A stretch of 64,000 bases of DNA, taken from the NCBI GenBank assembly GCA_031362565.1, contig JANLSU010000120.1, positions 138,872 through 202,871 of the forward strand. The letters run 5' to 3'. A program made the translations under genes and the position numbers. Position 1 is the first letter of the stretch, and the number at the start of each line of letters is the position of its first letter. The notes below the pieces were generated by a model. That model had not been told where the DNA came from and did no database searches. It was given only the letters and a program-made list of their open reading frames with translations. Source of the stretch: a bacterium. Its GTDB lineage: Bacteria > Krumholzibacteriota > Krumholzibacteriia > G020349025. Positions 1-64,000 of the stretch are shown here, piece by piece.

Positions 1-1278
1 GATTCCATCTACCTGCCGCCGCAGGGCAAGCTGGCGCTGAACGGCCTGGCCCTGGAATCGCTCTATTATAAGGGCCTCATGGACAAGGTCGGCGTGCACG
101 CCAATTTCCACCGCATCGGCGCTTTCAAGAGTGCGGTCGAGGAATACACCCGCGACAAGATGTCGGAGCCGGCGCGCCGCAACGCCGGCTGGTTGCTCGA
201 TGACCTGTGGAGCGAATTCCGCGACACCGTGGCGCGCGACCGCAAGCTGGGCCCGGGCGCCATCGATGAAATCATTGCGCTCGGCACGTTGCAGCCCGAG
301 GAAGCGGTCGACGCCAAGCTGATTGACGACGTGCGCTATCGCCAGGATTTGGAAGATTCGTTCCGCGACGAAAACGGCGACTCGCGGCTCATCACCGTGT
401 CCGAATATGCGAAGGCCAACAAGTCGTCAACGCGCGGCGGCCCGGCGATTGCGGTCGTGCATACGGCCGGCTTCATCCTGAGCGGCAAGAATGGCTTCAA
501 CCCGGCCTTCGGCACCACACTCGGCGACGAGAGCGTACTGCGCGACCTGCAGGATGCCATCGACGACGACGACGTCAAAGCCATCGTGCTGCGCATCGAC
601 AGCCCGGGCGGCGAGGTCATGGCGAGCGATACCATCGGCAACGCCGTCGAACGCGCCACGGAAGAAAAGCCGGTCGTGGTTTCGATGGTGGATGTGGCGG
701 CCTCCGGCGGCTACATGATGGCCTATCGCGCCAGCCGCATCGTGGCGCTCCCGAACACCATCACGGGCAGCATCGGGTCGTTCACCGGCAAATTCAACTT
801 GCACGGCCTGTATTCGAAACTGGGGCTGACGAAGGAATTCGTCACCCGCGGCTCGTATCCGCTCATCGACAGTGACTACAGCGACTGGTCGGCCAACGAA
901 GAGAGCCTCATCGTGCGCCAGCACTGGGAGGACTACGGCGCCTGGATCGACGACATCGCGGTATCCCGCAAGATGGAGTCGGCAGCGGTGGACAGCGTGG
1001 CGCGCGGACGCGTGTGGACCGGCCGCCAGGCGCTCGATCACAAGCTGGTGGACGAACTCGGTGATCTGCGTCACGCGGTCGAGGTCGCTTCGACGCTCGC
1101 CAACCTGCCCCAGGATGCCAAGCCGCGCCTCGTGCACTATCCGAAACCCATGGGCTTGTTCGACGTCATCGAAGAGCGCAGTGAGCTGCTCTCGGCGGTC
1201 GCCGCCCACTGGGCACGCGGCACTCTTTTGCCCAAGGGCGCCAGTTTCGGCGTCCTCGACGTGCGCGTCGCGCCTTGA
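1..1278 (+). CDS. sppA: Signal peptide peptidase SppA (protease IV, S49), 5'-truncated by the window edge
   Basis: Frame is open from base 1 (DSIYLPPQGKLALNGL...); motifs GAFKSAVE, LRIDSPGG, AASGGY, TITGSIG, ARGRVWTG. Confidence 0.93.
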   Translation, partial: DSIYLPPQGKLALNGLALESLYYKGLMDKVGVHANFHRIGAFKSAVEEYTRDKMSEPARRNAGWLLDDLWSEFRDTVARDRKLGPGAIDEIIALGTLQPEEAVDAKLIDDVRYRQDLEDSFRDENGDSRLITVSEYAKANKSSTRGGPAIAVVHTAGFILSGKNGFNPAFGTTLGDESVLRDLQDAIDDDDVKAIVLRIDSPGGEVMASDTIGNAVERATEEKPVVVSMVDVAASGGYMMAYRASRIVALPNTITGSIGSFTGKFNLHGLYSKLGLTKEFVTRGSYPLIDSDYSDWSANEESLIVRQHWEDYGAWIDDIAVSRKMESAAVDSVARGRVWTGRQALDHKLVDELGDLRHAVEVASTLANLPQDAKPRLVHYPKPMGLFDVIEERSELLSAVAAHWARGTLLPKGASFGVLDVRVAP

Positions 1279-1288
1279 TCCTGCGTGG

Positions 1289-1318
1289 TTGACGCCCGAG
1301 CGCCGGCCCCCCGATACT
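1289..1318 (+). promoter_or_regulatory. Putative sigma70-type promoter for efp
   Basis: TTGACG-N18-GATACT upstream of a GAGGAG RBS and the GTG start at 1363. Confidence 0.45.
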
Positions 1319-1362
1319 AGGGCCACTGGACTAGAGCCCCTTAGGACCAACGAGGAGTTTCC

Positions 1363-1923
1363 GTGAGCGTTCAAGCGACGCAGCTCAAAGTCGGCATGAT
1401 CATCATGCACAACGCCAAGCCACACCGGGTCATGAGTGTTCTGCACGTGACGCCGGGTAACTGGCGCGGCATGGTGCAGACCAAACTCGTGAACATCGAG
1501 ACCGGGTCCAATGCCGAGCACCGGTTCCGGTCCGAAGACCGCGTCGACCAGGCCGACATGGAGCACCACAAGCTGCAACTGTCGTATCGCGCCGCCGACG
1601 AATTCAACTTCATGAACACCGAGAACTACGAGATGGTGATGCTCGACAAAACCGTCCTCGGTGGCTCCGCGTTGTATCTGCTGGAGGGCATGGAAATCGA
1701 GGCGCTGTACTTCGAGGGGCGCGTCGTCGGCATCGAAGTGCCGACCTTCGTCGAACTCCTCGTTACCGAGACGACTCCCAGCATGAAGGGCGCGACCGCT
1801 GCCGCATCGCCCAAGCCCGCGACCCTCGAGACGGGTTTACAGATCAAGGTGCCGCAGTACGTCAATACCGGTGACCGGGTGAAGATCGATACCCGCACCG
1901 ACGAATTCGTCGAACGAGCGTAG
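1363..1923 (+). CDS. efp: Elongation factor P
   Basis: 186 aa; C-terminal KPATLETG..IKVP.Y...GD.VKIDTR...FVER signature; loop reads TPGNWRG. Confidence 0.95.
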   Translation: MSVQATQLKVGMIIMHNAKPHRVMSVLHVTPGNWRGMVQTKLVNIETGSNAEHRFRSEDRVDQADMEHHKLQLSYRAADEFNFMNTENYEMVMLDKTVLGGSALYLLEGMEIEALYFEGRVVGIEVPTFVELLVTETTPSMKGATAAASPKPATLETGLQIKVPQYVNTGDRVKIDTRTDEFVERA

Positions 1924-1931
1924 CGTAAGCC

Positions 1932-2417
1932 ATGCCTGCGACTCTCGAGACTCGCGCCACGATCATTGCGGCATCTCTGGCTCTCGCGGCCTTGCTCTGC
2001 GGCTGCGGCGACAAAAAAGCCGTACCGCCCTACCAACCCGGCCTCGGCGAGATCATGACATTGACGCAGATGCGCCACGCCAAACTCTGGCTGGCCGGCG
2101 ACGCCCAGAACTGGGCGCTCGCGTCCTACGAAGTCGACGAGATCGCCGCGGGTTTCCAAGACGTCATCGCTTATCACCCGACGCACAAAGACTCGCCGGT
2201 GCCCTTGCGCGATGCGATTCCGGTGATGATCGACGGGCCGATCGAAGAACTGCGGGCAGCGATCGCCAAGCAAGATCCAGCCACCTTCGCGACCGCCTAC
2301 GACGGCCTGACCGCAGCGTGCAACGCCTGCCACGAAGCCACGAACTCCGCTTTCAACGTCGTGCAACGCCCCGCCGCGAATCCCTTCCCGAACCAACTCT
2401 TCACCGTGCCGCGCTAG
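1932..2417 (+). CDS. Putative c-type cytochrome lipoprotein (helical, cytochrome c'-like)
   Basis: Lipobox-like LLCGC; single CxxCH (CNACH) near the C-terminus after helical segments. Confidence 0.65.
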   Translation: MPATLETRATIIAASLALAALLCGCGDKKAVPPYQPGLGEIMTLTQMRHAKLWLAGDAQNWALASYEVDEIAAGFQDVIAYHPTHKDSPVPLRDAIPVMIDGPIEELRAAIAKQDPATFATAYDGLTAACNACHEATNSAFNVVQRPAANPFPNQLFTVPR

Positions 2418-2649
2418 AACGCCGACGAGCCTGGGGCAGCTGACCCGCGACTGGATCTCGCCTTCGCCGACGCGCTTCGGATATCATTCTGCTCTCGACA
2501 ATTTGGCGTGGCGGAACGGGTTATGGCTGCGAAGGCGTCTTATGTAAACCTGGCATTGCGCCCGCGGGGCGCGGCCACGCTTTGAGCCGCCCCCCACAAC
2601 GAGTACTGCGGGTTTATCTTCAAAGAGGACACCCCATTCTCCGGAGGGC

Positions 2650-3669
2650 TTGCCCGTGCGGTCACTCGGCCAGATCTGGCGCAACGCTCTGAACAGAGCC
2701 GCTCCTGCGGCATTCGCGGTGGCGATTTCCGGCTGTGACGATGACGTCGCCACACCGGGAACTGGCCACGCGTGCGGCGATTACTCAAGGTCAGTTGCCC
2801 AAATCACCTCGAGGGACACTCCGGGCGGCTGTATCGACCTCGCTGTAGCTGGCAACTACGTCCTCGTCGCGGACTACAGTGCCGGACTTCAGGTGATCGA
2901 TGTGAGTCGTCCATCATCACCGCAACTGGTGGCGACGATCCCATATCCCAGCGTAGACCCTCTAGGAGTGGTCATCGCCAATTCGTATGCGTATGCCGCA
3001 GGTCCCTCGGGGCTTCGGGTAATCGACATCTCCAACCCGACCTCGCCGCGCATCGTTGGGACTCTCGGGACAAATGAGTTCGCCCTAGCCGTGGCAGTTG
3101 ACCGGGGTCACGCCTTTGTTGCAGTCGGGTCTGGCGGATTGTTGGTGGCCGACGTCAGTGACCCGACGACCCCGACAGTTGTTGCCACACTCGATACACC
3201 TGGGGATGCTCGTGGCGTCGCGATTGCTGGCGACTTCGCCTACGTCGACGATGGCCGATACGGCCTGCAAATCGTCGACATTAGCAACAAGGAGTCGCCT
3301 GTGATTATCAGGACCGTAGATACAGAGTTTGCGAATGGGGTAGCTGTAGAAGGTGACCACGCCTACGTCGCTGACGGTCGATCCGGCCTGAGGATAATCG
3401 ATATCCACGACCCCGCTGTAGCCAGAATAGTGGGAACTATCGACACGCCCGGCGATGCTTCCGACGTCGTCGTTGCGGGACGGTACGCCTACGTCGGCGA
3501 CTGGGATTCCGGACTTCAGGTCATCGACATCAGTGACCCGTTGTCGCCGCGACTTGTGGGAGCAGCGGATACGCCGAGTATTGCCCGTGGCGTTGCTGTG
3601 GCTGGTGACTACGTCTACGTGGCGGACCACATGGCCGGCCTCCACGTGTTCCCCCGGCAGTGTGACTGA
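2650..3669 (+). CDS. LVIVD-repeat beta-propeller protein, probable lipoprotein; start uncertain
   Basis: About 7 repeats of 'G.A.GVA..G.YAYVADG..GL.I.DIS.P..P..VG...T'; AISGC lipobox-like motif. Confidence 0.85.
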   Translation: MPVRSLGQIWRNALNRAAPAAFAVAISGCDDDVATPGTGHACGDYSRSVAQITSRDTPGGCIDLAVAGNYVLVADYSAGLQVIDVSRPSSPQLVATIPYPSVDPLGVVIANSYAYAAGPSGLRVIDISNPTSPRIVGTLGTNEFALAVAVDRGHAFVAVGSGGLLVADVSDPTTPTVVATLDTPGDARGVAIAGDFAYVDDGRYGLQIVDISNKESPVIIRTVDTEFANGVAVEGDHAYVADGRSGLRIIDIHDPAVARIVGTIDTPGDASDVVVAGRYAYVGDWDSGLQVIDISDPLSPRLVGAADTPSIARGVAVAGDYVYVADHMAGLHVFPRQCD

Positions 3670-3788
3670 TGGCTCCACCATCGCATCTCAGCGCACCTCT
3701 TTGACTCCCCTTCCGGCGACGGGTTCCAGCGGTCAGTTCGCCTTCCGCCTGGTTATACGACAAGCCCCCAGGCCCCTCTGGCACCGAG

Positions 3789-3906
3789 TGCGCCTTCCGC
3801 GTAGAAAGACGCAGCCGCTGGCCATCCGCTCTGGAAACTTGGCGGTTTGCGCGGACCTCGGGTCGCGGAACGCGCCGGCATTGCGCCTTCCGGACCCAAA
3901 GACGCA
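3789..3906. repeat. Pair of imperfect 25-bp direct repeats in the intergenic region between convergent genes
   Basis: TGCGCCTTCCG-N5-AAAGACGCA at 3789 and 3882; shorter CCTTCCG cores at 3709 and 3741. Confidence 0.55.
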
Positions 3907-3978
3907 ACGCAGAGCCCCGAGGGGGCTGGTCGTCGCGGCGCCCGCTTGGCGACATCCTCGACGGGTCTCTCCGCGTTC

Positions 3979-5340
3979 CTACACCGCGTCGCTCAGGCTC
4001 GAAAATGTGAAGTTGGCGGCTTTGATTGCCGGCATCACGGCATTGCCGGTCCGAACCGCGGGCGTCATGCCGAGAACGTTGTTGAGCATGACGGCGGGGC
4101 TTTCGTTGAAGCGGAAGTTCACCACCGGGTGGGTGATCTTGCCGTTTTCGATCAACCACAGGCCGTCGCGCGTCAGCCCGGTCAACTGCATCGTCTGTGG
4201 GTTGACGACACGGATATACCAGAAGTGGGTCACCAAGAGACCGCGTTCGGTGGACCCGATGAGCGCCTCCAGCGCGTCCTTGCCGCCTTCAAGCACGAAG
4301 TTGCCCGCCGAGGGCGTCGGCTCGCGGTCACTCTTCTTCGCCCAATAGCGGTCGTAACTCAAGTTCTTGAGAACGCCGTTTTCGACCCAGGTGATGGGCG
4401 TATTCGCGACGCCCGGCTCGCCGCCACCGAATCCGCCGCCTCCACCGCCGCCGCCGCCGCCACCACCCCAAGGCGAGCCCGGCCGGCGCCGGTCGAGCGG
4501 ATCGCTCTTCATCGTCACCGATTCGTGAAACACCTTTTCGCCGAGCTGCGTGCCGCCGCCCTTTTTCGAGAAGTACGAGCGGCCTTCCTCGGCCGTGCGA
4601 GCCGAGAGCGCGCCGCCGATGTTGAACCCGAGGAGTTCGGCCACCGCCGCGGGCTCCAGAATCACGGTGTAGTCGCCGGGCTCGAGGCGTTGCGGCGCTG
4701 CCGACTCGCGGGCTTTGCGGACGGCCGTCGTTGCGAGCTTCCCGGCGTCAATGTCGCGGACCCGGAAGCTCGAGTCCTCTGCCCATCCCGATCCCGTACC
4801 GTCCGGTGTCCGGGCCGTAGCGCTCAGCGACACAGTCGTCGACGGGAAATACCCGAAGTTGCCCGCCTTGTTGGCGATGCATTGCACGGCGCTGCTGTTC
4901 GTGAAGAACCCGGAGCTGCTCATGCTCTCGCGCGTCGCCGCTTCGACAACGGCCTGCACGCCCGCGACGCGCCCAGCGGCGCCCAAGCGTGCGGTCGCAT
5001 CATCCTGAGCAACGATTTCCAGGTACTTCTGCGGCGCCAGCGGCCCGACGTATTCGGGATCGGCCGGCATCAACGCCGCCAGTTCCTCGGCGCGCTTCAT
5101 CGCCTTCTCGAGTGCCGCATCACCGGTCTCGTTCAGCGACACGCGCCCCGTACGTCCATCGCGCGTGGCGCTCACCACAACCGTCACCGACTCCGAATCA
5201 CCGGACGTCGTGATTTCGTTGTTGGCGAAGCGCGTGTTCGAATTGCGGCCGAACGTGAGCGCCACCGATGCATCCTCGGCGCTGGTGAAGCCGAGCGCCC
5301 GAGCGGCAATCTGCCGGCATTCCTTTTCGCTCATCGACAT
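3979..5340 (-). CDS. pmbA: TldD/PmbA family protein (PmbA/TldE-like subunit)
   Basis: TRFANNEIT, LEPG.YTVILEPAAV, TGLTRDG, NFRFNESP, FTFSSLSDAV; no HExxxH; lies directly downstream of tldD. Confidence 0.85.
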   Translation of the reverse strand: MSMSEKECRQIAARALGFTSAEDASVALTFGRNSNTRFANNEITTSGDSESVTVVVSATRDGRTGRVSLNETGDAALEKAMKRAEELAALMPADPEYVGPLAPQKYLEIVAQDDATARLGAAGRVAGVQAVVEAATRESMSSSGFFTNSSAVQCIANKAGNFGYFPSTTVSLSATARTPDGTGSGWAEDSSFRVRDIDAGKLATTAVRKARESAAPQRLEPGDYTVILEPAAVAELLGFNIGGALSARTAEEGRSYFSKKGGGTQLGEKVFHESVTMKSDPLDRRRPGSPWGGGGGGGGGGGGFGGGEPGVANTPITWVENGVLKNLSYDRYWAKKSDREPTPSAGNFVLEGGKDALEALIGSTERGLLVTHFWYIRVVNPQTMQLTGLTRDGLWLIENGKITHPVVNFRFNESPAVMLNNVLGMTPAVRTGNAVMPAIKAANFTFSSLSDAV

Positions 5341-5344
5341 GGCT

Positions 5345-6967
5345 TCACTCCGTTCGCAGGACGTTGATGCCGCGGAACAAGGTCGGCGAGCAGCCGTGGC
5401 TCATGGCGTTGATTTGGCCCGGCTGGCCCTTGCCGTCGTTCGTAAGTCCAAAGTTCTGCCAGAACCGCTCGTCGGCGATCGCCGCGCAGGCGTGCCAGAA
5501 GTCGGTGGTCTTGCTCTGGTAGGCGACGTCGGCCAGCATGCGCCCCTTCTTGCCGTTCTTGATCTCCCAGAACGCGTCGCCGCCGAATTGGAAGTTGTAA
5601 CGCTGATGATCGATCGACCACGAGCCGCGCCCGTCGATCAGCACGCCGTCCTCGACCATGGCAATGAGGTCATCCAAACTCTTGCCATCCTTGCCGGGCC
5701 GCAGCCACACATTTGGGATACGCTGGAACGGCACGCTGTCGAACGAGTCGGCGTAGCAGCAGCCGCGCGACTCCTTCTCGCCCACCAAGTGCGCCTGGTC
5801 GCGAATCGTTTGATAAGCCTGGAAGACACCGTCCTTGACGATGTCGAAGGAGGTGGCCTTGACCCCGTCGTCGTCGTAACCAACCGTCGCCATGCCCTGT
5901 GGCAGGGTGCGATCGCCGACGATGTTCATGAGCGGTGAACCGATCTCCAGCTTGCCCATGGTCTTGTCGGGTGGCGCTACGAATGACGTGCCGGCGAAAT
6001 TGGCCTCGTACCCAAGGGCGCGATCCAGCTCCGTCGAGTGGCCGATGCTCTCGTGGATGGTGAGCGCCAGGTGCGACGGCATCAGCACAAGATCCTTCGC
6101 CCCCGGCTCGATCGATGGCGCTGACAGGTGTTCGACGGCCTCGGCACCGACACGCTCGGCGTTTTCGAGCAGTCCGCAGCGCTCGATGTGCTCGTAACCA
6201 CCCGTCACCGGCGGGACCTGAAAGCTGCGCGACTTGTTCTTGCGCGTCGCGAATTCGACCGCGGTTGCGCTGAAGGTCGGTGCCGTCTGCAGGATGAGCT
6301 GCTGGATCGATGAGCCGTCCGTGGAAGCGAAGAATTTGTCCTCGGAGCGAAACGTCAGCGATGAATTGACTTGGCTGACGCCCTTGGTCCGTCGCGCCGC
6401 GTCGTGCGCCGACTGCAGGAGACCCAATTTGTCCTGCAGCGGCACGTCGAAGGGGTTTCTCTCGAACGGCGTCGAGTAGCGATCCTTGTACGCTGGCACC
6501 GCGGCGAGTTCCACTCGGTGTTTCTGCAGGGGCAGGTTGGCCTTGGCGCTCGCGACGGCCGCCGCTGTGATGCGCGCGATCTCGTCCTTGTCCACTTTCG
6601 GGCTCGCGGCGAAACCCCAGGTGCCCGAGTGCAGCACGCGCACCCCGAAACCAAACGATTCACTCTCGAAGACGTTCGGCACGTTGTTGACGGCGCCGCT
6701 TGCCGCGCCCTGACTCCGGTCACGGCTCGTCCGCAGCGCCACGGTCTGGTTGCGATAGCGATTGATGCGAATATCGGCGTACGAGCAGCCAAGCTTGCGG
6801 GCTTTGTCGAGGGCGACGGCGGCCAGCGCATCCAGATCGCCCGGCGCGAGCGACGTTGCGAGCGCTTTCGGGATCGACAAAAGCGACTCCCGCAACAGGC
6901 CACCGACTGCGGCCGCACCGGCGGTCAGGCCAACGGTACGGAGAAACTCGCGGCGAGTAGGCGACAC
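5345..6967 (-). CDS. tldD: TldD family metalloprotease with Tat-like signal peptide
   Basis: HESIGH zinc motif, GYDDDG, GKGQP, SHG; GTG start at 6967 after an AAGGGAG RBS gives MSPTRREFLR. Confidence 0.9.
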   Translation of the reverse strand: MSPTRREFLRTVGLTAGAAAVGGLLRESLLSIPKALATSLAPGDLDALAAVALDKARKLGCSYADIRINRYRNQTVALRTSRDRSQGAASGAVNNVPNVFESESFGFGVRVLHSGTWGFAASPKVDKDEIARITAAAVASAKANLPLQKHRVELAAVPAYKDRYSTPFERNPFDVPLQDKLGLLQSAHDAARRTKGVSQVNSSLTFRSEDKFFASTDGSSIQQLILQTAPTFSATAVEFATRKNKSRSFQVPPVTGGYEHIERCGLLENAERVGAEAVEHLSAPSIEPGAKDLVLMPSHLALTIHESIGHSTELDRALGYEANFAGTSFVAPPDKTMGKLEIGSPLMNIVGDRTLPQGMATVGYDDDGVKATSFDIVKDGVFQAYQTIRDQAHLVGEKESRGCCYADSFDSVPFQRIPNVWLRPGKDGKSLDDLIAMVEDGVLIDGRGSWSIDHQRYNFQFGGDAFWEIKNGKKGRMLADVAYQSKTTDFWHACAAIADERFWQNFGLTNDGKGQPGQINAMSHGCSPTLFRGINVLRTE

Positions 6968-7066
6968 GGCGATCTCCCTTGCGCGAGAGCCCGGGGTTGC
7001 GTCTGTTGAACCCCGCCACTCTACCCCACGCATGGCTCGGGCGTCACCAGTCCGGAGGCCCGCGCC

Positions 7067-8224
7067 TCAGAGAGTGCCGGCCTGCAAGGTGGCGCAAAAC
7101 TCCCCGAAGGGCAGAACTTCGATTCCATCGCGCGTCTTCAACCGATCCTTGCCGGTGTAGACAAGCAGGCTGCGACGTACGCCGGGAAGCACCTTGAAGG
7201 CACGCAGTCCCTTGCACATCCCGTCCGAGAACTTGCTCGACGATTTCACCTCGATCGCGACAATTTCCTTCCCCCGGACGAGTACGAAATCGACTTCGAT
7301 CGCGACGGAATCGCTCGACGCCCAGTAGAAGATTCCATCGTAGAGCCGGCGGTAGGCGTTGTACGCCCGTAGCACGGTAAAGACATACCCCTCGAAGAGC
7401 CGGCCGGCTTCCTCGCGCGACGGCACGCCCCAGGATTGCATCGCAGCTCGAGCCAAGCCACAGTCGACCCAATACAGCTTGGGCAACGCGCGTTCGCGAA
7501 ACCGCAGCTTGGCGTCGAACGCCGGGAGGCGCAGAGTAAGCAGAGTGTCCTCCAGAATCTCGAGGTATCCCTGCACCGTCGAGCGCGACACGCCAGCTTC
7601 GCGAGCGATATTGGAAGCGTTGATCACTTGCGCATGGGAGAGCGCCGCGACTGGGAAGAACCGTGAGAAGGCCGGCAGATTGCGCACCAGCGCTTCGGCC
7701 CGGATTTCCTCTTTGAGATACAGCTCGACGTAGGCGCGAAGAGTCTCGTCCGGTTCATCCGCCGCAACGACCAGCGCAATCGACCCGTAGCGCAGCACCC
7801 GCGGCAAGCTGAAAGCCTCCCCGAGTTCGTTCGGAGTCAGGGGGAAGAGCTCGCGTTTCGCGGCGCGGCCCGCCAGCAGGTTCGTTCCGGCCAACTTGAG
7901 TTTGCGAGCGCTCGAACCCAGCAGCGCAAAGCGCTGTTTGCGATCTTCGATCGCCCGGTGCACTTCGTTCAGAAGGTTGGGCAGGCGCTGGATCTCATCG
8001 ACAACGATCGTGGCCCCGGCCCGCTCGGCATTCAGTTTCAGCGCGAAGAGTTCAGGGTTGGACAAATAGCTCTGGAACACCTGCTCATCGAGCAGGTCGA
8101 TACGTGTCGCGTTCGGGAAGGTCTCACGCGCGACGGTGCTCTTGCCGACTCCACGCACCCCCAAGAGGAAGAAGCTGCCCTTGGGCGGCGCGAAGAGGCG
8201 CTTGAAAACTGGCCTGCTCACCAT
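7067..8224 (-). CDS. AAA+ ATPase (AAA_14) with DUF4143 and C-terminal PD-(D/E)XK-like motif
   Basis: Walker A GVRGVGKST, Walker B IVVDEIQ, LGSSA, LLAGRA, EVDFV...AIEVK. Confidence 0.9.
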   Translation of the reverse strand: MVSRPVFKRLFAPPKGSFFLLGVRGVGKSTVARETFPNATRIDLLDEQVFQSYLSNPELFALKLNAERAGATIVVDEIQRLPNLLNEVHRAIEDRKQRFALLGSSARKLKLAGTNLLAGRAAKRELFPLTPNELGEAFSLPRVLRYGSIALVVAADEPDETLRAYVELYLKEEIRAEALVRNLPAFSRFFPVAALSHAQVINASNIAREAGVSRSTVQGYLEILEDTLLTLRLPAFDAKLRFRERALPKLYWVDCGLARAAMQSWGVPSREEAGRLFEGYVFTVLRAYNAYRRLYDGIFYWASSDSVAIEVDFVLVRGKEIVAIEVKSSSKFSDGMCKGLRAFKVLPGVRRSLLVYTGKDRLKTRDGIEVLPFGEFCATLQAGTL

Positions 8225-8253
8225 GTCGGCATTTTACGGCGAAAAACGCCGAC
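8224..8253. promoter_or_regulatory. Inverted repeat abutting the AAA+ ATPase start codon (candidate operator)
   Basis: TGTCGGCATTTT-acggcg-AAAACGCCGACA-like palindrome. Confidence 0.5.
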
Positions 8254-8395
8254 AAGCTAGACGATTTTTGGAGGTCCACCCCGGGCAGCGCCTGGCACCC
8301 ACGGCCTACCGACATTGCCGTCCGCGCGGCCCGCGGCCCTAGAGCGGCAGCGAATCCGTGGAAGTGGAGGTCCCCGCGTGAGTATCGAACCCAAC

Positions 8396-8430
8396 TAAAG
8401 AGGGCCCCGCGGCTTGCGCCGCGAGGCCCC
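8396..8430 (-). terminator. Rho-independent terminator-like hairpin
   Basis: Minus strand GGGGCCTCGCGGC-GCAA-GCCGCGGGGCCCT followed by CTTT. Confidence 0.65.
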
Positions 8431-8517
8431 ACGGAATGAGGTCCAGTGTCGACGGCGGTGGGTACCCAAGTAGTTGGGGAAAACCCGCCTAAACGCCATG
8501 AACGCTGGGGCTCCCTG

Positions 8518-8562
8518 CTACAGGGCCGCCACCTCCACTGAGCCGCATCGGTCTAAACTCAC
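8518..8562 (-). CDS. Candidate 14-aa peptide MSLDRCGSVEVAAL
   Basis: GTG start 7 nt after the GGAGG core of an extended SD (AGGAGGTGATCCA); TAG stop lies in a CCCTG-TAG-CAGGG hairpin. Confidence 0.3.
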   Translation of the reverse strand: MSLDRCGSVEVAAL

Positions 8563-8842
8563 TGGATCACCTCCTCGATCGCCCTACCCAAATCGGCGGG
8601 ACCCAACCCACCCAGTTCCTCGAGCCGGGCTCGCTGTCGGAACCGTCACGGTGCCGCGCGGGCAGCCCGTGAGTTTTGTATCGAGATCGAGTCTAGCAAG
8701 AATCAACTCGGGACTCCACAACCGGAAAAGCACCCGGCTCGCCCGGCGCCCCGGCACCCTGCCCCTCCCCCCTTGGCCTGGACGGCCGCCTGCACCATCC
8801 TCCACGGGCCCTTGATCGGTCGCCCCCACGAAGGAGAATTCC

Positions 8843-9463
8843 ATGCGGTTCCAGTCACGCCACGGGTTCTGTGTCATCGTGTTGGCCCTGGGTTGCTCGA
8901 GCGCCGCTTTGGCCCAGGACAAGCCTGCACAAGCGCCGCCCATGAGCGCCGAGGAACAGGCGATGCAGGCGAAGTGGATGGCGTTCATGACCCCGGGCGC
9001 GGAACACCAGATCCTGGCCGGCCGGGTTGGAATGTGGAACTCGAAGGTCACCATTTGGGAGGCGCCGGGTGCACCACCGGTTTCCGAAATGTCGAAAACC
9101 GAGGTGAAGGCCATTTTCGACGGCCGTTACTTCGAAGACACGACCACCGGCAACTTCATGGGGATGCCGTTCAACGGCCGCGCACTCATGGGCTACGACA
9201 ACCTGAAGAAGAAATTCTTCACTACCTGGATCGACAACATGGGCACGGGCATGATGGTCGCCGAGGGCACGTACGACGCCGCGACCAAGACCATTACTTT
9301 CGCGGGCGACCATCCTGACATCATGGCCGGCAAGTACCGCCCGTCCAAGTCGACCGAAAAGTGGGTCAGCGCCGACGAGTGGCAGATGGAGATGTTCAAT
9401 CAGGGACCCGACGGCAAGTCCTGGTGGAAGTGCATGGAGATCGTGTACACGCGCGCCAAGTGA
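8843..9463 (+). CDS. DUF1579-family secreted protein
   Basis: AAGGAG RBS, signal peptide, TPGAEH..L, FDGRY, GYDNLKKKF.TTWIDNMGTG, MEIVYTR. Confidence 0.85.
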   Translation: MRFQSRHGFCVIVLALGCSSAALAQDKPAQAPPMSAEEQAMQAKWMAFMTPGAEHQILAGRVGMWNSKVTIWEAPGAPPVSEMSKTEVKAIFDGRYFEDTTTGNFMGMPFNGRALMGYDNLKKKFFTTWIDNMGTGMMVAEGTYDAATKTITFAGDHPDIMAGKYRPSKSTEKWVSADEWQMEMFNQGPDGKSWWKCMEIVYTRAK

Positions 9464-9510
9464 GGGTCTTCACTACGAGACCGGGGACGTTTCACGATGG
9501 GGAGATCACG

Positions 9511-10047
9511 ATGCGGTGGATCCGTCGCGGCCTCATTTGTTGTGCTCTGCTTGTGCCTATCATGGCCTCTTTGTCCTGCACCAAGTATGAACATCGAGGT
9601 CTGAAGCCCGCGGACGTTTGGAAACTCAAGCCCAAGTACGAAGAGACCATCTTACCTGGATGGTTGCTTGGCGGCGGACCGGTTTGCACCTTTTCGTCCA
9701 CGCCTTCCAATGGCCTTGTCGCATCACCGTGGCAGTACTCGCGCGATATCGCCCTCACGGCGACCGACGAGGTCGATATTTCGTTCACGAATTTGGGGGC
9801 ATCTGCCGTCGTGGTCTCCGAGGTAATTTTGTTTCAGTGCATGGCTGGAGCTTGGATTCCAACGGCATCGGCGGCAGATCCTCGGGTGTTTTTCATCACG
9901 AATGACTGCACCGGAAAAACCCTGGCTCCGAGCGAGGGTTGCTTCGTGAAGATCGGGGTCCGCTCGAGGCTCGGAAAGTCCAAGCTCGAGGTGCACGGTC
10001 CAGGTGGCGTTGTGCTGTTCGAGTTCGACATCAATGTCTATCTATAG
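9511..10047 (+). CDS. Hypothetical lipoprotein with Ig-like (choice-of-anchor D/Hydin-like) C-terminus
   Basis: GGGGAG RBS before ATG 9511; LSC lipobox-like motif; 'FTNLG..AV' and 'ITNDC.GKTLAP...C.V.I'. Confidence 0.5.
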   Translation: MRWIRRGLICCALLVPIMASLSCTKYEHRGLKPADVWKLKPKYEETILPGWLLGGGPVCTFSSTPSNGLVASPWQYSRDIALTATDEVDISFTNLGASAVVVSEVILFQCMAGAWIPTASAADPRVFFITNDCTGKTLAPSEGCFVKIGVRSRLGKSKLEVHGPGGVVLFEFDINVYL

Positions 10048-11278
10048 ACGGCCTGGGCGGGCAGCGCCGCCGCTGCTCGCCGCTTTGTGCGTCGCCTTGC
10101 TTGCGCCGCCCGCCCAGGCGGTTCAGAAGCGTATTCTGTTCGACAACGCCCACGCCGAAACGGCCGGCAACGCCGACTGGCAGATCGACACCGATCAGCC
10201 ATTCCCACGCCCCGTGCAGAGCGGGGTCACGCCGTCGACGCCGCGCACGTACTGGCTCGGTGCCATCTCGTCCTGGGGCATCGACATGGTCAAGCGCGGC
10301 TACTTCGTGGCTTCGTTGCCGGCAGCGCACGGCGTCACCTATGGCGTCGCGAACGATTCGCTCGATCTGTCGTTCTACGATGTCTTCGTTGTCGACGAAC
10401 CCAACAAGCGATTCACGGCCGCTGAAGCGGCGGCCATCTTCAGCTACGTTCATGACGGCGGCGGCCTGGTGGCGGTTTCGGATCACAATATCTCCGACCG
10501 CGACAACGACGGCTTCGACTCGCCGCGCATTTGGAACCGCCTCGACCCGAATCATTTTTTCGGCGCCCACTTCGACACGACCGGCGAGGTGAACAACAAT
10601 TTCACGCAAACAAGCACCAACGTCGACCCGGCGCCCAACGATTCGATCATCCACGGTCCGAACGGGTTCGCGAACGCCCTCGAATTCCACAACGGCACAT
10701 CCATGGTGTTGTACCCGGGCGTGAATCCGTCGGTGCGCGGCAAGGTGTGGATGATGGGCGTGCCGGTGGGCTCCACGACCGGAGTGATGGCAGCGGTCTC
10801 GACGTATGGCAAGGGTCACATCTTTTTCGTCGGCGACAGCTCACCCTGTGACGACGGCAGCGCGGCACCCGGCAACAGCAGCATCTTCGACGGTTGGGCG
10901 GAGGCGGCCGGTGCCGACAGTGTGCTATTCCAGAATGCGACCCAGTGGGTGACGCGACGCACGCCGATTCCTTCGTCGCTCCCCGGCCCGGCGGCGGGAG
11001 CACTCTTGGCGCTCGAGCGCCCCGGGGCAAATCCGGCGCATGGGCACGTCGACTTGCGGTTCTCGTTGCCCGCAAGTGGCACTGCACGTATCGAGATCGT
11101 GACCGTGAGCGGCGAACGGATCTGGAATTGGTCGGCAGCGAATCTCACCGCCGGCGAACACCAAATGACTTGGAATGGTCGGCAATCGAACGGCGCGCCG
11201 GCGCCCGCCGGAATGTACTTTGCCCGGCTCACCGCGCCTGCAGGATCGCGCACCCGGCGATTCACGTTCCTGCCCTGA
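10034..11278 (+). CDS. Secreted protein with class-I GATase-like/DUF4350-like domain and C-terminal FlgD-Ig domain
   Basis: Signal peptide (AQA); ILFDNAHAETAGNADW, YVHDGGGL, GKG.IFFVGDSSP; tail 'WNGRQSNG..APAGMYFARL'. Confidence 0.75.
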   Translation: MSIYRRPGRAAPPLLAALCVALLAPPAQAVQKRILFDNAHAETAGNADWQIDTDQPFPRPVQSGVTPSTPRTYWLGAISSWGIDMVKRGYFVASLPAAHGVTYGVANDSLDLSFYDVFVVDEPNKRFTAAEAAAIFSYVHDGGGLVAVSDHNISDRDNDGFDSPRIWNRLDPNHFFGAHFDTTGEVNNNFTQTSTNVDPAPNDSIIHGPNGFANALEFHNGTSMVLYPGVNPSVRGKVWMMGVPVGSTTGVMAAVSTYGKGHIFFVGDSSPCDDGSAAPGNSSIFDGWAEAAGADSVLFQNATQWVTRRTPIPSSLPGPAAGALLALERPGANPAHGHVDLRFSLPASGTARIEIVTVSGERIWNWSAANLTAGEHQMTWNGRQSNGAPAPAGMYFARLTAPAGSRTRRFTFLP

Positions 11279-11349
11279 GGGTGCCGCAATCCCGCGGCAC
11301 GTAAAAACCTGTCAGGGGCGTCAACGGGACGTAAAAGATGCGCGCCAGA

Positions 11350-11379
11350 TGTAACCTTTCGCGGCTCTTCGGAGTCTAA
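11350..11379 (+). promoter_or_regulatory. Possible ECF sigma-factor promoter
   Basis: TGTAACC-N17-GTCTAA about 70 bp upstream of the ATG at 11449. Confidence 0.35.
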
Positions 11380-11448
11380 CCATCCTGATACACGGACCTC
11401 GCCAGGCCCCGGAGACGCTTTCCCTTTCACAGCGCGTGGAGGAAGTCG

Positions 11449-13728
11449 ATGCCGTCGCGATTGCTCGGCCGTTCAGCCGTTGTTTCTGCCTTGGTTCTGT
11501 CCGCCTGCTTCGGCATCGAACCCGCCTCCGCCCAGGTCACGACCAAGAACGGCGAAGCGATAACGGTGACCCGCGTCGAGAGCGGCATTCGTGTCGACGG
11601 CGACATCGACGACGCTGCCTGGAAAACGGTCCCGGCCATCGAAGGCTGGGTCGAAACCAACCCGGGCGACAACCTGCCGGCGTCCGTCGGGTGCCGTGCC
11701 CGGCTGGCCTATGACGGCGACTTCCTGTACGCCGTCTTCGAGTTCGACGACCCGGACGCCAAGGCGATCCGCGCCCCGCTCGGGGACCACGACAACGTTC
11801 CCGGCTCGACAGACTACGGCGGCATCATTCTGGACGCGCGCAACGACGGCAAGACGGCGCAAATGTTCCTGGCCAATGCGCGCGGCGTGCAGTACGACGC
11901 CATCACAAGCGATACCTCCGGCGAAGACAACTCGCCCGATTTCTACTGGGATGCCGCCGGACGCATCACCGATCACGGTTGGCAGCTCGAGATGCGCATT
12001 CCATTCTCATCGATTCGCTATACGGACCCCAACCCTTCGCAGTGGGGCATCCTGCTCTATCGCAACCGGCCGCGCGATTTTCGCTATCAGTATTTTTCGT
12101 CACGCTTGCCGCGCGACGTCAATTGTTTCATCTGCAACGGCCGTCCGGTCGTGGGCCTGCATGATTTGCCGTCCGGGAGCCACTGGGTCGCGGCACCGTA
12201 TGCCACCGCGAGCCAAGAATCCCATCAGCTCGGGGATCTGGGATCACCGCTGACGCGTGACGACGCCAAGTTCGATGGTGGCGCCGACTTCAAGTGGCTG
12301 CCCAATCCGGACACGGTGATCGACGCGGCGCTCAATCCCGATTTCTCGCAGATCGAATCCGATGCCGGTCAGATCAGCGCCAACGAACGCTTCGCGATCT
12401 TTCAGCCCGAGAAGCGGCCGTTCTTCCTGGAAGGCGTCGACCTCTTTTCGACACCGATCACCGCGGTCTACACCCGCACCTTCACCAATCCAGAGTGGGG
12501 GGCGCGCGCGACCGGCGGCACCGAGAAGTCGAAATACACGCTGTTGCTCGGGCATGATCGCGGCGGCGGCAGTGTCATTTTGCCGGGGCCGCTCGGGTCC
12601 GATCTTGCCGATCAGCACTATCACTCGTTGGTCGGAATCGGACGCGTGCGCCGGGACATCGGGCTTTCGTCGGCCAGCTTCCTCTACTCCGGACGCGAGA
12701 TCGACGGCGGCGGTTCAAATCGCGTCTTCGGACCGGATTTCGTCTGGCGCCCGAACGATCAATCGACGTTGACCGGGCAATTGCTGTGGAGTTTCAGCAA
12801 GACCCCCGACCGCCCGGCGCTGGCGTCGGAATGGGACGGGCGTTCGCTCGAAGGCCACGCCGCCGAAGTTTGGTACAGCTGGTCCAATCGGCACTGGGAC
12901 GTCTTCGGCGTTTACGATGACTTTGCAAATGGCTTTCGCGCCGACAACGGTTTCGTGCCCGAGGTGGGCTACCGGCTCGGGCGGTTCGACAGCGGCCGCA
13001 CCTTCCGCCCGCCTTCCGGCGCGGTACGCCGCGTGCGGGTCTTTCTGCAGGGCGAAGCCAGTGACGATCGCGACGGCGCCACGTTGACGCGCTGGATCGG
13101 CCCCGGCTTCGGCATGGATGCGCTCTGGAACTCGTTCGTGCGCGTCGAGTTGAATGCTGACCGGGTCCGCGGCCAGGAAAAGCTGCACGACCGGTTCCGC
13201 GTCGTGCCGCAGGTGCAGATCCAACCGGGCAAGATCCTGAACAGCGTCGCCGTCTCCGGCACCTACGGCGATCAGATCGATTTTGCGAATGACCGCGGTG
13301 CAAAGGGCGGTGACTTGACCGCCAGTGCCGACATCCGGCCCACCACCCACTTGCGCCTGACACCGTCTTACCGCCGGCGCTGGCTGAACGTGGATGCAGG
13401 CGCTGCCGCCAACGGCCGCTTGTTGACGGCCCAGATTCCGCGCCTGCGAGCCGTGTACACGTTCAACTCGCAAGCGTGGTTGCGCCTCATCGGCCAGTGG
13501 AGCGAGGTCAAGCGTCATCCGGGGCTGTACCCCGATCCGAGTGCGGTGGACGCCAAGAGCCGCGACTTCGGTGGCTCGGCGGTCTTCGCCTACAAACTCA
13601 ACTGGCAGACGGTGCTCTTCCTCGGTTACTCGGAAGCGCAGACGCTCGACACGCAGAACGAACCACAAGAGCTACAGCCTGTGGCCCGGCAAGGATTCTT
13701 CAAGATCTCTTACGCGTTCCGCGGTTGA
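11449..13728 (+). CDS. CBM9-like plus DUF5916 outer-membrane protein
   Basis: Signal peptide; VDGDIDD..W, W.LEMRIPFSSIRY, NPDFSQIESD, EKRPFFLEG, YTR; beta-barrel-like end KISYAF. Confidence 0.85.
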   Translation: MPSRLLGRSAVVSALVLSACFGIEPASAQVTTKNGEAITVTRVESGIRVDGDIDDAAWKTVPAIEGWVETNPGDNLPASVGCRARLAYDGDFLYAVFEFDDPDAKAIRAPLGDHDNVPGSTDYGGIILDARNDGKTAQMFLANARGVQYDAITSDTSGEDNSPDFYWDAAGRITDHGWQLEMRIPFSSIRYTDPNPSQWGILLYRNRPRDFRYQYFSSRLPRDVNCFICNGRPVVGLHDLPSGSHWVAAPYATASQESHQLGDLGSPLTRDDAKFDGGADFKWLPNPDTVIDAALNPDFSQIESDAGQISANERFAIFQPEKRPFFLEGVDLFSTPITAVYTRTFTNPEWGARATGGTEKSKYTLLLGHDRGGGSVILPGPLGSDLADQHYHSLVGIGRVRRDIGLSSASFLYSGREIDGGGSNRVFGPDFVWRPNDQSTLTGQLLWSFSKTPDRPALASEWDGRSLEGHAAEVWYSWSNRHWDVFGVYDDFANGFRADNGFVPEVGYRLGRFDSGRTFRPPSGAVRRVRVFLQGEASDDRDGATLTRWIGPGFGMDALWNSFVRVELNADRVRGQEKLHDRFRVVPQVQIQPGKILNSVAVSGTYGDQIDFANDRGAKGGDLTASADIRPTTHLRLTPSYRRRWLNVDAGAAANGRLLTAQIPRLRAVYTFNSQAWLRLIGQWSEVKRHPGLYPDPSAVDAKSRDFGGSAVFAYKLNWQTVLFLGYSEAQTLDTQNEPQELQPVARQGFFKISYAFRG

Positions 13729-13743
13729 GTCGTGAGACAGTGG

Positions 13744-14280
13744 TCAAAGCGTTCGGGATCTCTTGATGTCCGCAGTAAGCGCGGTAGCGAAACTCACTGC
13801 AAGGCGTCGGAACGCTTCGTCACCCTCGGTCCAACCGGACACAGCGCCGACGAAGTTTCCGGCAAACACCGTGTGCCCGGACGAGTGGTCGATGAGCCGC
13901 AAGTTCGCCGTTAGCGTCGCTTGTCCGAGCCCAAAGCCAACGAAAAAACGGACGAGCCCATTGCCCCGGTCGAAGTCGAGAAGCGTTCCCTGAACCTCCA
14001 AGGGCACCACCGCCCCACCAATTGGTGACGCGATGCCAACCCCGGCGTTGCGCAGCTCGGCGGCGATCACTTGCTGGAGTTTCTGCAGCTCTTCGGGCCG
14101 CGGTTTCTTGGTGGCTTGCATATCGAGCGGCAATGCGGTGGTGATTTCACCGACACTCACGACCGGCCGGCGAGAGAGCGGGGCGTCGAGCGGCTGTGTG
14201 ATGGCGAACTGATTCACATTCACACAGCCCAGATTGAGCGCGACGATCCATAGACTGGGGAGAATGGAGCGAACCTTCAT
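13744..14280 (-). CDS. DUF4410-like lipoprotein
   Basis: NLGC lipobox; 'DRGN..VRFFVGFGLG.A.L...LRL.D'. Confidence 0.65.
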   Translation of the reverse strand: MKVRSILPSLWIVALNLGCVNVNQFAITQPLDAPLSRRPVVSVGEITTALPLDMQATKKPRPEELQKLQQVIAAELRNAGVGIASPIGGAVVPLEVQGTLLDFDRGNGLVRFFVGFGLGQATLTANLRLIDHSSGHTVFAGNFVGAVSGWTEGDEAFRRLAVSFATALTADIKRSRTL

Positions 14281-14329
14281 CGGGTCCCCCTTTCCAAATC
14301 AAACCGCCGCATACCGCGGCGCCCATCTC

Positions 14330-15499
14330 TCACTGCAGAAGGGCGAATCCGGCGCGAACCCCGGGAACGAACCCGAGCGGGTCCTTCAACAAGAGATCGA
14401 GGTCCACAGAGACGGTGAGGCCCACATGCCGTTGAACGGCGCGAATCAAGCCCGCACCGAGACTCGTGACGAATCCCGCTTCGGTGTCCGTTGCCACAAC
14501 CGTGACGAGTTGGGTTCCGGTCTGGACGACGGCCTCGCCCCGCAAGCGATGCCGGATGGCTCCAAACGACGATTGCACGAACCAGAACCCGGAATTCGGC
14601 TGCCACTTGTCGAGTGGCGCATGGTATTCGACACCCAACTCGACTCGCCAGGGATCCACGTCGTAGCTCTGAGAGACAAAGATGAAATTTGGGTCGAAAC
14701 TTACCAGGTGAACCGAGTTCGCGAACTCCATTCCAACCCGGCTGACATCGAACCGAAGCGCGGTTTCGTCGTTGATCGCGATGTGCAAAACGCCGCCGTA
14801 TCCGGCGCCACCGCGGGTGCCCGTATAGTAACCACCGCTCGGCGCGTCGAACCCGCCCTTCAACTCGAGGGCGAACCGCCACGGCAACGCCGAACGAATG
14901 GATCCGCCCGCATCAACCACGGGCGGTGCGTTTGCGGCCGCCGGAGCGAATGACTCCCGGACCAGAACAGAATCCACTGTCGCAGCAACCGCATCCCCAG
15001 ATCGCGCCGTCACAGTCACGTCGTGGCCTGCGCTATCGACAATCCGCTGGACCCGGTCCCAGCGAATGGCCCGCGGACGGGCGCCATCCAGAATGAGCAT
15101 TTCTTGCCGGTTTGGATTCATCACGAACCTGGTTTTCTTGATCTCTTCGCCGGAGGCGAGGACGATCTGGCGCGCCAAGACAAAGTCCTCGCGCCCAACC
15201 TTCTCGAGTCCCGCCGGGTGGTAGTGCATTCGAAGCAGCACCGGGGCGATGTTCGCCCCGGTGGAATCGACAATCGCCTCGATATCTGAAAAGCTGATCG
15301 ACGTGCCCGCATGGTCGTGTTCGACCACCAGAATCTGCAGGGACCGGCGCAGCGTGAACGGGCGTTGTTCGTAGATCGTGCCATCTTTCAAGAGCACAGT
15401 GGCGTGCCGGCGAGACGGCGCGACAAACGCCGGGCAGGCCGTGGCGGCCAGAAGAAGGATCACGACCGCGAGTCCCCGCGCCATTTGATGCGCACTCAT
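14330..15499 (-). CDS. Secreted hypothetical protein with C-terminal outer-membrane beta-barrel
   Basis: Signal peptide; two similar small N-terminal modules (TVLLKDG, IVLASGE); alternating amphipathic strands ending GVRAGFALLQ. Confidence 0.6.
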   Translation of the reverse strand: MSAHQMARGLAVVILLLAATACPAFVAPSRRHATVLLKDGTIYEQRPFTLRRSLQILVVEHDHAGTSISFSDIEAIVDSTGANIAPVLLRMHYHPAGLEKVGREDFVLARQIVLASGEEIKKTRFVMNPNRQEMLILDGARPRAIRWDRVQRIVDSAGHDVTVTARSGDAVAATVDSVLVRESFAPAAANAPPVVDAGGSIRSALPWRFALELKGGFDAPSGGYYTGTRGGAGYGGVLHIAINDETALRFDVSRVGMEFANSVHLVSFDPNFIFVSQSYDVDPWRVELGVEYHAPLDKWQPNSGFWFVQSSFGAIRHRLRGEAVVQTGTQLVTVVATDTEAGFVTSLGAGLIRAVQRHVGLTVSVDLDLLLKDPLGFVPGVRAGFALLQ

Positions 15500-15586
15500 G
15501 GGATGCCCTTTCGGCGTGCCCAACCAACAACTCGGACGTGTGCGCATGACGGTGCCTCGCAGCGGCGCGGCCTGTCAAGCCCTTGG

Positions 15587-17266
15587 TTAGTGCGGCGCGT
15601 CCGGAGCAGCCCTGAGAAATCGGGCCAGTGTCTTGTCGAACTCCGCGCCGCGCAGTTCCGGGCCCGAGGCGACGATCTTGCCCACCGGGTCCACAAGAAC
15701 CGCGAACGGAATTCCCACGACCTCGAATGCCCGTGGCGCGTCTTCGAAATCTTGGCCCGGTGCGAAGGCGTGCTGCCACGGCATCTGCCATTTGCGGCCG
15801 CGAAACGCCGCGACGTCACTGCGCTTGGGGTCGAAAGATACGCTCAGGATCGCGAGCCCGTGATCCTTGTAGGTCGCATACGCTGCATGCAGCCGAGGCA
15901 TCTCGGCAATGCACGGCGCACACCATGTGGCCCAGAAGTCGATCAGGAGCCATTGACCGCGAAAGTCGTGCGGGCGGACCACCACGGTGGAGTCTTCGAG
16001 CCCCCGGAACACTACGTCGGGCGCCGGAGCGCCGGCCTTTATCCGGTGATCGGGGCCGAATCGTTTGAGAGCCGCATCGGCCCAGTGGGTCGCCGCGTAC
16101 TCCTTTACCAACGGCAGATAGCTCACGATGAACCGATCGGGGTCATTCTCGGCGTATGCCTTCTGAACGACCGCGTACAGGAATGCGGCGCGGACCACGC
16201 TGTCCGGATGTGACGCGATGACGCGGTCCATGTACTCGTTGATGGCGGCGGGGCGGCGAGCGGCACGGGCGATCAAGCTGAACACGTTGTTCGGGCCGCC
16301 CCACTCGAGCGACCAGGCCGGCGAATCGGCGGGGATCTCCTGCAAAGCGGTGCGCGCCAGCAGGGAGTCGGAATCCGCCCCATCGAGATGGAAGTACTGC
16401 ATCAACAACAGTTGTTTGCGCAGCGGCCGCCGTTCCGCGGCGATGCGGCCGCGCAGATCCCAACGGTCGGCGGTGAAATCATAGGTAAAGTCTTGAGCGT
16501 CGCCCCCCGCAGCCTCGAAGGCTCGCGCCGCCTTGGTGAACCTCGTGCCGCGCTCTTCCGCCTCCCGGTACAGGGCGTACGCGTCCGCAGCGTCCCCACG
16601 AGGCGGCTTGAACCGCAGGGCCGGCGGCGCGGTCGAGTGCGGCAGGCACCCGGGGTCGAACACGATCTCCAGCGGATGTGCGCCCACTGCGACTTCGGAC
16701 ACAAACTTGTCGCCTTGGCCGCCAATCAGCACTCGGTGCTGCCAATCGAACGCCACACGATCCGCCTGTGTGCCGCTAAGCGGCACCTCGCCTTGTTGAA
16801 CACCGATCAGTTGATAGTGCAGCGTATCGCTCTTGCAGTCGATGTTCGCCGTGAACGTGCCGTCGGCACGCTTCAGCATCGGGACAGAGGCTTGCGAAGC
16901 AGGTTTGTTGACGCCACTGATGAGGCGCACGCTGTCGAGCGGCGTGCCGATCTGCACGCTGCCGAGCCGGATCTCGATCTCGAGCGGGCCGGGTCGATCC
17001 ACTACAACCGGCACCAATAGAGTGCGGTGGTGCACCCCGCCAAACCAGATCCAGTACGCGCCGGCGTGCGGGAACGCCATCGAGAAACTGCCATCCACCG
17101 GCGGGAACAGCAGATGATTGGGGCCTCCGTACGGGCGTACGAAGGCCTGGCGCATCGGCCGGCCGTCACAACCGAGCACTTTGCCACGCACGACGTAACC
17201 AGCCGCCGCGCGTCCGGCGCCGGCCGCGAGAACACAGAGCGCAACAAGAATGGCACTGGCCTTCAT
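15587..17266 (-). CDS. TlpA/redoxin family thiol-disulfide oxidoreductase with large N-terminal region
   Basis: Signal peptide; LIDFWATWCAPC..EMP, ILSVSFD, GIP..VLVDP.GKIV. Confidence 0.88.
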   Translation of the reverse strand: MKASAILVALCVLAAGAGRAAAGYVVRGKVLGCDGRPMRQAFVRPYGGPNHLLFPPVDGSFSMAFPHAGAYWIWFGGVHHRTLLVPVVVDRPGPLEIEIRLGSVQIGTPLDSVRLISGVNKPASQASVPMLKRADGTFTANIDCKSDTLHYQLIGVQQGEVPLSGTQADRVAFDWQHRVLIGGQGDKFVSEVAVGAHPLEIVFDPGCLPHSTAPPALRFKPPRGDAADAYALYREAEERGTRFTKAARAFEAAGGDAQDFTYDFTADRWDLRGRIAAERRPLRKQLLLMQYFHLDGADSDSLLARTALQEIPADSPAWSLEWGGPNNVFSLIARAARRPAAINEYMDRVIASHPDSVVRAAFLYAVVQKAYAENDPDRFIVSYLPLVKEYAATHWADAALKRFGPDHRIKAGAPAPDVVFRGLEDSTVVVRPHDFRGQWLLIDFWATWCAPCIAEMPRLHAAYATYKDHGLAILSVSFDPKRSDVAAFRGRKWQMPWQHAFAPGQDFEDAPRAFEVVGIPFAVLVDPVGKIVASGPELRGAEFDKTLARFLRAAPDAPH

Positions 17267-17494
17267 TGCGGCCTCCCTGGGCAGGAGGCCGTAAATCTAT
17301 CTTCGCGGCCGCAAGTCGCACAACCGGCGTGAAAGGAAGGCGGGCGGCGTCAGGGGACACCGCCCGAGTTGATCTGGTTTGCGGGGCGCCTCCCCACGCG
17401 GCGGAGGCTTCTGTCTTGAGGAGAGGGTGCGGTGGGACGCCTGCCATCGTTTGGGAGTCAAGACGACGTGCAGGACGCCCCACCGTGGATGCGC

Positions 17495-17956
17495 TCAGGT
17501 GGAAGCGAGGGGGAGCTTCCGAATGCGAGCGCGCAATTCCTCCAGATCGAAGGGTTTTTCGAGCAAATCGGCGCCCAGGCGGCGGGCCTGCTGGCGCACG
17601 TGGCGGTCCACGAATGCGGTCACGACGAGCACCGGTACGTGCAGTGCACGCACCTTGTTCATCCAGTCGATGGCTTGCAGGCCGGTCAGTCCCGGCATCC
17701 GCACGTCGGTGATCACGAGATCGATGCGATCCTGAACCCGCATCGCGGTCTCGAGACACTCCAGCAGCTCACTGCCGTTCTTCGCTTCGACGACGTCGTA
17801 GCCGTCGCGTCGCAGCGCCTGGGCTACGAGCCGGCGCATTTCGAAATCGTCCTCGGCCAGCACGATCCGTGGCTGGTCGGTTTGCAGCACCGTGACCGGG
17901 CGGGCGGCAGCGCGGCGCGGTGCGAGAGTGTTCGTTTGCATTGCTTGCGTCCTCAC
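17495..17956 (-). CDS. Stand-alone response regulator receiver protein (3 of 3)
   Basis: LAEDD, ITDVRMP, VTAF, KPF; no output domain. Confidence 0.88.
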   Translation of the reverse strand: MRTQAMQTNTLAPRRAAARPVTVLQTDQPRIVLAEDDFEMRRLVAQALRRDGYDVVEAKNGSELLECLETAMRVQDRIDLVITDVRMPGLTGLQAIDWMNKVRALHVPVLVVTAFVDRHVRQQARRLGADLLEKPFDLEELRARIRKLPLAST

Positions 17957-18420
17957 ATCAGGAAATCCGAAGCGCGGGCGCGAGGTGGCGCAAAGAGTTC
18001 GCGCACGAGCTGGCGTAGCTGATCCAATTCGAACGGTTTGTCGAGTACGCGTACGGCGCCGACGCGAACCCCTTCGGCATGCACCGAACGATCACCAAAG
18101 GCGGTGATCAGGATGACCGGCGCCCGGCAGCCGAGTTCGCGCAGCCAAGCAACGGCTTCGAAGCCGCCGAGGCCCGGCATGCGCACATCACTCACCACGA
18201 GATCCACGGGCCGCCCGTCGCGGAGCGAGTCGACGATGTTCGAGACGAGCTGCGAGCCGTCGGGGACTTCGACGACGTCGTAGCCGTCGCGGGTCAGCGC
18301 TTGCGCGAGGAGGCGGCGCATTTCACCGTCATCTTCGGCGAGGACGATGCGCCGCAATCGCGTCACGGTTTCGGACTCGCGCGTGTCTTGCGACTCGGCG
18401 TTCCGCCGGGCGTCGATCAT
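17953..18420 (-). CDS. Stand-alone response regulator receiver protein (2 of 3)
   Basis: LAEDD, VSDVRMP, ITAFGD, KPF; ATG at 18420 overlaps the upstream stop (ATGA). Confidence 0.88.
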   Translation of the reverse strand: MIDARRNAESQDTRESETVTRLRRIVLAEDDGEMRRLLAQALTRDGYDVVEVPDGSQLVSNIVDSLRDGRPVDLVVSDVRMPGLGGFEAVAWLRELGCRAPVILITAFGDRSVHAEGVRVGAVRVLDKPFELDQLRQLVRELFAPPRARASDFLM

Positions 18421-18899
18421 GGCTGGGCTCCCTTGTGGTGGCCCCCGATGCGCTGCTCGGCGCGCAGCGCATCGACGACCGCGCACAAGTCGGCGAGGTC
18501 GAAGGGCTTGTCGAGCACGGCCCAGGCGCCGAGACGTTTGGCCTCCGCATGAACCCGGCGATCACCGAATCCGGTGACGACGACAGCCGGAACGGTCGAT
18601 CCCACTTCCTGCAGCCAGCCAAGCGCCTCGAGACCGCCGACCTGCGGCATGCGCACATCGGTGATCACCAGGTCGATGTCGCACCCGGCGGCACGTGAGG
18701 CGGCGAATTGATCCATGAGTTCGACGCCGTCTTGCACTTCGATCACGTGGTAACCGGCTTGGCGCAGCGTTGACGCGAGCAGTTGACGCATCTCACGGTC
18801 GTCCTCGGCGAGAAGCACGTGGCCCGCCATGGGGGTAGCCGACGGAGAGCTCGCGGGCTGCGTGGCCTCGGCCTTGGACGAACGCGTGAGTTGCATCAC
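18417..18899 (-). CDS. Stand-alone response regulator receiver protein (1 of 3)
   Basis: GGAGG RBS; LAEDD, ITDVRMP, VTGFGD, KPF. Confidence 0.88.
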   Translation of the reverse strand: MMQLTRSSKAEATQPASSPSATPMAGHVLLAEDDREMRQLLASTLRQAGYHVIEVQDGVELMDQFAASRAAGCDIDLVITDVRMPQVGGLEALGWLQEVGSTVPAVVVTGFGDRRVHAEAKRLGAWAVLDKPFDLADLCAVVDALRAEQRIGGHHKGAQP

Positions 18900-18965
18900 C
18901 TTGCCTCCGGCGGGGAGTCACGAAGCTTGGGCGCGCAGCGCTGGGCGCCTGTACAGCGCCGGCAT

Positions 18966-18981
18966 TGCACCCCGCGTGCCA
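18966..18981 (-). promoter_or_regulatory. sigma54 (-24/-12) promoter for the receiver-domain operon
   Basis: Minus strand TGGCACGCGGGGTGCA: GG-N10-GC with a perfect TGGCAC box. Confidence 0.75.
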
Positions 18982-19113
18982 CCAGCATCTCTATTGTTTG
19001 CAACGACTTGCGGACATGGTCGAGCGTGGCAATCTGCCCCAGGTGCCGGCCTGCAGCCGGTCGACCAGCGCAACTCGCCAGATGTCAGAGAGATACGTGG
19101 TGCTTTCAGGCCC

Positions 19114-19130
19114 TGGGGCGTTCTGCCCCA
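19114..19130. promoter_or_regulatory. Palindromic candidate enhancer (UAS) for the sigma54 activator
   Basis: TGGGGC-GTTCT-GCCCCA, with further TGCCCCA half-sites ending at 19041 and 19147. Confidence 0.55.
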
Positions 19131-19148
19131 CGAGGCGCGGTGCCCCAG

Positions 19149-20537
19149 TCACTTCGCGGGATCGGTGTGGTCGTCGCCGGCGGCCTCGCCCCAGCGCTCC
19201 AATTTGCGGTACAGCGTCTTGCGATCGAGTCCAAGCAGACGTGCCGCAGAGGCTTTATTGCCGCCGGCCGCCTCCAACACCCGCAGGATGTAGCGCCGCT
19301 CGACTTCCTCGAGTGGCACGACGTCCGTCGGGTCGTCGCTCACGATGGCCACGTGGCCGCGCCTCGCAGCCCGGAGCTTTTCCGGCAAGTCCTCGACGGT
19401 GATCTGCTCGTACTGAGTGAGCGCCACGGCGCGCTCGATGCAGTTGCGTAGTTCCCGCACGTTGCCGGGCCAACCGTAGGCGAGTAATTTCTCTGCCGCG
19501 GCACTCATGATCCCGCTGACGCGTTTGTCGTTGTGTTTGGCAAATTCATCGACGAAGCGTTGCGCCAAGAGCAACACATCATTGCCCCGCATGCGGAGCG
19601 GCGGCACTTCGACCGAAATGACGTGAATCCGAAAGAAGAGATCCTCGCGGAACCGTCCGGCCTCGACGGCCGCCTCGAGGTCGACGTTCGTGGCGGCTAC
19701 GAGCCGTACATCGAACGGCACCTCCGTGTCACTGCCGACCGGGCGCACGGTGCGCTGTTGGAGCGCACGCAGCAGCTTCGGCTGTAGGCCGAGGGGCAAG
19801 TCGCCGATCTCATCCAGAAAGAGTGTGCCGCCGCTCGCCTGCACGAAAAGGCCGGTGCGGCCCACCTTGGCATCCGTGAAGGCGCCGCGGGCATGACCGA
19901 ACAATTCGCTCTCGAGCAACGTCTCCGGCATCGCCGCACAGTTCACGGCCACGAACGGGCCGCCCTGGCGCCGGCCGCGGTCGTGCAGCGCCTGAGCCAC
20001 GAGTTCTTTGCCCGTACCGCTTTCGCCCGACACGAGGACGGAGGCATCGGTTTCGGCAACCCGAGCGAGTAGTTCGTACAGGCGCTTCATAGCGGCGCTC
20101 TCGCCGACGAGTGCCCCGAAGCTCTGCAGGTCCTGCACCGTCTGGCGCAGACGCCGCACTTCTTCGCGCAAGGCGCGGTAGTTGAAAGCGCGCTCGAGCG
20201 CCAGAGTCAAGGTTTCGATCTCGACCGGCTTGGTCAGAAAGTCGTAGGCACCGGCGCGAATCGCCGCGACCGCGGTCTCGAAACTTCCGAACGAAGTCAG
20301 GACGATGACCGGCAGATCCGGCCGGTTCTCGACGATGCGGGCGCACAAGTCGATGCCGTTCACCCCCGGCATGTTGATGTCGGTGACCACGGCACCGAAA
20401 TCGGTCTGGGCCAGCAATTCGAGTCCTTCTTGGGGCGATGTCGACCAACGCACGTCGAAATCACGCCGGCCGAGCGCCGCCGCCACCATTTCACACATGG
20501 CTTTTTCGTCGTCGACCAAGAGCAAACGGCGCGTCAT
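19149..20537 (-). CDS. sigma54-dependent response regulator (NtrC/AtoC/ZraR family)
   Basis: Receiver (LVDDE, TDINMP), GESGTGKE, ESELFGH..GAFTDA, WPGNVREL, Fis-type HTH; ATG 20537 overlaps the kinase stop. Confidence 0.95.
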   Translation of the reverse strand: MTRRLLLVDDEKAMCEMVAAALGRRDFDVRWSTSPQEGLELLAQTDFGAVVTDINMPGVNGIDLCARIVENRPDLPVIVLTSFGSFETAVAAIRAGAYDFLTKPVEIETLTLALERAFNYRALREEVRRLRQTVQDLQSFGALVGESAAMKRLYELLARVAETDASVLVSGESGTGKELVAQALHDRGRRQGGPFVAVNCAAMPETLLESELFGHARGAFTDAKVGRTGLFVQASGGTLFLDEIGDLPLGLQPKLLRALQQRTVRPVGSDTEVPFDVRLVAATNVDLEAAVEAGRFREDLFFRIHVISVEVPPLRMRGNDVLLLAQRFVDEFAKHNDKRVSGIMSAAAEKLLAYGWPGNVRELRNCIERAVALTQYEQITVEDLPEKLRAARRGHVAIVSDDPTDVVPLEEVERRYILRVLEAAGGNKASAARLLGLDRKTLYRKLERWGEAAGDDHTDPAK

Positions 20538-22015
20538 ACGGCCACCTCTGTCGCGCGGGCTTGAGCCGGCAGAAACACTGCGAACGTGCTGCCTTGTCCC
20601 ACTTGTGACTCGACTTCGAGCCAGCCCTCGTGCTCGCGCACGATTCCCCATGAGACGGCGAGGCCGAGTCCTGTTCCTTCGCCGACATCCTTGGTGGTGA
20701 AGAACGGCTCGAAGATCCGCGCCTGATTTTCCGGCGCGATGCCGGCGCCAGTGTCTCGGACGCGCACCCGGATATAATCGTTGGCGATGCCGCCGACATC
20801 CGCCGGCGGCACGACCCGCGCCGTGTCGACCTCGACGTGCAGCGTTCCGCCGCGTTTCATGGCATGAATGCCGTTCATCATCAGGTTCAGGAGCACCTGT
20901 TGGATTTGGCCGCTGTCGACGTCGCACACCACCGGTGCCTCGGGAAGCTTCATTTGCACCTCGACGGAGCTCTTGCGCGCCAGCGGCGCCAGGAATGCCG
21001 TCGTTTGCTCGGCGATCGAGCGCACATCCTGCGGCGCCTTGGTCGGTGACCGGCGGCGCGCGAAGTCCAACAACTGCCGAATGACGCCGGTGATGCGCTG
21101 TGATTGTTCGAAGACGATACGGGCCCCGTCGGCGGCCTCGGCGCCTTGGACCTCGCCGGTGGCGATCATCTTGGCGCGTTGGGTGACGACGTTGAGCGGT
21201 GTGCCGAGTTCATGTGCCACACCGGCCGCTAGTTGCCCCACTGTCGCCAGCCGGTCGGCGTGGCGCAACTGTTCGAGCGCATGGATGCGGGCCTGCGTTT
21301 CCGACGCCAGCTGCTTACGGGCGGCATCGAGTTGTTCGCACATGGCGTTGATTTCGGCCGCCAAATCGCCGATTTCATCTTGCTGGTTGAGGACGAGCGG
21401 GCCGCCGAGATCGCCCGCGCCGACGCGCCGCGCCTTGTCGACGAGGGCATGCATCGGCCGGCCCACGAACCAGGCGCCCAGGATCCAAGCCGCTGCCGTG
21501 AAGAGAACCGCCAGTCCGCCGGCCGTGACCGCCCGTTGCAGCACGAGGTGCCGCAAGTGCGCTTGTTCCTCGGACAGCGATTCCGAGAGCTCGAGTGCGC
21601 CTTGTTGGACGCCCTCCACCATCACGGGTACATACGTGTAGATGCGGCGCCGCACCTCGCCCTCGGGGTTGGGGATCACGGAAAAGACCTCGCCCCGCGC
21701 GACCCGGTCGCGCACCGCGGCGACCGATGGGGCATCCGGCCTCTCGGCGCCCGCATGCGGGTCGACCCAACGCACCGCGACCCGAACCGGTTGTGTTTGC
21801 GCCTCGCCGACGAGCTGCAGCGCACGCTCCCGTCCATCGGTACGCCACAGGGCGCCGATGGCCGCCGCCAGTGCTTGGCCCGTGTCACGTTCGTCGGCAT
21901 TCATGTCGGTCTCGAGCAGCCGCGTTTCGCGCCGGATGCCGACCCAGGCATCCAAGATCAACACTGCGACCATGAGGGTAACCAACACGAGCAGCAGCTT
22001 GCGTACGAGCCTCAC
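20534..22015 (-). CDS. HAMP-domain sensor histidine kinase
   Basis: Two TM segments, HAMP (DEIGDLA), H-box AHELGTPL, N-box, DTGAGI, FEPFFTTK, GTGLGL. Confidence 0.95.
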   Translation of the reverse strand: MRLVRKLLLVLVTLMVAVLILDAWVGIRRETRLLETDMNADERDTGQALAAAIGALWRTDGRERALQLVGEAQTQPVRVAVRWVDPHAGAERPDAPSVAAVRDRVARGEVFSVIPNPEGEVRRRIYTYVPVMVEGVQQGALELSESLSEEQAHLRHLVLQRAVTAGGLAVLFTAAAWILGAWFVGRPMHALVDKARRVGAGDLGGPLVLNQQDEIGDLAAEINAMCEQLDAARKQLASETQARIHALEQLRHADRLATVGQLAAGVAHELGTPLNVVTQRAKMIATGEVQGAEAADGARIVFEQSQRITGVIRQLLDFARRRSPTKAPQDVRSIAEQTTAFLAPLARKSSVEVQMKLPEAPVVCDVDSGQIQQVLLNLMMNGIHAMKRGGTLHVEVDTARVVPPADVGGIANDYIRVRVRDTGAGIAPENQARIFEPFFTTKDVGEGTGLGLAVSWGIVREHEGWLEVESQVGQGSTFAVFLPAQARATEVAV

Positions 22016-22030
22016 CGGTTCCTGCCTCCG

Positions 22031-24370
22031 TTACCGTACGCCGCTGGATGCCGCACCGGCGCCGCCCGGGCCTGCCGTGGGGGCAAGATGCTGCGTGAAG
22101 AACTCCTGAATCCGCCCGTACTCGTCGATCCAGCTCGCCGGTGCCGTGAACCCATGCGATTCGCGCGGATACATCATGAAGTCGAATTGCTTGCCGTTCC
22201 GAATGAGGCGCTCGACGAGCTGGGCCGCATCCTGAAAATGCACGTTGTCGTCGCGCATGCCGTGCAGCAGCAAGAGTGGCTTCTGCAGATTGCCGGCGAA
22301 ATGAATCGGTGAACTCCGCCAGTAGGCTTCCGGGTGCTTCTCGGGCAGGCCCAAGCGCTGCGTGCAGTACCACGGATTCCCGCGGTTGTAGTTCTCCCAG
22401 TCGGCGACGAAGCGCAGTGCCGCGCCGCAGGCCCAGCGGTCCGGTGTGGTGAACAGTGCCATGAGAGTCATGAACCCACCGTAGCTGCCGCCGTAGAGAC
22501 CGACGCGGGCCGGATCCACCCAGCCGAGCGTCGACAGGTAATCCAGTCCCGCCACCTCGTCGTCGAGATCCGGGCCGCCGAGATGCATGTACACGCCGGC
22601 GCGAAAATCGCGCCCGTATCCCAGGCTGCCACGGTAGTCGACCTCGAACACCGCGAACCCCGCTTGTGCGAGGACGGTGTGAAACTTGAAGTTGGGCGTG
22701 TACACCGACCAGCCGTCGACGACGTTCTGCAAGATTCCGGCGCCATGAACGAACACCACGGCCGGATAACGCCGGTGTGGGTCGAATCCCACCGGTTTGT
22801 AGAGCAGCCCCTTGAGGCGCGCGCCGTCGTGGGCCGGGAACTCGACGACCTCGGGAACGACCCAGTCGACGGCCCGGAATGCCGCCGGGACGCTGTGCGT
22901 GACCGGAACGGGCGCCGCGCCGTCTTCCAGTCCGAGGCTGAACAGGTCGGTTGGTTGATTGAACCGCGAGTGCTCGTACAGTACGCGCTTGCCGCGCGCC
23001 ACCATCGACGGGTGGGTCGCCATCCCCGGCCCGGTACCGAGGGTCCGGAGTGCGCGACTCGCAACGTCGAGCACTTCGAGTTGGCGCTCCGAGGATCGCG
23101 CCCTGGCCCCGAGCAATATGATGTGCCGGCCGTCCGGCAGCCAGCGCGCCCAGCCGACTTCCCATTTGCCGTCGGTCAGTTGCTCGGGCGCGCCGCCCGG
23201 CAACGGAATCCGCACCAAATGCCGGAATCCCGTCCGCTCGCTCGCGATCAGAATCGACCGGTTGTCGGGCGCGAACTCGAGCACCGGATGGTCGGCGATG
23301 ACCCAGTCATATTCTTCGACCCAAGCGGAATCTGTTTCGGTGTACACACTGCGTCCAATGCACGAGTCCGGGCTCGCAACTAAAATGCGGCGGGTGCGCA
23401 AATCGGCGGAGATATCGCTGATCGCGAGCCGGTGCCCATCCGGTGACCAAGCGATGGCGCTGACTTGCGGGTGATTGCCGGGCCCGAGGCGCACCGCCTT
23501 GCTCACGAAGGGGTCGCGCGCATCCATCCGGCCCTTGTCGTGCGTCAACCAGCTCGTACCGACGACGCGGACCCCAATCTCCGGAAAGCCTTGTTTGACG
23601 TTGCCGGTGGTGACGCGTTCGCCGAGATAGCTCGGAATCAGGAGATCCTTTTGCCCGTGTTCGTCGCGCGCCAGGAACGCGAGCCAGCGGCCGTCGGACG
23701 CCCATTGCAATGACGACGGCTGCAACGAGTCGCCGCCCGCGACCGTGAGTTGCAGTTCGCGGCCGCGATCGACCTCGAGGGCCCAGACCGAGTTATCGCG
23801 CACGAAGGCGAGAAAACGCCCGTCCGGCGACCAGGAAAGCTCGCTTTCACCGGCCTTGGTGGCGGTGAGACGCGTCAGAGGGCCGCTTGGCAAGGCGAAG
23901 TAGATGTCGCCCCGCGCCAGGAAGGCGATGCGACGCGCGTCGGGTGACCACGTGATGGCGCCGGCTCGATAGTCCACCGCATCGTCGGCAAAATAGCGCG
24001 GCAGATGATGTCCCGGCAGCGAATCGTCCGGCGAAGCCGGACGCGCCAAGACCGCCCGCAGCGAGTCCGCACGTGCATCGCGCGGGAACGCGGTCAGCGC
24101 TCTGGCCTGTCCGCCGGTCGCCGGCACGATCCAAAGATCGAGTGGTGATTCGAGTCCGGCCGCATTCCACGCGAAGGCGACCCATTTCTCGTCGGGTGCG
24201 AGTGCTGCGCCGCGCGGCCGCGTGCCTTCGATGTGCGGTTCGCTGAAAATATCACGGACGGTGAGCCGCGCCGCAGCAGCCGGGCGCGGCGACGCGAGCA
24301 GCGCCAACGCCGGCGCGAGCCCGAGCGCCAGCGCGATGCGCAACCAAGCGCGCGGGATCCCCCACCTCAT
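22031..24370 (-). CDS. S9 family peptidase (dipeptidyl-peptidase IV-like), secreted
   Basis: Signal peptide; propeller repeats (WSPDG); GGSYGG nucleophile, DDNVH Asp, ESHG His. Confidence 0.92.
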   Translation of the reverse strand: MRWGIPRAWLRIALALGLAPALALLASPRPAAAARLTVRDIFSEPHIEGTRPRGAALAPDEKWVAFAWNAAGLESPLDLWIVPATGGQARALTAFPRDARADSLRAVLARPASPDDSLPGHHLPRYFADDAVDYRAGAITWSPDARRIAFLARGDIYFALPSGPLTRLTATKAGESELSWSPDGRFLAFVRDNSVWALEVDRGRELQLTVAGGDSLQPSSLQWASDGRWLAFLARDEHGQKDLLIPSYLGERVTTGNVKQGFPEIGVRVVGTSWLTHDKGRMDARDPFVSKAVRLGPGNHPQVSAIAWSPDGHRLAISDISADLRTRRILVASPDSCIGRSVYTETDSAWVEEYDWVIADHPVLEFAPDNRSILIASERTGFRHLVRIPLPGGAPEQLTDGKWEVGWARWLPDGRHIILLGARARSSERQLEVLDVASRALRTLGTGPGMATHPSMVARGKRVLYEHSRFNQPTDLFSLGLEDGAAPVPVTHSVPAAFRAVDWVVPEVVEFPAHDGARLKGLLYKPVGFDPHRRYPAVVFVHGAGILQNVVDGWSVYTPNFKFHTVLAQAGFAVFEVDYRGSLGYGRDFRAGVYMHLGGPDLDDEVAGLDYLSTLGWVDPARVGLYGGSYGGFMTLMALFTTPDRWACGAALRFVADWENYNRGNPWYCTQRLGLPEKHPEAYWRSSPIHFAGNLQKPLLLLHGMRDDNVHFQDAAQLVERLIRNGKQFDFMMYPRESHGFTAPASWIDEYGRIQEFFTQHLAPTAGPGGAGAASSGVR

Positions 24371-24963
24371 TTTTTCTCCGTTGACTTGATCGTGCTGGCT
24401 CGGGCGGGATCATCGTCCGGATTCACCCAATGGAAGTCGGCGGCGCCGGCGCGCGTTTGCGACAGGATGACCTGTGACTTGGACCAGGCGTAGTGCGGCA
24501 CTTTGGCTGGAATGTGGATGAACGCACCCGGCCCGAAGAGCCGTGCGGCGTTCGAATCGACCCTTTCGCCCTGGCCAAAGAGGATCGTGCCCTCGACGAC
24601 GGTGACGTATTCGTCAAAGGAGTGCCAATGCGGCGGAATCCGCGTGCCGGGTGGCAGGCGAAGATACGTCGTGTGCAGCCCGGCATTGGGATCGCCGGCC
24701 ACAACGGCAACGTCGCTGCCGGGAAACGGGCCCGCCTGCCATTCGATGTCGAGCAGCCGGTAGGCCGTGATCGCGCCCAACTGAACGGGCCCGGAATCGT
24801 GCTCTTCCTCTTCGTACTTGCCTGCCGCGTCGCGATCTTTGCCGGGTTCGGCCGTTGCCGGTTTCGACCCGTCGGCGGCATCCGATCGCGGCGCTCCAAG
24901 AAACGGCGCACAAACCAGAAACGCGGCCACGAAAAGCGCGAACCGGATCTGCCGACGGGGCAT
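24367..24963 (-). CDS. Secreted cupin-domain protein (DUF4437-like)
   Basis: Signal peptide from ATG 24963; GDP, PPHWH..DE..TV.EG, IPA..PHYAW, NP.DDP. Confidence 0.8.
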   Translation of the reverse strand: MPRRQIRFALFVAAFLVCAPFLGAPRSDAADGSKPATAEPGKDRDAAGKYEEEEHDSGPVQLGAITAYRLLDIEWQAGPFPGSDVAVVAGDPNAGLHTTYLRLPPGTRIPPHWHSFDEYVTVVEGTILFGQGERVDSNAARLFGPGAFIHIPAKVPHYAWSKSQVILSQTRAGAADFHWVNPDDDPARASTIKSTEKK

Positions 24964-25009
24964 GGGATGTCCTCCACGGGCTCGGGATGCCGCCTTTATT
25001 CGGCCGCCA

Positions 25010-25327
25010 TCATCGCTCGGGTGCCCGTGGCTCGTCCACCTCCCGTCTGCGGGGCGGGTTCGCCGCCCAGGGGCCGAGGGTTTGCCGCACTTGCATGACG
25101 CGCGCGAGCGGCAAGGCGCCGATCCGTGCATGCTCGCGCATCGTCGATTCATCCGGCGCGTCGAAGACACAGAAAATCCGGTCGTCGGTCACGTAACTAT
25201 TGACCCACTTCACCTGGGGTCCCAGTGCCCGGACCGCATCGACGACGCGCGTGGCAATGCCCTGCAGATCGTCGTACGTCAGTTTGCCGGCACCCGGAAA
25301 TTCGCGCTCGATGACGTACTGTGGCAC
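25010..25327 (-). CDS. DUF4242 domain protein
   Basis: GTG start after AGGAGGGAG; YVIERE.PGAG.L, W..SYVT.D.IFC..DAPDE...REHA. Confidence 0.85.
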   Translation of the reverse strand: MPQYVIEREFPGAGKLTYDDLQGIATRVVDAVRALGPQVKWVNSYVTDDRIFCVFDAPDESTMREHARIGALPLARVMQVRQTLGPWAANPPRRREVDEPRAPER

Positions 25328-25524
25328 AGCCGTCGTCTCCCTCCTGCTCGCATCGGTGATGGCGTATGCCATCAGGGGTCCGAGCGTCACGTTCGGGTTC
25401 GCAAGGCGCGCTTTCGGTTCGCGAGGGTTTGTCGGTTCGCGGTCAACGGTACGCCGAAGGCAGGCAGAGCGCAATCAGGATCGACGCTGCGCAGCGTCGC
25501 CGGCAGCCGCTCCTCTACGTCCTT

Positions 25525-25914
25525 CTACGTCGGTAGATCCGCTGTGATGAGGTGGCCTGCAGCACGGAGCGCTGCCTCGGCTGCTTGCAGGTCGGCCGCT
25601 CGCACCAAGAGGTAGTCCGTGTCGAACGTCGAGACGACGAAGATGCTGAGGCCCGCCGCTGCGAGCGGCGTCGCAAGGGTCTGAATGACGCCCACCTGGT
25701 CGAAAGCGAGCGTTCCGGCAACGCGCAGGAGCTGCCACCCGCGCTCGGCCTTGATGCCGGCCGGGACCGCCGCCGCCCGGCACACGATCGACGTCTCGTC
25801 GGCGGTGCGGGTCACCGACGAGAAGGCGTCGCCCGCCCACTCGGGAATTGCGGTACCGGCCGGCAACCGGCACACGGCGTATTCGCCGGCAATCTGCCGC
25901 AAGGTGAGTCTCAC
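25525..25914 (-). CDS. ACT-domain protein (ACT_7/CASTOR-like)
   Basis: YAVCRL, SVTRT.DE.SIVC, G.L.F..VGV, SIF.VSTFDTDY.LV; GTG start overlaps the upstream stop. Confidence 0.85.
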   Translation of the reverse strand: MRLTLRQIAGEYAVCRLPAGTAIPEWAGDAFSSVTRTADETSIVCRAAAVPAGIKAERGWQLLRVAGTLAFDQVGVIQTLATPLAAAGLSIFVVSTFDTDYLLVRAADLQAAEAALRAAGHLITADLPT

Positions 25915-26681
25915 GGCCGGACGTCGGTGGCGGATGCGGGCTTCCGCCCGGTGCGCAAAAACAGCGGCCAACGCAACGTGCGCGCCGCGCCGGCGGGTCC
26001 CCAGTGGGCTTCGAGATCGTGCTCAAGAGCCGGCGCCGGATCGAAACCGAGCGCCGCGGCGAAGCGCTGCGTCGCCGACCAGGTGCGGACGTAACCGCCG
26101 AATTGCTTCAGCGTCATTTGGCGCTCGAAGACCAGTGGCGCCGTCGCGAATTCGGCAAATGGGAACTCGATGCTGCGATAGCCGTCTTCGACAAGCGCTC
26201 GCCCGCCCGGCCAGTACGGCCCGACGGTTTCGCTGTAGTAGTCCCGCACCACCGCATCGATCGTCGGCGCGATCTCGACCAATCCATAGCAGCACACCGC
26301 GAGGACGCCCTCGGGAACCAGCACTCGCGCCGCTTCGGCAAAGAACGCCGGGCGATCGAACCAGTGCAACGCTTGCGCCACGGTGACGAGATCGATCGAG
26401 TTGGACTCGAGGCCGGACGATTCCGCCTTCGCAACCGCGTACGTGATGCGCCGGTGCACGATGGCGGACGCAATCTGCTCCGGGCTCGCGTCGGTTGCGA
26501 TGACCTGTTCGAAGTGCGCCGCCAGGCCTTCGGCGGCTTGGCCGTTGCCGGTCGCGCAATCCCACGCGCGGCGCCGCGTCGGTGCGGCCGCCGCCAAGAC
26601 TTCGAAGAGCACCGCCGGGTAGCGCGGGCGGAATTCCGCATACGCCGCCGCGATGGCGGAGAAGTGATCCTGAAAGTTCAC
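25911..26681 (-). CDS. Class I SAM-dependent methyltransferase
   Basis: DHFS...YA.FRP.YP, WDCATGNGQAA, VAQALHWF. Confidence 0.9.
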   Translation of the reverse strand: MNFQDHFSAIAAAYAEFRPRYPAVLFEVLAAAAPTRRRAWDCATGNGQAAEGLAAHFEQVIATDASPEQIASAIVHRRITYAVAKAESSGLESNSIDLVTVAQALHWFDRPAFFAEAARVLVPEGVLAVCCYGLVEIAPTIDAVVRDYYSETVGPYWPGGRALVEDGYRSIEFPFAEFATAPLVFERQMTLKQFGGYVRTWSATQRFAAALGFDPAPALEHDLEAHWGPAGAARTLRWPLFLRTGRKPASATDVRP

Positions 26682-26708
26682 GGCATCCTCACAGCGCTGC
26701 GGCCGCGC

Positions 26709-28274
26709 TCAGTGTATGCCTCCCATCAACTTGCGAATAGGCCGCGCGATGGCGAAGGCAAGCAGCGTGAACACTCCGGTCACGGCGACGACCGAGCCAA
26801 AGAGCTGCGGCAGGGGCAACGTTTCGAACTTGCCGGCGATCTGGCCGCCGACAAAATTCCCGACCGACGACGCCAAGAACCACACGCCCAGCATCTGTCC
26901 CGTGACGCGGGACGGCGCGAGCTTGGTGAACGTCGACAAGCCGACGGGGCTCAAACACAGTTCGCCGATCGTGTGCAGCAGATACACCGAGACGAGCCAC
27001 CATGGACTCACGAGCGGCCCCGCCGCACCTGGCGCCGCGCCGGGAGGCGCCATCGCCAGCTTCGCCGCCGGAACCATGATCAGAAATCCAAGCCCCGCAA
27101 ACAGCAGGCCGATCGCGAACTTGTTCGGGCTCGAGGGTTCGCGCTTCCGTTTCGAGAGCCAGACCCAAAGGATTGCGAACAACGGGCCGAGCGCAATGAT
27201 GAACAGCGAGTTCACCGACTGGAACCAGCTCGCGGGATAGGCGAACCCGAGGACGTGGTTGTCCGTATTGCGCTGCGCGAACAGGTTGAGCGTCGAGCCG
27301 GCCTGTTCGAACACGCTCCAAAAAAGCGATGCGAAGACGAAAAAGGCCGGAATCGCATACAGCCGCTTGCGTTCGACCGGTGTCCAGCCGCGCTGCAAGA
27401 AGAGGATGGCGAAATACACGAACGGTACAATGATGAGCACCCACCGGACCACGGCGACGATCGACTCGATCGAAGCGTGCGACATCAAGACGAATGAAAC
27501 GAGGCAAACGAGGCTGGCGACGCCAATTCCAAGGTCGCGCTGTTGGCGACTGCGCGCCTTGGGGTCGGCGGATAGTTTTGGCTTCGCACCCGCGGTCCCG
27601 AGGTAGTGGCCGGTGAGCAAATACTGCACGAGGCCGATCGCCATGCCGACTGCCGCCGCACCAAAGCCCCAATGCCAGCAATCGTTGGGATTCATTCCCC
27701 AGCCCTGCAGCGTGGCGCGGAACCGCGCGTCGCCCGACAGAAACCCGGTGATGAGCGGCGCCAAGAACGCGCCGATGTTGATGCCCATGTAGTAAATGGA
27801 AAAGCCGGCGTCACGGCGCGCGTCGTTTTCGCTGTAGAGAGCGCCCACCAGGCCGCTCATGTTGGGCTTCAGCAAACCCGTGCCGATGACGACCAGAAAG
27901 AGACCCAAATAGAAGAACGTCATGCCGTGCATCGCCAGGCAGATGTGCCCGCACATGATGATGATGCCGCCGACGAACACCGCCTGCCGAAGCCCAATGA
28001 AACGATCGGCGATCCAGCCGCCCGGCAGCGATGCGAAGTAGACCATCGAGGTGTACAGCCCGTAGACCGGACCGGCCTTGGCCGCCGTCCACCCCAGCCC
28101 GCCGATTTCGGCCGACGCCGTCATGTAGAGGAGCAGGAAGGCCCGCATCCCGTAGTAGCTGAAGCGTTCCCACATCTCGGTAAAGAAGAGCGTCCCGAGG
28201 CCACGCGGATGCACGGTCCACAACCACTTTTTCTCGGCCGGGCCTTGGGCGGGCGCGCCGGGCGTCGCGTCCAT
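26709..28274 (-). CDS. POT/PTR family proton-dependent oligopeptide transporter (MFS)
   Basis: EMWERFSYYG, GGWIADR, GLLKPN, FSIYYMGINIG, GELCLSPVGLS; ATG 28274 after GGAGGA. Confidence 0.95.
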   Translation of the reverse strand: MDATPGAPAQGPAEKKWLWTVHPRGLGTLFFTEMWERFSYYGMRAFLLLYMTASAEIGGLGWTAAKAGPVYGLYTSMVYFASLPGGWIADRFIGLRQAVFVGGIIIMCGHICLAMHGMTFFYLGLFLVVIGTGLLKPNMSGLVGALYSENDARRDAGFSIYYMGINIGAFLAPLITGFLSGDARFRATLQGWGMNPNDCWHWGFGAAAVGMAIGLVQYLLTGHYLGTAGAKPKLSADPKARSRQQRDLGIGVASLVCLVSFVLMSHASIESIVAVVRWVLIIVPFVYFAILFLQRGWTPVERKRLYAIPAFFVFASLFWSVFEQAGSTLNLFAQRNTDNHVLGFAYPASWFQSVNSLFIIALGPLFAILWVWLSKRKREPSSPNKFAIGLLFAGLGFLIMVPAAKLAMAPPGAAPGAAGPLVSPWWLVSVYLLHTIGELCLSPVGLSTFTKLAPSRVTGQMLGVWFLASSVGNFVGGQIAGKFETLPLPQLFGSVVAVTGVFTLLAFAIARPIRKLMGGIH

Positions 28275-28474
28275 TCGAATCCTCCCTGGTGCGGGGGCGG
28301 CGTGCGATCCCAAGCCCCGCGGTCACGACGGGATGAGGCTCGGGAGTCTCGATGATGCGGATCCGGTGGGGCGGCCGCAACAAACACGTGCGAACAACGT
28401 GCGAACGCCGCCTCGTTGGTGGCCTCTGGGGCGCTGAGAGCGCCGGGAGCGCCTGGAAAGGCCGGGGGGGCGCG

Positions 28475-28503
28475 TTGACTCCGGCTGGAATTCTGATTAG
28501 TTT
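28475..28503 (+). promoter_or_regulatory. Putative sigma70-type promoter for the TPR gene
   Basis: TTGACT-N17-TAGTTT. Confidence 0.55.
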
Positions 28504-28580
28504 GAATGCACCTCGCTCACAGATCGAAGTTGCCGCCGATCGCCTCGCCAGGCCGGCGGGTCCATTGGGACTCGTGACGC

Positions 28581-30119
28581 TTGGAGGCCCCTGTGTTCAA
28601 ACGACCGTCCTTTCCGATGTTGTTGCTGGCCGTCGCCCTGGCAACGCCCGTTCAGGGCGGGGGCGCCCCGGCTCCGGCCGCGGCCGCCGGCAAGATCCCC
28701 ATCACGACGGCTTCCGCCGCCGCCCGCGACGCCTTCCTGCGCGGCCGTGATCTGACTGAGAAGCTGCGTATCCAGCAGGCGCGCGGTGAGTACACGCGCG
28801 CTGTCGAGCTCGATCCCAATTTCGCGCTCGCCTATCTGAACCTGGCCGGCACCCAGCCGACGACGAAGGAGTTCTTCGCGACCTTGGCGCAGGCCGAGGC
28901 GCTCGCCGGCAAGGTGTCGGAAGGCGAGCGGCTGATGATTCAGGGTGCCGTCGTTGCCTCCACGGGAGACAACACGGCGCAGGACAAGATCTACGAGGAG
29001 TTGGTCGCAAAGTACCCGGCCGACGAGCGCGCGCTGGCGCTCCTCGGCAACGCCCATTTCGGGGCGCAGCGCTATGCGGAGGCCATCGTGCAGTACGAGA
29101 AGGCGGCGCGCATCGCGCCGGACTTTTCGCAGCTCTACAACCAGCTTGGTTACAGCTACCGGTTCTTGGGCGAGACCGCCAAGGCCGAGGGCGCGTTCAA
29201 GAAATACATCCAACTCATTCCCGATGATCCCAACCCGTATGATTCGTACGCCGAACTGCTTTTGAAACTCGGGCGCTTCGACGAGTCGATCGCCAACTAT
29301 CGCCAGGCACTTGCGGTCGACCCGACGTTCGTCAACTCGTACCTCGGCATCGCCACCGATCTGGACCTGCAGGGCAAGTGCAAGGATGCGAGGCGCGAGA
29401 TCGATACGATGCTCGCGAACGCCAAGGACGATGGGCAGCGCCGCACCGGACTGTTCGGCAAGACGGTGTCGTTCGTGTACGAAGGCGACCTCGCGTCGGC
29501 GCAGGCGGAGCTCGACAAGCAGTTCGCGCTCGGCGACAAGATCGGCGACGCCCTCGCCATGAGCGGTGACCTGGCACTCATGGGGAATCTGGCGCTCGAG
29601 GCCGGCGATGCGGCGACGGCGGAGGCGCGCTTCGACCGCGCGCTCGCGGTCGTCGAGGCGTCGAAGACGGTAGCTGAAGCCAACAAGGAGTTTCAACGCC
29701 GCTTCCAGCCCTATCGCGCCGCGCGCGTGGCGTTTGCGCGGAACGACCTGGCGACGGCGAAGGCACAATGCGCGACCTTCACCGCCAAGGTCGCGGCCTC
29801 GGGGAACGTCTTCCAGAAGAAACTGGCGCACGAACTCGCGGGGCAAATTGCTCTGGCTGGAAAGAACTATGACGCGGCGATCGCGGAGTTGGGGCAAGCG
29901 AACCAGCTCGATCCCTACAACATGTACCGGCTGTCACTCGCCTACGCCGGCAAGGGAGACGATGCGAAGGCGCGCGATCTCGCAACGCGCGCCGGCAACG
30001 ACAACACCCTCACCAACTTGAATCTGGCCTTCGTGCGGCGGCTACTGTGGAAGGCGAACGGCGGCATCGACAGCGCGCCGGCGGGATCGCAGGCGACGCG
30101 TTCGTCGAGTGGACACTGA
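28581..30119 (+). CDS. Secreted tetratricopeptide-repeat protein; start may be 28593 or 28617
   Basis: Signal peptide; multiple TPRs (AVELDPNFALAY, YNQLGYSY, NPYDSYAE). Confidence 0.88.
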   Translation: MEAPVFKRPSFPMLLLAVALATPVQGGGAPAPAAAAGKIPITTASAAARDAFLRGRDLTEKLRIQQARGEYTRAVELDPNFALAYLNLAGTQPTTKEFFATLAQAEALAGKVSEGERLMIQGAVVASTGDNTAQDKIYEELVAKYPADERALALLGNAHFGAQRYAEAIVQYEKAARIAPDFSQLYNQLGYSYRFLGETAKAEGAFKKYIQLIPDDPNPYDSYAELLLKLGRFDESIANYRQALAVDPTFVNSYLGIATDLDLQGKCKDARREIDTMLANAKDDGQRRTGLFGKTVSFVYEGDLASAQAELDKQFALGDKIGDALAMSGDLALMGNLALEAGDAATAEARFDRALAVVEASKTVAEANKEFQRRFQPYRAARVAFARNDLATAKAQCATFTAKVAASGNVFQKKLAHELAGQIALAGKNYDAAIAELGQANQLDPYNMYRLSLAYAGKGDDAKARDLATRAGNDNTLTNLNLAFVRRLLWKANGGIDSAPAGSQATRSSSGH

Positions 30120-30182
30120 GCCATACGCGAAGTGATGCGCCGGCCGCGGTGGGCTGCGAAAGCGCCGCGGCCGGCAACTCTT

Positions 30183-30593
30183 TCAATCCCGCCACCCGAC
30201 GAACCCAATGGCCACCACGATCGACATGACGACGACGGCAATCCCAGCGACAAGACCCGCTACCGCGAACGGGTTTCTGTAGGCCCCCTGCACAACATCC
30301 AGCGATTGGACTTCGGCACCCGGGAGTGCCAGGCGCTTCTCTTGCGTCTCACCCCAAGTCGCCGACGAAACGAAAACCCATTCCTGGTCGTGCAGACGCG
30401 CGGTCCCGTGGAAGGCGTGGTGAATGCCGTCACTCGTCTCGTAACCGACGACTTCGATTCCGTTGGCAGACCACGCCGGACGCGGGATCGAAAGCGCGGC
30501 GCCGCCCACCGGAACGGAGCGCGTCGAAGCACAACCTGCGGCGACGAGAAGAAGCAGGGCAAGTGAAGACTGGGCTCGCTTGGGTCGCCGCAT
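30183..30593 (-). CDS. Hypothetical lipoprotein with C-terminal TM helix
   Basis: AAGC lipobox-like motif after a hydrophobic stretch; C-terminal hydrophobic helix. Confidence 0.55.
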   Translation of the reverse strand: MRRPKRAQSSLALLLLVAAGCASTRSVPVGGAALSIPRPAWSANGIEVVGYETSDGIHHAFHGTARLHDQEWVFVSSATWGETQEKRLALPGAEVQSLDVVQGAYRNPFAVAGLVAGIAVVVMSIVVAIGFVGWRD

Positions 30594-30770
30594 CGTGCCA
30601 CCGCCAATTGCGAAAATCTCGTCGTCAGGTTCGCGATGCATGCCACAGCATAGCGCCTCGCTCAGCGCCGAGAACAACCCTCGTCCGTGAATCCAAGCCC
30701 ACTTGCGAGGCTTGCCGGCGCGGGCGTTCTCGTGCAATGATTCCGGTGCTCAATCACCGGAGGCATCGGC

Positions 30771-33700
30771 ATGGGTCCACGGGCTCGCCGCTTGGCGCTC
30801 ATGGCGCTCTTGGGCCTCGTGGCGGCTAACGCGGTCGCTCGCCCGGATCAGGATCGGCCCCAGCTGGTGCCGGACGAGCCTGAGGTCGATGCCCCGTTCG
30901 CCCGGCCGCCGCGTCAGGCGACCGTCGGACATGACACGACTTGGATTGCCGATTGGACGTTCGACGCGCCGGGCGGCGGTTGCACGCCATCGGGATGGAC
31001 TGCGTACGATTTCCACTTCCGGAACGCCGGGAACAACGACTGGTCGACGGGTTCGCAGTACGCGGGCCTGGGCGGCGTCATCAACAACTCGGCGGCGATC
31101 CTCCGGCATCACGACTTGTGCTGGGCTCGAGATGGATACGGCAACAACTGGGACTACTCGATCGTCCTCCGATACCAGGATCCGCCTGGTGCTGGGACGT
31201 TTGCCACGCTCGCCTTCGACAAATCGAGCGACAGTGAACCCGGGTATGATTTCGTCTCGGTCGAAGCCGACTCGGCGGGCGCTTCTGAGGCGCGCTTCAA
31301 CTTCTGTGCGAATCCATCCGGGGCCGCGGAGTCCTACCGGCAGCAGATCCTCTCCACGACCGGCTATGACCCCGGTTCACATGTTGGTCCGGTCAACCTC
31401 CCGGAGTATGGCCCCGGCCTCCACGAGGTTTACATCCGTTTCAATAGCGACGCCGGTTACTCGGACCAGGACGGCATGTACTCGAGTGGCAACCACCTGG
31501 GTCTTGTCGTCGACAACATTGTCGTGACGGGCCCGCTCGCGTACGTCGAAAACTTCGAAGGTTCGCTCGGCGCCAATGTTCAGCTACTCAACACGGCAGC
31601 GAACGTGCCCTTTTGCGCCGCGCCTTGGGCGCGGCTCGTGGTTCATCCAACCGACAACGACAAGTGTACGGAGGACAACACTTGCGCTTGGATCGCGTCG
31701 GATCCTGCACGTCCGGCGCTCTTTCCTGACATGGCTTTCGGGCCAGGTCAGGCGATCGTCCATAACTGGATCGACGACATCGTCGTGAGCCCATGGGTCG
31801 CCCTCGGCCCGACGGCGAAGGCCACCGTGTTCTCGCTGCGGCGCTTCGGTGGGAATATCTTCACGAACGGGTACATCGTACAAGGACATCACCTCCGCTC
31901 CCTGCGCCGCGTCGACAATACCGACTCGCCACAGCCGGGCGACTCGATCGACTGCGTCTCGACTTGGGCGCGCATGAGCTCCTTCAACACGCTCGGCACG
32001 TTCGCGTGGACGAACAAATTCGATGATCTCGCCCAGTACTACGATCCCAGCGCGACCCAGATCCAAGTCGCATTCCGGATCGCCGACGGACAGGCTCTTT
32101 TTGGCTATCCGCCGCCAACGACTCTCAATCCTGGACCCGGCCCGTATATCGACCGGGTCCGCCTTGGTCGCCTCGGACTTCCGGGACCTGGAATGGGTGC
32201 CGTAGACCCGAGTTATCAGGCGCAGGATGCGTTTCCAACCGCGCTTGCCGCGAGCCCGAGCGTCTATCTCCCGGACGGCTCGAATCGCTTTGGAGCCTGT
32301 GCTTTCTCGGGCAGCCGCCTGGTGGGTTCTTGCTGCGGGAACCGGCCGGTTCCCGGCGATTCGATCATTGTGTACGCGTCCGATTCGAACGGCACCGGAA
32401 TGGCGGGCGTGCGTTTCTACGGCGCGATCGTCTCCGGTCCACATGCGGGCAAGGCGCCGCCGCCCTACTCAGTGAGCCAGAGCGGCTTCTTCACGGTCGA
32501 TGCGGCCAAGGTGGGAGCTTTTAACTCGGGATACTGGACCGTTGATCTCGACGATACCTATTTGCGCGGTGGTGACGTCCTGCAGTACGTTTGGATCGCC
32601 GAAGACAATGCCGGGCGTCATACTTCGCTGCCCGCAGGGCTGTTCGCTCCGCCCGAGTCGATCGCGCAAGCGGAGCTGGAAACGGGCGGGCTGTACGAGG
32701 TCAACGCCCTGCCGGTGATCGACTGGGATCCGGCGTATTTGGCACGCATCGCGGCGGATAACCACGGCGATCTCGATCCAACCGAGACCGAAATTGCCCA
32801 ATCACGGCAAGCGAACTGCATTCTGTACTACGAAAAGGTCAACACCGCGCGCCGCAGTGGAGCCGCGAACCGGACGACTTTCATGTACACGCTCGACGCT
32901 CTGGGCTACCGCGGAAAGTACGACGTGTATGACACTCAAGGGTACTCGTCGGCTTCGTCCGCACTCGCGACACGCGCCAACGTCGGCCAGTGCGCCGGTT
33001 ACGCGCTGATCATTCAAGACGACGGGCGTTCGAGCTTGCTTCCAAACGTTCCCACGGCGAGCCAAGGCTTCACGGCCTTCGACCAGGCACAGTGGTATCG
33101 CGACTATCTGGCACAGGGAGCGACGAGCCTGGCGGGGCGCGCGACGTTGTGGCTCTTGGGCGAAAGCACCGCGATCGAGAATCCCAGCAATCCGCTCTTC
33201 GCGACCGACATGGGGCTCGCGGGCGTGGTGGGCGACCAGGGCATCGCCGTGAACCCGGAGATCGCCGGCACGGGAAGCTTCACTTGGGCCACGGGTGAAG
33301 TCACTTCCTTCGCCGGTGATGCCTGCATGTTGCAAGGCGGTTGCCCGTTCGTCCGCGCGTACGACGGTGCGTCCGCCTCCGGAACGGCGGTCGTGACCCA
33401 TCGCTATCAAGCCGGACCGAATTCCGGCCCGGGCGCGGTCGTCATGAATCGCAATGTGGCGCAAAAGTGGAACACCGTGTGGATGGGATTCGGATGGTTT
33501 GATGTGCGAGACGGCACCATGACTTCATTGCCGTCCGCGCCATCGTTCGCGCTGGCGAGCAAGATTCTCACGGGAGCACTCGCTGATTCGTGCCTGGCGC
33601 CGCTCGATCCTACCGGCGCTGGGGATCCAATTTCGCTTGCCGCACCGCGCTCGACTGCACTGCTTCCCAACGTGCCGAATCCGTTCAATCCTACGACTCA

Positions 33701-33926
33701 GATACCGTTCGACCTAGCCGCGCCGGGGCACGTCGTTCTGTCTGTGTACGACGGAGCCGGTCGCTGGGTGTGTACCTTGGTCGACGCGCAACGCGCCCCC
33801 GGGCATTACTCGACGCTCTGGAATGGCCTGACAGCCGCGGGTGTGCCCGCACCCTCCGGTGTGTACTTCTCCCGGCTGGCCACTCCAACCGCAGTCGTTT
33901 CGCGCAAGATGATACTCGTGCGCTAG
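30771..33926 (+). CDS. Large secreted protein (1051 aa) with C-terminal FlgD-Ig/T9SS-like domain
   Basis: GGAGG RBS, signal peptide; DSEPGYDF and RFNSDAGYSD beta-sandwich motifs; PNPFNPTT...WNG...SGVYF.RL...KM.LVR. Confidence 0.85.
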   Translation: MGPRARRLALMALLGLVAANAVARPDQDRPQLVPDEPEVDAPFARPPRQATVGHDTTWIADWTFDAPGGGCTPSGWTAYDFHFRNAGNNDWSTGSQYAGLGGVINNSAAILRHHDLCWARDGYGNNWDYSIVLRYQDPPGAGTFATLAFDKSSDSEPGYDFVSVEADSAGASEARFNFCANPSGAAESYRQQILSTTGYDPGSHVGPVNLPEYGPGLHEVYIRFNSDAGYSDQDGMYSSGNHLGLVVDNIVVTGPLAYVENFEGSLGANVQLLNTAANVPFCAAPWARLVVHPTDNDKCTEDNTCAWIASDPARPALFPDMAFGPGQAIVHNWIDDIVVSPWVALGPTAKATVFSLRRFGGNIFTNGYIVQGHHLRSLRRVDNTDSPQPGDSIDCVSTWARMSSFNTLGTFAWTNKFDDLAQYYDPSATQIQVAFRIADGQALFGYPPPTTLNPGPGPYIDRVRLGRLGLPGPGMGAVDPSYQAQDAFPTALAASPSVYLPDGSNRFGACAFSGSRLVGSCCGNRPVPGDSIIVYASDSNGTGMAGVRFYGAIVSGPHAGKAPPPYSVSQSGFFTVDAAKVGAFNSGYWTVDLDDTYLRGGDVLQYVWIAEDNAGRHTSLPAGLFAPPESIAQAELETGGLYEVNALPVIDWDPAYLARIAADNHGDLDPTETEIAQSRQANCILYYEKVNTARRSGAANRTTFMYTLDALGYRGKYDVYDTQGYSSASSALATRANVGQCAGYALIIQDDGRSSLLPNVPTASQGFTAFDQAQWYRDYLAQGATSLAGRATLWLLGESTAIENPSNPLFATDMGLAGVVGDQGIAVNPEIAGTGSFTWATGEVTSFAGDACMLQGGCPFVRAYDGASASGTAVVTHRYQAGPNSGPGAVVMNRNVAQKWNTVWMGFGWFDVRDGTMTSLPSAPSFALASKILTGALADSCLAPLDPTGAGDPISLAAPRSTALLPNVPNPFNPTTQIPFDLAAPGHVVLSVYDGAGRWVCTLVDAQRAPGHYSTLWNGLTAAGVPAPSGVYFSRLATPTAVVSRKMILVR

Positions 33927-33947
33927 TCCGACCGTTGGTTCGCCGGC

Positions 33948-35117
33948 TCAGAAACCTTGGTCCCAGAGTTGCGAAAGAAACTGTTCGACCGGGAGAATCT
34001 CGATCCGGTCCTCTGTCGTGCGTGGATGTGGCTCCAACGACACCACAATCTTGCGAACCTTCGGCCAGTCCTCGCTGAAGGCCCGCAGACCCTTGAGATC
34101 ACGCGGCGAGACGGTTTGTGAGGCCTTGACCTCGATCGCGATCAACGGCTTCTGGCCCTCCGCTAGAACGAAGTCGACCTCCAATTGGGAGAGAGACCTC
34201 CAGAAGAAGAGCCGCCGGCCACTGCGGAAGTAATCGAGCGATGCTCTCAGCTCGCGCTCGATGAGGTGTTCAAGAACTCGCCCATACTCGGGCGTGCGGG
34301 GCGACACGGACCAGCGATCCAAGAGTGCATGCGTGACGCCCACATCGAAGAAGAAGAACTTTTCGGTGGCGACCGCCTTGCGTGACCGCGTTCCCTGGAA
34401 TGGCGGAAGCAGGTTCCCGACCAGCGTATCCTCGAGGACCTGAAAATAGTCGCGTACGGTTCGCGGTGAGATCTGCGCGTCGTTCCCCACCTTCGTGTAG
34501 TTGACGATCTCGCCGTTCATCGCGGCAGCCGTCTCCAGAAAACGGCTGAAGTTTGGAATCGAGCGAGCCAGCCCCTCGGCGCGTATCTCCTCCTGGAGAT
34601 AGAGACCGACGTACGCCTGGAGGTCCTCTTTGGGACGATCGGAGAGGAGCACCGACGGCAGGCCGCCCCATTGGAGCAAGTCTTTCCAGGTTCGGCGCGG
34701 TGAAACGGTCCCAATCTCTGGGTACACGATTGAATGCATCCGAACCAACCCGGCCCGACCCCCAAGCAGATTTCGGCCCCGCGCGCGTAATTTTCGTGCG
34801 CTGCTTCCCGTCAAGATGAAACGCAACGACGTCTCCCGCTCCATGAGGCGGTGAACTTCGTCGAGAAGCTCGGGCAGCTTTTGGATTTCGTCCAGAATGA
34901 CGACCTTGCGGCGTTCCGTCAGAGTTCGCGCCCGCTCTCCGATCAGGGCGGGAGATGCCGACAACGATCGGAACGTCTGGGCATCCAAGAGGTCGAGGAA
35001 CAGGGCCTTGGGGAATGATTTCCGGAGCAGCGTGGACTTGCCGGTCAGGCGTGGGCCCAAGAGGAAGAAGCTCTTCTGGGCGGCAAGGGCCGGTAGGTCG
35101 AGAAAACGTCGGAACAT
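33948..35117 (-). CDS. AAA+ ATPase (AAA_14) with DUF4143, paralogue of 7067-8224
   Basis: GPRLTGKST, ILDEIQ, LTGSSARKL, KFFFFDVG, EVDFV...IAIEVK. Confidence 0.92.
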   Translation of the reverse strand: MFRRFLDLPALAAQKSFFLLGPRLTGKSTLLRKSFPKALFLDLLDAQTFRSLSASPALIGERARTLTERRKVVILDEIQKLPELLDEVHRLMERETSLRFILTGSSARKLRARGRNLLGGRAGLVRMHSIVYPEIGTVSPRRTWKDLLQWGGLPSVLLSDRPKEDLQAYVGLYLQEEIRAEGLARSIPNFSRFLETAAAMNGEIVNYTKVGNDAQISPRTVRDYFQVLEDTLVGNLLPPFQGTRSRKAVATEKFFFFDVGVTHALLDRWSVSPRTPEYGRVLEHLIERELRASLDYFRSGRRLFFWRSLSQLEVDFVLAEGQKPLIAIEVKASQTVSPRDLKGLRAFSEDWPKVRKIVVSLEPHPRTTEDRIEILPVEQFLSQLWDQGF

Positions 35118-35147
35118 GACCAGAAGATAGCGTACACGGTTTCAGAG

Positions 35148-35188
35148 ATCCAGTGGTATATCCACTGAATTTCATGAAATCCAGTGGA
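35148..35188. promoter_or_regulatory. Overlapping palindromes upstream of the AAA+ ATPase (candidate operator)
   Basis: ATCCAGTGG-tata-TCCACTGAATTTCATGAAATCCAGTGGA; three alternately oriented CAGTGG boxes. Confidence 0.6.
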
Positions 35189-35217
35189 GGTCCCACCACC
35201 CCCACCCGGCCGCCACG

Positions 35218-36309
35218 TCAGGACACGGCTTCCCTGGCCCGCACCGGCGACGGGCCGCGTGGGCCGCGCCGCCGCGTGCCGGCCACCGGCTCGAGGGCAT
35301 CGACGAGATCCTGCAGCTCGGCATGATTGCGCAGTTCCGCGAGATCGAAGCCGATGTTGTGTGCCGGCACTTTCAAGCGATAGCCGCTCCGGCCGTCGTT
35401 GTCGAAGAGTGCGACACGGTCTTCGATGCCGAGCTGTTCGACGATGCGTTTGATATGGGTGTGAGCGATGCCCTTTTCCTTGATGTTGACGAGCCCGCCG
35501 CCACCGGTCGGGTGGAGCACCCGCTCGGCCGCGAACACCAGCAACCGCCGGTGCACTTCCGGGGTCATCAATTTGCGCTCGCCGTCTACTTCGACGGCGA
35601 TGCGGTCCCCTTCCAGCCGCCCTGTAAAGAAGAGACCGAGACCCGAAAGACGCGCGCGCTCGTGCGCCCAACTCATGGCGAGCGCCAAGAACGTCGTGAT
35701 CGTGGCGGTTTTGGAGACCAGGATGAGCACCCAGTTGTAGTCGGGCACGCGCCACTGCGCGGCGATCTGCATCGCGACCGCGACACACGCCAGCCCGGCC
35801 AACATCGCGAAGCCGCGGCGCGCGAACGACACGGCGAGTGCCCAACCAAGGGCAATGAGCGTCACGAGCGACAACACGACATCCGGCAACTGTTGCGCCC
35901 AACCGGTCGTCCGGCGCGTCCAGAAGCCGATCGCGACGGCGAGACCGAGTACCGCCGCCAAGAACAGCCAGCGCACCCGCGGCACGCGCAGCAGCCGCAA
36001 GCGCTCGGGTCCGTGATCGAGATGCGCGATCGCGAGCCAGAAAAATCCGTTGTTCACCGTCGAGGCGATGGCGAGTGCTGCATCCACACCAGGACCCTGT
36101 GGACCGATCCACGTCCAGAACCCGAGCACGGCCCATGCGAGCACCGCGGCCGCGAGCCAAAACAATCCGGGATCGCGCCGCACCGGTTGTCCCGGCGTGC
36201 GCCGCACTTCCGGCACGCCGCCAATCCAAAAAGACAGCAATGCCAGCCCCGCGAAGAGGCAAATCGCGGCTTGGCTGGCGCCGAACCAGAGTGGTGAACG
36301 GGTCTCCAC
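35218..36309 (-). CDS. Polytopic membrane protein with possible C-terminal winged-helix domain
   Basis: About 7 hydrophobic helices, then a soluble tail ending 'HIKRIVEQLG...LFDNDGRSGYRL'. Confidence 0.65.
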   Translation of the reverse strand: METRSPLWFGASQAAICLFAGLALLSFWIGGVPEVRRTPGQPVRRDPGLFWLAAAVLAWAVLGFWTWIGPQGPGVDAALAIASTVNNGFFWLAIAHLDHGPERLRLLRVPRVRWLFLAAVLGLAVAIGFWTRRTTGWAQQLPDVVLSLVTLIALGWALAVSFARRGFAMLAGLACVAVAMQIAAQWRVPDYNWVLILVSKTATITTFLALAMSWAHERARLSGLGLFFTGRLEGDRIAVEVDGERKLMTPEVHRRLLVFAAERVLHPTGGGGLVNIKEKGIAHTHIKRIVEQLGIEDRVALFDNDGRSGYRLKVPAHNIGFDLAELRNHAELQDLVDALEPVAGTRRRGPRGPSPVRAREAVS

Positions 36310-36318
36310 GCGAACCCT

Positions 36319-36768
36319 TCAGTTGTCTTTGGCCTTCACTTGCTTCTGCAGTTCCTTCGGCCATTTCGCGAGCGCCAGCGCTGCGCCTTGGTAGTGATAA
36401 TCGATGGGATCCTGGCCGGTCTTTTCCCAGTGCAGCACGCCTTGGATGGAATCGCCCGTCACGACACCGGTCCAGGTGTTCGTGCCTTCCTTGGGGCTTA
36501 GAGCCACGGCCCGGAAGGTCATGCTGTTGCCGGTGACCTGCGTGGTGTAGGCAGTCTTGGTAAAACCGTACTTGCGGCACTCCATCGATTCGAACATGCC
36601 TTTGCGGAAGATCGCATGCTCGCGGCTGCACGACTTGTTGGTTTGATCGGCGATTTCGATATGGAACGCCTTACCGTCGAGGCCGTTGCCGTCGGCGCAC
36701 GCGCGGCCGGCCAGAAGCGCGATCGCGAGCAGTGCCAAACGCACCCTGTATGAACCGGGTTTCGTCAT
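36319..36768 (-). CDS. Small secreted hypothetical protein
   Basis: GAGGAG RBS before ATG 36768; signal peptide; beta-rich sequence with F.S.EC.KYGF. Confidence 0.7.
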   Translation of the reverse strand: MTKPGSYRVRLALLAIALLAGRACADGNGLDGKAFHIEIADQTNKSCSREHAIFRKGMFESMECRKYGFTKTAYTTQVTGNSMTFRAVALSPKEGTNTWTGVVTGDSIQGVLHWEKTGQDPIDYHYQGAALALAKWPKELQKQVKAKDN

Positions 36769-36822
36769 TGCGACTCCTCGTTCCACGGGTCCGCAGTGTC
36801 TGAACCGTGGAGTCTACAACGA

Positions 36823-36859
36823 AACCGGCCCGCTGGGAGAGGATCCCAGCGGGCCGGTT
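36823..36859 (-). terminator. Strong hairpin, probable terminator for the 49484-37031 locus
   Basis: Perfect 16-bp stem AACCGGCCCGCTGGGA / TCCCAGCGGGCCGGTT; minus strand ends ...GGTTTCGTTG. Confidence 0.65.
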
Positions 36860-37030
36860 GGCCGTCGCTCGCATCGGTCGGGAGTGGCTTTCGACCGGGG
36901 GGCGGAGGCCGGTGAGACTACGGCGCCCGGCGTTCGTCATCACGACAATCGCCGGACGCAAAATCGGTGCGGCGTTTCAGCAACAGGCGTTCCGAGCCCC
37001 TAGGAACGCCGCGCGAAACGCCGCACACGC

Positions 37031-37486
37031 TCACCGGCGATATTGATCCTTCATCGTGCTCCAGCTCGAGGCTGAGATGGAGCTCGTCCGCGTCTCCAGA
37101 TCGATCTGCTTGGCGGCGCCATTCTCCCAACGCGTGTCATTGAAGCTGCCGACGATGTTGGCGATCCACGTCGCGTCGCTCGCCAGAACATCCTTGCCGT
37201 CCAAGCGCCAGTTGAGGATCTCACCCTGGTTGGCGCCTTCGTCGATGGAGCCGGTCAGCGAATCGTTGCCGTACACATGGATGAGAAAGCTGCCGTCGGC
37301 GTTGGCGAGCGCCGAACCGCAGGTGATGCCGTCGGAGTCGATGGCTTCGATCATGGTGCCGGCGGCCAGCGTGGCGCCGTTCATTTTCGAACCGATGCTG
37401 AAGAAATCGGCAACTGGGGCCTGGGCTTGGGCCGCGCTCGCGCCGCAGGCGAGAGCGAGGGCGATCGTGAGAGCAATGCGTTTCAT
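37031..37486 (-). CDS. Small secreted protein with SWxxxKxxYR tail, homologous to a domain of the adjacent giant protein
   Basis: AGGAGG RBS; signal peptide MKRIALTIALALACGASAAQA; ends SSWSTMKDQYRR. Confidence 0.8.
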   Translation of the reverse strand: MKRIALTIALALACGASAAQAQAPVADFFSIGSKMNGATLAAGTMIEAIDSDGITCGSALANADGSFLIHVYGNDSLTGSIDEGANQGEILNWRLDGKDVLASDATWIANIVGSFNDTRWENGAAKQIDLETRTSSISASSWSTMKDQYRR

Positions 37487-37710
37487 TTTCGAACCTCCTG
37501 TTGATCGTTGTCTCTCCGCCCCGGGTGGAGACGGAGCCGTTCGAGCTTTTCTCGCGCTACCAGGGCTCGAACGGACTCCGTATCTCCTCCCGCGGCAGTG
37601 GCGGTGGCACAACCGAACCGGACGGAATCGCCGAGCCGAAGCCCGGTGCGATCCTTGGGACCCGGCTGTGCTCACCGCACAAGTCCGGCGTTGGAGACGC
37701 TGGCCGCGTC

Positions 37711-40700
37711 TCACTTCACGAGCATCATCTTCTTGGCCTGCGTGAACGTCGGCGTCTGCAGGCGGTAGAAGTACATTCCGGTGCCGAGAGCGTTGCCGCG
37801 CTCGTCACGGCCGTCCCACACGATTGCGTAGCGGCCGGGCGCTTGCGCCCCGTTCACGAGCGTCCGCACCGTGCGTCCACGGACATCGAAGATGCGCAGG
37901 TCGATGTGCGCCGCCGCGATGCGTTCACCGTTGACGCGGGCCGGAATCGCGTAGTTGATCTTGGTGGTCGGATTGAACGGGTTCGGGCTGTTCTGCGCCA
38001 AGGCGAAGGACTTGGGCAGCAGCGACTCGGTGTTCACGAACTCGAGGCCGATCGACTTCGAGTCGTTCGCCGCCCAAGCCGTGTTCGCGTCGCCGACCTG
38101 CACGACGTCCGCACCACGCACCTTGAAGGTGATCGCGTCCCCATTCACGGCGCCCTCGTCGGCGTCGGTGATCGAGATGTCACCGGCGATGTGCAGAATG
38201 CCGACCGTTCCATCCTGTTTCACGGTCGCCGTGCCGCACAGCTTGCCTTGAGCGTCATACGCTTCCAGCACTGTGCCGGTGGGCGCCGGCTTGCCATCGA
38301 TCGTGAACTCGGTGCTCCACACGTCCATGACCGTCGGCACCGACATCGCGTCCGAGCGCGCCGCAACCGGCATCTTGCCGCCTTGCTGCGCTTCGGCCGA
38401 GCCAGCCTTCGGCACGCCGCCGTACACGAGCTGATCCGCGGCCGTCATGTAGAACCAGTAGCCCTGGCCGCTGCGCATCTCGTGCAAGTCGGACAGTGCG
38501 GGCAGCGACGGATAGTAGGTGTGGTACCCGGCGCCGGTCTCGTAACCGCGCGCCAACGAGTACGAACCGGCGATCGTCGCGAGTGCCATCGCCGGCGCCA
38601 TCGGTGCCGCCGGCATGTAGCCCGCCAAGTTCCAGCCCGTGCCAAGGTTGATCGGCGCCACGGGGTTCGTCGGCAAACCCGTGATGGCGAGCGTGCCCGG
38701 CTGGGTCATGTAGATCCAGTAACCGTGCTTGGCGTCCATGTTCTGCAAGTCGCTGAAGTCGACCGGCAGACCTGGCAGGTAGGTGTGGAACGCGCTCTGA
38801 TCGTAGCCGCGCACCACGCTGTACTTGCCTTGGATCGTCGCCAGAACTTGGTCGATACGGGTGTTCGCCGGATCGACGTTGAAGGAGATCAAGTTCCAAC
38901 CGGCGCTGAGCAGGTAGCCGGCGCTTTGCGTCGAGGACACCGGTGTCGACCAGGCGCTGGCGTTCTGGGCCACGTCACGGGCCCGGACGCGATACCAGTA
39001 CGTCACACCGTCGGTAAGACCGGTAAAGCTATACGTCGTGGCCGCCATCCAGTCCGAGGTCGCGAACACGGTCGCGAAGCTCGCATCGGTCGAGCACTCC
39101 GCGTCGTATTCGGCCGCGGTCGCGGTGGCGCTCCACGAGACCAGGTTCGAAGCACCCTGAGTCACGCTTGGTTCGGCGAGCATGGTCGGAGCGTCCGGTG
39201 CCGTCGTATCGATCAGCGTCTGCGCGTCCGGTGTTCCGGGTGCAGTTTCGAAGTTCGAAGCGCTGTCAGTCGCACGCGTGTAGAAGGCATAGGCGCCGTC
39301 ACCGCCGAGCGCCGAAGCGTCGAACGCGATCGGGCTCGTCGTGAAGGGGCCGCCCGCGTACGGTGCGAAGGCGCCACCGTTGCGGGACACGTACAACTCG
39401 ATCCCTGACAGGCCGCTGGTCGCGTCCGCCGCCGACCAGGCGATGTCGAAGGCCGAAGCCGTGGACAGTGCCGGCAGCGCCGCCGTCTGCGAGGCCGGTG
39501 CACTCGCGTCCTGCGTGCTGGACATTGCCGCCGACCAGGCGCTCTCCACGCTCAGGTTGTTGCGTGCCTTGACGCGATAGAAGTACTGCGCGCCATCGCT
39601 CAAGCCGTTGAAGTTGTGCGACGTCGCCGCCATCCAGCCGCTCTCGGCGAAGATCGAAGCGAACGTGTTCGCAGTCGAAGCCTGGACGAAGTACGCGATG
39701 TTGTTCGCACCCGGCGTCCAGGCGATCGTGCGGCTCGTACCGGCCGTGAAGGACGGCAGAGAAGCCAGAGTCGGCACCGCGGCCGCACTCATGTTGACGA
39801 TCGTCTGCGCGTCCGGGCCACCTGGGGCCGGCTCGCGATTGGCGACGCGGTCACGAGCCCGGGTGTAGAAGGCGTAGTTGCCTTCGCCGCCCGTTGCCGC
39901 GACGTCGAACGAGATCGGGCTCGAGGCCCAAGGCCCGCCCGCATACACCGTGTAGGCGCCGCCGTCCTTGGCGTAGTAAAGGTCGACGCTCGCGACGCCA
40001 CTCGTAGCGTCGTTGCCGTTCCACGCAATCGGGAAGGTCGGCGTGGTGATTACCGGCGCGAGCGCAGCCACAGCTGAAGCCGGCGCCGTGTCGTCGAGCG
40101 TCGTCGTCTGAACAGTGGCATAGGGCGACTCGTTCTGGGCCGCATCGCGGCACTTCACCCGGAACCAGTACGTCGTGCCATCGTCCAGCGAATTGAAGTT
40201 GAAGTTGGTCGACGAGAGCCAGGCGCTCTGCGACGTGATGGCCGCGAAGTCGGCGGCCGTGGACATCTCGGCCTGGTACTCGATCGCCCCCGTCGCCGCC
40301 TGGCTGTTCCACGACAAGAGCACCGCGGAACCGGCCATGAACTGTGCCAGAGAAGCGATGGCTGGCGCATTCGGCGCGCTCGCGTCGATCTGCGTTTGTG
40401 CATCGGGCGATCCCGGCGCCGCTTCGTAGTTGCCCGCCGTGTCACGGGCGCGCAAGTAGAAGGCGTACTGACCGTCGCCGCCAAAGTTGGCGCTGTTGAA
40501 CGCGATCGGCGAGCTCGTGAATGGGCTCCCGGCCGCGAGTGCGAAGGCGCTGCCATTGCGGCTGTAGTAGAGATCCGTACCGGCGATACCACTCGTCATG
40601 TCCGTGCCGGACCAGGCGAGTGACACGACCGGCGTGTTGAGCAGGGCCGGCAGTGCCGAGAGTTGCGACGCCGGAGCGGTCGCATCCAGGATGGTGGCGG

Positions 40701-43700
40701 CCAGAGACGAGAAGGCGCTGGCGTTGTGCGCCGCGTCACGCGATTGGACGCGGAAGTACGCCGGTTGGCCATCCGCCAAGCCGCTGAAGTTGAAGTCGTT
40801 CGCCACGATCCATCCCGTGTCCTGGCCGGGTGTCGCGAAGGTCGCCGCCGGCGAGGTCTGGGCCCGATACTCGGTGGCGCCGATGGCGGCATCCCAGTGC
40901 AGGTTCAGCGACGTACCGAGGGTGAAATTGTCGAGTGCCGCGATTTGCGGTGCCGCCGGCGCTGCCGTATCGATCATCGTTTCGGCGTCGGCCGCTGCCG
41001 GCGCGTCTTCGATGTTGCCGACGTTGTCGTGGCCACGGGTGTAGAAGGCGTACTGGCCGTCACCCATCGCCGATGCATCGAAGGCAATGGGGCTCGCCGT
41101 GAACGGACTGCCGCTCACCAGCGTGTAGGCCCCGCCGTCCTTCGACATGTAGAGATCGGCGTTGGCGATGCCGCTCGCCGTGTCATTGCCCGTCCAAGCA
41201 ATCGACAGCAGTGCAGCAGCGCTGGTCGCCGGCAGCGCAGCCGCCTGAGTGGCCGGGGCCGATGCATCCAGCGTCGTCGCAGCCGGGCTGCCGAAGGCCG
41301 AAACGTTACCGGCAGCGTCACGCGACGCGGCGCGGAAGTAGTGGATCTGGCCATCGGCGAGACCCGTGAACGTGTGATCGATCGCCGGTGCCCAGTCGGT
41401 CTCGGCGAGAATCGTCGCGAACGCAGCATCCGTCGATGCTTGCGTGCGGTAGGCCGTCGCGCCCGAAGCGCTCGCATCGGCCCACGTGATGGCGCGATCG
41501 CTGCCGGCCGTGAACGGCGGCAGAGCCGCCATCGCCGGCGCCGCGGCCGGCGTCGTGTCGATCATGATCTGCGCATCGGCGGTTGCCGGTGCCGTTTCCG
41601 TGTTGCCCACATGATCGTGTGCCGCCGCGTAGAAGGCGAACGATCCGTCACCGAGCGCGCTGGCGTCGAGGGCGATCGGCGTCGCATCGAACGGACTGCC
41701 GCTCACCAGTTGCCATGCGCCGCCATCCTTCGCGACATACAGATCCACGCCGGCGATGCCGCTCGTGGCATCGCTGCCTGTCCAGGCCAGGCTCAGGTGC
41801 GGGTCATTGCTGAGGGCGGCGAGCGGTTCGATCTGCGACGTGGGCGCGGTGGCGTCCATCGTCGTGCTTTGCATGCCCGAGTAGCCGGTCATATTCGCCG
41901 CGATATCGCGGGCCTGCACCCGGAAGTAGTAGTGCTGGCCGTCTGTGAGGGCCGCGAAGTCATGTTGCAGTTCCGCCGCCCAGACGGTCGCGAGATCGAT
42001 CGTCGCGAAGCCTGGATCGGTGGACATTTCGACGCGGTAGGCCGCGGCGCCCGACGCGCTCTCATCCGACCAGTGCAGCGTCAGCGCCGCCCCGCTCGTG
42101 AACGTCGTCATGCCGGCAATCGTCGGCGCACCCGGCGCCGCCGTGTCGATGACGATCTCGGCATCGGCCGATGCAGGCGCATCCTCGATGTTGCCGGCTG
42201 CGTCCGTGCCACGTGCGAAGAACGTGTAGTGGCCGTCGCCGCCAGTCGTGAGAGCGTCGAACGCGATCGGACTCGAGGCGAATGGACCGCCTGGATACGC
42301 GAGCGCGGCACCGCCGTCCTTCGAATAGTAGAGCTCGATGCCCGTCAAACCGCTCGTGGCATCGGTTCCGGACCAGGCGATCTCGAGCCCCGTGGCGCTC
42401 GATGTCGGCGGCATTGCCGCCACAGCCGTGGCCGGCGCGGTAGCGTCTTGCGTGCTGGCAAGTGCAGCCGAGGGGGTCGATTCATTGCCGACGGTGTCAC
42501 GGCTCCGAACGCGGAAGTAGTACATCGTCGCGTCGGCAAGACCGGTGAACGTGTAGTTGTGGTCGGTCGTCCAGTCGCTCTCCGCGACGAGCGACGTGAA
42601 GGCAGGATCGGTCGAGGCTTGCGCCCTGAACGACACGCCCTCGCCCGTCCAGTCGATCGAGCGGGCTGCACCCGGCGTGAAGGCCGGCAGGGCGGCGATC
42701 GCCGGAGCCGTAGGCGGCGCCGTGTCGATGACGATTTCTGCATCACCGGTCGCGGGCGCTGCTTCGGCGTTGCCGACGGCGTCCGTGCCCAACGTGTAGA
42801 AGGCGTACGTGCCGTCGCCACCCATGGCGGAAGCATCGAACGCGATCGGGCTGGTGGCGTACGGGCCACCCGGCAGAAGCGTAAAGGCACCGCCATCCTT
42901 GGCGTAGTACAGCTCGACCGCAGTGAGACCGCTGCTGGCGTCCGCACCCGTCCAAGCGATCGACAGTGCCGGCGACGCCGACATCGCGGCCATCGCATCG
43001 ACGCTGGTGGCCGGCGCGCTTGCATCCTGCGTGCTCAGGGCCAAGGCGCTGAAGGCCGATTCGTTCAGAGCCGCATCGCGCGACTGCACGCGGTAGTGAT
43101 ACTGCGTGCCGTCCGCGAGGCCGGTGAACGTGTGCGTGAGGCTTGAAATCCAGTCACTCGTCGAGGCGATCGCATCGAAGGTGGGGGTCGTCGAGGCTTG
43201 AATGCGATATTCCATCGCGCCCGACGCCGCCTGATCATCCCAGGTCATGTCCCGCGACAAACCCGGCGTGAAAGCCGGCAGCGCCGCGAGAGCCGGCATG
43301 GCCGGCGCTTGCGTATCGAAGATCGTCGTCGCATCGGCGGCTTCCGGCGCCGTCTCGGCGTTCGCGACATTGTCAGCCGCGATCGTATAGAAGGCGTAGG
43401 CGCCGTCGCCGCCGGTCGTCGAGGCGTCGAACGCGATCGGCGTCGCCGTGTAGGGGCCGTTCGGGTACATCGTGAACGCGCCGCCATCCTTGGCGTAGAA
43501 GAGCTGCACGCCCGACACGCCTGAGAGGGCGTCGATCGCTAACCACTCGAGGTCGAGCGTTGAATTCGACTTGTAGGTGCCGAGTGCCAACACGTGGGAC
43601 GCGGGAGCGCTCGCGTCTTGCTGGCTCGCGACGGCGGTGGCGAAGGCCGACTCGTTGTTGGCGATGTCGCGGGCCTTCACCCGGAAGAAGTACGGCTGGC

Positions 43701-44613
43701 CGTCCGCCAGGCCGCTGAAATTGAAGTTCGTCGTCGCGATCCAGCCGCTGTTGCCCACCAGCGACGTGAAGGCGGCGTCGAGAGCGCATTCGGCGTAGTA
43801 CGCCGAGGCGCCGCTCGCTGCTTGATCACTCCAGGCGACCGTGTTCGCCGCACCCGGTGTGAAGCCCGGTTCGCCGGCCATGATCGGCACATCCGGCGGC
43901 GTCGCGTCGGTCGGCGTCGCGACGCCCGAATTGACGGACATCGCCGTGCCCGGGTACGCCGGCGTGCCGCGGTACACGAGCCCGAGCGCGTACTGGTAGT
44001 TGGTCCCGAACGTGACTGCCGTGTCGTGGTACGCGGAGTCGGTGAGCGCGATCGCGTTCAGTTGCGTGAACGCGATGCCGTCGGTACTCCGATAGATGTT
44101 GTAGCCCGCCACCAGCGACGGCGTGCCGGCGGTCAGAGCCGCATGCCACGTAACGTCGATGAATGCGGGGCCACCGACCGCAAGCGGCACCGGAATCGGC
44201 CGCACGGTCATGCCCGGGAACACGTCGGGGTCCACCGACGCCAGAGTTTTGACAGCCAACCCGTAGTAACCGGCATGCGCGGCAGTGCCGGCGCCGGTCT
44301 GCATCTCGAGGACGGCGGCGTGTTCATCGCCGACCAGCCACTGGCGGGTGAGCCCGAAGCCCACATCGTGCAACCAGTAGCCGGGCAGCGTCGTGCCCGT
44401 CGTCACCGACGTGCGCGCTGCCGAATCACCCGTCCAGTAGATTTGCGTGGTCGCCGAGGCGTCCGTTTCCGGAACACCCGGCGCTTCGGACACGGCTCCA
44501 CCTTCGGTGTGCGTCGTGCCTGCGAATGCCGCCGGCAAGCCGGCCAACATCGTCAGCAGGAACGTCACACCTCCGATGAGGCGCATCCAGCGGGGTTGGA
44601 TCGCTTGAAACAT
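37711..44613 (-). CDS. Giant secreted FN3/Ig-repeat protein (about 2300 aa) with FlgD-Ig C-terminal domain
   Basis: AAGGAG RBS before ATG 44613; signal peptide; alternating tandem repeats; PNPFNPTT...WDGRD..G..LGTGMYFYRL...KKMMLVK. Confidence 0.9.
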   Translation of the reverse strand: MFQAIQPRWMRLIGGVTFLLTMLAGLPAAFAGTTHTEGGAVSEAPGVPETDASATTQIYWTGDSAARTSVTTGTTLPGYWLHDVGFGLTRQWLVGDEHAAVLEMQTGAGTAAHAGYYGLAVKTLASVDPDVFPGMTVRPIPVPLAVGGPAFIDVTWHAALTAGTPSLVAGYNIYRSTDGIAFTQLNAIALTDSAYHDTAVTFGTNYQYALGLVYRGTPAYPGTAMSVNSGVATPTDATPPDVPIMAGEPGFTPGAANTVAWSDQAASGASAYYAECALDAAFTSLVGNSGWIATTNFNFSGLADGQPYFFRVKARDIANNESAFATAVASQQDASAPASHVLALGTYKSNSTLDLEWLAIDALSGVSGVQLFYAKDGGAFTMYPNGPYTATPIAFDASTTGGDGAYAFYTIAADNVANAETAPEAADATTIFDTQAPAMPALAALPAFTPGLSRDMTWDDQAASGAMEYRIQASTTPTFDAIASTSDWISSLTHTFTGLADGTQYHYRVQSRDAALNESAFSALALSTQDASAPATSVDAMAAMSASPALSIAWTGADASSGLTAVELYYAKDGGAFTLLPGGPYATSPIAFDASAMGGDGTYAFYTLGTDAVGNAEAAPATGDAEIVIDTAPPTAPAIAALPAFTPGAARSIDWTGEGVSFRAQASTDPAFTSLVAESDWTTDHNYTFTGLADATMYYFRVRSRDTVGNESTPSAALASTQDATAPATAVAAMPPTSSATGLEIAWSGTDATSGLTGIELYYSKDGGAALAYPGGPFASSPIAFDALTTGGDGHYTFFARGTDAAGNIEDAPASADAEIVIDTAAPGAPTIAGMTTFTSGAALTLHWSDESASGAAAYRVEMSTDPGFATIDLATVWAAELQHDFAALTDGQHYYFRVQARDIAANMTGYSGMQSTTMDATAPTSQIEPLAALSNDPHLSLAWTGSDATSGIAGVDLYVAKDGGAWQLVSGSPFDATPIALDASALGDGSFAFYAAAHDHVGNTETAPATADAQIMIDTTPAAAPAMAALPPFTAGSDRAITWADASASGATAYRTQASTDAAFATILAETDWAPAIDHTFTGLADGQIHYFRAASRDAAGNVSAFGSPAATTLDASAPATQAAALPATSAAALLSIAWTGNDTASGIANADLYMSKDGGAYTLVSGSPFTASPIAFDASAMGDGQYAFYTRGHDNVGNIEDAPAAADAETMIDTAAPAAPQIAALDNFTLGTSLNLHWDAAIGATEYRAQTSPAATFATPGQDTGWIVANDFNFSGLADGQPAYFRVQSRDAAHNASAFSSLAATILDATAPASQLSALPALLNTPVVSLAWSGTDMTSGIAGTDLYYSRNGSAFALAAGSPFTSSPIAFNSANFGGDGQYAFYLRARDTAGNYEAAPGSPDAQTQIDASAPNAPAIASLAQFMAGSAVLLSWNSQAATGAIEYQAEMSTAADFAAITSQSAWLSSTNFNFNSLDDGTTYWFRVKCRDAAQNESPYATVQTTTLDDTAPASAVAALAPVITTPTFPIAWNGNDATSGVASVDLYYAKDGGAYTVYAGGPWASSPISFDVAATGGEGNYAFYTRARDRVANREPAPGGPDAQTIVNMSAAAVPTLASLPSFTAGTSRTIAWTPGANNIAYFVQASTANTFASIFAESGWMAATSHNFNGLSDGAQYFYRVKARNNLSVESAWSAAMSSTQDASAPASQTAALPALSTASAFDIAWSAADATSGLSGIELYVSRNGGAFAPYAGGPFTTSPIAFDASALGGDGAYAFYTRATDSASNFETAPGTPDAQTLIDTTAPDAPTMLAEPSVTQGASNLVSWSATATAAEYDAECSTDASFATVFATSDWMAATTYSFTGLTDGVTYWYRVRARDVAQNASAWSTPVSSTQSAGYLLSAGWNLISFNVDPANTRIDQVLATIQGKYSVVRGYDQSAFHTYLPGLPVDFSDLQNMDAKHGYWIYMTQPGTLAITGLPTNPVAPINLGTGWNLAGYMPAAPMAPAMALATIAGSYSLARGYETGAGYHTYYPSLPALSDLHEMRSGQGYWFYMTAADQLVYGGVPKAGSAEAQQGGKMPVAARSDAMSVPTVMDVWSTEFTIDGKPAPTGTVLEAYDAQGKLCGTATVKQDGTVGILHIAGDISITDADEGAVNGDAITFKVRGADVVQVGDANTAWAANDSKSIGLEFVNTESLLPKSFALAQNSPNPFNPTTKINYAIPARVNGERIAAAHIDLRIFDVRGRTVRTLVNGAQAPGRYAIVWDGRDERGNALGTGMYFYRLQTPTFTQAKKMMLVK
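38925..43905 (-). repeat. Intragenic array of two alternating domains (9 type A, 8 type B; period about 195 aa)
   Basis: A: P.FT.G...W...F.GL.DG..Y.FRV..RD...N.S; B: DA.AP...W...D..SG....LY..KDGG.....PI.FD....GGDG.YAFY. Confidence 0.85.
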
Positions 44614-44879
44614 CTCTGTCGCTCCTTGGGCAATTGCAAACACGATCGAACGAACGAACAACAGTCGAACGCTCGGAACACCGAACGACGGCGGACGATT
44701 CACGGCGCCAGGTGCGGCGGGAATCGCGGCAGCTCTTGATCGAGGCTTGGTGCCCTCGCGGGCAGTGCGGTCGTGCGGTGCGGCCTCCGTCGCCGCCGGT
44801 CGAGGCGGGACGGAGGCCCGAGCGGATTTAGTGGCGCGCCGTCAATTGGCGCTTCCGAAGGCTGCGAACCGGTCCTGAA

Positions 44880-47800
44880 TCAGCGGGCGCGCGGGCGCCA
44901 GCCGTTGACATTTGCGTTGACCACGATGCCGTAACCCTGGCCGGGCACGATCCCGAAGTTCTGGCCGCGCCAGCCGTTCGCAAAGTACAGGTAGCTCTGC
45001 GGCGCCCCGGTCGCGGCATCGAAGCGAATAATCTTCGCGACCTTGGCTGGGGCAGCACCGCCATTCAAGTGATCCAGGAGTGCCTGGGCATCGGTGTAGT
45101 CGGCGCTGTACGGCAATCCCAACCAATAGATGTTGGATGTCGTGCCGCGCGACTGGAAGTTGAAACCGAGGGCCGGATTGTGTGCCCCCACCAGCGCCTG
45201 CGTCAGATTGGTCTGCAGCGTGATGGCGTACGCTTCGCCGGCGATGATCGGGAAGTTGTCGCCGACCCACGCGCCAAACTCATAGTTGAGCGCCTGGGTC
45301 AACTGCGTCGTGGCGTTGAAACGCGTGATCCGGCGTACGGGGCCCGGAATCGGACCGCGGTTCAGGTCGTTGACCAGCGACTGCGCATCGACGAAACCGC
45401 TCAGGTACGGGATCGCAATCCAGTACGCGTTCTCCGTGCCGGACGCAAAGGACAGGCTGAGCGCCGACTTCATGGCCAGAGCCGAACCCGTCCACGATTC
45501 ACGATTGCTTGCCGACACGGCGTAGACCCGATAGAAGTAGTTCGGGGCTGCATTCAGTGCGCCGGTATCGGTGAACGACTGGCCGGTGGTCGTGCCGAGC
45601 AGATTCGAGTGCGCAACGACGTCCGGAACGAAGGCCACCGTCGTGCCGCGATAGATGTTGTAGTGATTGGGAATGAAGGTCGCACCCATCGAGTCGGTGG
45701 TGCAGGGCGACCAGCGCAGAAGCACGCTCGATCCGCTCTTGACCGCCGTGAAACCGGCCACTTGCGCCGGCGGCGGGGCCTGGAGCGGCTTGCCGCTCAT
45801 GACCGTCGAGTTGGTGTTCTTGTTGCCGGCGCCGTCGCTGGCGCGCATCACGTAGTAGTAGGTGTTGCTGGCCGAGAGCCCGCTCACCGTCGTGCGCACG
45901 TTGGCGGCATCCAACTGCGCCAGGAACAGGAAGTCGGCGTTCGACTTCTTGTAGTTGTGCACCTGCACTGCGAGCGTGTTCTTGCCGACGTACAATGCAT
46001 TCGTGAACGCCGACAAGTCGATCCAGCGCAGGGTAGGGTTCGGCGTATAGTTGGTCGGCGATGCCAGGTCGAGCACCGCGTTCCAGGACGGATTGACGCT
46101 CGACGCTGCCAGTGAATTGAAGTTCGCCGGGTTGTTCATGTTGTCGCGCGTCACTTCGACGCCGTTGATGTAGGCGATGAAGCCATCGTCCACGAGGACG
46201 CCGAGCTGGATGGCCTGCGGAATCGACGCCAGGTTGAAGTTGGCGCGGAAGTACACCGACGTATAGGCGTTGTTCATGTCGGACAACACCGTCGCCGGCT
46301 GATAGCGGTTGCCGGTGTCATAGCCGAAGGCACCCTCGCCCGCCAACCAGCCCGAGTCGTCGAAGTTGCGATCCTTCCACAGGGCCGGCGGGGCGGATGT
46401 GCCCTTGAGGAAGTGCCAGCTCGCACCCATCGGCACGATCGGTGCCGTGCCGCTGATGGTCGCGGTCGGGGTCGTGAAGTTGAAGCCGGCCGGCGTGAGC
46501 GATTGGTACATCTGATACGAAATCGGTAGCGTGTTGTCCTGGGCGGCGTTCCAGCTCAACGTCAGCGTTCCGTCACCCGGGGTGATACCGGTCAAGCCGG
46601 CGAAAGCCGGGGCCACGGCATCGGTGGGCCTGGCGGACATTGAAATCACCGTGGTCGTGCGGTTGCCGGCCTCGTCCACGGGAACGACGGCGAACCAGTA
46701 GTTCGTGCCGTTCACCAGTCCGGTGATGTTGGCGGACGCCGCCCCAGCGGGGACCGTCAACACCGGCACCGAGGTGCCGAGCGTCGTAAAGGACGACGAT
46801 CTCTGATAGATGTCATAGCCGGCGACATCACCCTGAGCGGCCTCGGGGTACCCTGGCCAGGCGAGCGCCACCGTGCCGCCGGCTGCGGTGTTCGTCGCGG
46901 TCAGGGCGGCGATCGCCGCAGGGGCAATGTTGTCGAGCCCGCGCACCGGTCCGACCTCGAGCGAGAACGTCGACTTCTTCACACCGGCGCTGTCCGACTG
47001 CACCACGTACCAGTAGTCCTGAGCGTCGGCGGTCGTGCTGTCGTTGAAGGTGTTCGTGCCGTTCGGCACCCAGCCGAAAGACGTCGCGCCGTACACCCCG
47101 GCGGTGGTCGTGCGATAGATGTCGTAGCGCGTGATGTTGGCGTCGGCACCGATGAGCGCCCACGTCAGCTTGATCCAGCCGCCTTGGTCCGCCGGACGAT
47201 CTGCCGCCGTAAAGCTCTTGGGTTCGGCGAGGCCGCCGTTGTTGACGGACGTGACCGGGCCGACCTCGAGGAACGCCGAAACGTTCATACCGTCGGTGCA
47301 GCGGATCCGGTAGAAGTAGTTGGTGCCGTCGAGCGGCGTGTTGTCGAAGTATTCGACCGAACCTGCCGGGCGGACCGAAAGCGGCGTGGAGGGATACGAA
47401 GTGCCACTCTTTTTGCGATAGATCTCGTAGCCGCTTACGTCGGCCATGCCGCCGCCGTCATCCAACGACTTGGTCCACGTGAGGCGCAGGCTGCCGCCGT
47501 CGTCGGTCGGCGTGTCAATCACCGCGAGAGCCGTGGCCGGGTTCGGCGCAATGTTGTCGATGGCCGCGGCGCTCGTCCCCGCACCGGCAAAGATGGCGTT
47601 CATTTTGCCGCTCGAGTCGAATGCGCCGACGAACACCGAGTACTGCTTGCCGCGCACGAGCGGCAGGCCGTTGAACGTATCGAGCCGCATGTGCAACGAG
47701 TCGGGATTGGTGATCGGCGCCAGGTTGAGCGGCGTCATCCCGGATGCATTGGTAAACGGTGCGTCGTTCACGAAGATATCGTAGTGATCGAAGTCGGTCG

Positions 47801-49484
47801 CGACCGACTTGGTCCAACTGAGATCGAGGGCGACGCCGTTATCGGCCGGCACGTCGGTGAGCGTGCAGACCGGGCGCGGCGGCGCGTCCGGATTCAACCA
47901 AATGGGCGTCGACCAGGCGATACCGCCGTCGACCTGGATCACCTTGACGTCGTACCAGCGGTCGCCGGTGGCACCCGCGTCGGTGAAGTTGACGGTCGCG
48001 GCCGTCGACGGATCGATTTCGAAGAGCCGCGGGATGAGCGTCAGATCGTTGCTGCTGAGTAAACTGTTGTGGATCTCGATCGCCAGCGTGTGCGTACCCG
48101 GCGTCAGCATCGCCGCATACGACGTCAGGTCGAAGAGATCGAGTGCCGGGTTCATCGGCGTACCCGCAGCCGTGCCGTTGTTGGTGTAGAAGGGCGGCAC
48201 CAACGCACCAGGTACCGCCATGGCGCCCATATTCGGATTGCGGAACGGGCCGGCCGGCGTGGTCGAAGTCACGGCGCCCGCCGGCATGTTGACGCGCGCC
48301 ACCTGGACACCGTCGACGTAGGCGATGAAACCGTCGTCATAGTCGCAGCCCAAGTACAGGTACTGGGGCGCATTGTCGGTCACTGCGAACGTTTGACGGG
48401 TGTACAGCGTGAAGTACTTGTTGACCATGCCCGTGACAACGGTCACGTCGTCGTTGTTGCCGAAACCGATGCCCGAACGGCCCGCGAGCCACCCGGCGTC
48501 GCTGAAGGTGTTGGTGTTCCAATCGGCCGGCGGTTCGACCGTGCCCTTGAAGTAGCTGAGCGGCGCGCCGACTTCGACGAAGACCCGCTGCGGCGGTGGC
48601 GCATAAGTGTTGATGAGCGTGTTGCTGCGGCGGATCTCGATACGCGATAACGGCGCCGTGCCGTCGACGTGAATTTGCATTTGTGCGTCGCCCACCGGCG
48701 CGTTGTCGACATCACCCAGAATCTTGCCACCGATGCCGAAGTCGAGACCGATGCGGGCGCCGTTCGTGGCGTAGGTATGGCGCGCCCGCAGGGCGTCGAA
48801 GATCGACGAACGCGTCAACGACTGGGCCATGATTGCGGTGATACCGCCTTCAGTGCCAGGCACGGTGTGTGAGTCGCTCGAACCCAAGACACCAATGCGC
48901 TTGCCCGACGCCCACTGCTCGCGCAAACCGCGGCCATTCGTCGGGCTCGTTTCGTAGACACCCCAGCGCGACACGATTTCGGCGTTCGGCTGCAGCGGGG
49001 CGTTGTAGTACGACCAGTTCGTCAGGTACCCCGACAGCGCCGGGTGTGCGGCGTGCAACAGACCGTTTGTTGTCGCGATGAGTGCGTAGTACTCGGCCGG
49101 CGTGTCGCTCGTCACCACGTTGGGACGAAAGAGCGGCTGATCGTCGGTCAAGAAATAGACGGGCTTGTGGCCAAATGTGTCATTGTTCCACTCGTATCCC
49201 GAGAGCGGTACGAACACGCCGGGCTGGTACATGGCGGCGGACGCCGCTTTGACGTTCACCCAGCGCGTATCGGTTATTTGGCTGGCGTGCGCCGTGAGCG
49301 CCACGACGTCGAGCCCGACCGAGTCCCGGCCGAAGCTGAAATACTGGGTGGGCGTACCCAGTTGCGAGTTGTCGCCCTGCATATCGCCCCAATAGCGATT
49401 CAGGGTCTGCGCTTGGCTGCTTGCAGCGATGGCGAGCGCTGCCAGCACGAGACCGATCTGCAGGACACGAGACGTCAGCTTCAT
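44880..49484 (-). CDS. Secreted multidomain protein: PHP-like CehA/McbA (DUF3604-like) domain, two jelly-roll modules, FN3 repeats
   Basis: GGAGGA RBS, signal peptide; [32 protein letters not shown]; two 'KG..PP..W...F.D.GWLAG' modules. Confidence 0.85.
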
Positions 49485-50039
49485 GAACCTCGTCCTCCGG
49501 GTGCCTCACGGGGTCGCGTTGTGGCGCAAACCCGCTTGTCGTGGCGCATCGTGGCAAAGTCACTCGCGACCCAACGCATGGAAGCCGTTGGTGCCGCTTG
49601 CTGCGACGCAAGTGGCGTTCCGTTGGTCTGGAGGGCCGCCATCGCGCCGCCACCATCCTCCGGTATGCACCGCCAAACCTTGTGTTTACAGCGAGTTCCG
49701 GAAGCCACGCGCGCGTCTCCAGCGCCCGCGCTCGGCACCGCGTCGCGGGCCCGGCTGCGAAATCCCACGCAATTGCGCCTCGGTGGCTGCGGCGTTTGGG
49801 TCAAGGACCTTGCCGCCTGTGGGCCGGTATCGACAGACGGTGCCGCGTATCGCGCGCTGCCCGACTCCGCCTCGCAACGGTGCGACGCGTCTACCTCGGC
49901 ACATCCGGCATTGTCGTCACCGCTACGGTCCAGACTGTCGACGGCCCCCTTCTCGGGCGCCCCGGTCAACCGCTACGATCCGGCCTGCGCCCCTCGCGCA
50001 CCGCGCACCCGAAACGTGCTGCAGGCTTGGAGGCCCCCG

Positions 50040-50582
50040 TTGGAAGAGCTGATCCGCAAACTGCTGCAGGAACTAGGCGAGGATCCCGATCGCGAAGGCC
50101 TTGCGCGGACACCGCAACGGGTCACAGAGGCCATGCGCACGTTGACGCGCGGCTACAGTCAGAACGCCGAGGAAATCGTCAATGGCGCGATCTTCCATGA
50201 GAAGTACGACGAGATGGTGATCGTCAAGGATATCGACCTGTACAGCATGTGCGAGCACCATCTCCTGCCGTTCTACGGTAAGTGTCACGTCGCATACATC
50301 CCGGATGGCAAGATCATCGGTCTCTCCAAGATCCCACGCATCGTCGAGATGTTCGGCCGGCGGTTACAAGTGCAGGAGCGGCTGACGCAACAAGTCGCGA
50401 CCTGTCTCGAGCAGGTGCTCGAACCCAAGGGAGTCGCCGTGGTCACCGAGGCGTACCACCTCTGCATGGCGATGCGCGGCGTCGAGAAACAGAATGCCAA
50501 TGCCGTCACCAGTGCGATGACCGGTATCTTCCTGAAGGATTACCGCACCCGCGACGAATTCTTGGGATTGATCCGCCGATGA
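50040..50582 (+). CDS. folE: GTP cyclohydrolase I
   Basis: [49 protein letters not shown] start after GGAGG. Confidence 0.96.
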
Positions 50583-51334
50583 CCGCGCGCCGCACGCGTG
50601 CCGCCGGCGCTCCACGGCGCGATCCGCTACGCGGCAAGGTCGTGCTGATCACCGGAGCCGGCCGCGGGATTGGGCGAGCGCTCGCCAACGAATTCGCTGC
50701 CGCCGGCGCGACCCTCGTGCTCGCGGCGCGCACCGGGCGCGAGATCGGCACGGTGGCGCGCGCGATCGTCCGCCGTGCCGGGCACGCGATCGCGGTCCCC
50801 TGTGACGTGCGCGACGCGGCTGCCGTCAGCGAACTCGTGCGCCGCGCTCTGGCGGAATTCGGGCGCATCGACATTCTCGTCAACAACGCCGGTGCATTTC
50901 AAATCGCCTCGCTCGCCGACACCGACGAGGCTCTTTGGGATGCGATCGTCGACACAAACCTGAAAGGCACTTACCTGGTGACCCGCGCCGCGCTCGGCGC
51001 CGTGGTGCGGGCGCGCGGCCAAGTCGTCAACATGGTGTCGGTTGCAGGCCGCATGGCGTTCCCGGGCGATGCGGCCTATTGTGCCTCGAAATGGGGCGTT
51101 CTCGGCTTCACCAACGTGCTGCGTGAGGAACTTCGGCCGCTCGGTGTACGGGTCACCGCGGTCCTCCCCGGCGCCGTCGACACGCCGCTCTGGGACCACG
51201 TCCCCGGCGACTGGAACCGCACCCAGATGCTGTCACCGGCTGCGGTAGCACGTTTCGTGGTGGCTGCGTGCTCATTGCCGCCCGAATGCGCCGTCGACGA
51301 ATGCACCATCAATCCCACCGGCGGGCCGCAGTAG
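50579..51334 (+). CDS. Short-chain dehydrogenase/reductase
   Basis: [26 protein letters not shown] overlap with the folE stop. Confidence 0.92.
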
Positions 51335-51398
51335 CGCAGTAAGCCACGCCGATCACAACAGGCCCAGCGAGTGCCGATGACGTCGGGAGAAAATGACA

Positions 51399-51590
51399 CT
51401 AGGGAGTGACTTCCGGCCACTTTGATGTGAGCTGGCGCTCCTCTAGTGTGTCCACATTGATGATCCACAATACGCCGGACTCCGGGGTATTGACGCACGC
51501 GTCGCAGCGAGAATAGACGAGATGTATTCCGTCCGGCGACCATGACGGATCACAACCGCCGTCCGAAGTGATCTGTCGTGGGACGAGCCG
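51399..51590 (-). pseudogene. Probable 3' remnant of a TolB/PD40-repeat gene
   Basis: RQITSDGGCDPSWSPDG..LVY...LWIINVDT.EERQLT with no convincing upstream body or start. Confidence 0.5.
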
Positions 51591-51779
51591 TCGGATCTCA
51601 CTTGGTTCGACCTCCGAGTACGCGGAGCATGGGCAGGTATGCCGCGGCCGGGTTTCGGGGGGACAGATCAAATCCACGGTCAAGTCATGTCCAAGGAGCC
51701 GGGGTTTGTGATCCTCCTCACCCCTTGAAGTGCGCATCGCAGACCGTTGAACTCCGATGACAATTCCGCGCTTGGAACA

Positions 51780-51807
51780 TTGACACTCGCGAAGGAAGCA
51801 TTACGTT
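51780..51807 (+). promoter_or_regulatory. Putative sigma70-type promoter
   Basis: TTGACA-N16-TACGTT upstream of the 51964-56159 gene run. Confidence 0.4.
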
Positions 51808-51963
51808 TCTGGTAGTGGTCGTACTTGACTCATGATGGGGCGTGCACTGCGTGTGTAGTGCTCAAGGAGAATGAGGGTGAGAAACACGTGTTGCGCGACT
51901 TCTCAATCCGCGACGGATGAGGACGAGTGCAGGCGTGCGCATGTGAGGAGGTTCGAGGTATCA

Positions 51964-53505
51964 ATGGCCGCGCTCAGAAAGATCGTGTTGGCAGCCGTCG
52001 GCCTATGCTGCGCTGCAACCGACGTGTTTGCTCAAAGCGGGGACGGTTTTGTAGGCGTCTTCCGCGATGCGGCGGGAACGCAAAGTTGCACTGCGGTGCC
52101 CGCGCTGACGGGCACCACCCTGTATGTCGTCGGGAAAGTCGCTGGAACAACCGCGGCCGGGATCACTGGCGCGGAGTTTCGGATTGAAGTTGGCAATCCG
52201 ATTGGGTGGTACCTGATCTACACGCCACCCGAAGGTGCCATCGCGCTTGGCGATCCCTTGTCGTCGGGCGTGAACATCGCATTTCGCACCTGTGCCGAGG
52301 CCGTTGCCGGGAACATTGGCCTTGGGACGATTAGTGTCTTTAACGTGAACGGCGTGACCACGTCTCTGCTCGTCAAGCGGCACAGCCAGCCGAGCAATCC
52401 CGAGTTTACGTGCCCTCTGTTCGTCGCCTGTGACGCGCCGTACTACTCAAAGACCTGCATGGCGACCGCGGGTATCGATTCGTGCGCGCTGGGAACGTCA
52501 AAGGCCCAACGCCTAGAGTCGACGGATCCCGCCGTATTTGTCAGTATGCTGGATGCCGCCACGCCGGGTTCCGGACCACAAGCCACGTTTCTGCCGATCG
52601 CGAGTGTCGTCGGAACGCTGCCCGTTTTTGACGCGTGGTCACCAGTCGGCACACGCATCGCCTTTTGTCGCGGAGACAGCCTGTTCGCACTCGACCCCTC
52701 GCTGCCGAGCACGCCGCCTTGGCTCGTGATGCCAAACGTCGACGCGTACACCGCGTGGTCACCAGACGGCGAGTGGATCGCCGCACTCCGTCGTTCCGCT
52801 GACGATCGGCGCGACGGGCTCTCTACAATCGTCGCAGCCCCGGTCTCGGGAGGGCCTGCGGTGACGCTGGTCAAGGCAGAGATAGACCAATTCCGTTGGG
52901 CCCCGAACGGGAACTTGTACTTCTGGGAGACGCGAACAGGGACGCGGCATGCGGTGCCCCCGCCGGAAAGCTGGCAACCGCCCTCCCAATCCGCGGCCGC
53001 GGCTCCGATGCTCGTGCCTCGCATGAGCGTCCGGGGCGGCATCGGCACGCGCATATTCAGGACCGAGCCGACGGAAGGCGAGACCGAGTTCCCCGCGCTG
53101 TCGGGCCTCGGTCCCTGCGTCGTGTTGCCGCGCGCGACCGTGCCCAACAGTGAGCTCTATCTCGTAGACGCCTACGGCGCGACGGGCGTGAAGACGCTGA
53201 TCGTTGACCTCGGCGGGAGCATCGTCGTTGATTTTGGCACCCAGACTGGTGTCGCGGGTTTTGGTGGAACATCGGTGTCGTCTGACGCCTCGTACGTCGT
53301 CGGCCAGAACGTGGTGGACGATGGAACGACCACCCTCGCCGCCACGCTATTCGTGGCAGGCGCGGACGGCAGTTGGCGCGTAACCGTGGCCGGCACGGCC
53401 AATGGATCGCATCCAGCGCTGTCCGCTAGCGAATCCTTTGTTGCTTTTGAAGACCCAACGAGTGGAGAGCTCCATGTTGGTACGTTGGCGGTGTCGTTCC
53501 CGTAA
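51964..53505 (+). CDS. Secreted protein with Cys-containing N-terminal beta-sandwich and TolB-like propeller
   Basis: GAGG before ATG 51964; signal peptide (VFA-Q); AWSPVG, AWSPDG, WAPNG repeats. Confidence 0.7.
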   Translation: MAALRKIVLAAVGLCCAATDVFAQSGDGFVGVFRDAAGTQSCTAVPALTGTTLYVVGKVAGTTAAGITGAEFRIEVGNPIGWYLIYTPPEGAIALGDPLSSGVNIAFRTCAEAVAGNIGLGTISVFNVNGVTTSLLVKRHSQPSNPEFTCPLFVACDAPYYSKTCMATAGIDSCALGTSKAQRLESTDPAVFVSMLDAATPGSGPQATFLPIASVVGTLPVFDAWSPVGTRIAFCRGDSLFALDPSLPSTPPWLVMPNVDAYTAWSPDGEWIAALRRSADDRRDGLSTIVAAPVSGGPAVTLVKAEIDQFRWAPNGNLYFWETRTGTRHAVPPPESWQPPSQSAAAAPMLVPRMSVRGGIGTRIFRTEPTEGETEFPALSGLGPCVVLPRATVPNSELYLVDAYGATGVKTLIVDLGGSIVVDFGTQTGVAGFGGTSVSSDASYVVGQNVVDDGTTTLAATLFVAGADGSWRVTVAGTANGSHPALSASESFVAFEDPTSGELHVGTLAVSFP

Positions 53506-55063
53506 CGCAGTGGTGCTCACTGCGCTCGTCTATCAGTTCGCCGACGCATCGAGCGCCGTCGCAGCCAAGATCGTCATTGATCCGGGACATGGCGGTTCGG
53601 ACAACGGTATCCAGGGCACGAGCACGTGCTACGAAAAGACCATGGATCTCTGGTCCGCATTGAAGGTGGCGGACTTATTCAACGGGTCTCCGACGTATGT
53701 TGTCTTGTTGACACGGCCCGACGACTCCCCCCGTACTGACTTTCAACGCCGAGAGTTTGCCGAGGGTCACGATGCGGAGGCGTTCGTATCTGTTCACCAC
53801 GAGAACCCCAGAATCGACGTTGGATTCAACAACTGCACGACGGCGGGGATCTACTCGACGGCGCCATTTGGGGGCATCCCCGACCGGTACCTGGCGGGCG
53901 TCCTGGCCACAGAGGTGAACGCTGAGCTACTGGGATGGTTTCCCGACTTCGGTCTAGCCCAAGCGGGGGCCGTCTTGAATGCGTCATATCTGGATTGCCC
54001 GGGGTGCTATACCCCGGAACTGCCCGAACAAGTTCCCGTTCGCGCGCGAATCAGCGCGTTTGGCGCTGGTTGTCCGGACGGTTGGGCCTCATGTCAATTC
54101 GGAAACCTTATTACGCTGGCGGAGGCCAACGGAATTGTCAATGGCTTGGCACTGTATTTCTACAATCCAGCCCCGAATCGCGGGTTTGCCGTAATCGGTG
54201 ACGTGACCTATTACGTGTCGTTTGAGTGGTTCGAGTGGAGTGGGGGAATCGTAACCTATTCGCTCGAGCGAAGTGACAACTGTTGGGGACCCTTCGAGCA
54301 CATCAAGGATGTCACTACGGAGCCGAATCGCGTCTACTATCGAGATGTCGACGACACCGTCAGTTACGCACGTGGGGCCGAGGCGCCATACTACTACCGC
54401 CTGATTCGAACCAATCAGATTTACACGGTGACGGCCACGACGTCTAACTTGCCACCTCCTCCCAGTCCCCCAAGCGCGCCGTCCAATCTCGTTTGTGTGT
54501 GGAATGGCAACGGGTACAAGCTGAGCTGGACGCCATCGCAGGGGAACGTAACCGGGTATCGGATCATTCGCGGGGCAGGGGCTGGTCCCAGCGGCCACTT
54601 GACCGACTGCTCGAAAACGCACACCTTTGTCGGGACCACTCCATCTACCACCTACGTTGATGGTGCAGCGAGTGCCGGTGGATACTACCGGGTGATGGCG
54701 TACAATGCCGGTGGAAACTCGGCCGTTTCGAACGAGGCCTACGGTGACTATCCGACGGATAGCCCGATCGAGTCCGAACCACCGAGCGTGGATCGCTCGG
54801 CCGGTGCGCGCCTGTTCGTCGATTCGAATGGCGGTGGCTTCGCGTTCTACGTACCTGCCGTGGATCGGGCGACGATCGCCGTGTACGACGTGCGCGGCCG
54901 TCTGGTCGCGACAGCGTTTTCGGGCGCCGTCGTGGCTGGGACGACCCATGTGGCCTGGGCGAATCGCGCGGGAAGGACGCGCGTCCCATCGGGCGTCTAC
55001 ATTGCCCGCCTCTATACCAATTCGCAGCCGCCTGTTACGAAGAAATTCGTGATGGTGCGCTGA
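53474..55063 (+). CDS. N-acetylmuramoyl-L-alanine amidase-like (Amidase_3) protein with FN3 and FlgD-like tail; start 53474 or 53510
   Basis: IVIDPGHGG.D.G, EK, LTR, FVSVH; P.APSNL FN3; VYDVRGRLV...SGVYIARL...KKFVMVR. Confidence 0.75.
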   Translation: MLVRWRCRSRNAVVLTALVYQFADASSAVAAKIVIDPGHGGSDNGIQGTSTCYEKTMDLWSALKVADLFNGSPTYVVLLTRPDDSPRTDFQRREFAEGHDAEAFVSVHHENPRIDVGFNNCTTAGIYSTAPFGGIPDRYLAGVLATEVNAELLGWFPDFGLAQAGAVLNASYLDCPGCYTPELPEQVPVRARISAFGAGCPDGWASCQFGNLITLAEANGIVNGLALYFYNPAPNRGFAVIGDVTYYVSFEWFEWSGGIVTYSLERSDNCWGPFEHIKDVTTEPNRVYYRDVDDTVSYARGAEAPYYYRLIRTNQIYTVTATTSNLPPPPSPPSAPSNLVCVWNGNGYKLSWTPSQGNVTGYRIIRGAGAGPSGHLTDCSKTHTFVGTTPSTTYVDGAASAGGYYRVMAYNAGGNSAVSNEAYGDYPTDSPIESEPPSVDRSAGARLFVDSNGGGFAFYVPAVDRATIAVYDVRGRLVATAFSGAVVAGTTHVAWANRAGRTRVPSGVYIARLYTNSQPPVTKKFVMVR

Positions 55064-55079
55064 GGCCGCGGAGTGCGAC

Positions 55080-56159
55080 ATGCGAGTTCGACGGCTCTTG
55101 ACTCGTGGGGCGATCGGCGTGGTTCTGACGGCCCGATGCGGTGGGGATGATCCTGTCGTCCCGATCATTCCGCAGCCGCAGGTGTCGTTCGTGCGACAGG
55201 CAACGCTCCGAGGGAAATTCGCGACTAGCAATGATGAAGGGGCATGGTCTCCTAGTGGGAGGCGATTCGCATACCAGCGATGGAACGGTGTGAACTATGA
55301 CCTGCTTGTCTACGACGCGACGCAAGCGAGTAGCCTGCCGATCAAGATCTATGCCGGTGATTTGTCGCGTGTGATCACTTGGTCGCCCGCTTCCGACTGG
55401 GTGCTGTGCATGTCGCAGGCGCCAGCGGACTACACGACCGAATTGTATTCGCTGGTTGCGTTTCCCGTGCAGACGGGCGCGATGCCGCGGGTCGTTTTGG
55501 CGCGGACTGAGGTGAATTGGGGAGTCTGGGGGGCGAACGGTCGGATCTACTGGTGGGACATTCAAGACGTGCAGCGGCGTAGTCTTGCACCCCCCGTTGA
55601 ATGGGCGAGCTCGAATCCTGGACCGTTCCCCGACCGGACCGACCTGGTCTTCCTGGTGGACCGCCAGGCTCCCCCGATTCTCCGAGGCCGGCATCACTGG
55701 TTTCAGAACTCGCCGGAGGCAGAAGGCACATTCGACTACCAGAACCCAGGTCAATTAGGACCGATTCTAATTGCCACCAACGTGTTTGCGGACGGCCAGC
55801 GCTTTGTCGTCTTTCTGCCGATGTATGATTGTCCAGAAAACGCCATTGTCGATCGTGAAGGTCGCGTACTCACTCGGTTCTTTCCCTGCGAGGACCCCCC
55901 GTTTCTTCCGTGGGCGGCGACTGCGGATGGCCGCTACGTCATTGGGCTCTGCGAGCGCGACGACAGTAGCGGGGATCTGTTGAGTGTCACGCTATATGCC
56001 GCCAATGTCGAGGCCACCTGACGTGTACCGATCGAACACGCCCCACAAGGCGGATCCGTCGCAACTTCGCGGACGGGATACAGTCTCGCCTACGAGAACG
56101 TAGCCGGGGACTCCATATACGTCGGAGATCTCGTGATTTCGGATCCGAACCGCCACTGA
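55080..56159 (+). pseudogene. TolB-like propeller lipoprotein interrupted by an in-frame TGA at 56019-56021
   Basis: WSPSG and WSPAS repeats; the frame continues 45 codons past the TGA and still aligns with the C-terminus of the 51964-53505 paralogue. Confidence 0.65.
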
Positions 56160-56281
56160 GACGGCCCGGCCTAGGGGGCAAGTCCAACGTGGTCTTCCCC
56201 CGGTTTGACTCGCGGATTCCCGCGCCGCACAATAGCACCCGCAGGTAGTGCTTCTACCCTCCATTCCGCCGAATCTAGCAT

Positions 56282-57094
56282 CTAGCGGTCCAGCACAATG
56301 ACCGTCATGCGGCAGAGACGCCCGAGCGGTGGGCAGAGCGCGAGAAGCGTGCGGTCGATGCCGTTCAAAACGTTGAAGGCCGGCCGGTAGCGCTCGGCTT
56401 CGACGATGATTTTCTTCCAGTAACGCTCTTCATTGGGGTCGGCGCGATCGACCCAGTAGAACCACAAAAAAATCGCCAAGGTCGTCATCTGAAACTCGCG
56501 ATGCCGCAACGCCACGAAGCCACGCCCCAGGCGCTCGAAGTCGGCGAAGCGCAGCGGCACCTCGTCCGGCGTGCGCGTTTCCGGCGACTTGTCGCGAAAC
56601 AGGTTGATGACCGGGTTGTGGCCGAGCGGTTCCACGAAGACGGCGCGCGAACCGGGGACGAGCACGCGGCGGATTTCGTCGCGGCCGCGCTCGAGATCGA
56701 GGTGGTGCAACACGTCGTGTCCGAATGCGACGTCGAAGCTGCCATCGGTGAAGGGCAGTTGTTCACCCGGCGCGACGTGAAATGTGACGCGATCGGCGAC
56801 GCCCAACCGTTCGCACAGCTGCCGCGCCACTTCCACCATGCGGGGCGAGATGTCGACCGCGGCGACGCGGGCTCCCTGCAGCGCGAGCCACGCCGTCGTT
56901 TCGCCGTAACCACACCCGAGATCCAGGGCGCGCTTGCCCTGCAGGTGGCCGAGCGCGCGGAGCGCATAGGTCGTCTCGGGGGTCGTGGGACACGCCGCCA
57001 GGCGGCGCGGATCGAGTTCCGTGGCATCGACTTCGCCGGCCCACCGGTCGTGAAACTCGCGTTCCCGGCGCTGCCGGTCCACCAAGTCGCTCAA
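56282..57094 (-). CDS. Class I SAM-dependent methyltransferase
   Basis: LDLGCGYG, VDIS, LPF.DGSFD, VLHHL, EPLGHNP; TTG start overlaps the upstream TGA. Confidence 0.88.
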   Translation of the reverse strand: MSDLVDRQRREREFHDRWAGEVDATELDPRRLAACPTTPETTYALRALGHLQGKRALDLGCGYGETTAWLALQGARVAAVDISPRMVEVARQLCERLGVADRVTFHVAPGEQLPFTDGSFDVAFGHDVLHHLDLERGRDEIRRVLVPGSRAVFVEPLGHNPVINLFRDKSPETRTPDEVPLRFADFERLGRGFVALRHREFQMTTLAIFLWFYWVDRADPNEERYWKKIIVEAERYRPAFNVLNGIDRTLLALCPPLGRLCRMTVIVLDR

Positions 57095-58269
57095 CGCGGC
57101 CGCCGTTCCGTGCCGAGAATGCTGTAGAAGAACGACGAGAACACCGTCTGCACCCCCAGCACCATGAAGGTTCCGGCAACGAGGGCCGGCCGAATCCGCA
57201 CTTCGCCGCCGAAGGAAAATCCGCCCTGAATCCATTCCACCAGGACCTTGATGTCCATCGCCAGACCCAGGAGCGTGAGCACGGTGCCGAGAATCAATCC
57301 CCGCTCGAGATCGAGCGAGCGAAACAACCGTGAGAGCAGCGCATCGCTCATCTCGAAACCTTCGGTCAGGGCGAAAATGCGCGCGAAGAACCCGATGCTG
57401 ACGATGTTGAAGCCCAGCACCATGCAGAGGCTGCCGAGAATCATCCAGTGGTAGTCGAAGAGGATACCGGAGATCGTCAGCGGGCCGCGCGCCGTCAGAA
57501 CCATGAGCGCCGTCCCGATCATGAACAACAACCCGCCTGGGACCAGAAACAAGTAGGTCGGGCTCAGCATGAACATCATCTTCAGATGCCGCCAGCCGTC
57601 GCGGAACGAGCGCAAGTGCGGTTTGCCGGGCCGGCCGCCGACGCCGAGGGTGGTCGGCACCTCGGCGATGCGCAGCCGGCTACGCGCCGCCTTGATGATC
57701 ATCTCGGAGGCGAACTCCATGCCGGTCGTGCGCAGTTGGAGGCCGCGTGCCGCATCGGCAGTGATCGAACGCAGGCCGCAGTGCGCGTCCGAAATGCCGG
57801 CCCGAAACAAGACGTTCAGGACCCCGGTCAAGATCGGAACACCAATCCAGCGATGATGCCACGGCATGGCACCGGGCTCGATGTGACCCTTGAGGCGGGT
57901 TCCCATGACCATGTCGGCGCCTTGGCGCAACGGCCCGATGAAACCCGACAGATCCGAAAAGTCGTACGTGTCGTCCGCATCGCCCATGACCAGAAAGCGG
58001 CCGCGCGCCGCGGCGAATCCTGACAAATACGCTTGGCCGTAGCCGCGCCGTTCTTCACGCACGACGCGCGCCCCGGCAGCCGTCGCCACCTCCGCCGAGC
58101 GGTCGGTGGAGCCGTTGTCGACGACGATCACCTCGCCGGTCGTGCCGAGCTTGCGAATCGCGGCGACCGCCTTGCGGGCGCACGTGCCGACCGTCACCTC
58201 TTCGTTGAGGCACGGAATGACGACCGACACTTCTACTTCGGCGGGGTTCGGCAAGGACACAGGATCCAT
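57091..58269 (-). CDS. GT2 glycosyltransferase (polyprenol-phosphate glycosyltransferase/DPM1-like) with C-terminal TM helices
   Basis: VVIPCLNE, VVDNGSTD, GYG, MGDADDTY, DAHCGLR, GMEFASEM, RDGWRHL. Confidence 0.92.
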   Translation of the reverse strand: MDPVSLPNPAEVEVSVVIPCLNEEVTVGTCARKAVAAIRKLGTTGEVIVVDNGSTDRSAEVATAAGARVVREERRGYGQAYLSGFAAARGRFLVMGDADDTYDFSDLSGFIGPLRQGADMVMGTRLKGHIEPGAMPWHHRWIGVPILTGVLNVLFRAGISDAHCGLRSITADAARGLQLRTTGMEFASEMIIKAARSRLRIAEVPTTLGVGGRPGKPHLRSFRDGWRHLKMMFMLSPTYLFLVPGGLLFMIGTALMVLTARGPLTISGILFDYHWMILGSLCMVLGFNIVSIGFFARIFALTEGFEMSDALLSRLFRSLDLERGLILGTVLTLLGLAMDIKVLVEWIQGGFSFGGEVRIRPALVAGTFMVLGVQTVFSSFFYSILGTERRPR

Positions 58270-58384
58270 TCGGGTGACCTAAGCCCGCAGGGGCACGGCG
58301 CGGGCGGTTCGGCAACTTGGACGCAAGCCGACGCTAACACCCGCCTCTACGGGGCGGCAAGACCCGCCCAGTCGAGCTAGAACG

Positions 58385-60784
58385 TCAGTGCGGCGCTGCG
58401 GCGGTCAACTTGAGTGCCGCGGCATTGTGCGGATCGATCGCCAGGGCCCGCGACACCCAGGTCTGTGCGGCCGCCGCATCGCCGCTCGCCGCATGGGCGC
58501 GCGCCAAATCCACCGCGACACCGGCGTCGTGTGGGTCGAGCTGGAAGGCGTGCTCGAACGACGCAATTGCCGCCGGAAATTGGCCGAGCCGGAATTGCGC
58601 CTTGGCCAAATTGCGGTGCAGCGAGGCGTCGGGCTGTGGAGCGCGTTGAATGGCGCGTTCGAGCCACTGCGCAGAGACGGCGGCATTATCGTGCGCCAGT
58701 TCAGCCATACCCTTCAACGCCATCTTCTGCCAGTCGTCCGGCGCCAGGCGAATTGCGACGTCGGCGTGCCGCACGGCGCTCTCACTATCCCCCGCCTGCA
58801 GCGCCGCGATGCCGGCGCGCCACCGGAGCTCGACGGACTTCGGGTCCTGGGCGATGGCCCGCTCGTAGGACTCGAGTGCTTGCCGGTAGTCGCGCTGCAC
58901 GGCGGCCAGATGCCCGAGCATGGCCCAGCTTGTGAACATGGGGGGACACGCGGCGCGCGCGTCCTCGTAGAAAGGCCGCGCCAAGGCGTTTTGGCCGAGC
59001 AGGAAGAGAATGCGCCCGAGGCGTTCGTACGGCGCCGGACTCGTGACCCGCGATAGGAACCCCGTCGCCGCGTATGCCGTTGGTGGCGGTAGTGCCGTGC
59101 GTGTCTCCGCCAGCCACTGCTGGCCTTGCGTGTCGAGTTGGAGCGCCGGGATTTCCGGCGCCGTATCGTCGCGCAGGAAAAGCGCCGCCTCGGAATCGAG
59201 ATACACCAGGCGCCACCCCGGCTTGTGGGCCATGAACTCGACCAGTTGCGTGATCAGCGTCTCGACGAAGAAGGCCTTCAAATCGTAGCGCTGAATGATG
59301 CCGTTGACCTTTTCAGCTGTGGGCTGCGTCTCGAGCGACAGGCACTCCGACAAGAAATCATTCGGATACACATCACCACGCGGATCGAGGAACACCCGAT
59401 AGCCGCGCGCAATCAAATACGAGCCGCCGGACTCGGTCGTGAAGACCGGTCCCGTGACGCCGGTCCGCGCCAGGAAGTCGGCGGCGCGGCCCGGAAAATA
59501 GTGCGTGTCGATGCCGGTTCCGAAGTGATTGATGGCGTGCTGATGAACGTAGAAACGGTCGGTCACCAGTTGGCGGACTTGAAAGAGCGCGAAACCGGTG
59601 GTCGCGACTGCGAGTGCGAGCCGCCCCGCGGGCAGGAGGCGCGCCAGCACCGGGCGGGTGAAAAGCGGCGCGGCGGCCAAATTGCGCACCACGAACGGGA
59701 TCGCCACGACACAGAAGAGCGGTAGGTTGCGAATGGCGGTCGTCGAGAGATACAACTGCGAGCCGGCGAGCAGCAGCCAAAACACCCGCACGCGCCCCCA
59801 TGCCAGGAGCGCCGAAACCGCCGCCAGGCCGATGAGCACTTCGTAGAATACGACGGCCGTGAAGTGCTGCCCGAATGAAAACGGCGAGCGCAATTCGACG
59901 AACAACATCTTCTGCACCTCGTTGCCGAGCGCCGCCGCTTGGCCGAATGCAAGCCCGAGGACGCGCGGCCCGTACGGATTGATGCACGACGCCAGGAGAG
60001 TGCTGCCGGTCAGAATGGCGGCGGTGCGAAGCCGGCGTGCACGGTCGGGATCCGGGCCGCGGCGGATGCGTCCCTCCAACCACTCCGCAACAAGCCAGGC
60101 GCCGGCAATCGCCGGTCCCAGAATGAACAATCCATGGACGTTGGCCCACAGCACCTGGACGCCCACCAGCACCCACTGCCAACGGCTCGCCCCACGCTGC
60201 AGGCGTTCGATCCCGGCCACGAAGACGATCGCGAAGAGATAGGTCGCGGTTTCGGGTCGCACCACGAGGCGCTGGCTGCAGGCCAGGGCCGCCACCGCGA
60301 CCAGCGCCGCGGTCGAGGCCAGCGTGGCGCGCGTCGCTGCAAGGCGCACCGCGATCCCGAACATCGCCAGCACGGCGAGCGTCTTCAGGATGGTTGCAGC
60401 GCTCGGACCCAACAGGTGCGTCACCTGCCAGAGCATCCAACAATAGGCCCAGCGCACTTCGATGCGCGGTGTGCCGCCGTTGGTAAACGAAAACGCATCC
60501 ACCTTGGGCGGCCCATGCTGCGCGACGGTTTCGCCGGTCTTCCACTGCCACCAATAGTCGACGGAGGCAATCTGTTGGAGGCTCAAACACAGGACCAGAA
60601 GGGCAACGGCACCGAGCGCGACCCAGGTCATCGTTTGGATGCGGCCGTGCCAGGCCTCCGATGCGAACGGTGCGGAATGGAGCCGCCGTCCGGCACCAGC
60701 GCCTGCGAGGTTCGCAGTGCTCTTCGAATGCCGCTCGCGCACCGGTCTGGTTTTCACGCCCCACTCCCTCAATGCACGGAACAT
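58385..60784 (-). CDS. Polytopic membrane protein with C-terminal TPRs (GT-C-like); true start may be 60631
   Basis: DYWWQWKTGE...DAFSFT, RPE, LWANVHG.F, INPYG, RN, FLDPR; many TM helices, then TPRs. Confidence 0.75.
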   Translation of the reverse strand: MFRALREWGVKTRPVRERHSKSTANLAGAGAGRRLHSAPFASEAWHGRIQTMTWVALGAVALLVLCLSLQQIASVDYWWQWKTGETVAQHGPPKVDAFSFTNGGTPRIEVRWAYCWMLWQVTHLLGPSAATILKTLAVLAMFGIAVRLAATRATLASTAALVAVAALACSQRLVVRPETATYLFAIVFVAGIERLQRGASRWQWVLVGVQVLWANVHGLFILGPAIAGAWLVAEWLEGRIRRGPDPDRARRLRTAAILTGSTLLASCINPYGPRVLGLAFGQAAALGNEVQKMLFVELRSPFSFGQHFTAVVFYEVLIGLAAVSALLAWGRVRVFWLLLAGSQLYLSTTAIRNLPLFCVVAIPFVVRNLAAAPLFTRPVLARLLPAGRLALAVATTGFALFQVRQLVTDRFYVHQHAINHFGTGIDTHYFPGRAADFLARTGVTGPVFTTESGGSYLIARGYRVFLDPRGDVYPNDFLSECLSLETQPTAEKVNGIIQRYDLKAFFVETLITQLVEFMAHKPGWRLVYLDSEAALFLRDDTAPEIPALQLDTQGQQWLAETRTALPPPTAYAATGFLSRVTSPAPYERLGRILFLLGQNALARPFYEDARAACPPMFTSWAMLGHLAAVQRDYRQALESYERAIAQDPKSVELRWRAGIAALQAGDSESAVRHADVAIRLAPDDWQKMALKGMAELAHDNAAVSAQWLERAIQRAPQPDASLHRNLAKAQFRLGQFPAAIASFEHAFQLDPHDAGVAVDLARAHAASGDAAAAQTWVSRALAIDPHNAAALKLTAAAPH

Positions 60785-60820
60785 TCCGGGCGCGGATGTG
60801 CCGCCGTCCGACGAATTGCT

Positions 60821-61594
60821 TCAGACCGGATACGCCAGATAGTTGCACGTATCGCCGGCGAACGCCGCCGCAAATTGTTCCCGGTCGAGCGCCGCACCGC
60901 CGGCGAGCCAGGCCTCCGGAAGGGCGATCGCGTAGCCAATTGCGCCGTGCAGGAAATCATGCAGCAGGGCCGGCGTCGTTCCATAGGCTTCGGCGGCACC
61001 GCGGCCATGCTCGAACAGCACGAACGGCCGCCAGCGGCGCAGCGTCTGCTCGGCGCCGCGCAGTACTTGCAGTTCCGCACCTTCGACATCGACTTTCATG
61101 GCGTCGATGCGCAAATCGGCGGGCAGCACCTCGTCCAGGCGCGCCGTTTGCACACGAATCGGCCGCACTTCGATATCGGCGCGCGGATAGGCGCGCCGCC
61201 GCAAGCCGCTGTAGCCTGCATCACCGACCACGTACTGGAATTCGGCCTCGCCGGCGGCATCGTTCGCCGCGATGGCGTGCACCGTGACGCGTGCCCCGAG
61301 TTCGGTGCGCAAGCGCGCCACGGAGGCGGGTACGGGCTCGAAGGCGTGATGCTGCCCGCGCGGCGCATGGCGCAGAACATGCCACAAGAATTCGCCGGTG
61401 CTGGCCCCGACCTCGACCCAGTTCGAATCGGGCCGCAGGATGCGCTTCATGATCTGTACGGTCACAGCGTTATCACGCGCGTTGCGGCCGCTCTCGCGTC
61501 CGACTCGCAGCCGGCGCCACCAAATACGTGCCACGGGCTCGAGGGCGCTGCCCGCCAGGGCCCGTTTGATGGCTGCCTTCACGTCAAGGCTCAT
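60821..61594 (-). CDS. FkbM family methyltransferase
   Basis: EVGASTG, AFEP, RLDEVL, KVDVEGAEL.VLRGA; ATG overlaps the permease stop. Confidence 0.9.
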   Translation of the reverse strand: MSLDVKAAIKRALAGSALEPVARIWWRRLRVGRESGRNARDNAVTVQIMKRILRPDSNWVEVGASTGEFLWHVLRHAPRGQHHAFEPVPASVARLRTELGARVTVHAIAANDAAGEAEFQYVVGDAGYSGLRRRAYPRADIEVRPIRVQTARLDEVLPADLRIDAMKVDVEGAELQVLRGAEQTLRRWRPFVLFEHGRGAAEAYGTTPALLHDFLHGAIGYAIALPEAWLAGGAALDREQFAAAFAGDTCNYLAYPV

Positions 61595-62805
61595 TCGTAT
61601 CGCAAGGCCATGATGGGATCGAGCGAGGCGGCGCGCCGTGCCGGCCAGAGACCGAAGAACAGCCCGACGACGGCGCTGAACCCGAAGGCGAGAAGAATCG
61701 CGACCGGCGAAACGAAGGTGTTCCAGTGCGCCAGTCGCGACAGTAGCACCGCACCGCCCCAACCGAATATGATACCGAGAATCCCGCCCACGAAGCAAAG
61801 CGCCAGCGCTTCGACCAGGAACTGCATGAGGATCGCCGAACGTTTGGCGCCGAGCGCCTTGCGAATGCCGATCTCGCGCGTCCGCTCGGTCACCGACACC
61901 AACATGATGTTCATGATCCCGATACCGCCGACCAACAAGCTCACCGCCGAGATTCCGGCCAGCAAGAAGGTGAACGTTTGCGTCGTCTGCTGGAACGTGG
62001 CCAGCACGTCCGCTTGGCGGCGGATCGAAAAATCGTTGTCGTCGCCGGGCCGGATCTTGTGCTCGCGCCGCAGCACGCGTTCGATCTCGAGCATGGCGAG
62101 ATTGATTTCGTCCAGGGAGGACGCTTCGACCGACATCGTGCGCAAGCGGTCGGTCCCCATGACGCGATACCGTGCCGTCTGCAACGGGATGAGCACCTGC
62201 TCGTCGGGGTTTTGGAACGACCCCGAACCACCCTTCTCGGACAGGATACCCACGACTTCAAACGTCGTGCCCGCGATGCGGAGATCCTGGCCGATCATCG
62301 CCTGGGGATTGGTGTTGAACATTTCAGGAACGGCGGATCCGAGGATGACAACGCGCCGCTGCGCTTCGTCCTCGCCGGTCGTGAAGGCCCGCCCAGCGGT
62401 CAATGTGTAGGACTTCACTTTGAGGTAGTTCGGTGTCGTACCCACGACGTTGATATTGAAGTTCTGGTTGCCGCGCTCGACCTGCATGCTGCGTTGTATT
62501 TCGGGCACGACATTGGAGATGTGGCGGCCGTCCCGTGCCAGTGCCGCGGCATCGTCGAGCGTCAAGCTGACGCGCACATCGGAAGCGACCCGGCCGGAAA
62601 ACATCTGTCCCGGAAAGACACTCAGGAGTGAGGGGCCGAGGGCCTGAATCCGCTCCTCGACCGAACGCTGGGCGCCCGTGCCCAGCGCCACCATGGTGAT
62701 CATGGCACCGACACCGATGATGATGCCGAGCATGGTGAGGAACGACCGCAGTTTGTGAATCAGCACCGATTGCATGGCAACGCGGATGATTTCGCGGAGA
62801 AACAT
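61591..62805 (-). CDS. ABC transporter permease, MacB/FtsX family
   Basis: KLRSFLTMLGIIIGV, GGIGIMNIMLVSVTERTREIGIRKALGA, PARRAASLDPI.ALRYE. Confidence 0.95.
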   Translation of the reverse strand: MFLREIIRVAMQSVLIHKLRSFLTMLGIIIGVGAMITMVALGTGAQRSVEERIQALGPSLLSVFPGQMFSGRVASDVRVSLTLDDAAALARDGRHISNVVPEIQRSMQVERGNQNFNINVVGTTPNYLKVKSYTLTAGRAFTTGEDEAQRRVVILGSAVPEMFNTNPQAMIGQDLRIAGTTFEVVGILSEKGGSGSFQNPDEQVLIPLQTARYRVMGTDRLRTMSVEASSLDEINLAMLEIERVLRREHKIRPGDDNDFSIRRQADVLATFQQTTQTFTFLLAGISAVSLLVGGIGIMNIMLVSVTERTREIGIRKALGAKRSAILMQFLVEALALCFVGGILGIIFGWGGAVLLSRLAHWNTFVSPVAILLAFGFSAVVGLFFGLWPARRAASLDPIMALRYE

Positions 62806-62817
62806 CGGAGCACCTCG

Positions 62818-64000
62818 CTAACGCGATGTCGGACGCTGCGCACCGGCCGCCGGAGCACTGGTCGTGCCGGTCGACGTCGTTGGACGCTGTTGCGTACCGG
62901 GCAGGCCGCTGCCGCCCTGCATGCGCTGCATCCGGTCGCGGAATTCCTTTTGGCCATTGACGAGCGAAGCGCTGGGCAGGACGAGCACCGTGTCCTGTTC
63001 CGTGAGGCCGCGCGTGACTTCGATTTGATCCTGATCGGTGAGCCCGGTTTCGATCTCGACCGGCGTGGGCCTGCCGGCGCGCAACGCGAAGACGATGAAC
63101 GAGCCGCCGAAGGTGTTGGAGCGCATGCCGCCGCGACTGCCACCGCCACCACCGTCCATTCCGCCACCGCCACCCATGCCACCGCGCCCACCACCCATCG
63201 AGCTGAAAACGCGCCGCAGGAGTGCTTGCTCGGCGGGCGAGAGATCGCCGCCCGAGCGCCGCTTCTGCATCGCCGCTTGCACGTCCTCGGCTTTGACGCC
63301 GTCGGGCAGAGCCACCTCGCGGCCATCGCGCATGGTGATCGTGTTCCCCGCCTTCGCCGCCCCTCCCGCCGCAGCGCCCGCGTCGGGGCGTCCCGCTGCC
63401 GCGGTGCGCTCGTCGCCCTTGCCGGCGCTGTCGGACGCCGCAGCCCGTTTTGCCGTCGCCTGGCGCGAGGCTGCGAGTTCGGCCTGCACCCCCTGCGGAT
63501 CGAGCCCGAGCACCTGCGCCGCGGACGCCACATCGCGTTGGGTTCGCAACGCTGCATTCGGCACCGTGATGACGTTTTGGCGCGCGCCGACCGCGAGTTC
63601 GACTTCGGCGTTCATCCCGGGACGCAGCAAGTGTCCAGGGTTCTCGATGCCGATCAACACCGGGAACATCGTGACGTTTTGTTGCACGATGGCTTGTGGT
63701 TCGATCTTGAGGACACGGCCGTGAAACGTCCGGTTGCTGTACGCGTCGACCCGAACGCTCGCGTCCGGCCCTGCCTGCACCTTGCCGATATCGGTTTCGT
63801 CGACCAGCGCCCGGACTTGCATCGTGTCGAGGTTCGCCATGCGAAACAAGACGCTGCCGCCCCCAACATCTTTCGTCGGGCTCGAGATGACCGTACCGAG
63901 TTCGGCACTCTTCACCAGAATGGTCCCGCGCATCGGTGACTTGACCGACGTGTCTTCCATTTGGTCGTTGGCGCTCTCGAGATCGCTCGCGGCACGCACC
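62818..64000 (-). CDS. Efflux periplasmic adaptor subunit (MacA-like), 5'-truncated by the window edge
   Basis: VKSPMRGTI, VDETDIGKV, LRPGMNA, VPNAAL, ETGLTD...EV..GL. Confidence 0.9.
   Translation of the reverse strand, partial: VRAASDLESANDQMEDTSVKSPMRGTILVKSAELGTVISSPTKDVGGGSVLFRMANLDTMQVRALVDETDIGKVQAGPDASVRVDAYSNRTFHGRVLKIEPQAIVQQNVTMFPVLIGIENPGHLLRPGMNAEVELAVGARQNVITVPNAALRTQRDVASAAQVLGLDPQGVQAELAASRQATAKRAAASDSAGKGDERTAAAGRPDAGAAAGGAAKAGNTITMRDGREVALPDGVKAEDVQAAMQKRRSGGDLSPAEQALLRRVFSSMGGGRGGMGGGGGMDGGGGGSRGGMRSNTFGGSFIVFALRAGRPTPVEIETGLTDQDQIEVTRGLTEQDTVLVLPSASLVNGQKEFRDRMQRMQGGSGLPGTQQRPTTSTGTTSAPAAGAQRPTSR

Follow-up and report, generated by a model that had tools for sequence, protein, structure and literature searches.

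The window, a stretch of 64,000 nucleotides from a Krumholzibacteriota genome, carries on its minus strand, at about 8672-8394, an element best interpreted as an independent gene that encodes a small, compactly structured RNA with a length of about 280 nt. A putative sigma-70-type promoter (8706-8677) can be read from the sequence, with a -35 box TTGATT at 8706-8701, an 18-nt spacer and a -10 box GATACA at 8682-8677; from it, a transcript start at about 8672-8669 is predicted. The RNA would begin with the P1 hairpin TCACGG/CCGTGA (8672-8646), identified from the sequence and a predicted fold. Two parts defined by covariation follow: the P2 helix (8645-8613), formed by CGGTTCC/GGAACTG around an inner hairpin CGAGC-CCG-GCTCG, and the P3 hairpin GGTGGG/CCCGCC (8612-8595), with a conserved loop UUGGGU at 8606-8601. 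A linker (8594-8577), containing GGGC at 8583-8580, leads to the extended Shine-Dalgarno sequence (SD) GAGGAGGTGATCCA (8576-8563), assigned by its complementarity to the 16S rRNA 3' end. As given in the preliminary description, AGGAGGTGATCCA (8575-8563) runs into GTG (8562-8560), which opens a mini-ORF (8562-8518) of 14 codons, MSLDRCGSVEVAAL, with the stop TAG at 8520-8518, and hairpins and a terminator come after it.

The ORF contains the 5' strand of the long helix P6 (8541-8526), made of P6a (TCAGTG, 8541-8536), a tandem G-A (8535-8534) and P6b (GGTGGCGG, 8533-8526). The stop codon lies in the loop of the P7 hairpin CCCTG-TAG-CAGGG (8525-8511), evident in the sequence. P6 then encloses variable hairpins, P8 and P9 (8510-8464), where the window has CCCAA-CTAC-TTGGG. 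The segment 8463-8443 carries ACCCA (8463-8459), the proposed 3' strand of a pseudoknot PK2, followed by the P6b 3' strand CCGCCGTC (8458-8451), the opposing G-A (8450-8449) and the P6a 3' strand CACTGG (8448-8443). The intrinsic terminator (8430-8392) consists of a 13-bp stem with the GCAA loop already described (8430-8401) and then CTCTTTAGTT. All the hairpins listed in the preliminary description are present in the window; GGCGG..CCGCC, however, is specific to the window, and its CCGCC strand belongs to P6b in the family. The second GGAGGTG inside the ORF is likewise present (8536-8530), but it is not a free second SD, since it sits in P6; this site reads AAAGG or UAAGG in one genus.

In terms of transcription, a strict promoter scan of the window called no site. 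Across the family, 67 of 126 members have TTGAC in the 80 nt that precede P1, compared with 4 of 126 for a control stretch, and 63 of its 76 occurrences fall at -50 to -41. This positional count was adopted because a two-box pattern (TTGnnn-N16-19-TAnnnT) matched just 25 of the 126 members. T-rich tracts are found upstream in several members. The enrichment of a -35 box at a fixed distance across the family suggests that the RNA has its own promoter. A crude terminator test, which looks for a hairpin plus a T-run, was passed by 81 of 125 relatives. Metatranscriptome contigs of 178-205 nt from three studies match within 8438-8660 with 95-99% likeness, with 8 letters of one contig falling outside this interval; a fourth contig (run X13) has 139 nt of unlike sequence continuing beyond 8677. 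The contigs establish presence in RNA libraries, which is no proof of transcription, strand or ends.

The element is widely distributed. BLASTN found it in 18 of 41 related genomes, its own genome counted, and an exact pattern matched 76 of 208 genomes of the phylum, in single copy each, with 0 matches for the reversed control. The covariance model R1 gave one match in each of 66 of 125 good-quality genomes of the phylum, and one in the element's own genome. A scan of wider genome contigs with the exact pattern yielded at least 119 loci, three of them false positives, adding at least 116 further genomes with the element. Among the matches listed, the taxa are Ca. Eisenbacteria, Krumholzibacteriia, Latescibacterota and Acidobacteriota (Vicinamibacterales, Thermoanaerobaculia). 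Within the phylum, the model found the RNA in none of the good genomes of two families, f3 (0/26) and f7 (0/4). The element is a conserved single-copy RNA gene, and chance structure is excluded.

We assessed the fold in 127 sequences, in comparison with shuffles and slid controls. Paired cells reach 92.1%, against 86.7% in shuffles, and 391 cells are changed on both sides, against 96 +/- 12. The covariation score is 0.272, against 0.167 for shuffles (0/500 reach 0.272) and at most 0.084 for slid controls. The window sequence alone folds modestly better than its shuffles (z = -2.35). Covariation, by computation, backs P2, P3 and P6.

P1 is paired in 92% of cells and 3 of its 4 counted pairs are changed on both sides, with a MAFFT register that is imperfect at this hairpin. 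In P2, all 6 pairs are changed on both sides, and pair 41:74 takes six standard pair types; pair 56:64 of the inner helix is 93% paired (CG 78, UA 12, UG 21). P3 is 98.6% paired, with 4 of 6 pairs changed on both sides (82:92 is GC in 78 and AU in 49). It is not recognisable upstream in the variants L045, L112 and L116; L045, which was read through, has a local GUUGGG..CCCAAC hairpin in its place. The loop of P3 is proposed to pair with ACCCA (8463-8459) to form PK2, a contact beyond the reach of covariation because UGGG:CCCA is invariant (127/127). A second candidate, PK1, would join GGGC (8583-8580) to GCCC (8630-8627) inside P2. Relatives have GGGC...GCCC and the window GCCC...GGGC, and PK1 is tentative because this swap comes from a single lineage.

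The long helix P6 pairs ORF codons 8-13 with the downstream strand over about 15 positions. P6a is 90% paired and P6b 98.9%, with 3 pairs in each changed on both sides, and the G-A opposition between them is present in 102 and 85 of the 127 sequences. In P6a, the downstream strand covaries with ORF codons 8-9 (200:333 is GC in 48, UA in 37 and AU in 26). P6 begins 21 nt past the start codon, and the stretch of about 40 nt ahead of it is without conserved pairing. P7 is paired in 84% of cells, with little covariation; P9 is 85% paired in the family and P8 is not alignable. RNAalifold also placed a hairpin, P5, at the start codon; it was discarded because covariation joins its 3' strand to the distal strand.

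The preliminary description had also proposed that CACTGGACCTC (minus strand, 8448-8438) folds back to cover the SD and the start codon, in the manner of type I toxin mRNAs. This did not hold among the 127 relatives, where 63% of cells are paired and 2 of the 6 pairs are mostly unpaired, while the same downstream strand covaries with codons 8-9 in P6a. The misreading arose because both sites read CAGUG in the window.

As for the SD, the 3' end of the host genome's own 16S gene is ..GCGGCTGGATCACCTCCTTTCT, which gives 14 Watson-Crick complements and one possible G-U to the 16S tail (AGGAGGTGATCCAG), and so bears out the complementarity first noted for the 13-mer. The 13-mer has two occurrences in the 5.41-Mb assembly, namely this locus and the complement of the 16S 3' end. 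About 0.16 extra chance copies are expected in a genome of such size, which is not very unlikely; chance is ruled out by conservation in relatives and not by the rarity of the 13-mer. In members found independently of GGAGGTGATCC, this sequence is invariant or has 1-3 nt changed, and members recovered independently of the ORF pattern have 0 to 4 nt between SD and start. The SD appears to be the longest possible, complementary to the whole single-stranded 16S rRNA 3' tail, and would be expected to bind the ribosome.

No conserved pairing partner for the extended SD was found among the helices of the family alignment. In thermodynamic ensembles its unpaired probability is 0.28, no better than the molecule mean of 0.32, so exposure of the SD is not predicted but merely uncontradicted by covariation. 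An internal anti-SD after P7 was also considered and set aside: CCUC/CUCC lies about 12 nt or less past the stop in 80 of 127 members, is absent from the window and, in the few members inspected by eye, pairs locally inside P8.

The mini-ORF is conserved as a frame. From the start codon to the helix landmark, 127 loci have a distance of 21 nt and another 8 have 24 nt, all the 22- and 23-nt cases being false positives. An in-frame stop occurs 6 or 7 codons past the landmark, in the P7 loop, in 134 of 137 loci, and the stops of the other two frames are scattered in the same loci. The exact-pattern sets demanded K-T-G, 21-24 nt and GNGGAGGTG, and their start-codon and motif statistics are therefore biased; the bias-free subset for these statistics comprises only the 38 members derived from BLASTN or the model. 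The 14-15 codon ORF is kept in 18 of 18 members found by BLASTN, where no ORF pattern was used, and in 20 of 20 found by the covariance model (17 by script, 3 by reading). Start and landmark are in the same phase in all 36 of 36 members found without the ORF pattern. One pattern-free member starts with ATG, the family start being otherwise GUG or UUG. These features, namely the start codon, length changes only in multiples of three and a hairpin loop that holds an in-frame stop, define a conserved frame, and it is this frame conservation that suggests translation.

The peptide itself is partly free, with 93 distinct peptides among 127 members. Codons 2-6 show no surplus of third-position variability, and amino-acid entropy is 2.1-3.2 bits at residues 2-6. 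The C-terminal half is conserved as G-S/L-V/A-E-V-A-S, and in the divergent members G046 and G047 the C-terminus, there MSSIGSGFAGGAAL, has changed along with the helix. For the C-terminal conservation, the data fit selection on the RNA helix or on the peptide alike and cannot separate the two.

The RNA matches no catalogued family. At gathering score, Rfam gave no hit for the window and none for the element in 14 diverse relatives, in line with the original view of a discrete, structured orphan RNA with a long SD and a micro-ORF. The single gathering-score hit among the 14 relatives was an unrelated FMN riboswitch in the flank of L045. In E-value mode, the window gave CC2171 at 24 bits, BjrC68 at 17.8 bits (terminator only) and two chance hits. 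A 6S identity was rejected, with no 6S hit in the window and the genome's normal 6S on another contig (71.4 bits). A tmRNA identity was likewise rejected, since ARAGORN found 0 tmRNA genes, and no tRNA, within the window and the genome's tmRNA is on another contig (177.5 bits). No description of the family was found in the literature searched, including passages of PMC11109978; the passages of PMC6943124 covered hold 16S oligonucleotides only and no such description.

The closest look-alike is CC2171 (RF01867), a small RNA of Caulobacter and other Alphaproteobacteria, whose phyla differ from those of the window family. It has reportedly been known since 2008, and we know of no function for it. 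Its score for the window (24.2 bits; E = 0.005-0.009) does not reach the threshold of 75, and the alignment to its model covers only the SD/start and the terminator, leaving the model's internal helices unaligned. The two RNAs have in common the identical 16-nt motif AGGAGGUGAUCCAGUG, comprising the extended SD and GUG start, as well as a GC-rich terminator at the end, and both are free-standing. The Rfam consensus of CC2171 also has a long-range helix just past the start codon, much like P6. In contrast, CC2171 begins about 15 nt before the SD, without the 100-nt P1-P3 domain, and its ORF is longer and of no fixed length, whereas that of the window family has 14-15 codons, with codons 8-13 in P6. 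Among metagenome loci with the CC2171 motif, GUG opens an ORF of 14-29 codons in 114 of 119, the remaining 5 including incomplete loci, and in a sample of 16 loci, 7 pass the threshold for CC2171. The peptides begin with MSH, as the search motif requires, and in most of them C comes next; 16 of them gave no family in NCBIfam. Common descent of CC2171 and the window family is neither shown nor excluded. In passages of a preprint, CC2171 was confirmed by northern blot in Methylorubrum, and a condition affecting it was not identified there (bioRxiv 10.1101/2022.01.24.477521).

Other known RNAs offer partial likenesses. 6S RNA (RF00013) and tmRNA (RF00023) are structured RNAs of housekeeping type, present in single copy, that interact with the core machinery of gene expression, as the window RNA may also do. 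tmRNA has a short frame whose stop codon lies in a hairpin loop, with flanking pseudoknots; unlike the window RNA, it is without an SD. Dual-function or tiny-ORF sRNAs, such as SgrS/SgrT, Spot 42/SpfP and SR1/SR1P, are also small and structured, and they are independently transcribed and translated, as the window RNA apparently is. They have a defined conserved peptide and an ordinary SD, whereas the window RNA has a maximal SD, a peptide whose N-terminal half drifts and a frame that overlaps with the main covarying helix. The peTrpL leader peptide of Sinorhizobium reportedly has 14 residues. According to PMC6614838 and PMC7298713, its RNA, rnTrpL, is a liberated attenuator RNA acting in trans; as there described it is short and terminator-ended with a very short ORF, like the window RNA, and it precedes trpE(G), where it serves as a Trp attenuator containing Trp codons. 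The window RNA differs in that it lacks a run of regulatory codons and is not followed by a constant gene.

We read the element, with roughly even confidence, as a ribosome-engaging small RNA in which translation of the mini-ORF would unzip the core fold. The SD would capture a 30S subunit on a spacer platform of 21 nt without conserved pairing. The ribosome would then translate the mini-ORF, unzipping P6 and P7 and releasing the tertiary contact, and would terminate after 14-15 codons in the P7 loop, at the junction closed by P6, after which the RNA may refold. The 100-nt 5' domain P1-P3 probably docks beside P6 through UUGGGU:ACCCA. The selected feature would be the act of ribosome binding and translation and not the peptide. 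We infer ribosome binding, translation, remodelling and any downstream effect from sequence features, and the original suggestion of a ribosome-binding sRNA or a conditionally translated micropeptide RNA appears to have been right in general area.

The most serious alternative, which we nevertheless consider unlikely, is a small-protein gene, with the 14-15 residue peptide as the product and an RNA structure that merely tunes translation. The conserved start, frame and stop, the very strong SD and the conserved C-terminal residues are all compatible with it, as are the 14-29 codon ORFs of CC2171 with their MSH (a given of the search motif), mostly then C. Furthermore, the strongest covarying position, 200:333, is the synonymous third position of a Ser codon. 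But residues 2-6 are highly variable without relief at third positions, and the conserved residues coincide exactly with P6, where changes are compensated on the non-coding partner strand; in G046 and G047, C-terminus and helix change together. A covarying 5' domain of 100 nt is hard to fit to a plain mRNA, and no conserved partner gene lies nearby.

By analogy with 6S RNA, the RNA may instead act as a decoy that parks ribosomes or 30S subunits at a perfect initiation site, just ahead of a stable helix, and shrinks their free pool, with mini-ORF translation as the release, a reading we regard as quite improbable. It would account for a maximal, nearly invariant SD and for the roughly 40 nt that show no conserved pairing and form a platform before a strong helix. 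A single-copy gene with near-consensus -35 boxes, and with T-rich upstream tracts in several members, would also suit it, as would presence in metatranscriptomes and a peptide that is not conserved. However, such a decoy would have to reach near-stoichiometric levels, two whole families of the phylum gave no match to the RNA and the argument is one of analogy.

A cis-acting leader, that is, a ribosome-dependent attenuator of the downstream gene, was already disfavoured and is very unlikely. The layout of short ORF, alternative helices and terminator suits it, and an ATPase-like ORF lies 175 nt downstream on the same strand in the window. Yet genes downstream (92 loci) and upstream (35 loci) differ among clades and lie on either strand, and no constant partner gene was found in these flanks. 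The downstream ORF runs the opposite way in roughly half of the 92 loci, and its Pfam families depend on the clade; the survey used longest ORFs, many of them without a Pfam hit and maybe spurious. Since the flanking genes vary, the element is not a leader. In addition, the codon table shows no run of regulatory codons in the ORF, and the covarying P6 does not serve the terminator stem as an antiterminator.

Finally, a type I toxin mRNA with fold-back occlusion of the SD, or chance structure, can hardly be credited: type I toxins are hydrophobic membrane peptides of typically 20-60 residues, whereas the peptides here have 14-15 residues and no long hydrophobic stretch in the printed sequences, the pairing of CACTGGACCTC with the SD/start region, possible in the window alone, is 63% paired in the family with no covariation, and conservation across phyla excludes chance.

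A broader reading is that this family, and perhaps CC2171, belongs to a widespread housekeeping class that would amount to a 6S RNA for the ribosome; we put it forward as speculation, with little confidence. It is known that RNA polymerase escapes from 6S RNA when it synthesises a short product RNA. By analogy, a perfect mimic of an initiation site might, though this is doubtful, hold 30S or 70S ribosomes before a stable, tertiary-locked helix. Discharge by translation of a throw-away frame of 14-15 codons is an equally conjectural part of this scheme. If it were true, the size of the idle ribosome pool would be set or reported by the RNA.

Structured RNAs that are large, conserved and single-copy but lack a known function are rare, and new biology has often come from them. 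The present RNA is shared by poorly studied soil and sediment phyla, namely Acidobacteriota (Vicinamibacteria, Thermoanaerobaculia), Ca. Eisenbacteria, Krumholzibacteriota and Latescibacterota, and the covariance model and alignments would permit its annotation across thousands of metagenome-assembled genomes. It also provides a lead for CC2171, which has the same 16-nt motif and a previously unreported short ORF. Because the element conserved most strongly in it is complementary to the entire 16S rRNA tail, the RNA points directly at the ribosome. Lastly, since the frame and not the peptide is conserved, inside the main helix, the family may offer a clean natural case of translation serving as the conformational switch of a trans-encoded RNA.

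Every item listed in the preliminary description (the 13-mer, the GTG and its ORF, the hairpins and the terminator) is present on the minus strand within 8706-8392. In the 5' to 3' direction, a promoter-like pair (TTGATT, 18 nt, GATACA) and the hairpin P1 (TCACGG...CCGTGA, 8672-8646), both read from the sequence, are followed by the helix P2 (CGGTTCC/GGAACTG, with an inner hairpin, 8645-8613) and the hairpin P3 (loop UUGGGU, 8612-8595). An 18-nt linker separates P3 from the extended Shine-Dalgarno sequence (SD) GAGGAGGTGATCCA at 8576-8563. Directly behind it is the mini-ORF MSLDRCGSVEVAAL, with the start GTG at 8562-8560 and the stop TAG at 8520-8518. Additional hairpins lie between this stop and a terminator reported by the terminator scan (13-bp stem, GCAA cap, 8430-8401). 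As for the flanks, the downstream ORF is on the same strand (7067-8224, 385 residues, with a P-loop-like GVRGVGKS near the N-terminus), and the upstream ORF is divergent (8843-9463, plus strand, 206 residues).

The host genome's own 16S gene ends in GCGGCTGGATCACCTCCTTTCT, so that AGGAGGTGATCCAG can form 14 Watson-Crick pairs with the 16S tail, which bears out the complementarity first proposed. The 13-mer has two copies in the 5.41-Mb assembly, one being this RNA and the other the complement of the 16S end.

In terms of distribution, BLASTN with 8390-8700 as query matched 18 of 41 related genomes (its own counted), in 5 of 8 families. A conserved-core pattern (SD and start, 21-24 nt, helix landmark) matched at least 119 loci among one-genome-per-species contigs. 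Record titles among the listed loci include Ca. Eisenbacteria, Ca. Krumholzibacteriia, Latescibacterota, Vicinamibacterales and other Acidobacteriota, and Thermoanaerobaculia. A few are titled Fibrobacteraceae, Verrucomicrobiia or Rickettsiales, titles that may reflect loose labelling of MAGs. Of 208 genomes in the window's own phylum, 76 contain the exact pattern, in single copy each time, and none contains its reversed control. R1, a covariance model whose 145 positions span P2, P3, SD and ORF, matches the own genome exactly once and also has a single match in each of 66 out of 125 good-quality genomes from the phylum; three families had none among such genomes (f3, 0/26; f7, 0/4; f9, 0/1). 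The element is a conserved gene, and chance structure is disfavoured.

Three pattern loci were rejected as false positives: two are unrelated sequences, and the third (L128) is a CRISPR repeat, belonging to a CRISPR-like array whose direct repeat GTGCTCTCCGCGCGAGCGGAGGTGATCC has the same GGAGGTGATCC at its end.

No Rfam 15 family, 6S RNA included, claims the element at gathering score, in the window or in 14 diverse relatives, in agreement with the novelty initially suggested. Ordinary 6S and tmRNA genes sit elsewhere in the host genome. The single lead was the alphaproteobacterial sRNA CC2171 (RF01867), below threshold (24.2 bits vs 75), matched because AGGAGGUGAUCCAGUG and the terminator are common to both. 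An FMN riboswitch (RF00050, 90.3 bits, L045:682-848, minus strand) flanks one family member and is unrelated.

The ORF has 14-15 codons in 134 of 137 motif-bearing loci (L010 has 16, with a 3-nt insertion), the remaining three being the false positives. The spacing from start to helix landmark is 21 nt in 127 loci and 24 nt in 8, with no true member at 22 or 23 nt. The first in-frame stop (TAG 89, TGA 27, TAA 11) falls 6 or 7 codons past the landmark, and those of the other two frames occur at scattered positions. Since the collecting pattern biased the frame statistics of these large sets, we checked members found without it. The ORF is kept in all 18 BLASTN matches and in 20 of 20 R1 matches that failed the exact pattern; among these pattern-free members are a single ATG start, some TTG starts and SD tails that deviate. 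In 36 of 36, start and landmark share one phase, at an SD-to-start distance of 0 to 4 nt (landmark matching is fuzzy and may slip by 6 nt, leaving phase unaffected). Length changes other than multiples of three are therefore found immediately before the start codon and not inside the frame. In two genomes of family f6 (G046 and G047, loci L157 and L158), GGGAGGAGCGGCC replaces GUGGAGGUGGCG, leaving 0 spacer bases between GAUCC and GUG, and a 14-codon frame is retained (MSSIGSGFAGGAAL).

The peptide takes 93 distinct forms in 127 members. Codons 2-6 are unconserved at the peptide level, with third positions showing no excess variability over first and second ones. Where C-terminal residues are conserved, they coincide with P6, a helix overlapping codons 8-13. 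That this well-kept frame yields a functional micropeptide is unlikely.

Secondary structure was assessed on an alignment of 127 sequences (A2), with an unbiased column-pair scan and a pair counter. Both sides changed in 6 of 6 pairs of P2 and in 4 of 6 of P3, where pair 82:92 is GC in 78 and AU in 49. P6b, GGUGGCGU with ACGCCACC, is 98.9% paired with both-side changes in 3 pairs, and P6a contains the pairs 200:333 (GC 48, UA 37, AU 26) and 202:331 (UA 54, CG 47, UG 26). Between P6a and P6b lie opposed G-A/G-A (102 and 85 of 127 sequences), consistent with a tandem sheared G-A motif. The stop codon is in the loop of P7, and P8 and P9 are variable. Over the entire structure, 92.1% of cells are paired (86.7% in shuffles) and 391 are changed on both sides (96 in shuffles). 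The covariation score of 0.272, against 0.167 for shuffles, was reached by 0 of 500, and slid controls gave at most 0.084.

UGGG in the P3 loop and CCCA directly 5' of P6b are complementary, and as both are invariant this contact is beyond a covariation test. A recognisable P3 is missing from the 5' part of three loci (L045, L112 and L116). Of these, L045 was read through, and there a local GUUGGG...CCCAAC hairpin takes the place that the P3 loop fills in the main family, which fits a putative pseudoknot between the two segments. A second pseudoknot, GGGC:GCCC, is tentative. Together with L023, these loci are divergent variants retaining the SD, a 14-15 codon frame and a GGUGGC:GCCACC helix; L112 and L116 were placed with L045 by their peptides, and the two read through (L023 and L045) have no recognisable P1-P3 domain.

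The preliminary description proposed that a downstream strand folds back over the SD and start codon, as in type I toxin mRNAs. Only 63% of the cells of this pairing are paired, with two positions mostly unpaired. The strand, CACUGG (8448-8443), is instead the 3' strand of P6a and covaries with CAGUG at codons 8-9, and the CAGUG at the start codon was rejected as its partner. No conserved pairing partner of the first SD was found in the family alignment, and thermodynamic ensembles were uninformative on SD exposure. A second GGAGGUG is indeed present inside the ORF. It falls inside P6 (paired G, opposed G-A, paired GGUG) and reads AAAGG or UAAGG in genus g65, which argues for a structural role and against a second docking site. 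The early interpretation was thus right in kind, a ribosome-linked structured RNA with a mini-ORF, and failed on the fold-back mechanism; a type I toxin is disfavoured.

A leader role is likewise disfavoured. On each side, the biggest flanking ORFs (92 downstream and 35 upstream scanned) vary by clade and occur in either orientation, so the element is not the leader of one particular gene. TTGAC occurs upstream of P1 in 67 of 126 members, mostly at -50 to -41 relative to P1, compared with 4 of 126 in a control stretch. Many members have TTGACA-N17-TAgAAT-like pairs, some have T-rich tracts farther upstream, and 81 of 125 passed a crude terminator test. Three studies provided metatranscriptome contigs (197, 205 and 178 nt) that fall within 8438-8660 at 95-99% likeness (the third with 8 loose letters outside it), and a fourth spans 8551-8677 before continuing as unlike sequence. 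Being contigs, these indicate presence in RNA libraries, not transcript ends or strand. At 8591, the loose end of a contig from run X13, taken on the RNA strand, reads as the SD region of a relative that has diverged and bears the GGUGGUCC variant; that library therefore holds more than one relative of this RNA.

CC2171 is listed as a non-coding sRNA and seems to be a second family of the same plan. Its conserved motif found at least 119 loci in metagenome contigs (L176-L294), and 7 of 16 sampled passed the CC2171 threshold. Among the matches listed, GUG opens an ORF of 14-29 codons in 114 of 119, most commonly 25, 24, 22 or 21 codons. The peptides start with MSH (fixed by the search motif), which C mostly follows; among those displayed, the majority carry a mid-frame Trp, and the 16 searched against NCBIfam match no family. 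That putative plan would consist of a perfect SD and GUG start, then a short frame that enters a long-range helix, and lastly a terminator; CC2171 lacks the 5' domain. Many CC2171-motif loci carry an internal CUGGAUC, the complement of the SD tail GAUCCAG. The literature searched, a scope outside which the original 2008 description falls, has no mention of an ORF in CC2171.

All data fit most simply with a trans-encoded structured RNA that would be selected to be bound and briefly translated by the ribosome. The SD, the start and the 21-nt spacer would form a landing platform, with P6 starting at codon 8 of the mini-ORF. A ribosome reaching the stop in P7 would have to open P6 and the adjoining tertiary contact, and translation could result in strand exposure, decay timing, sensing of ribosome availability or ribosome sequestration. 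The element represents a new RNA family of wide distribution, whose link to the ribosome is unusually direct.
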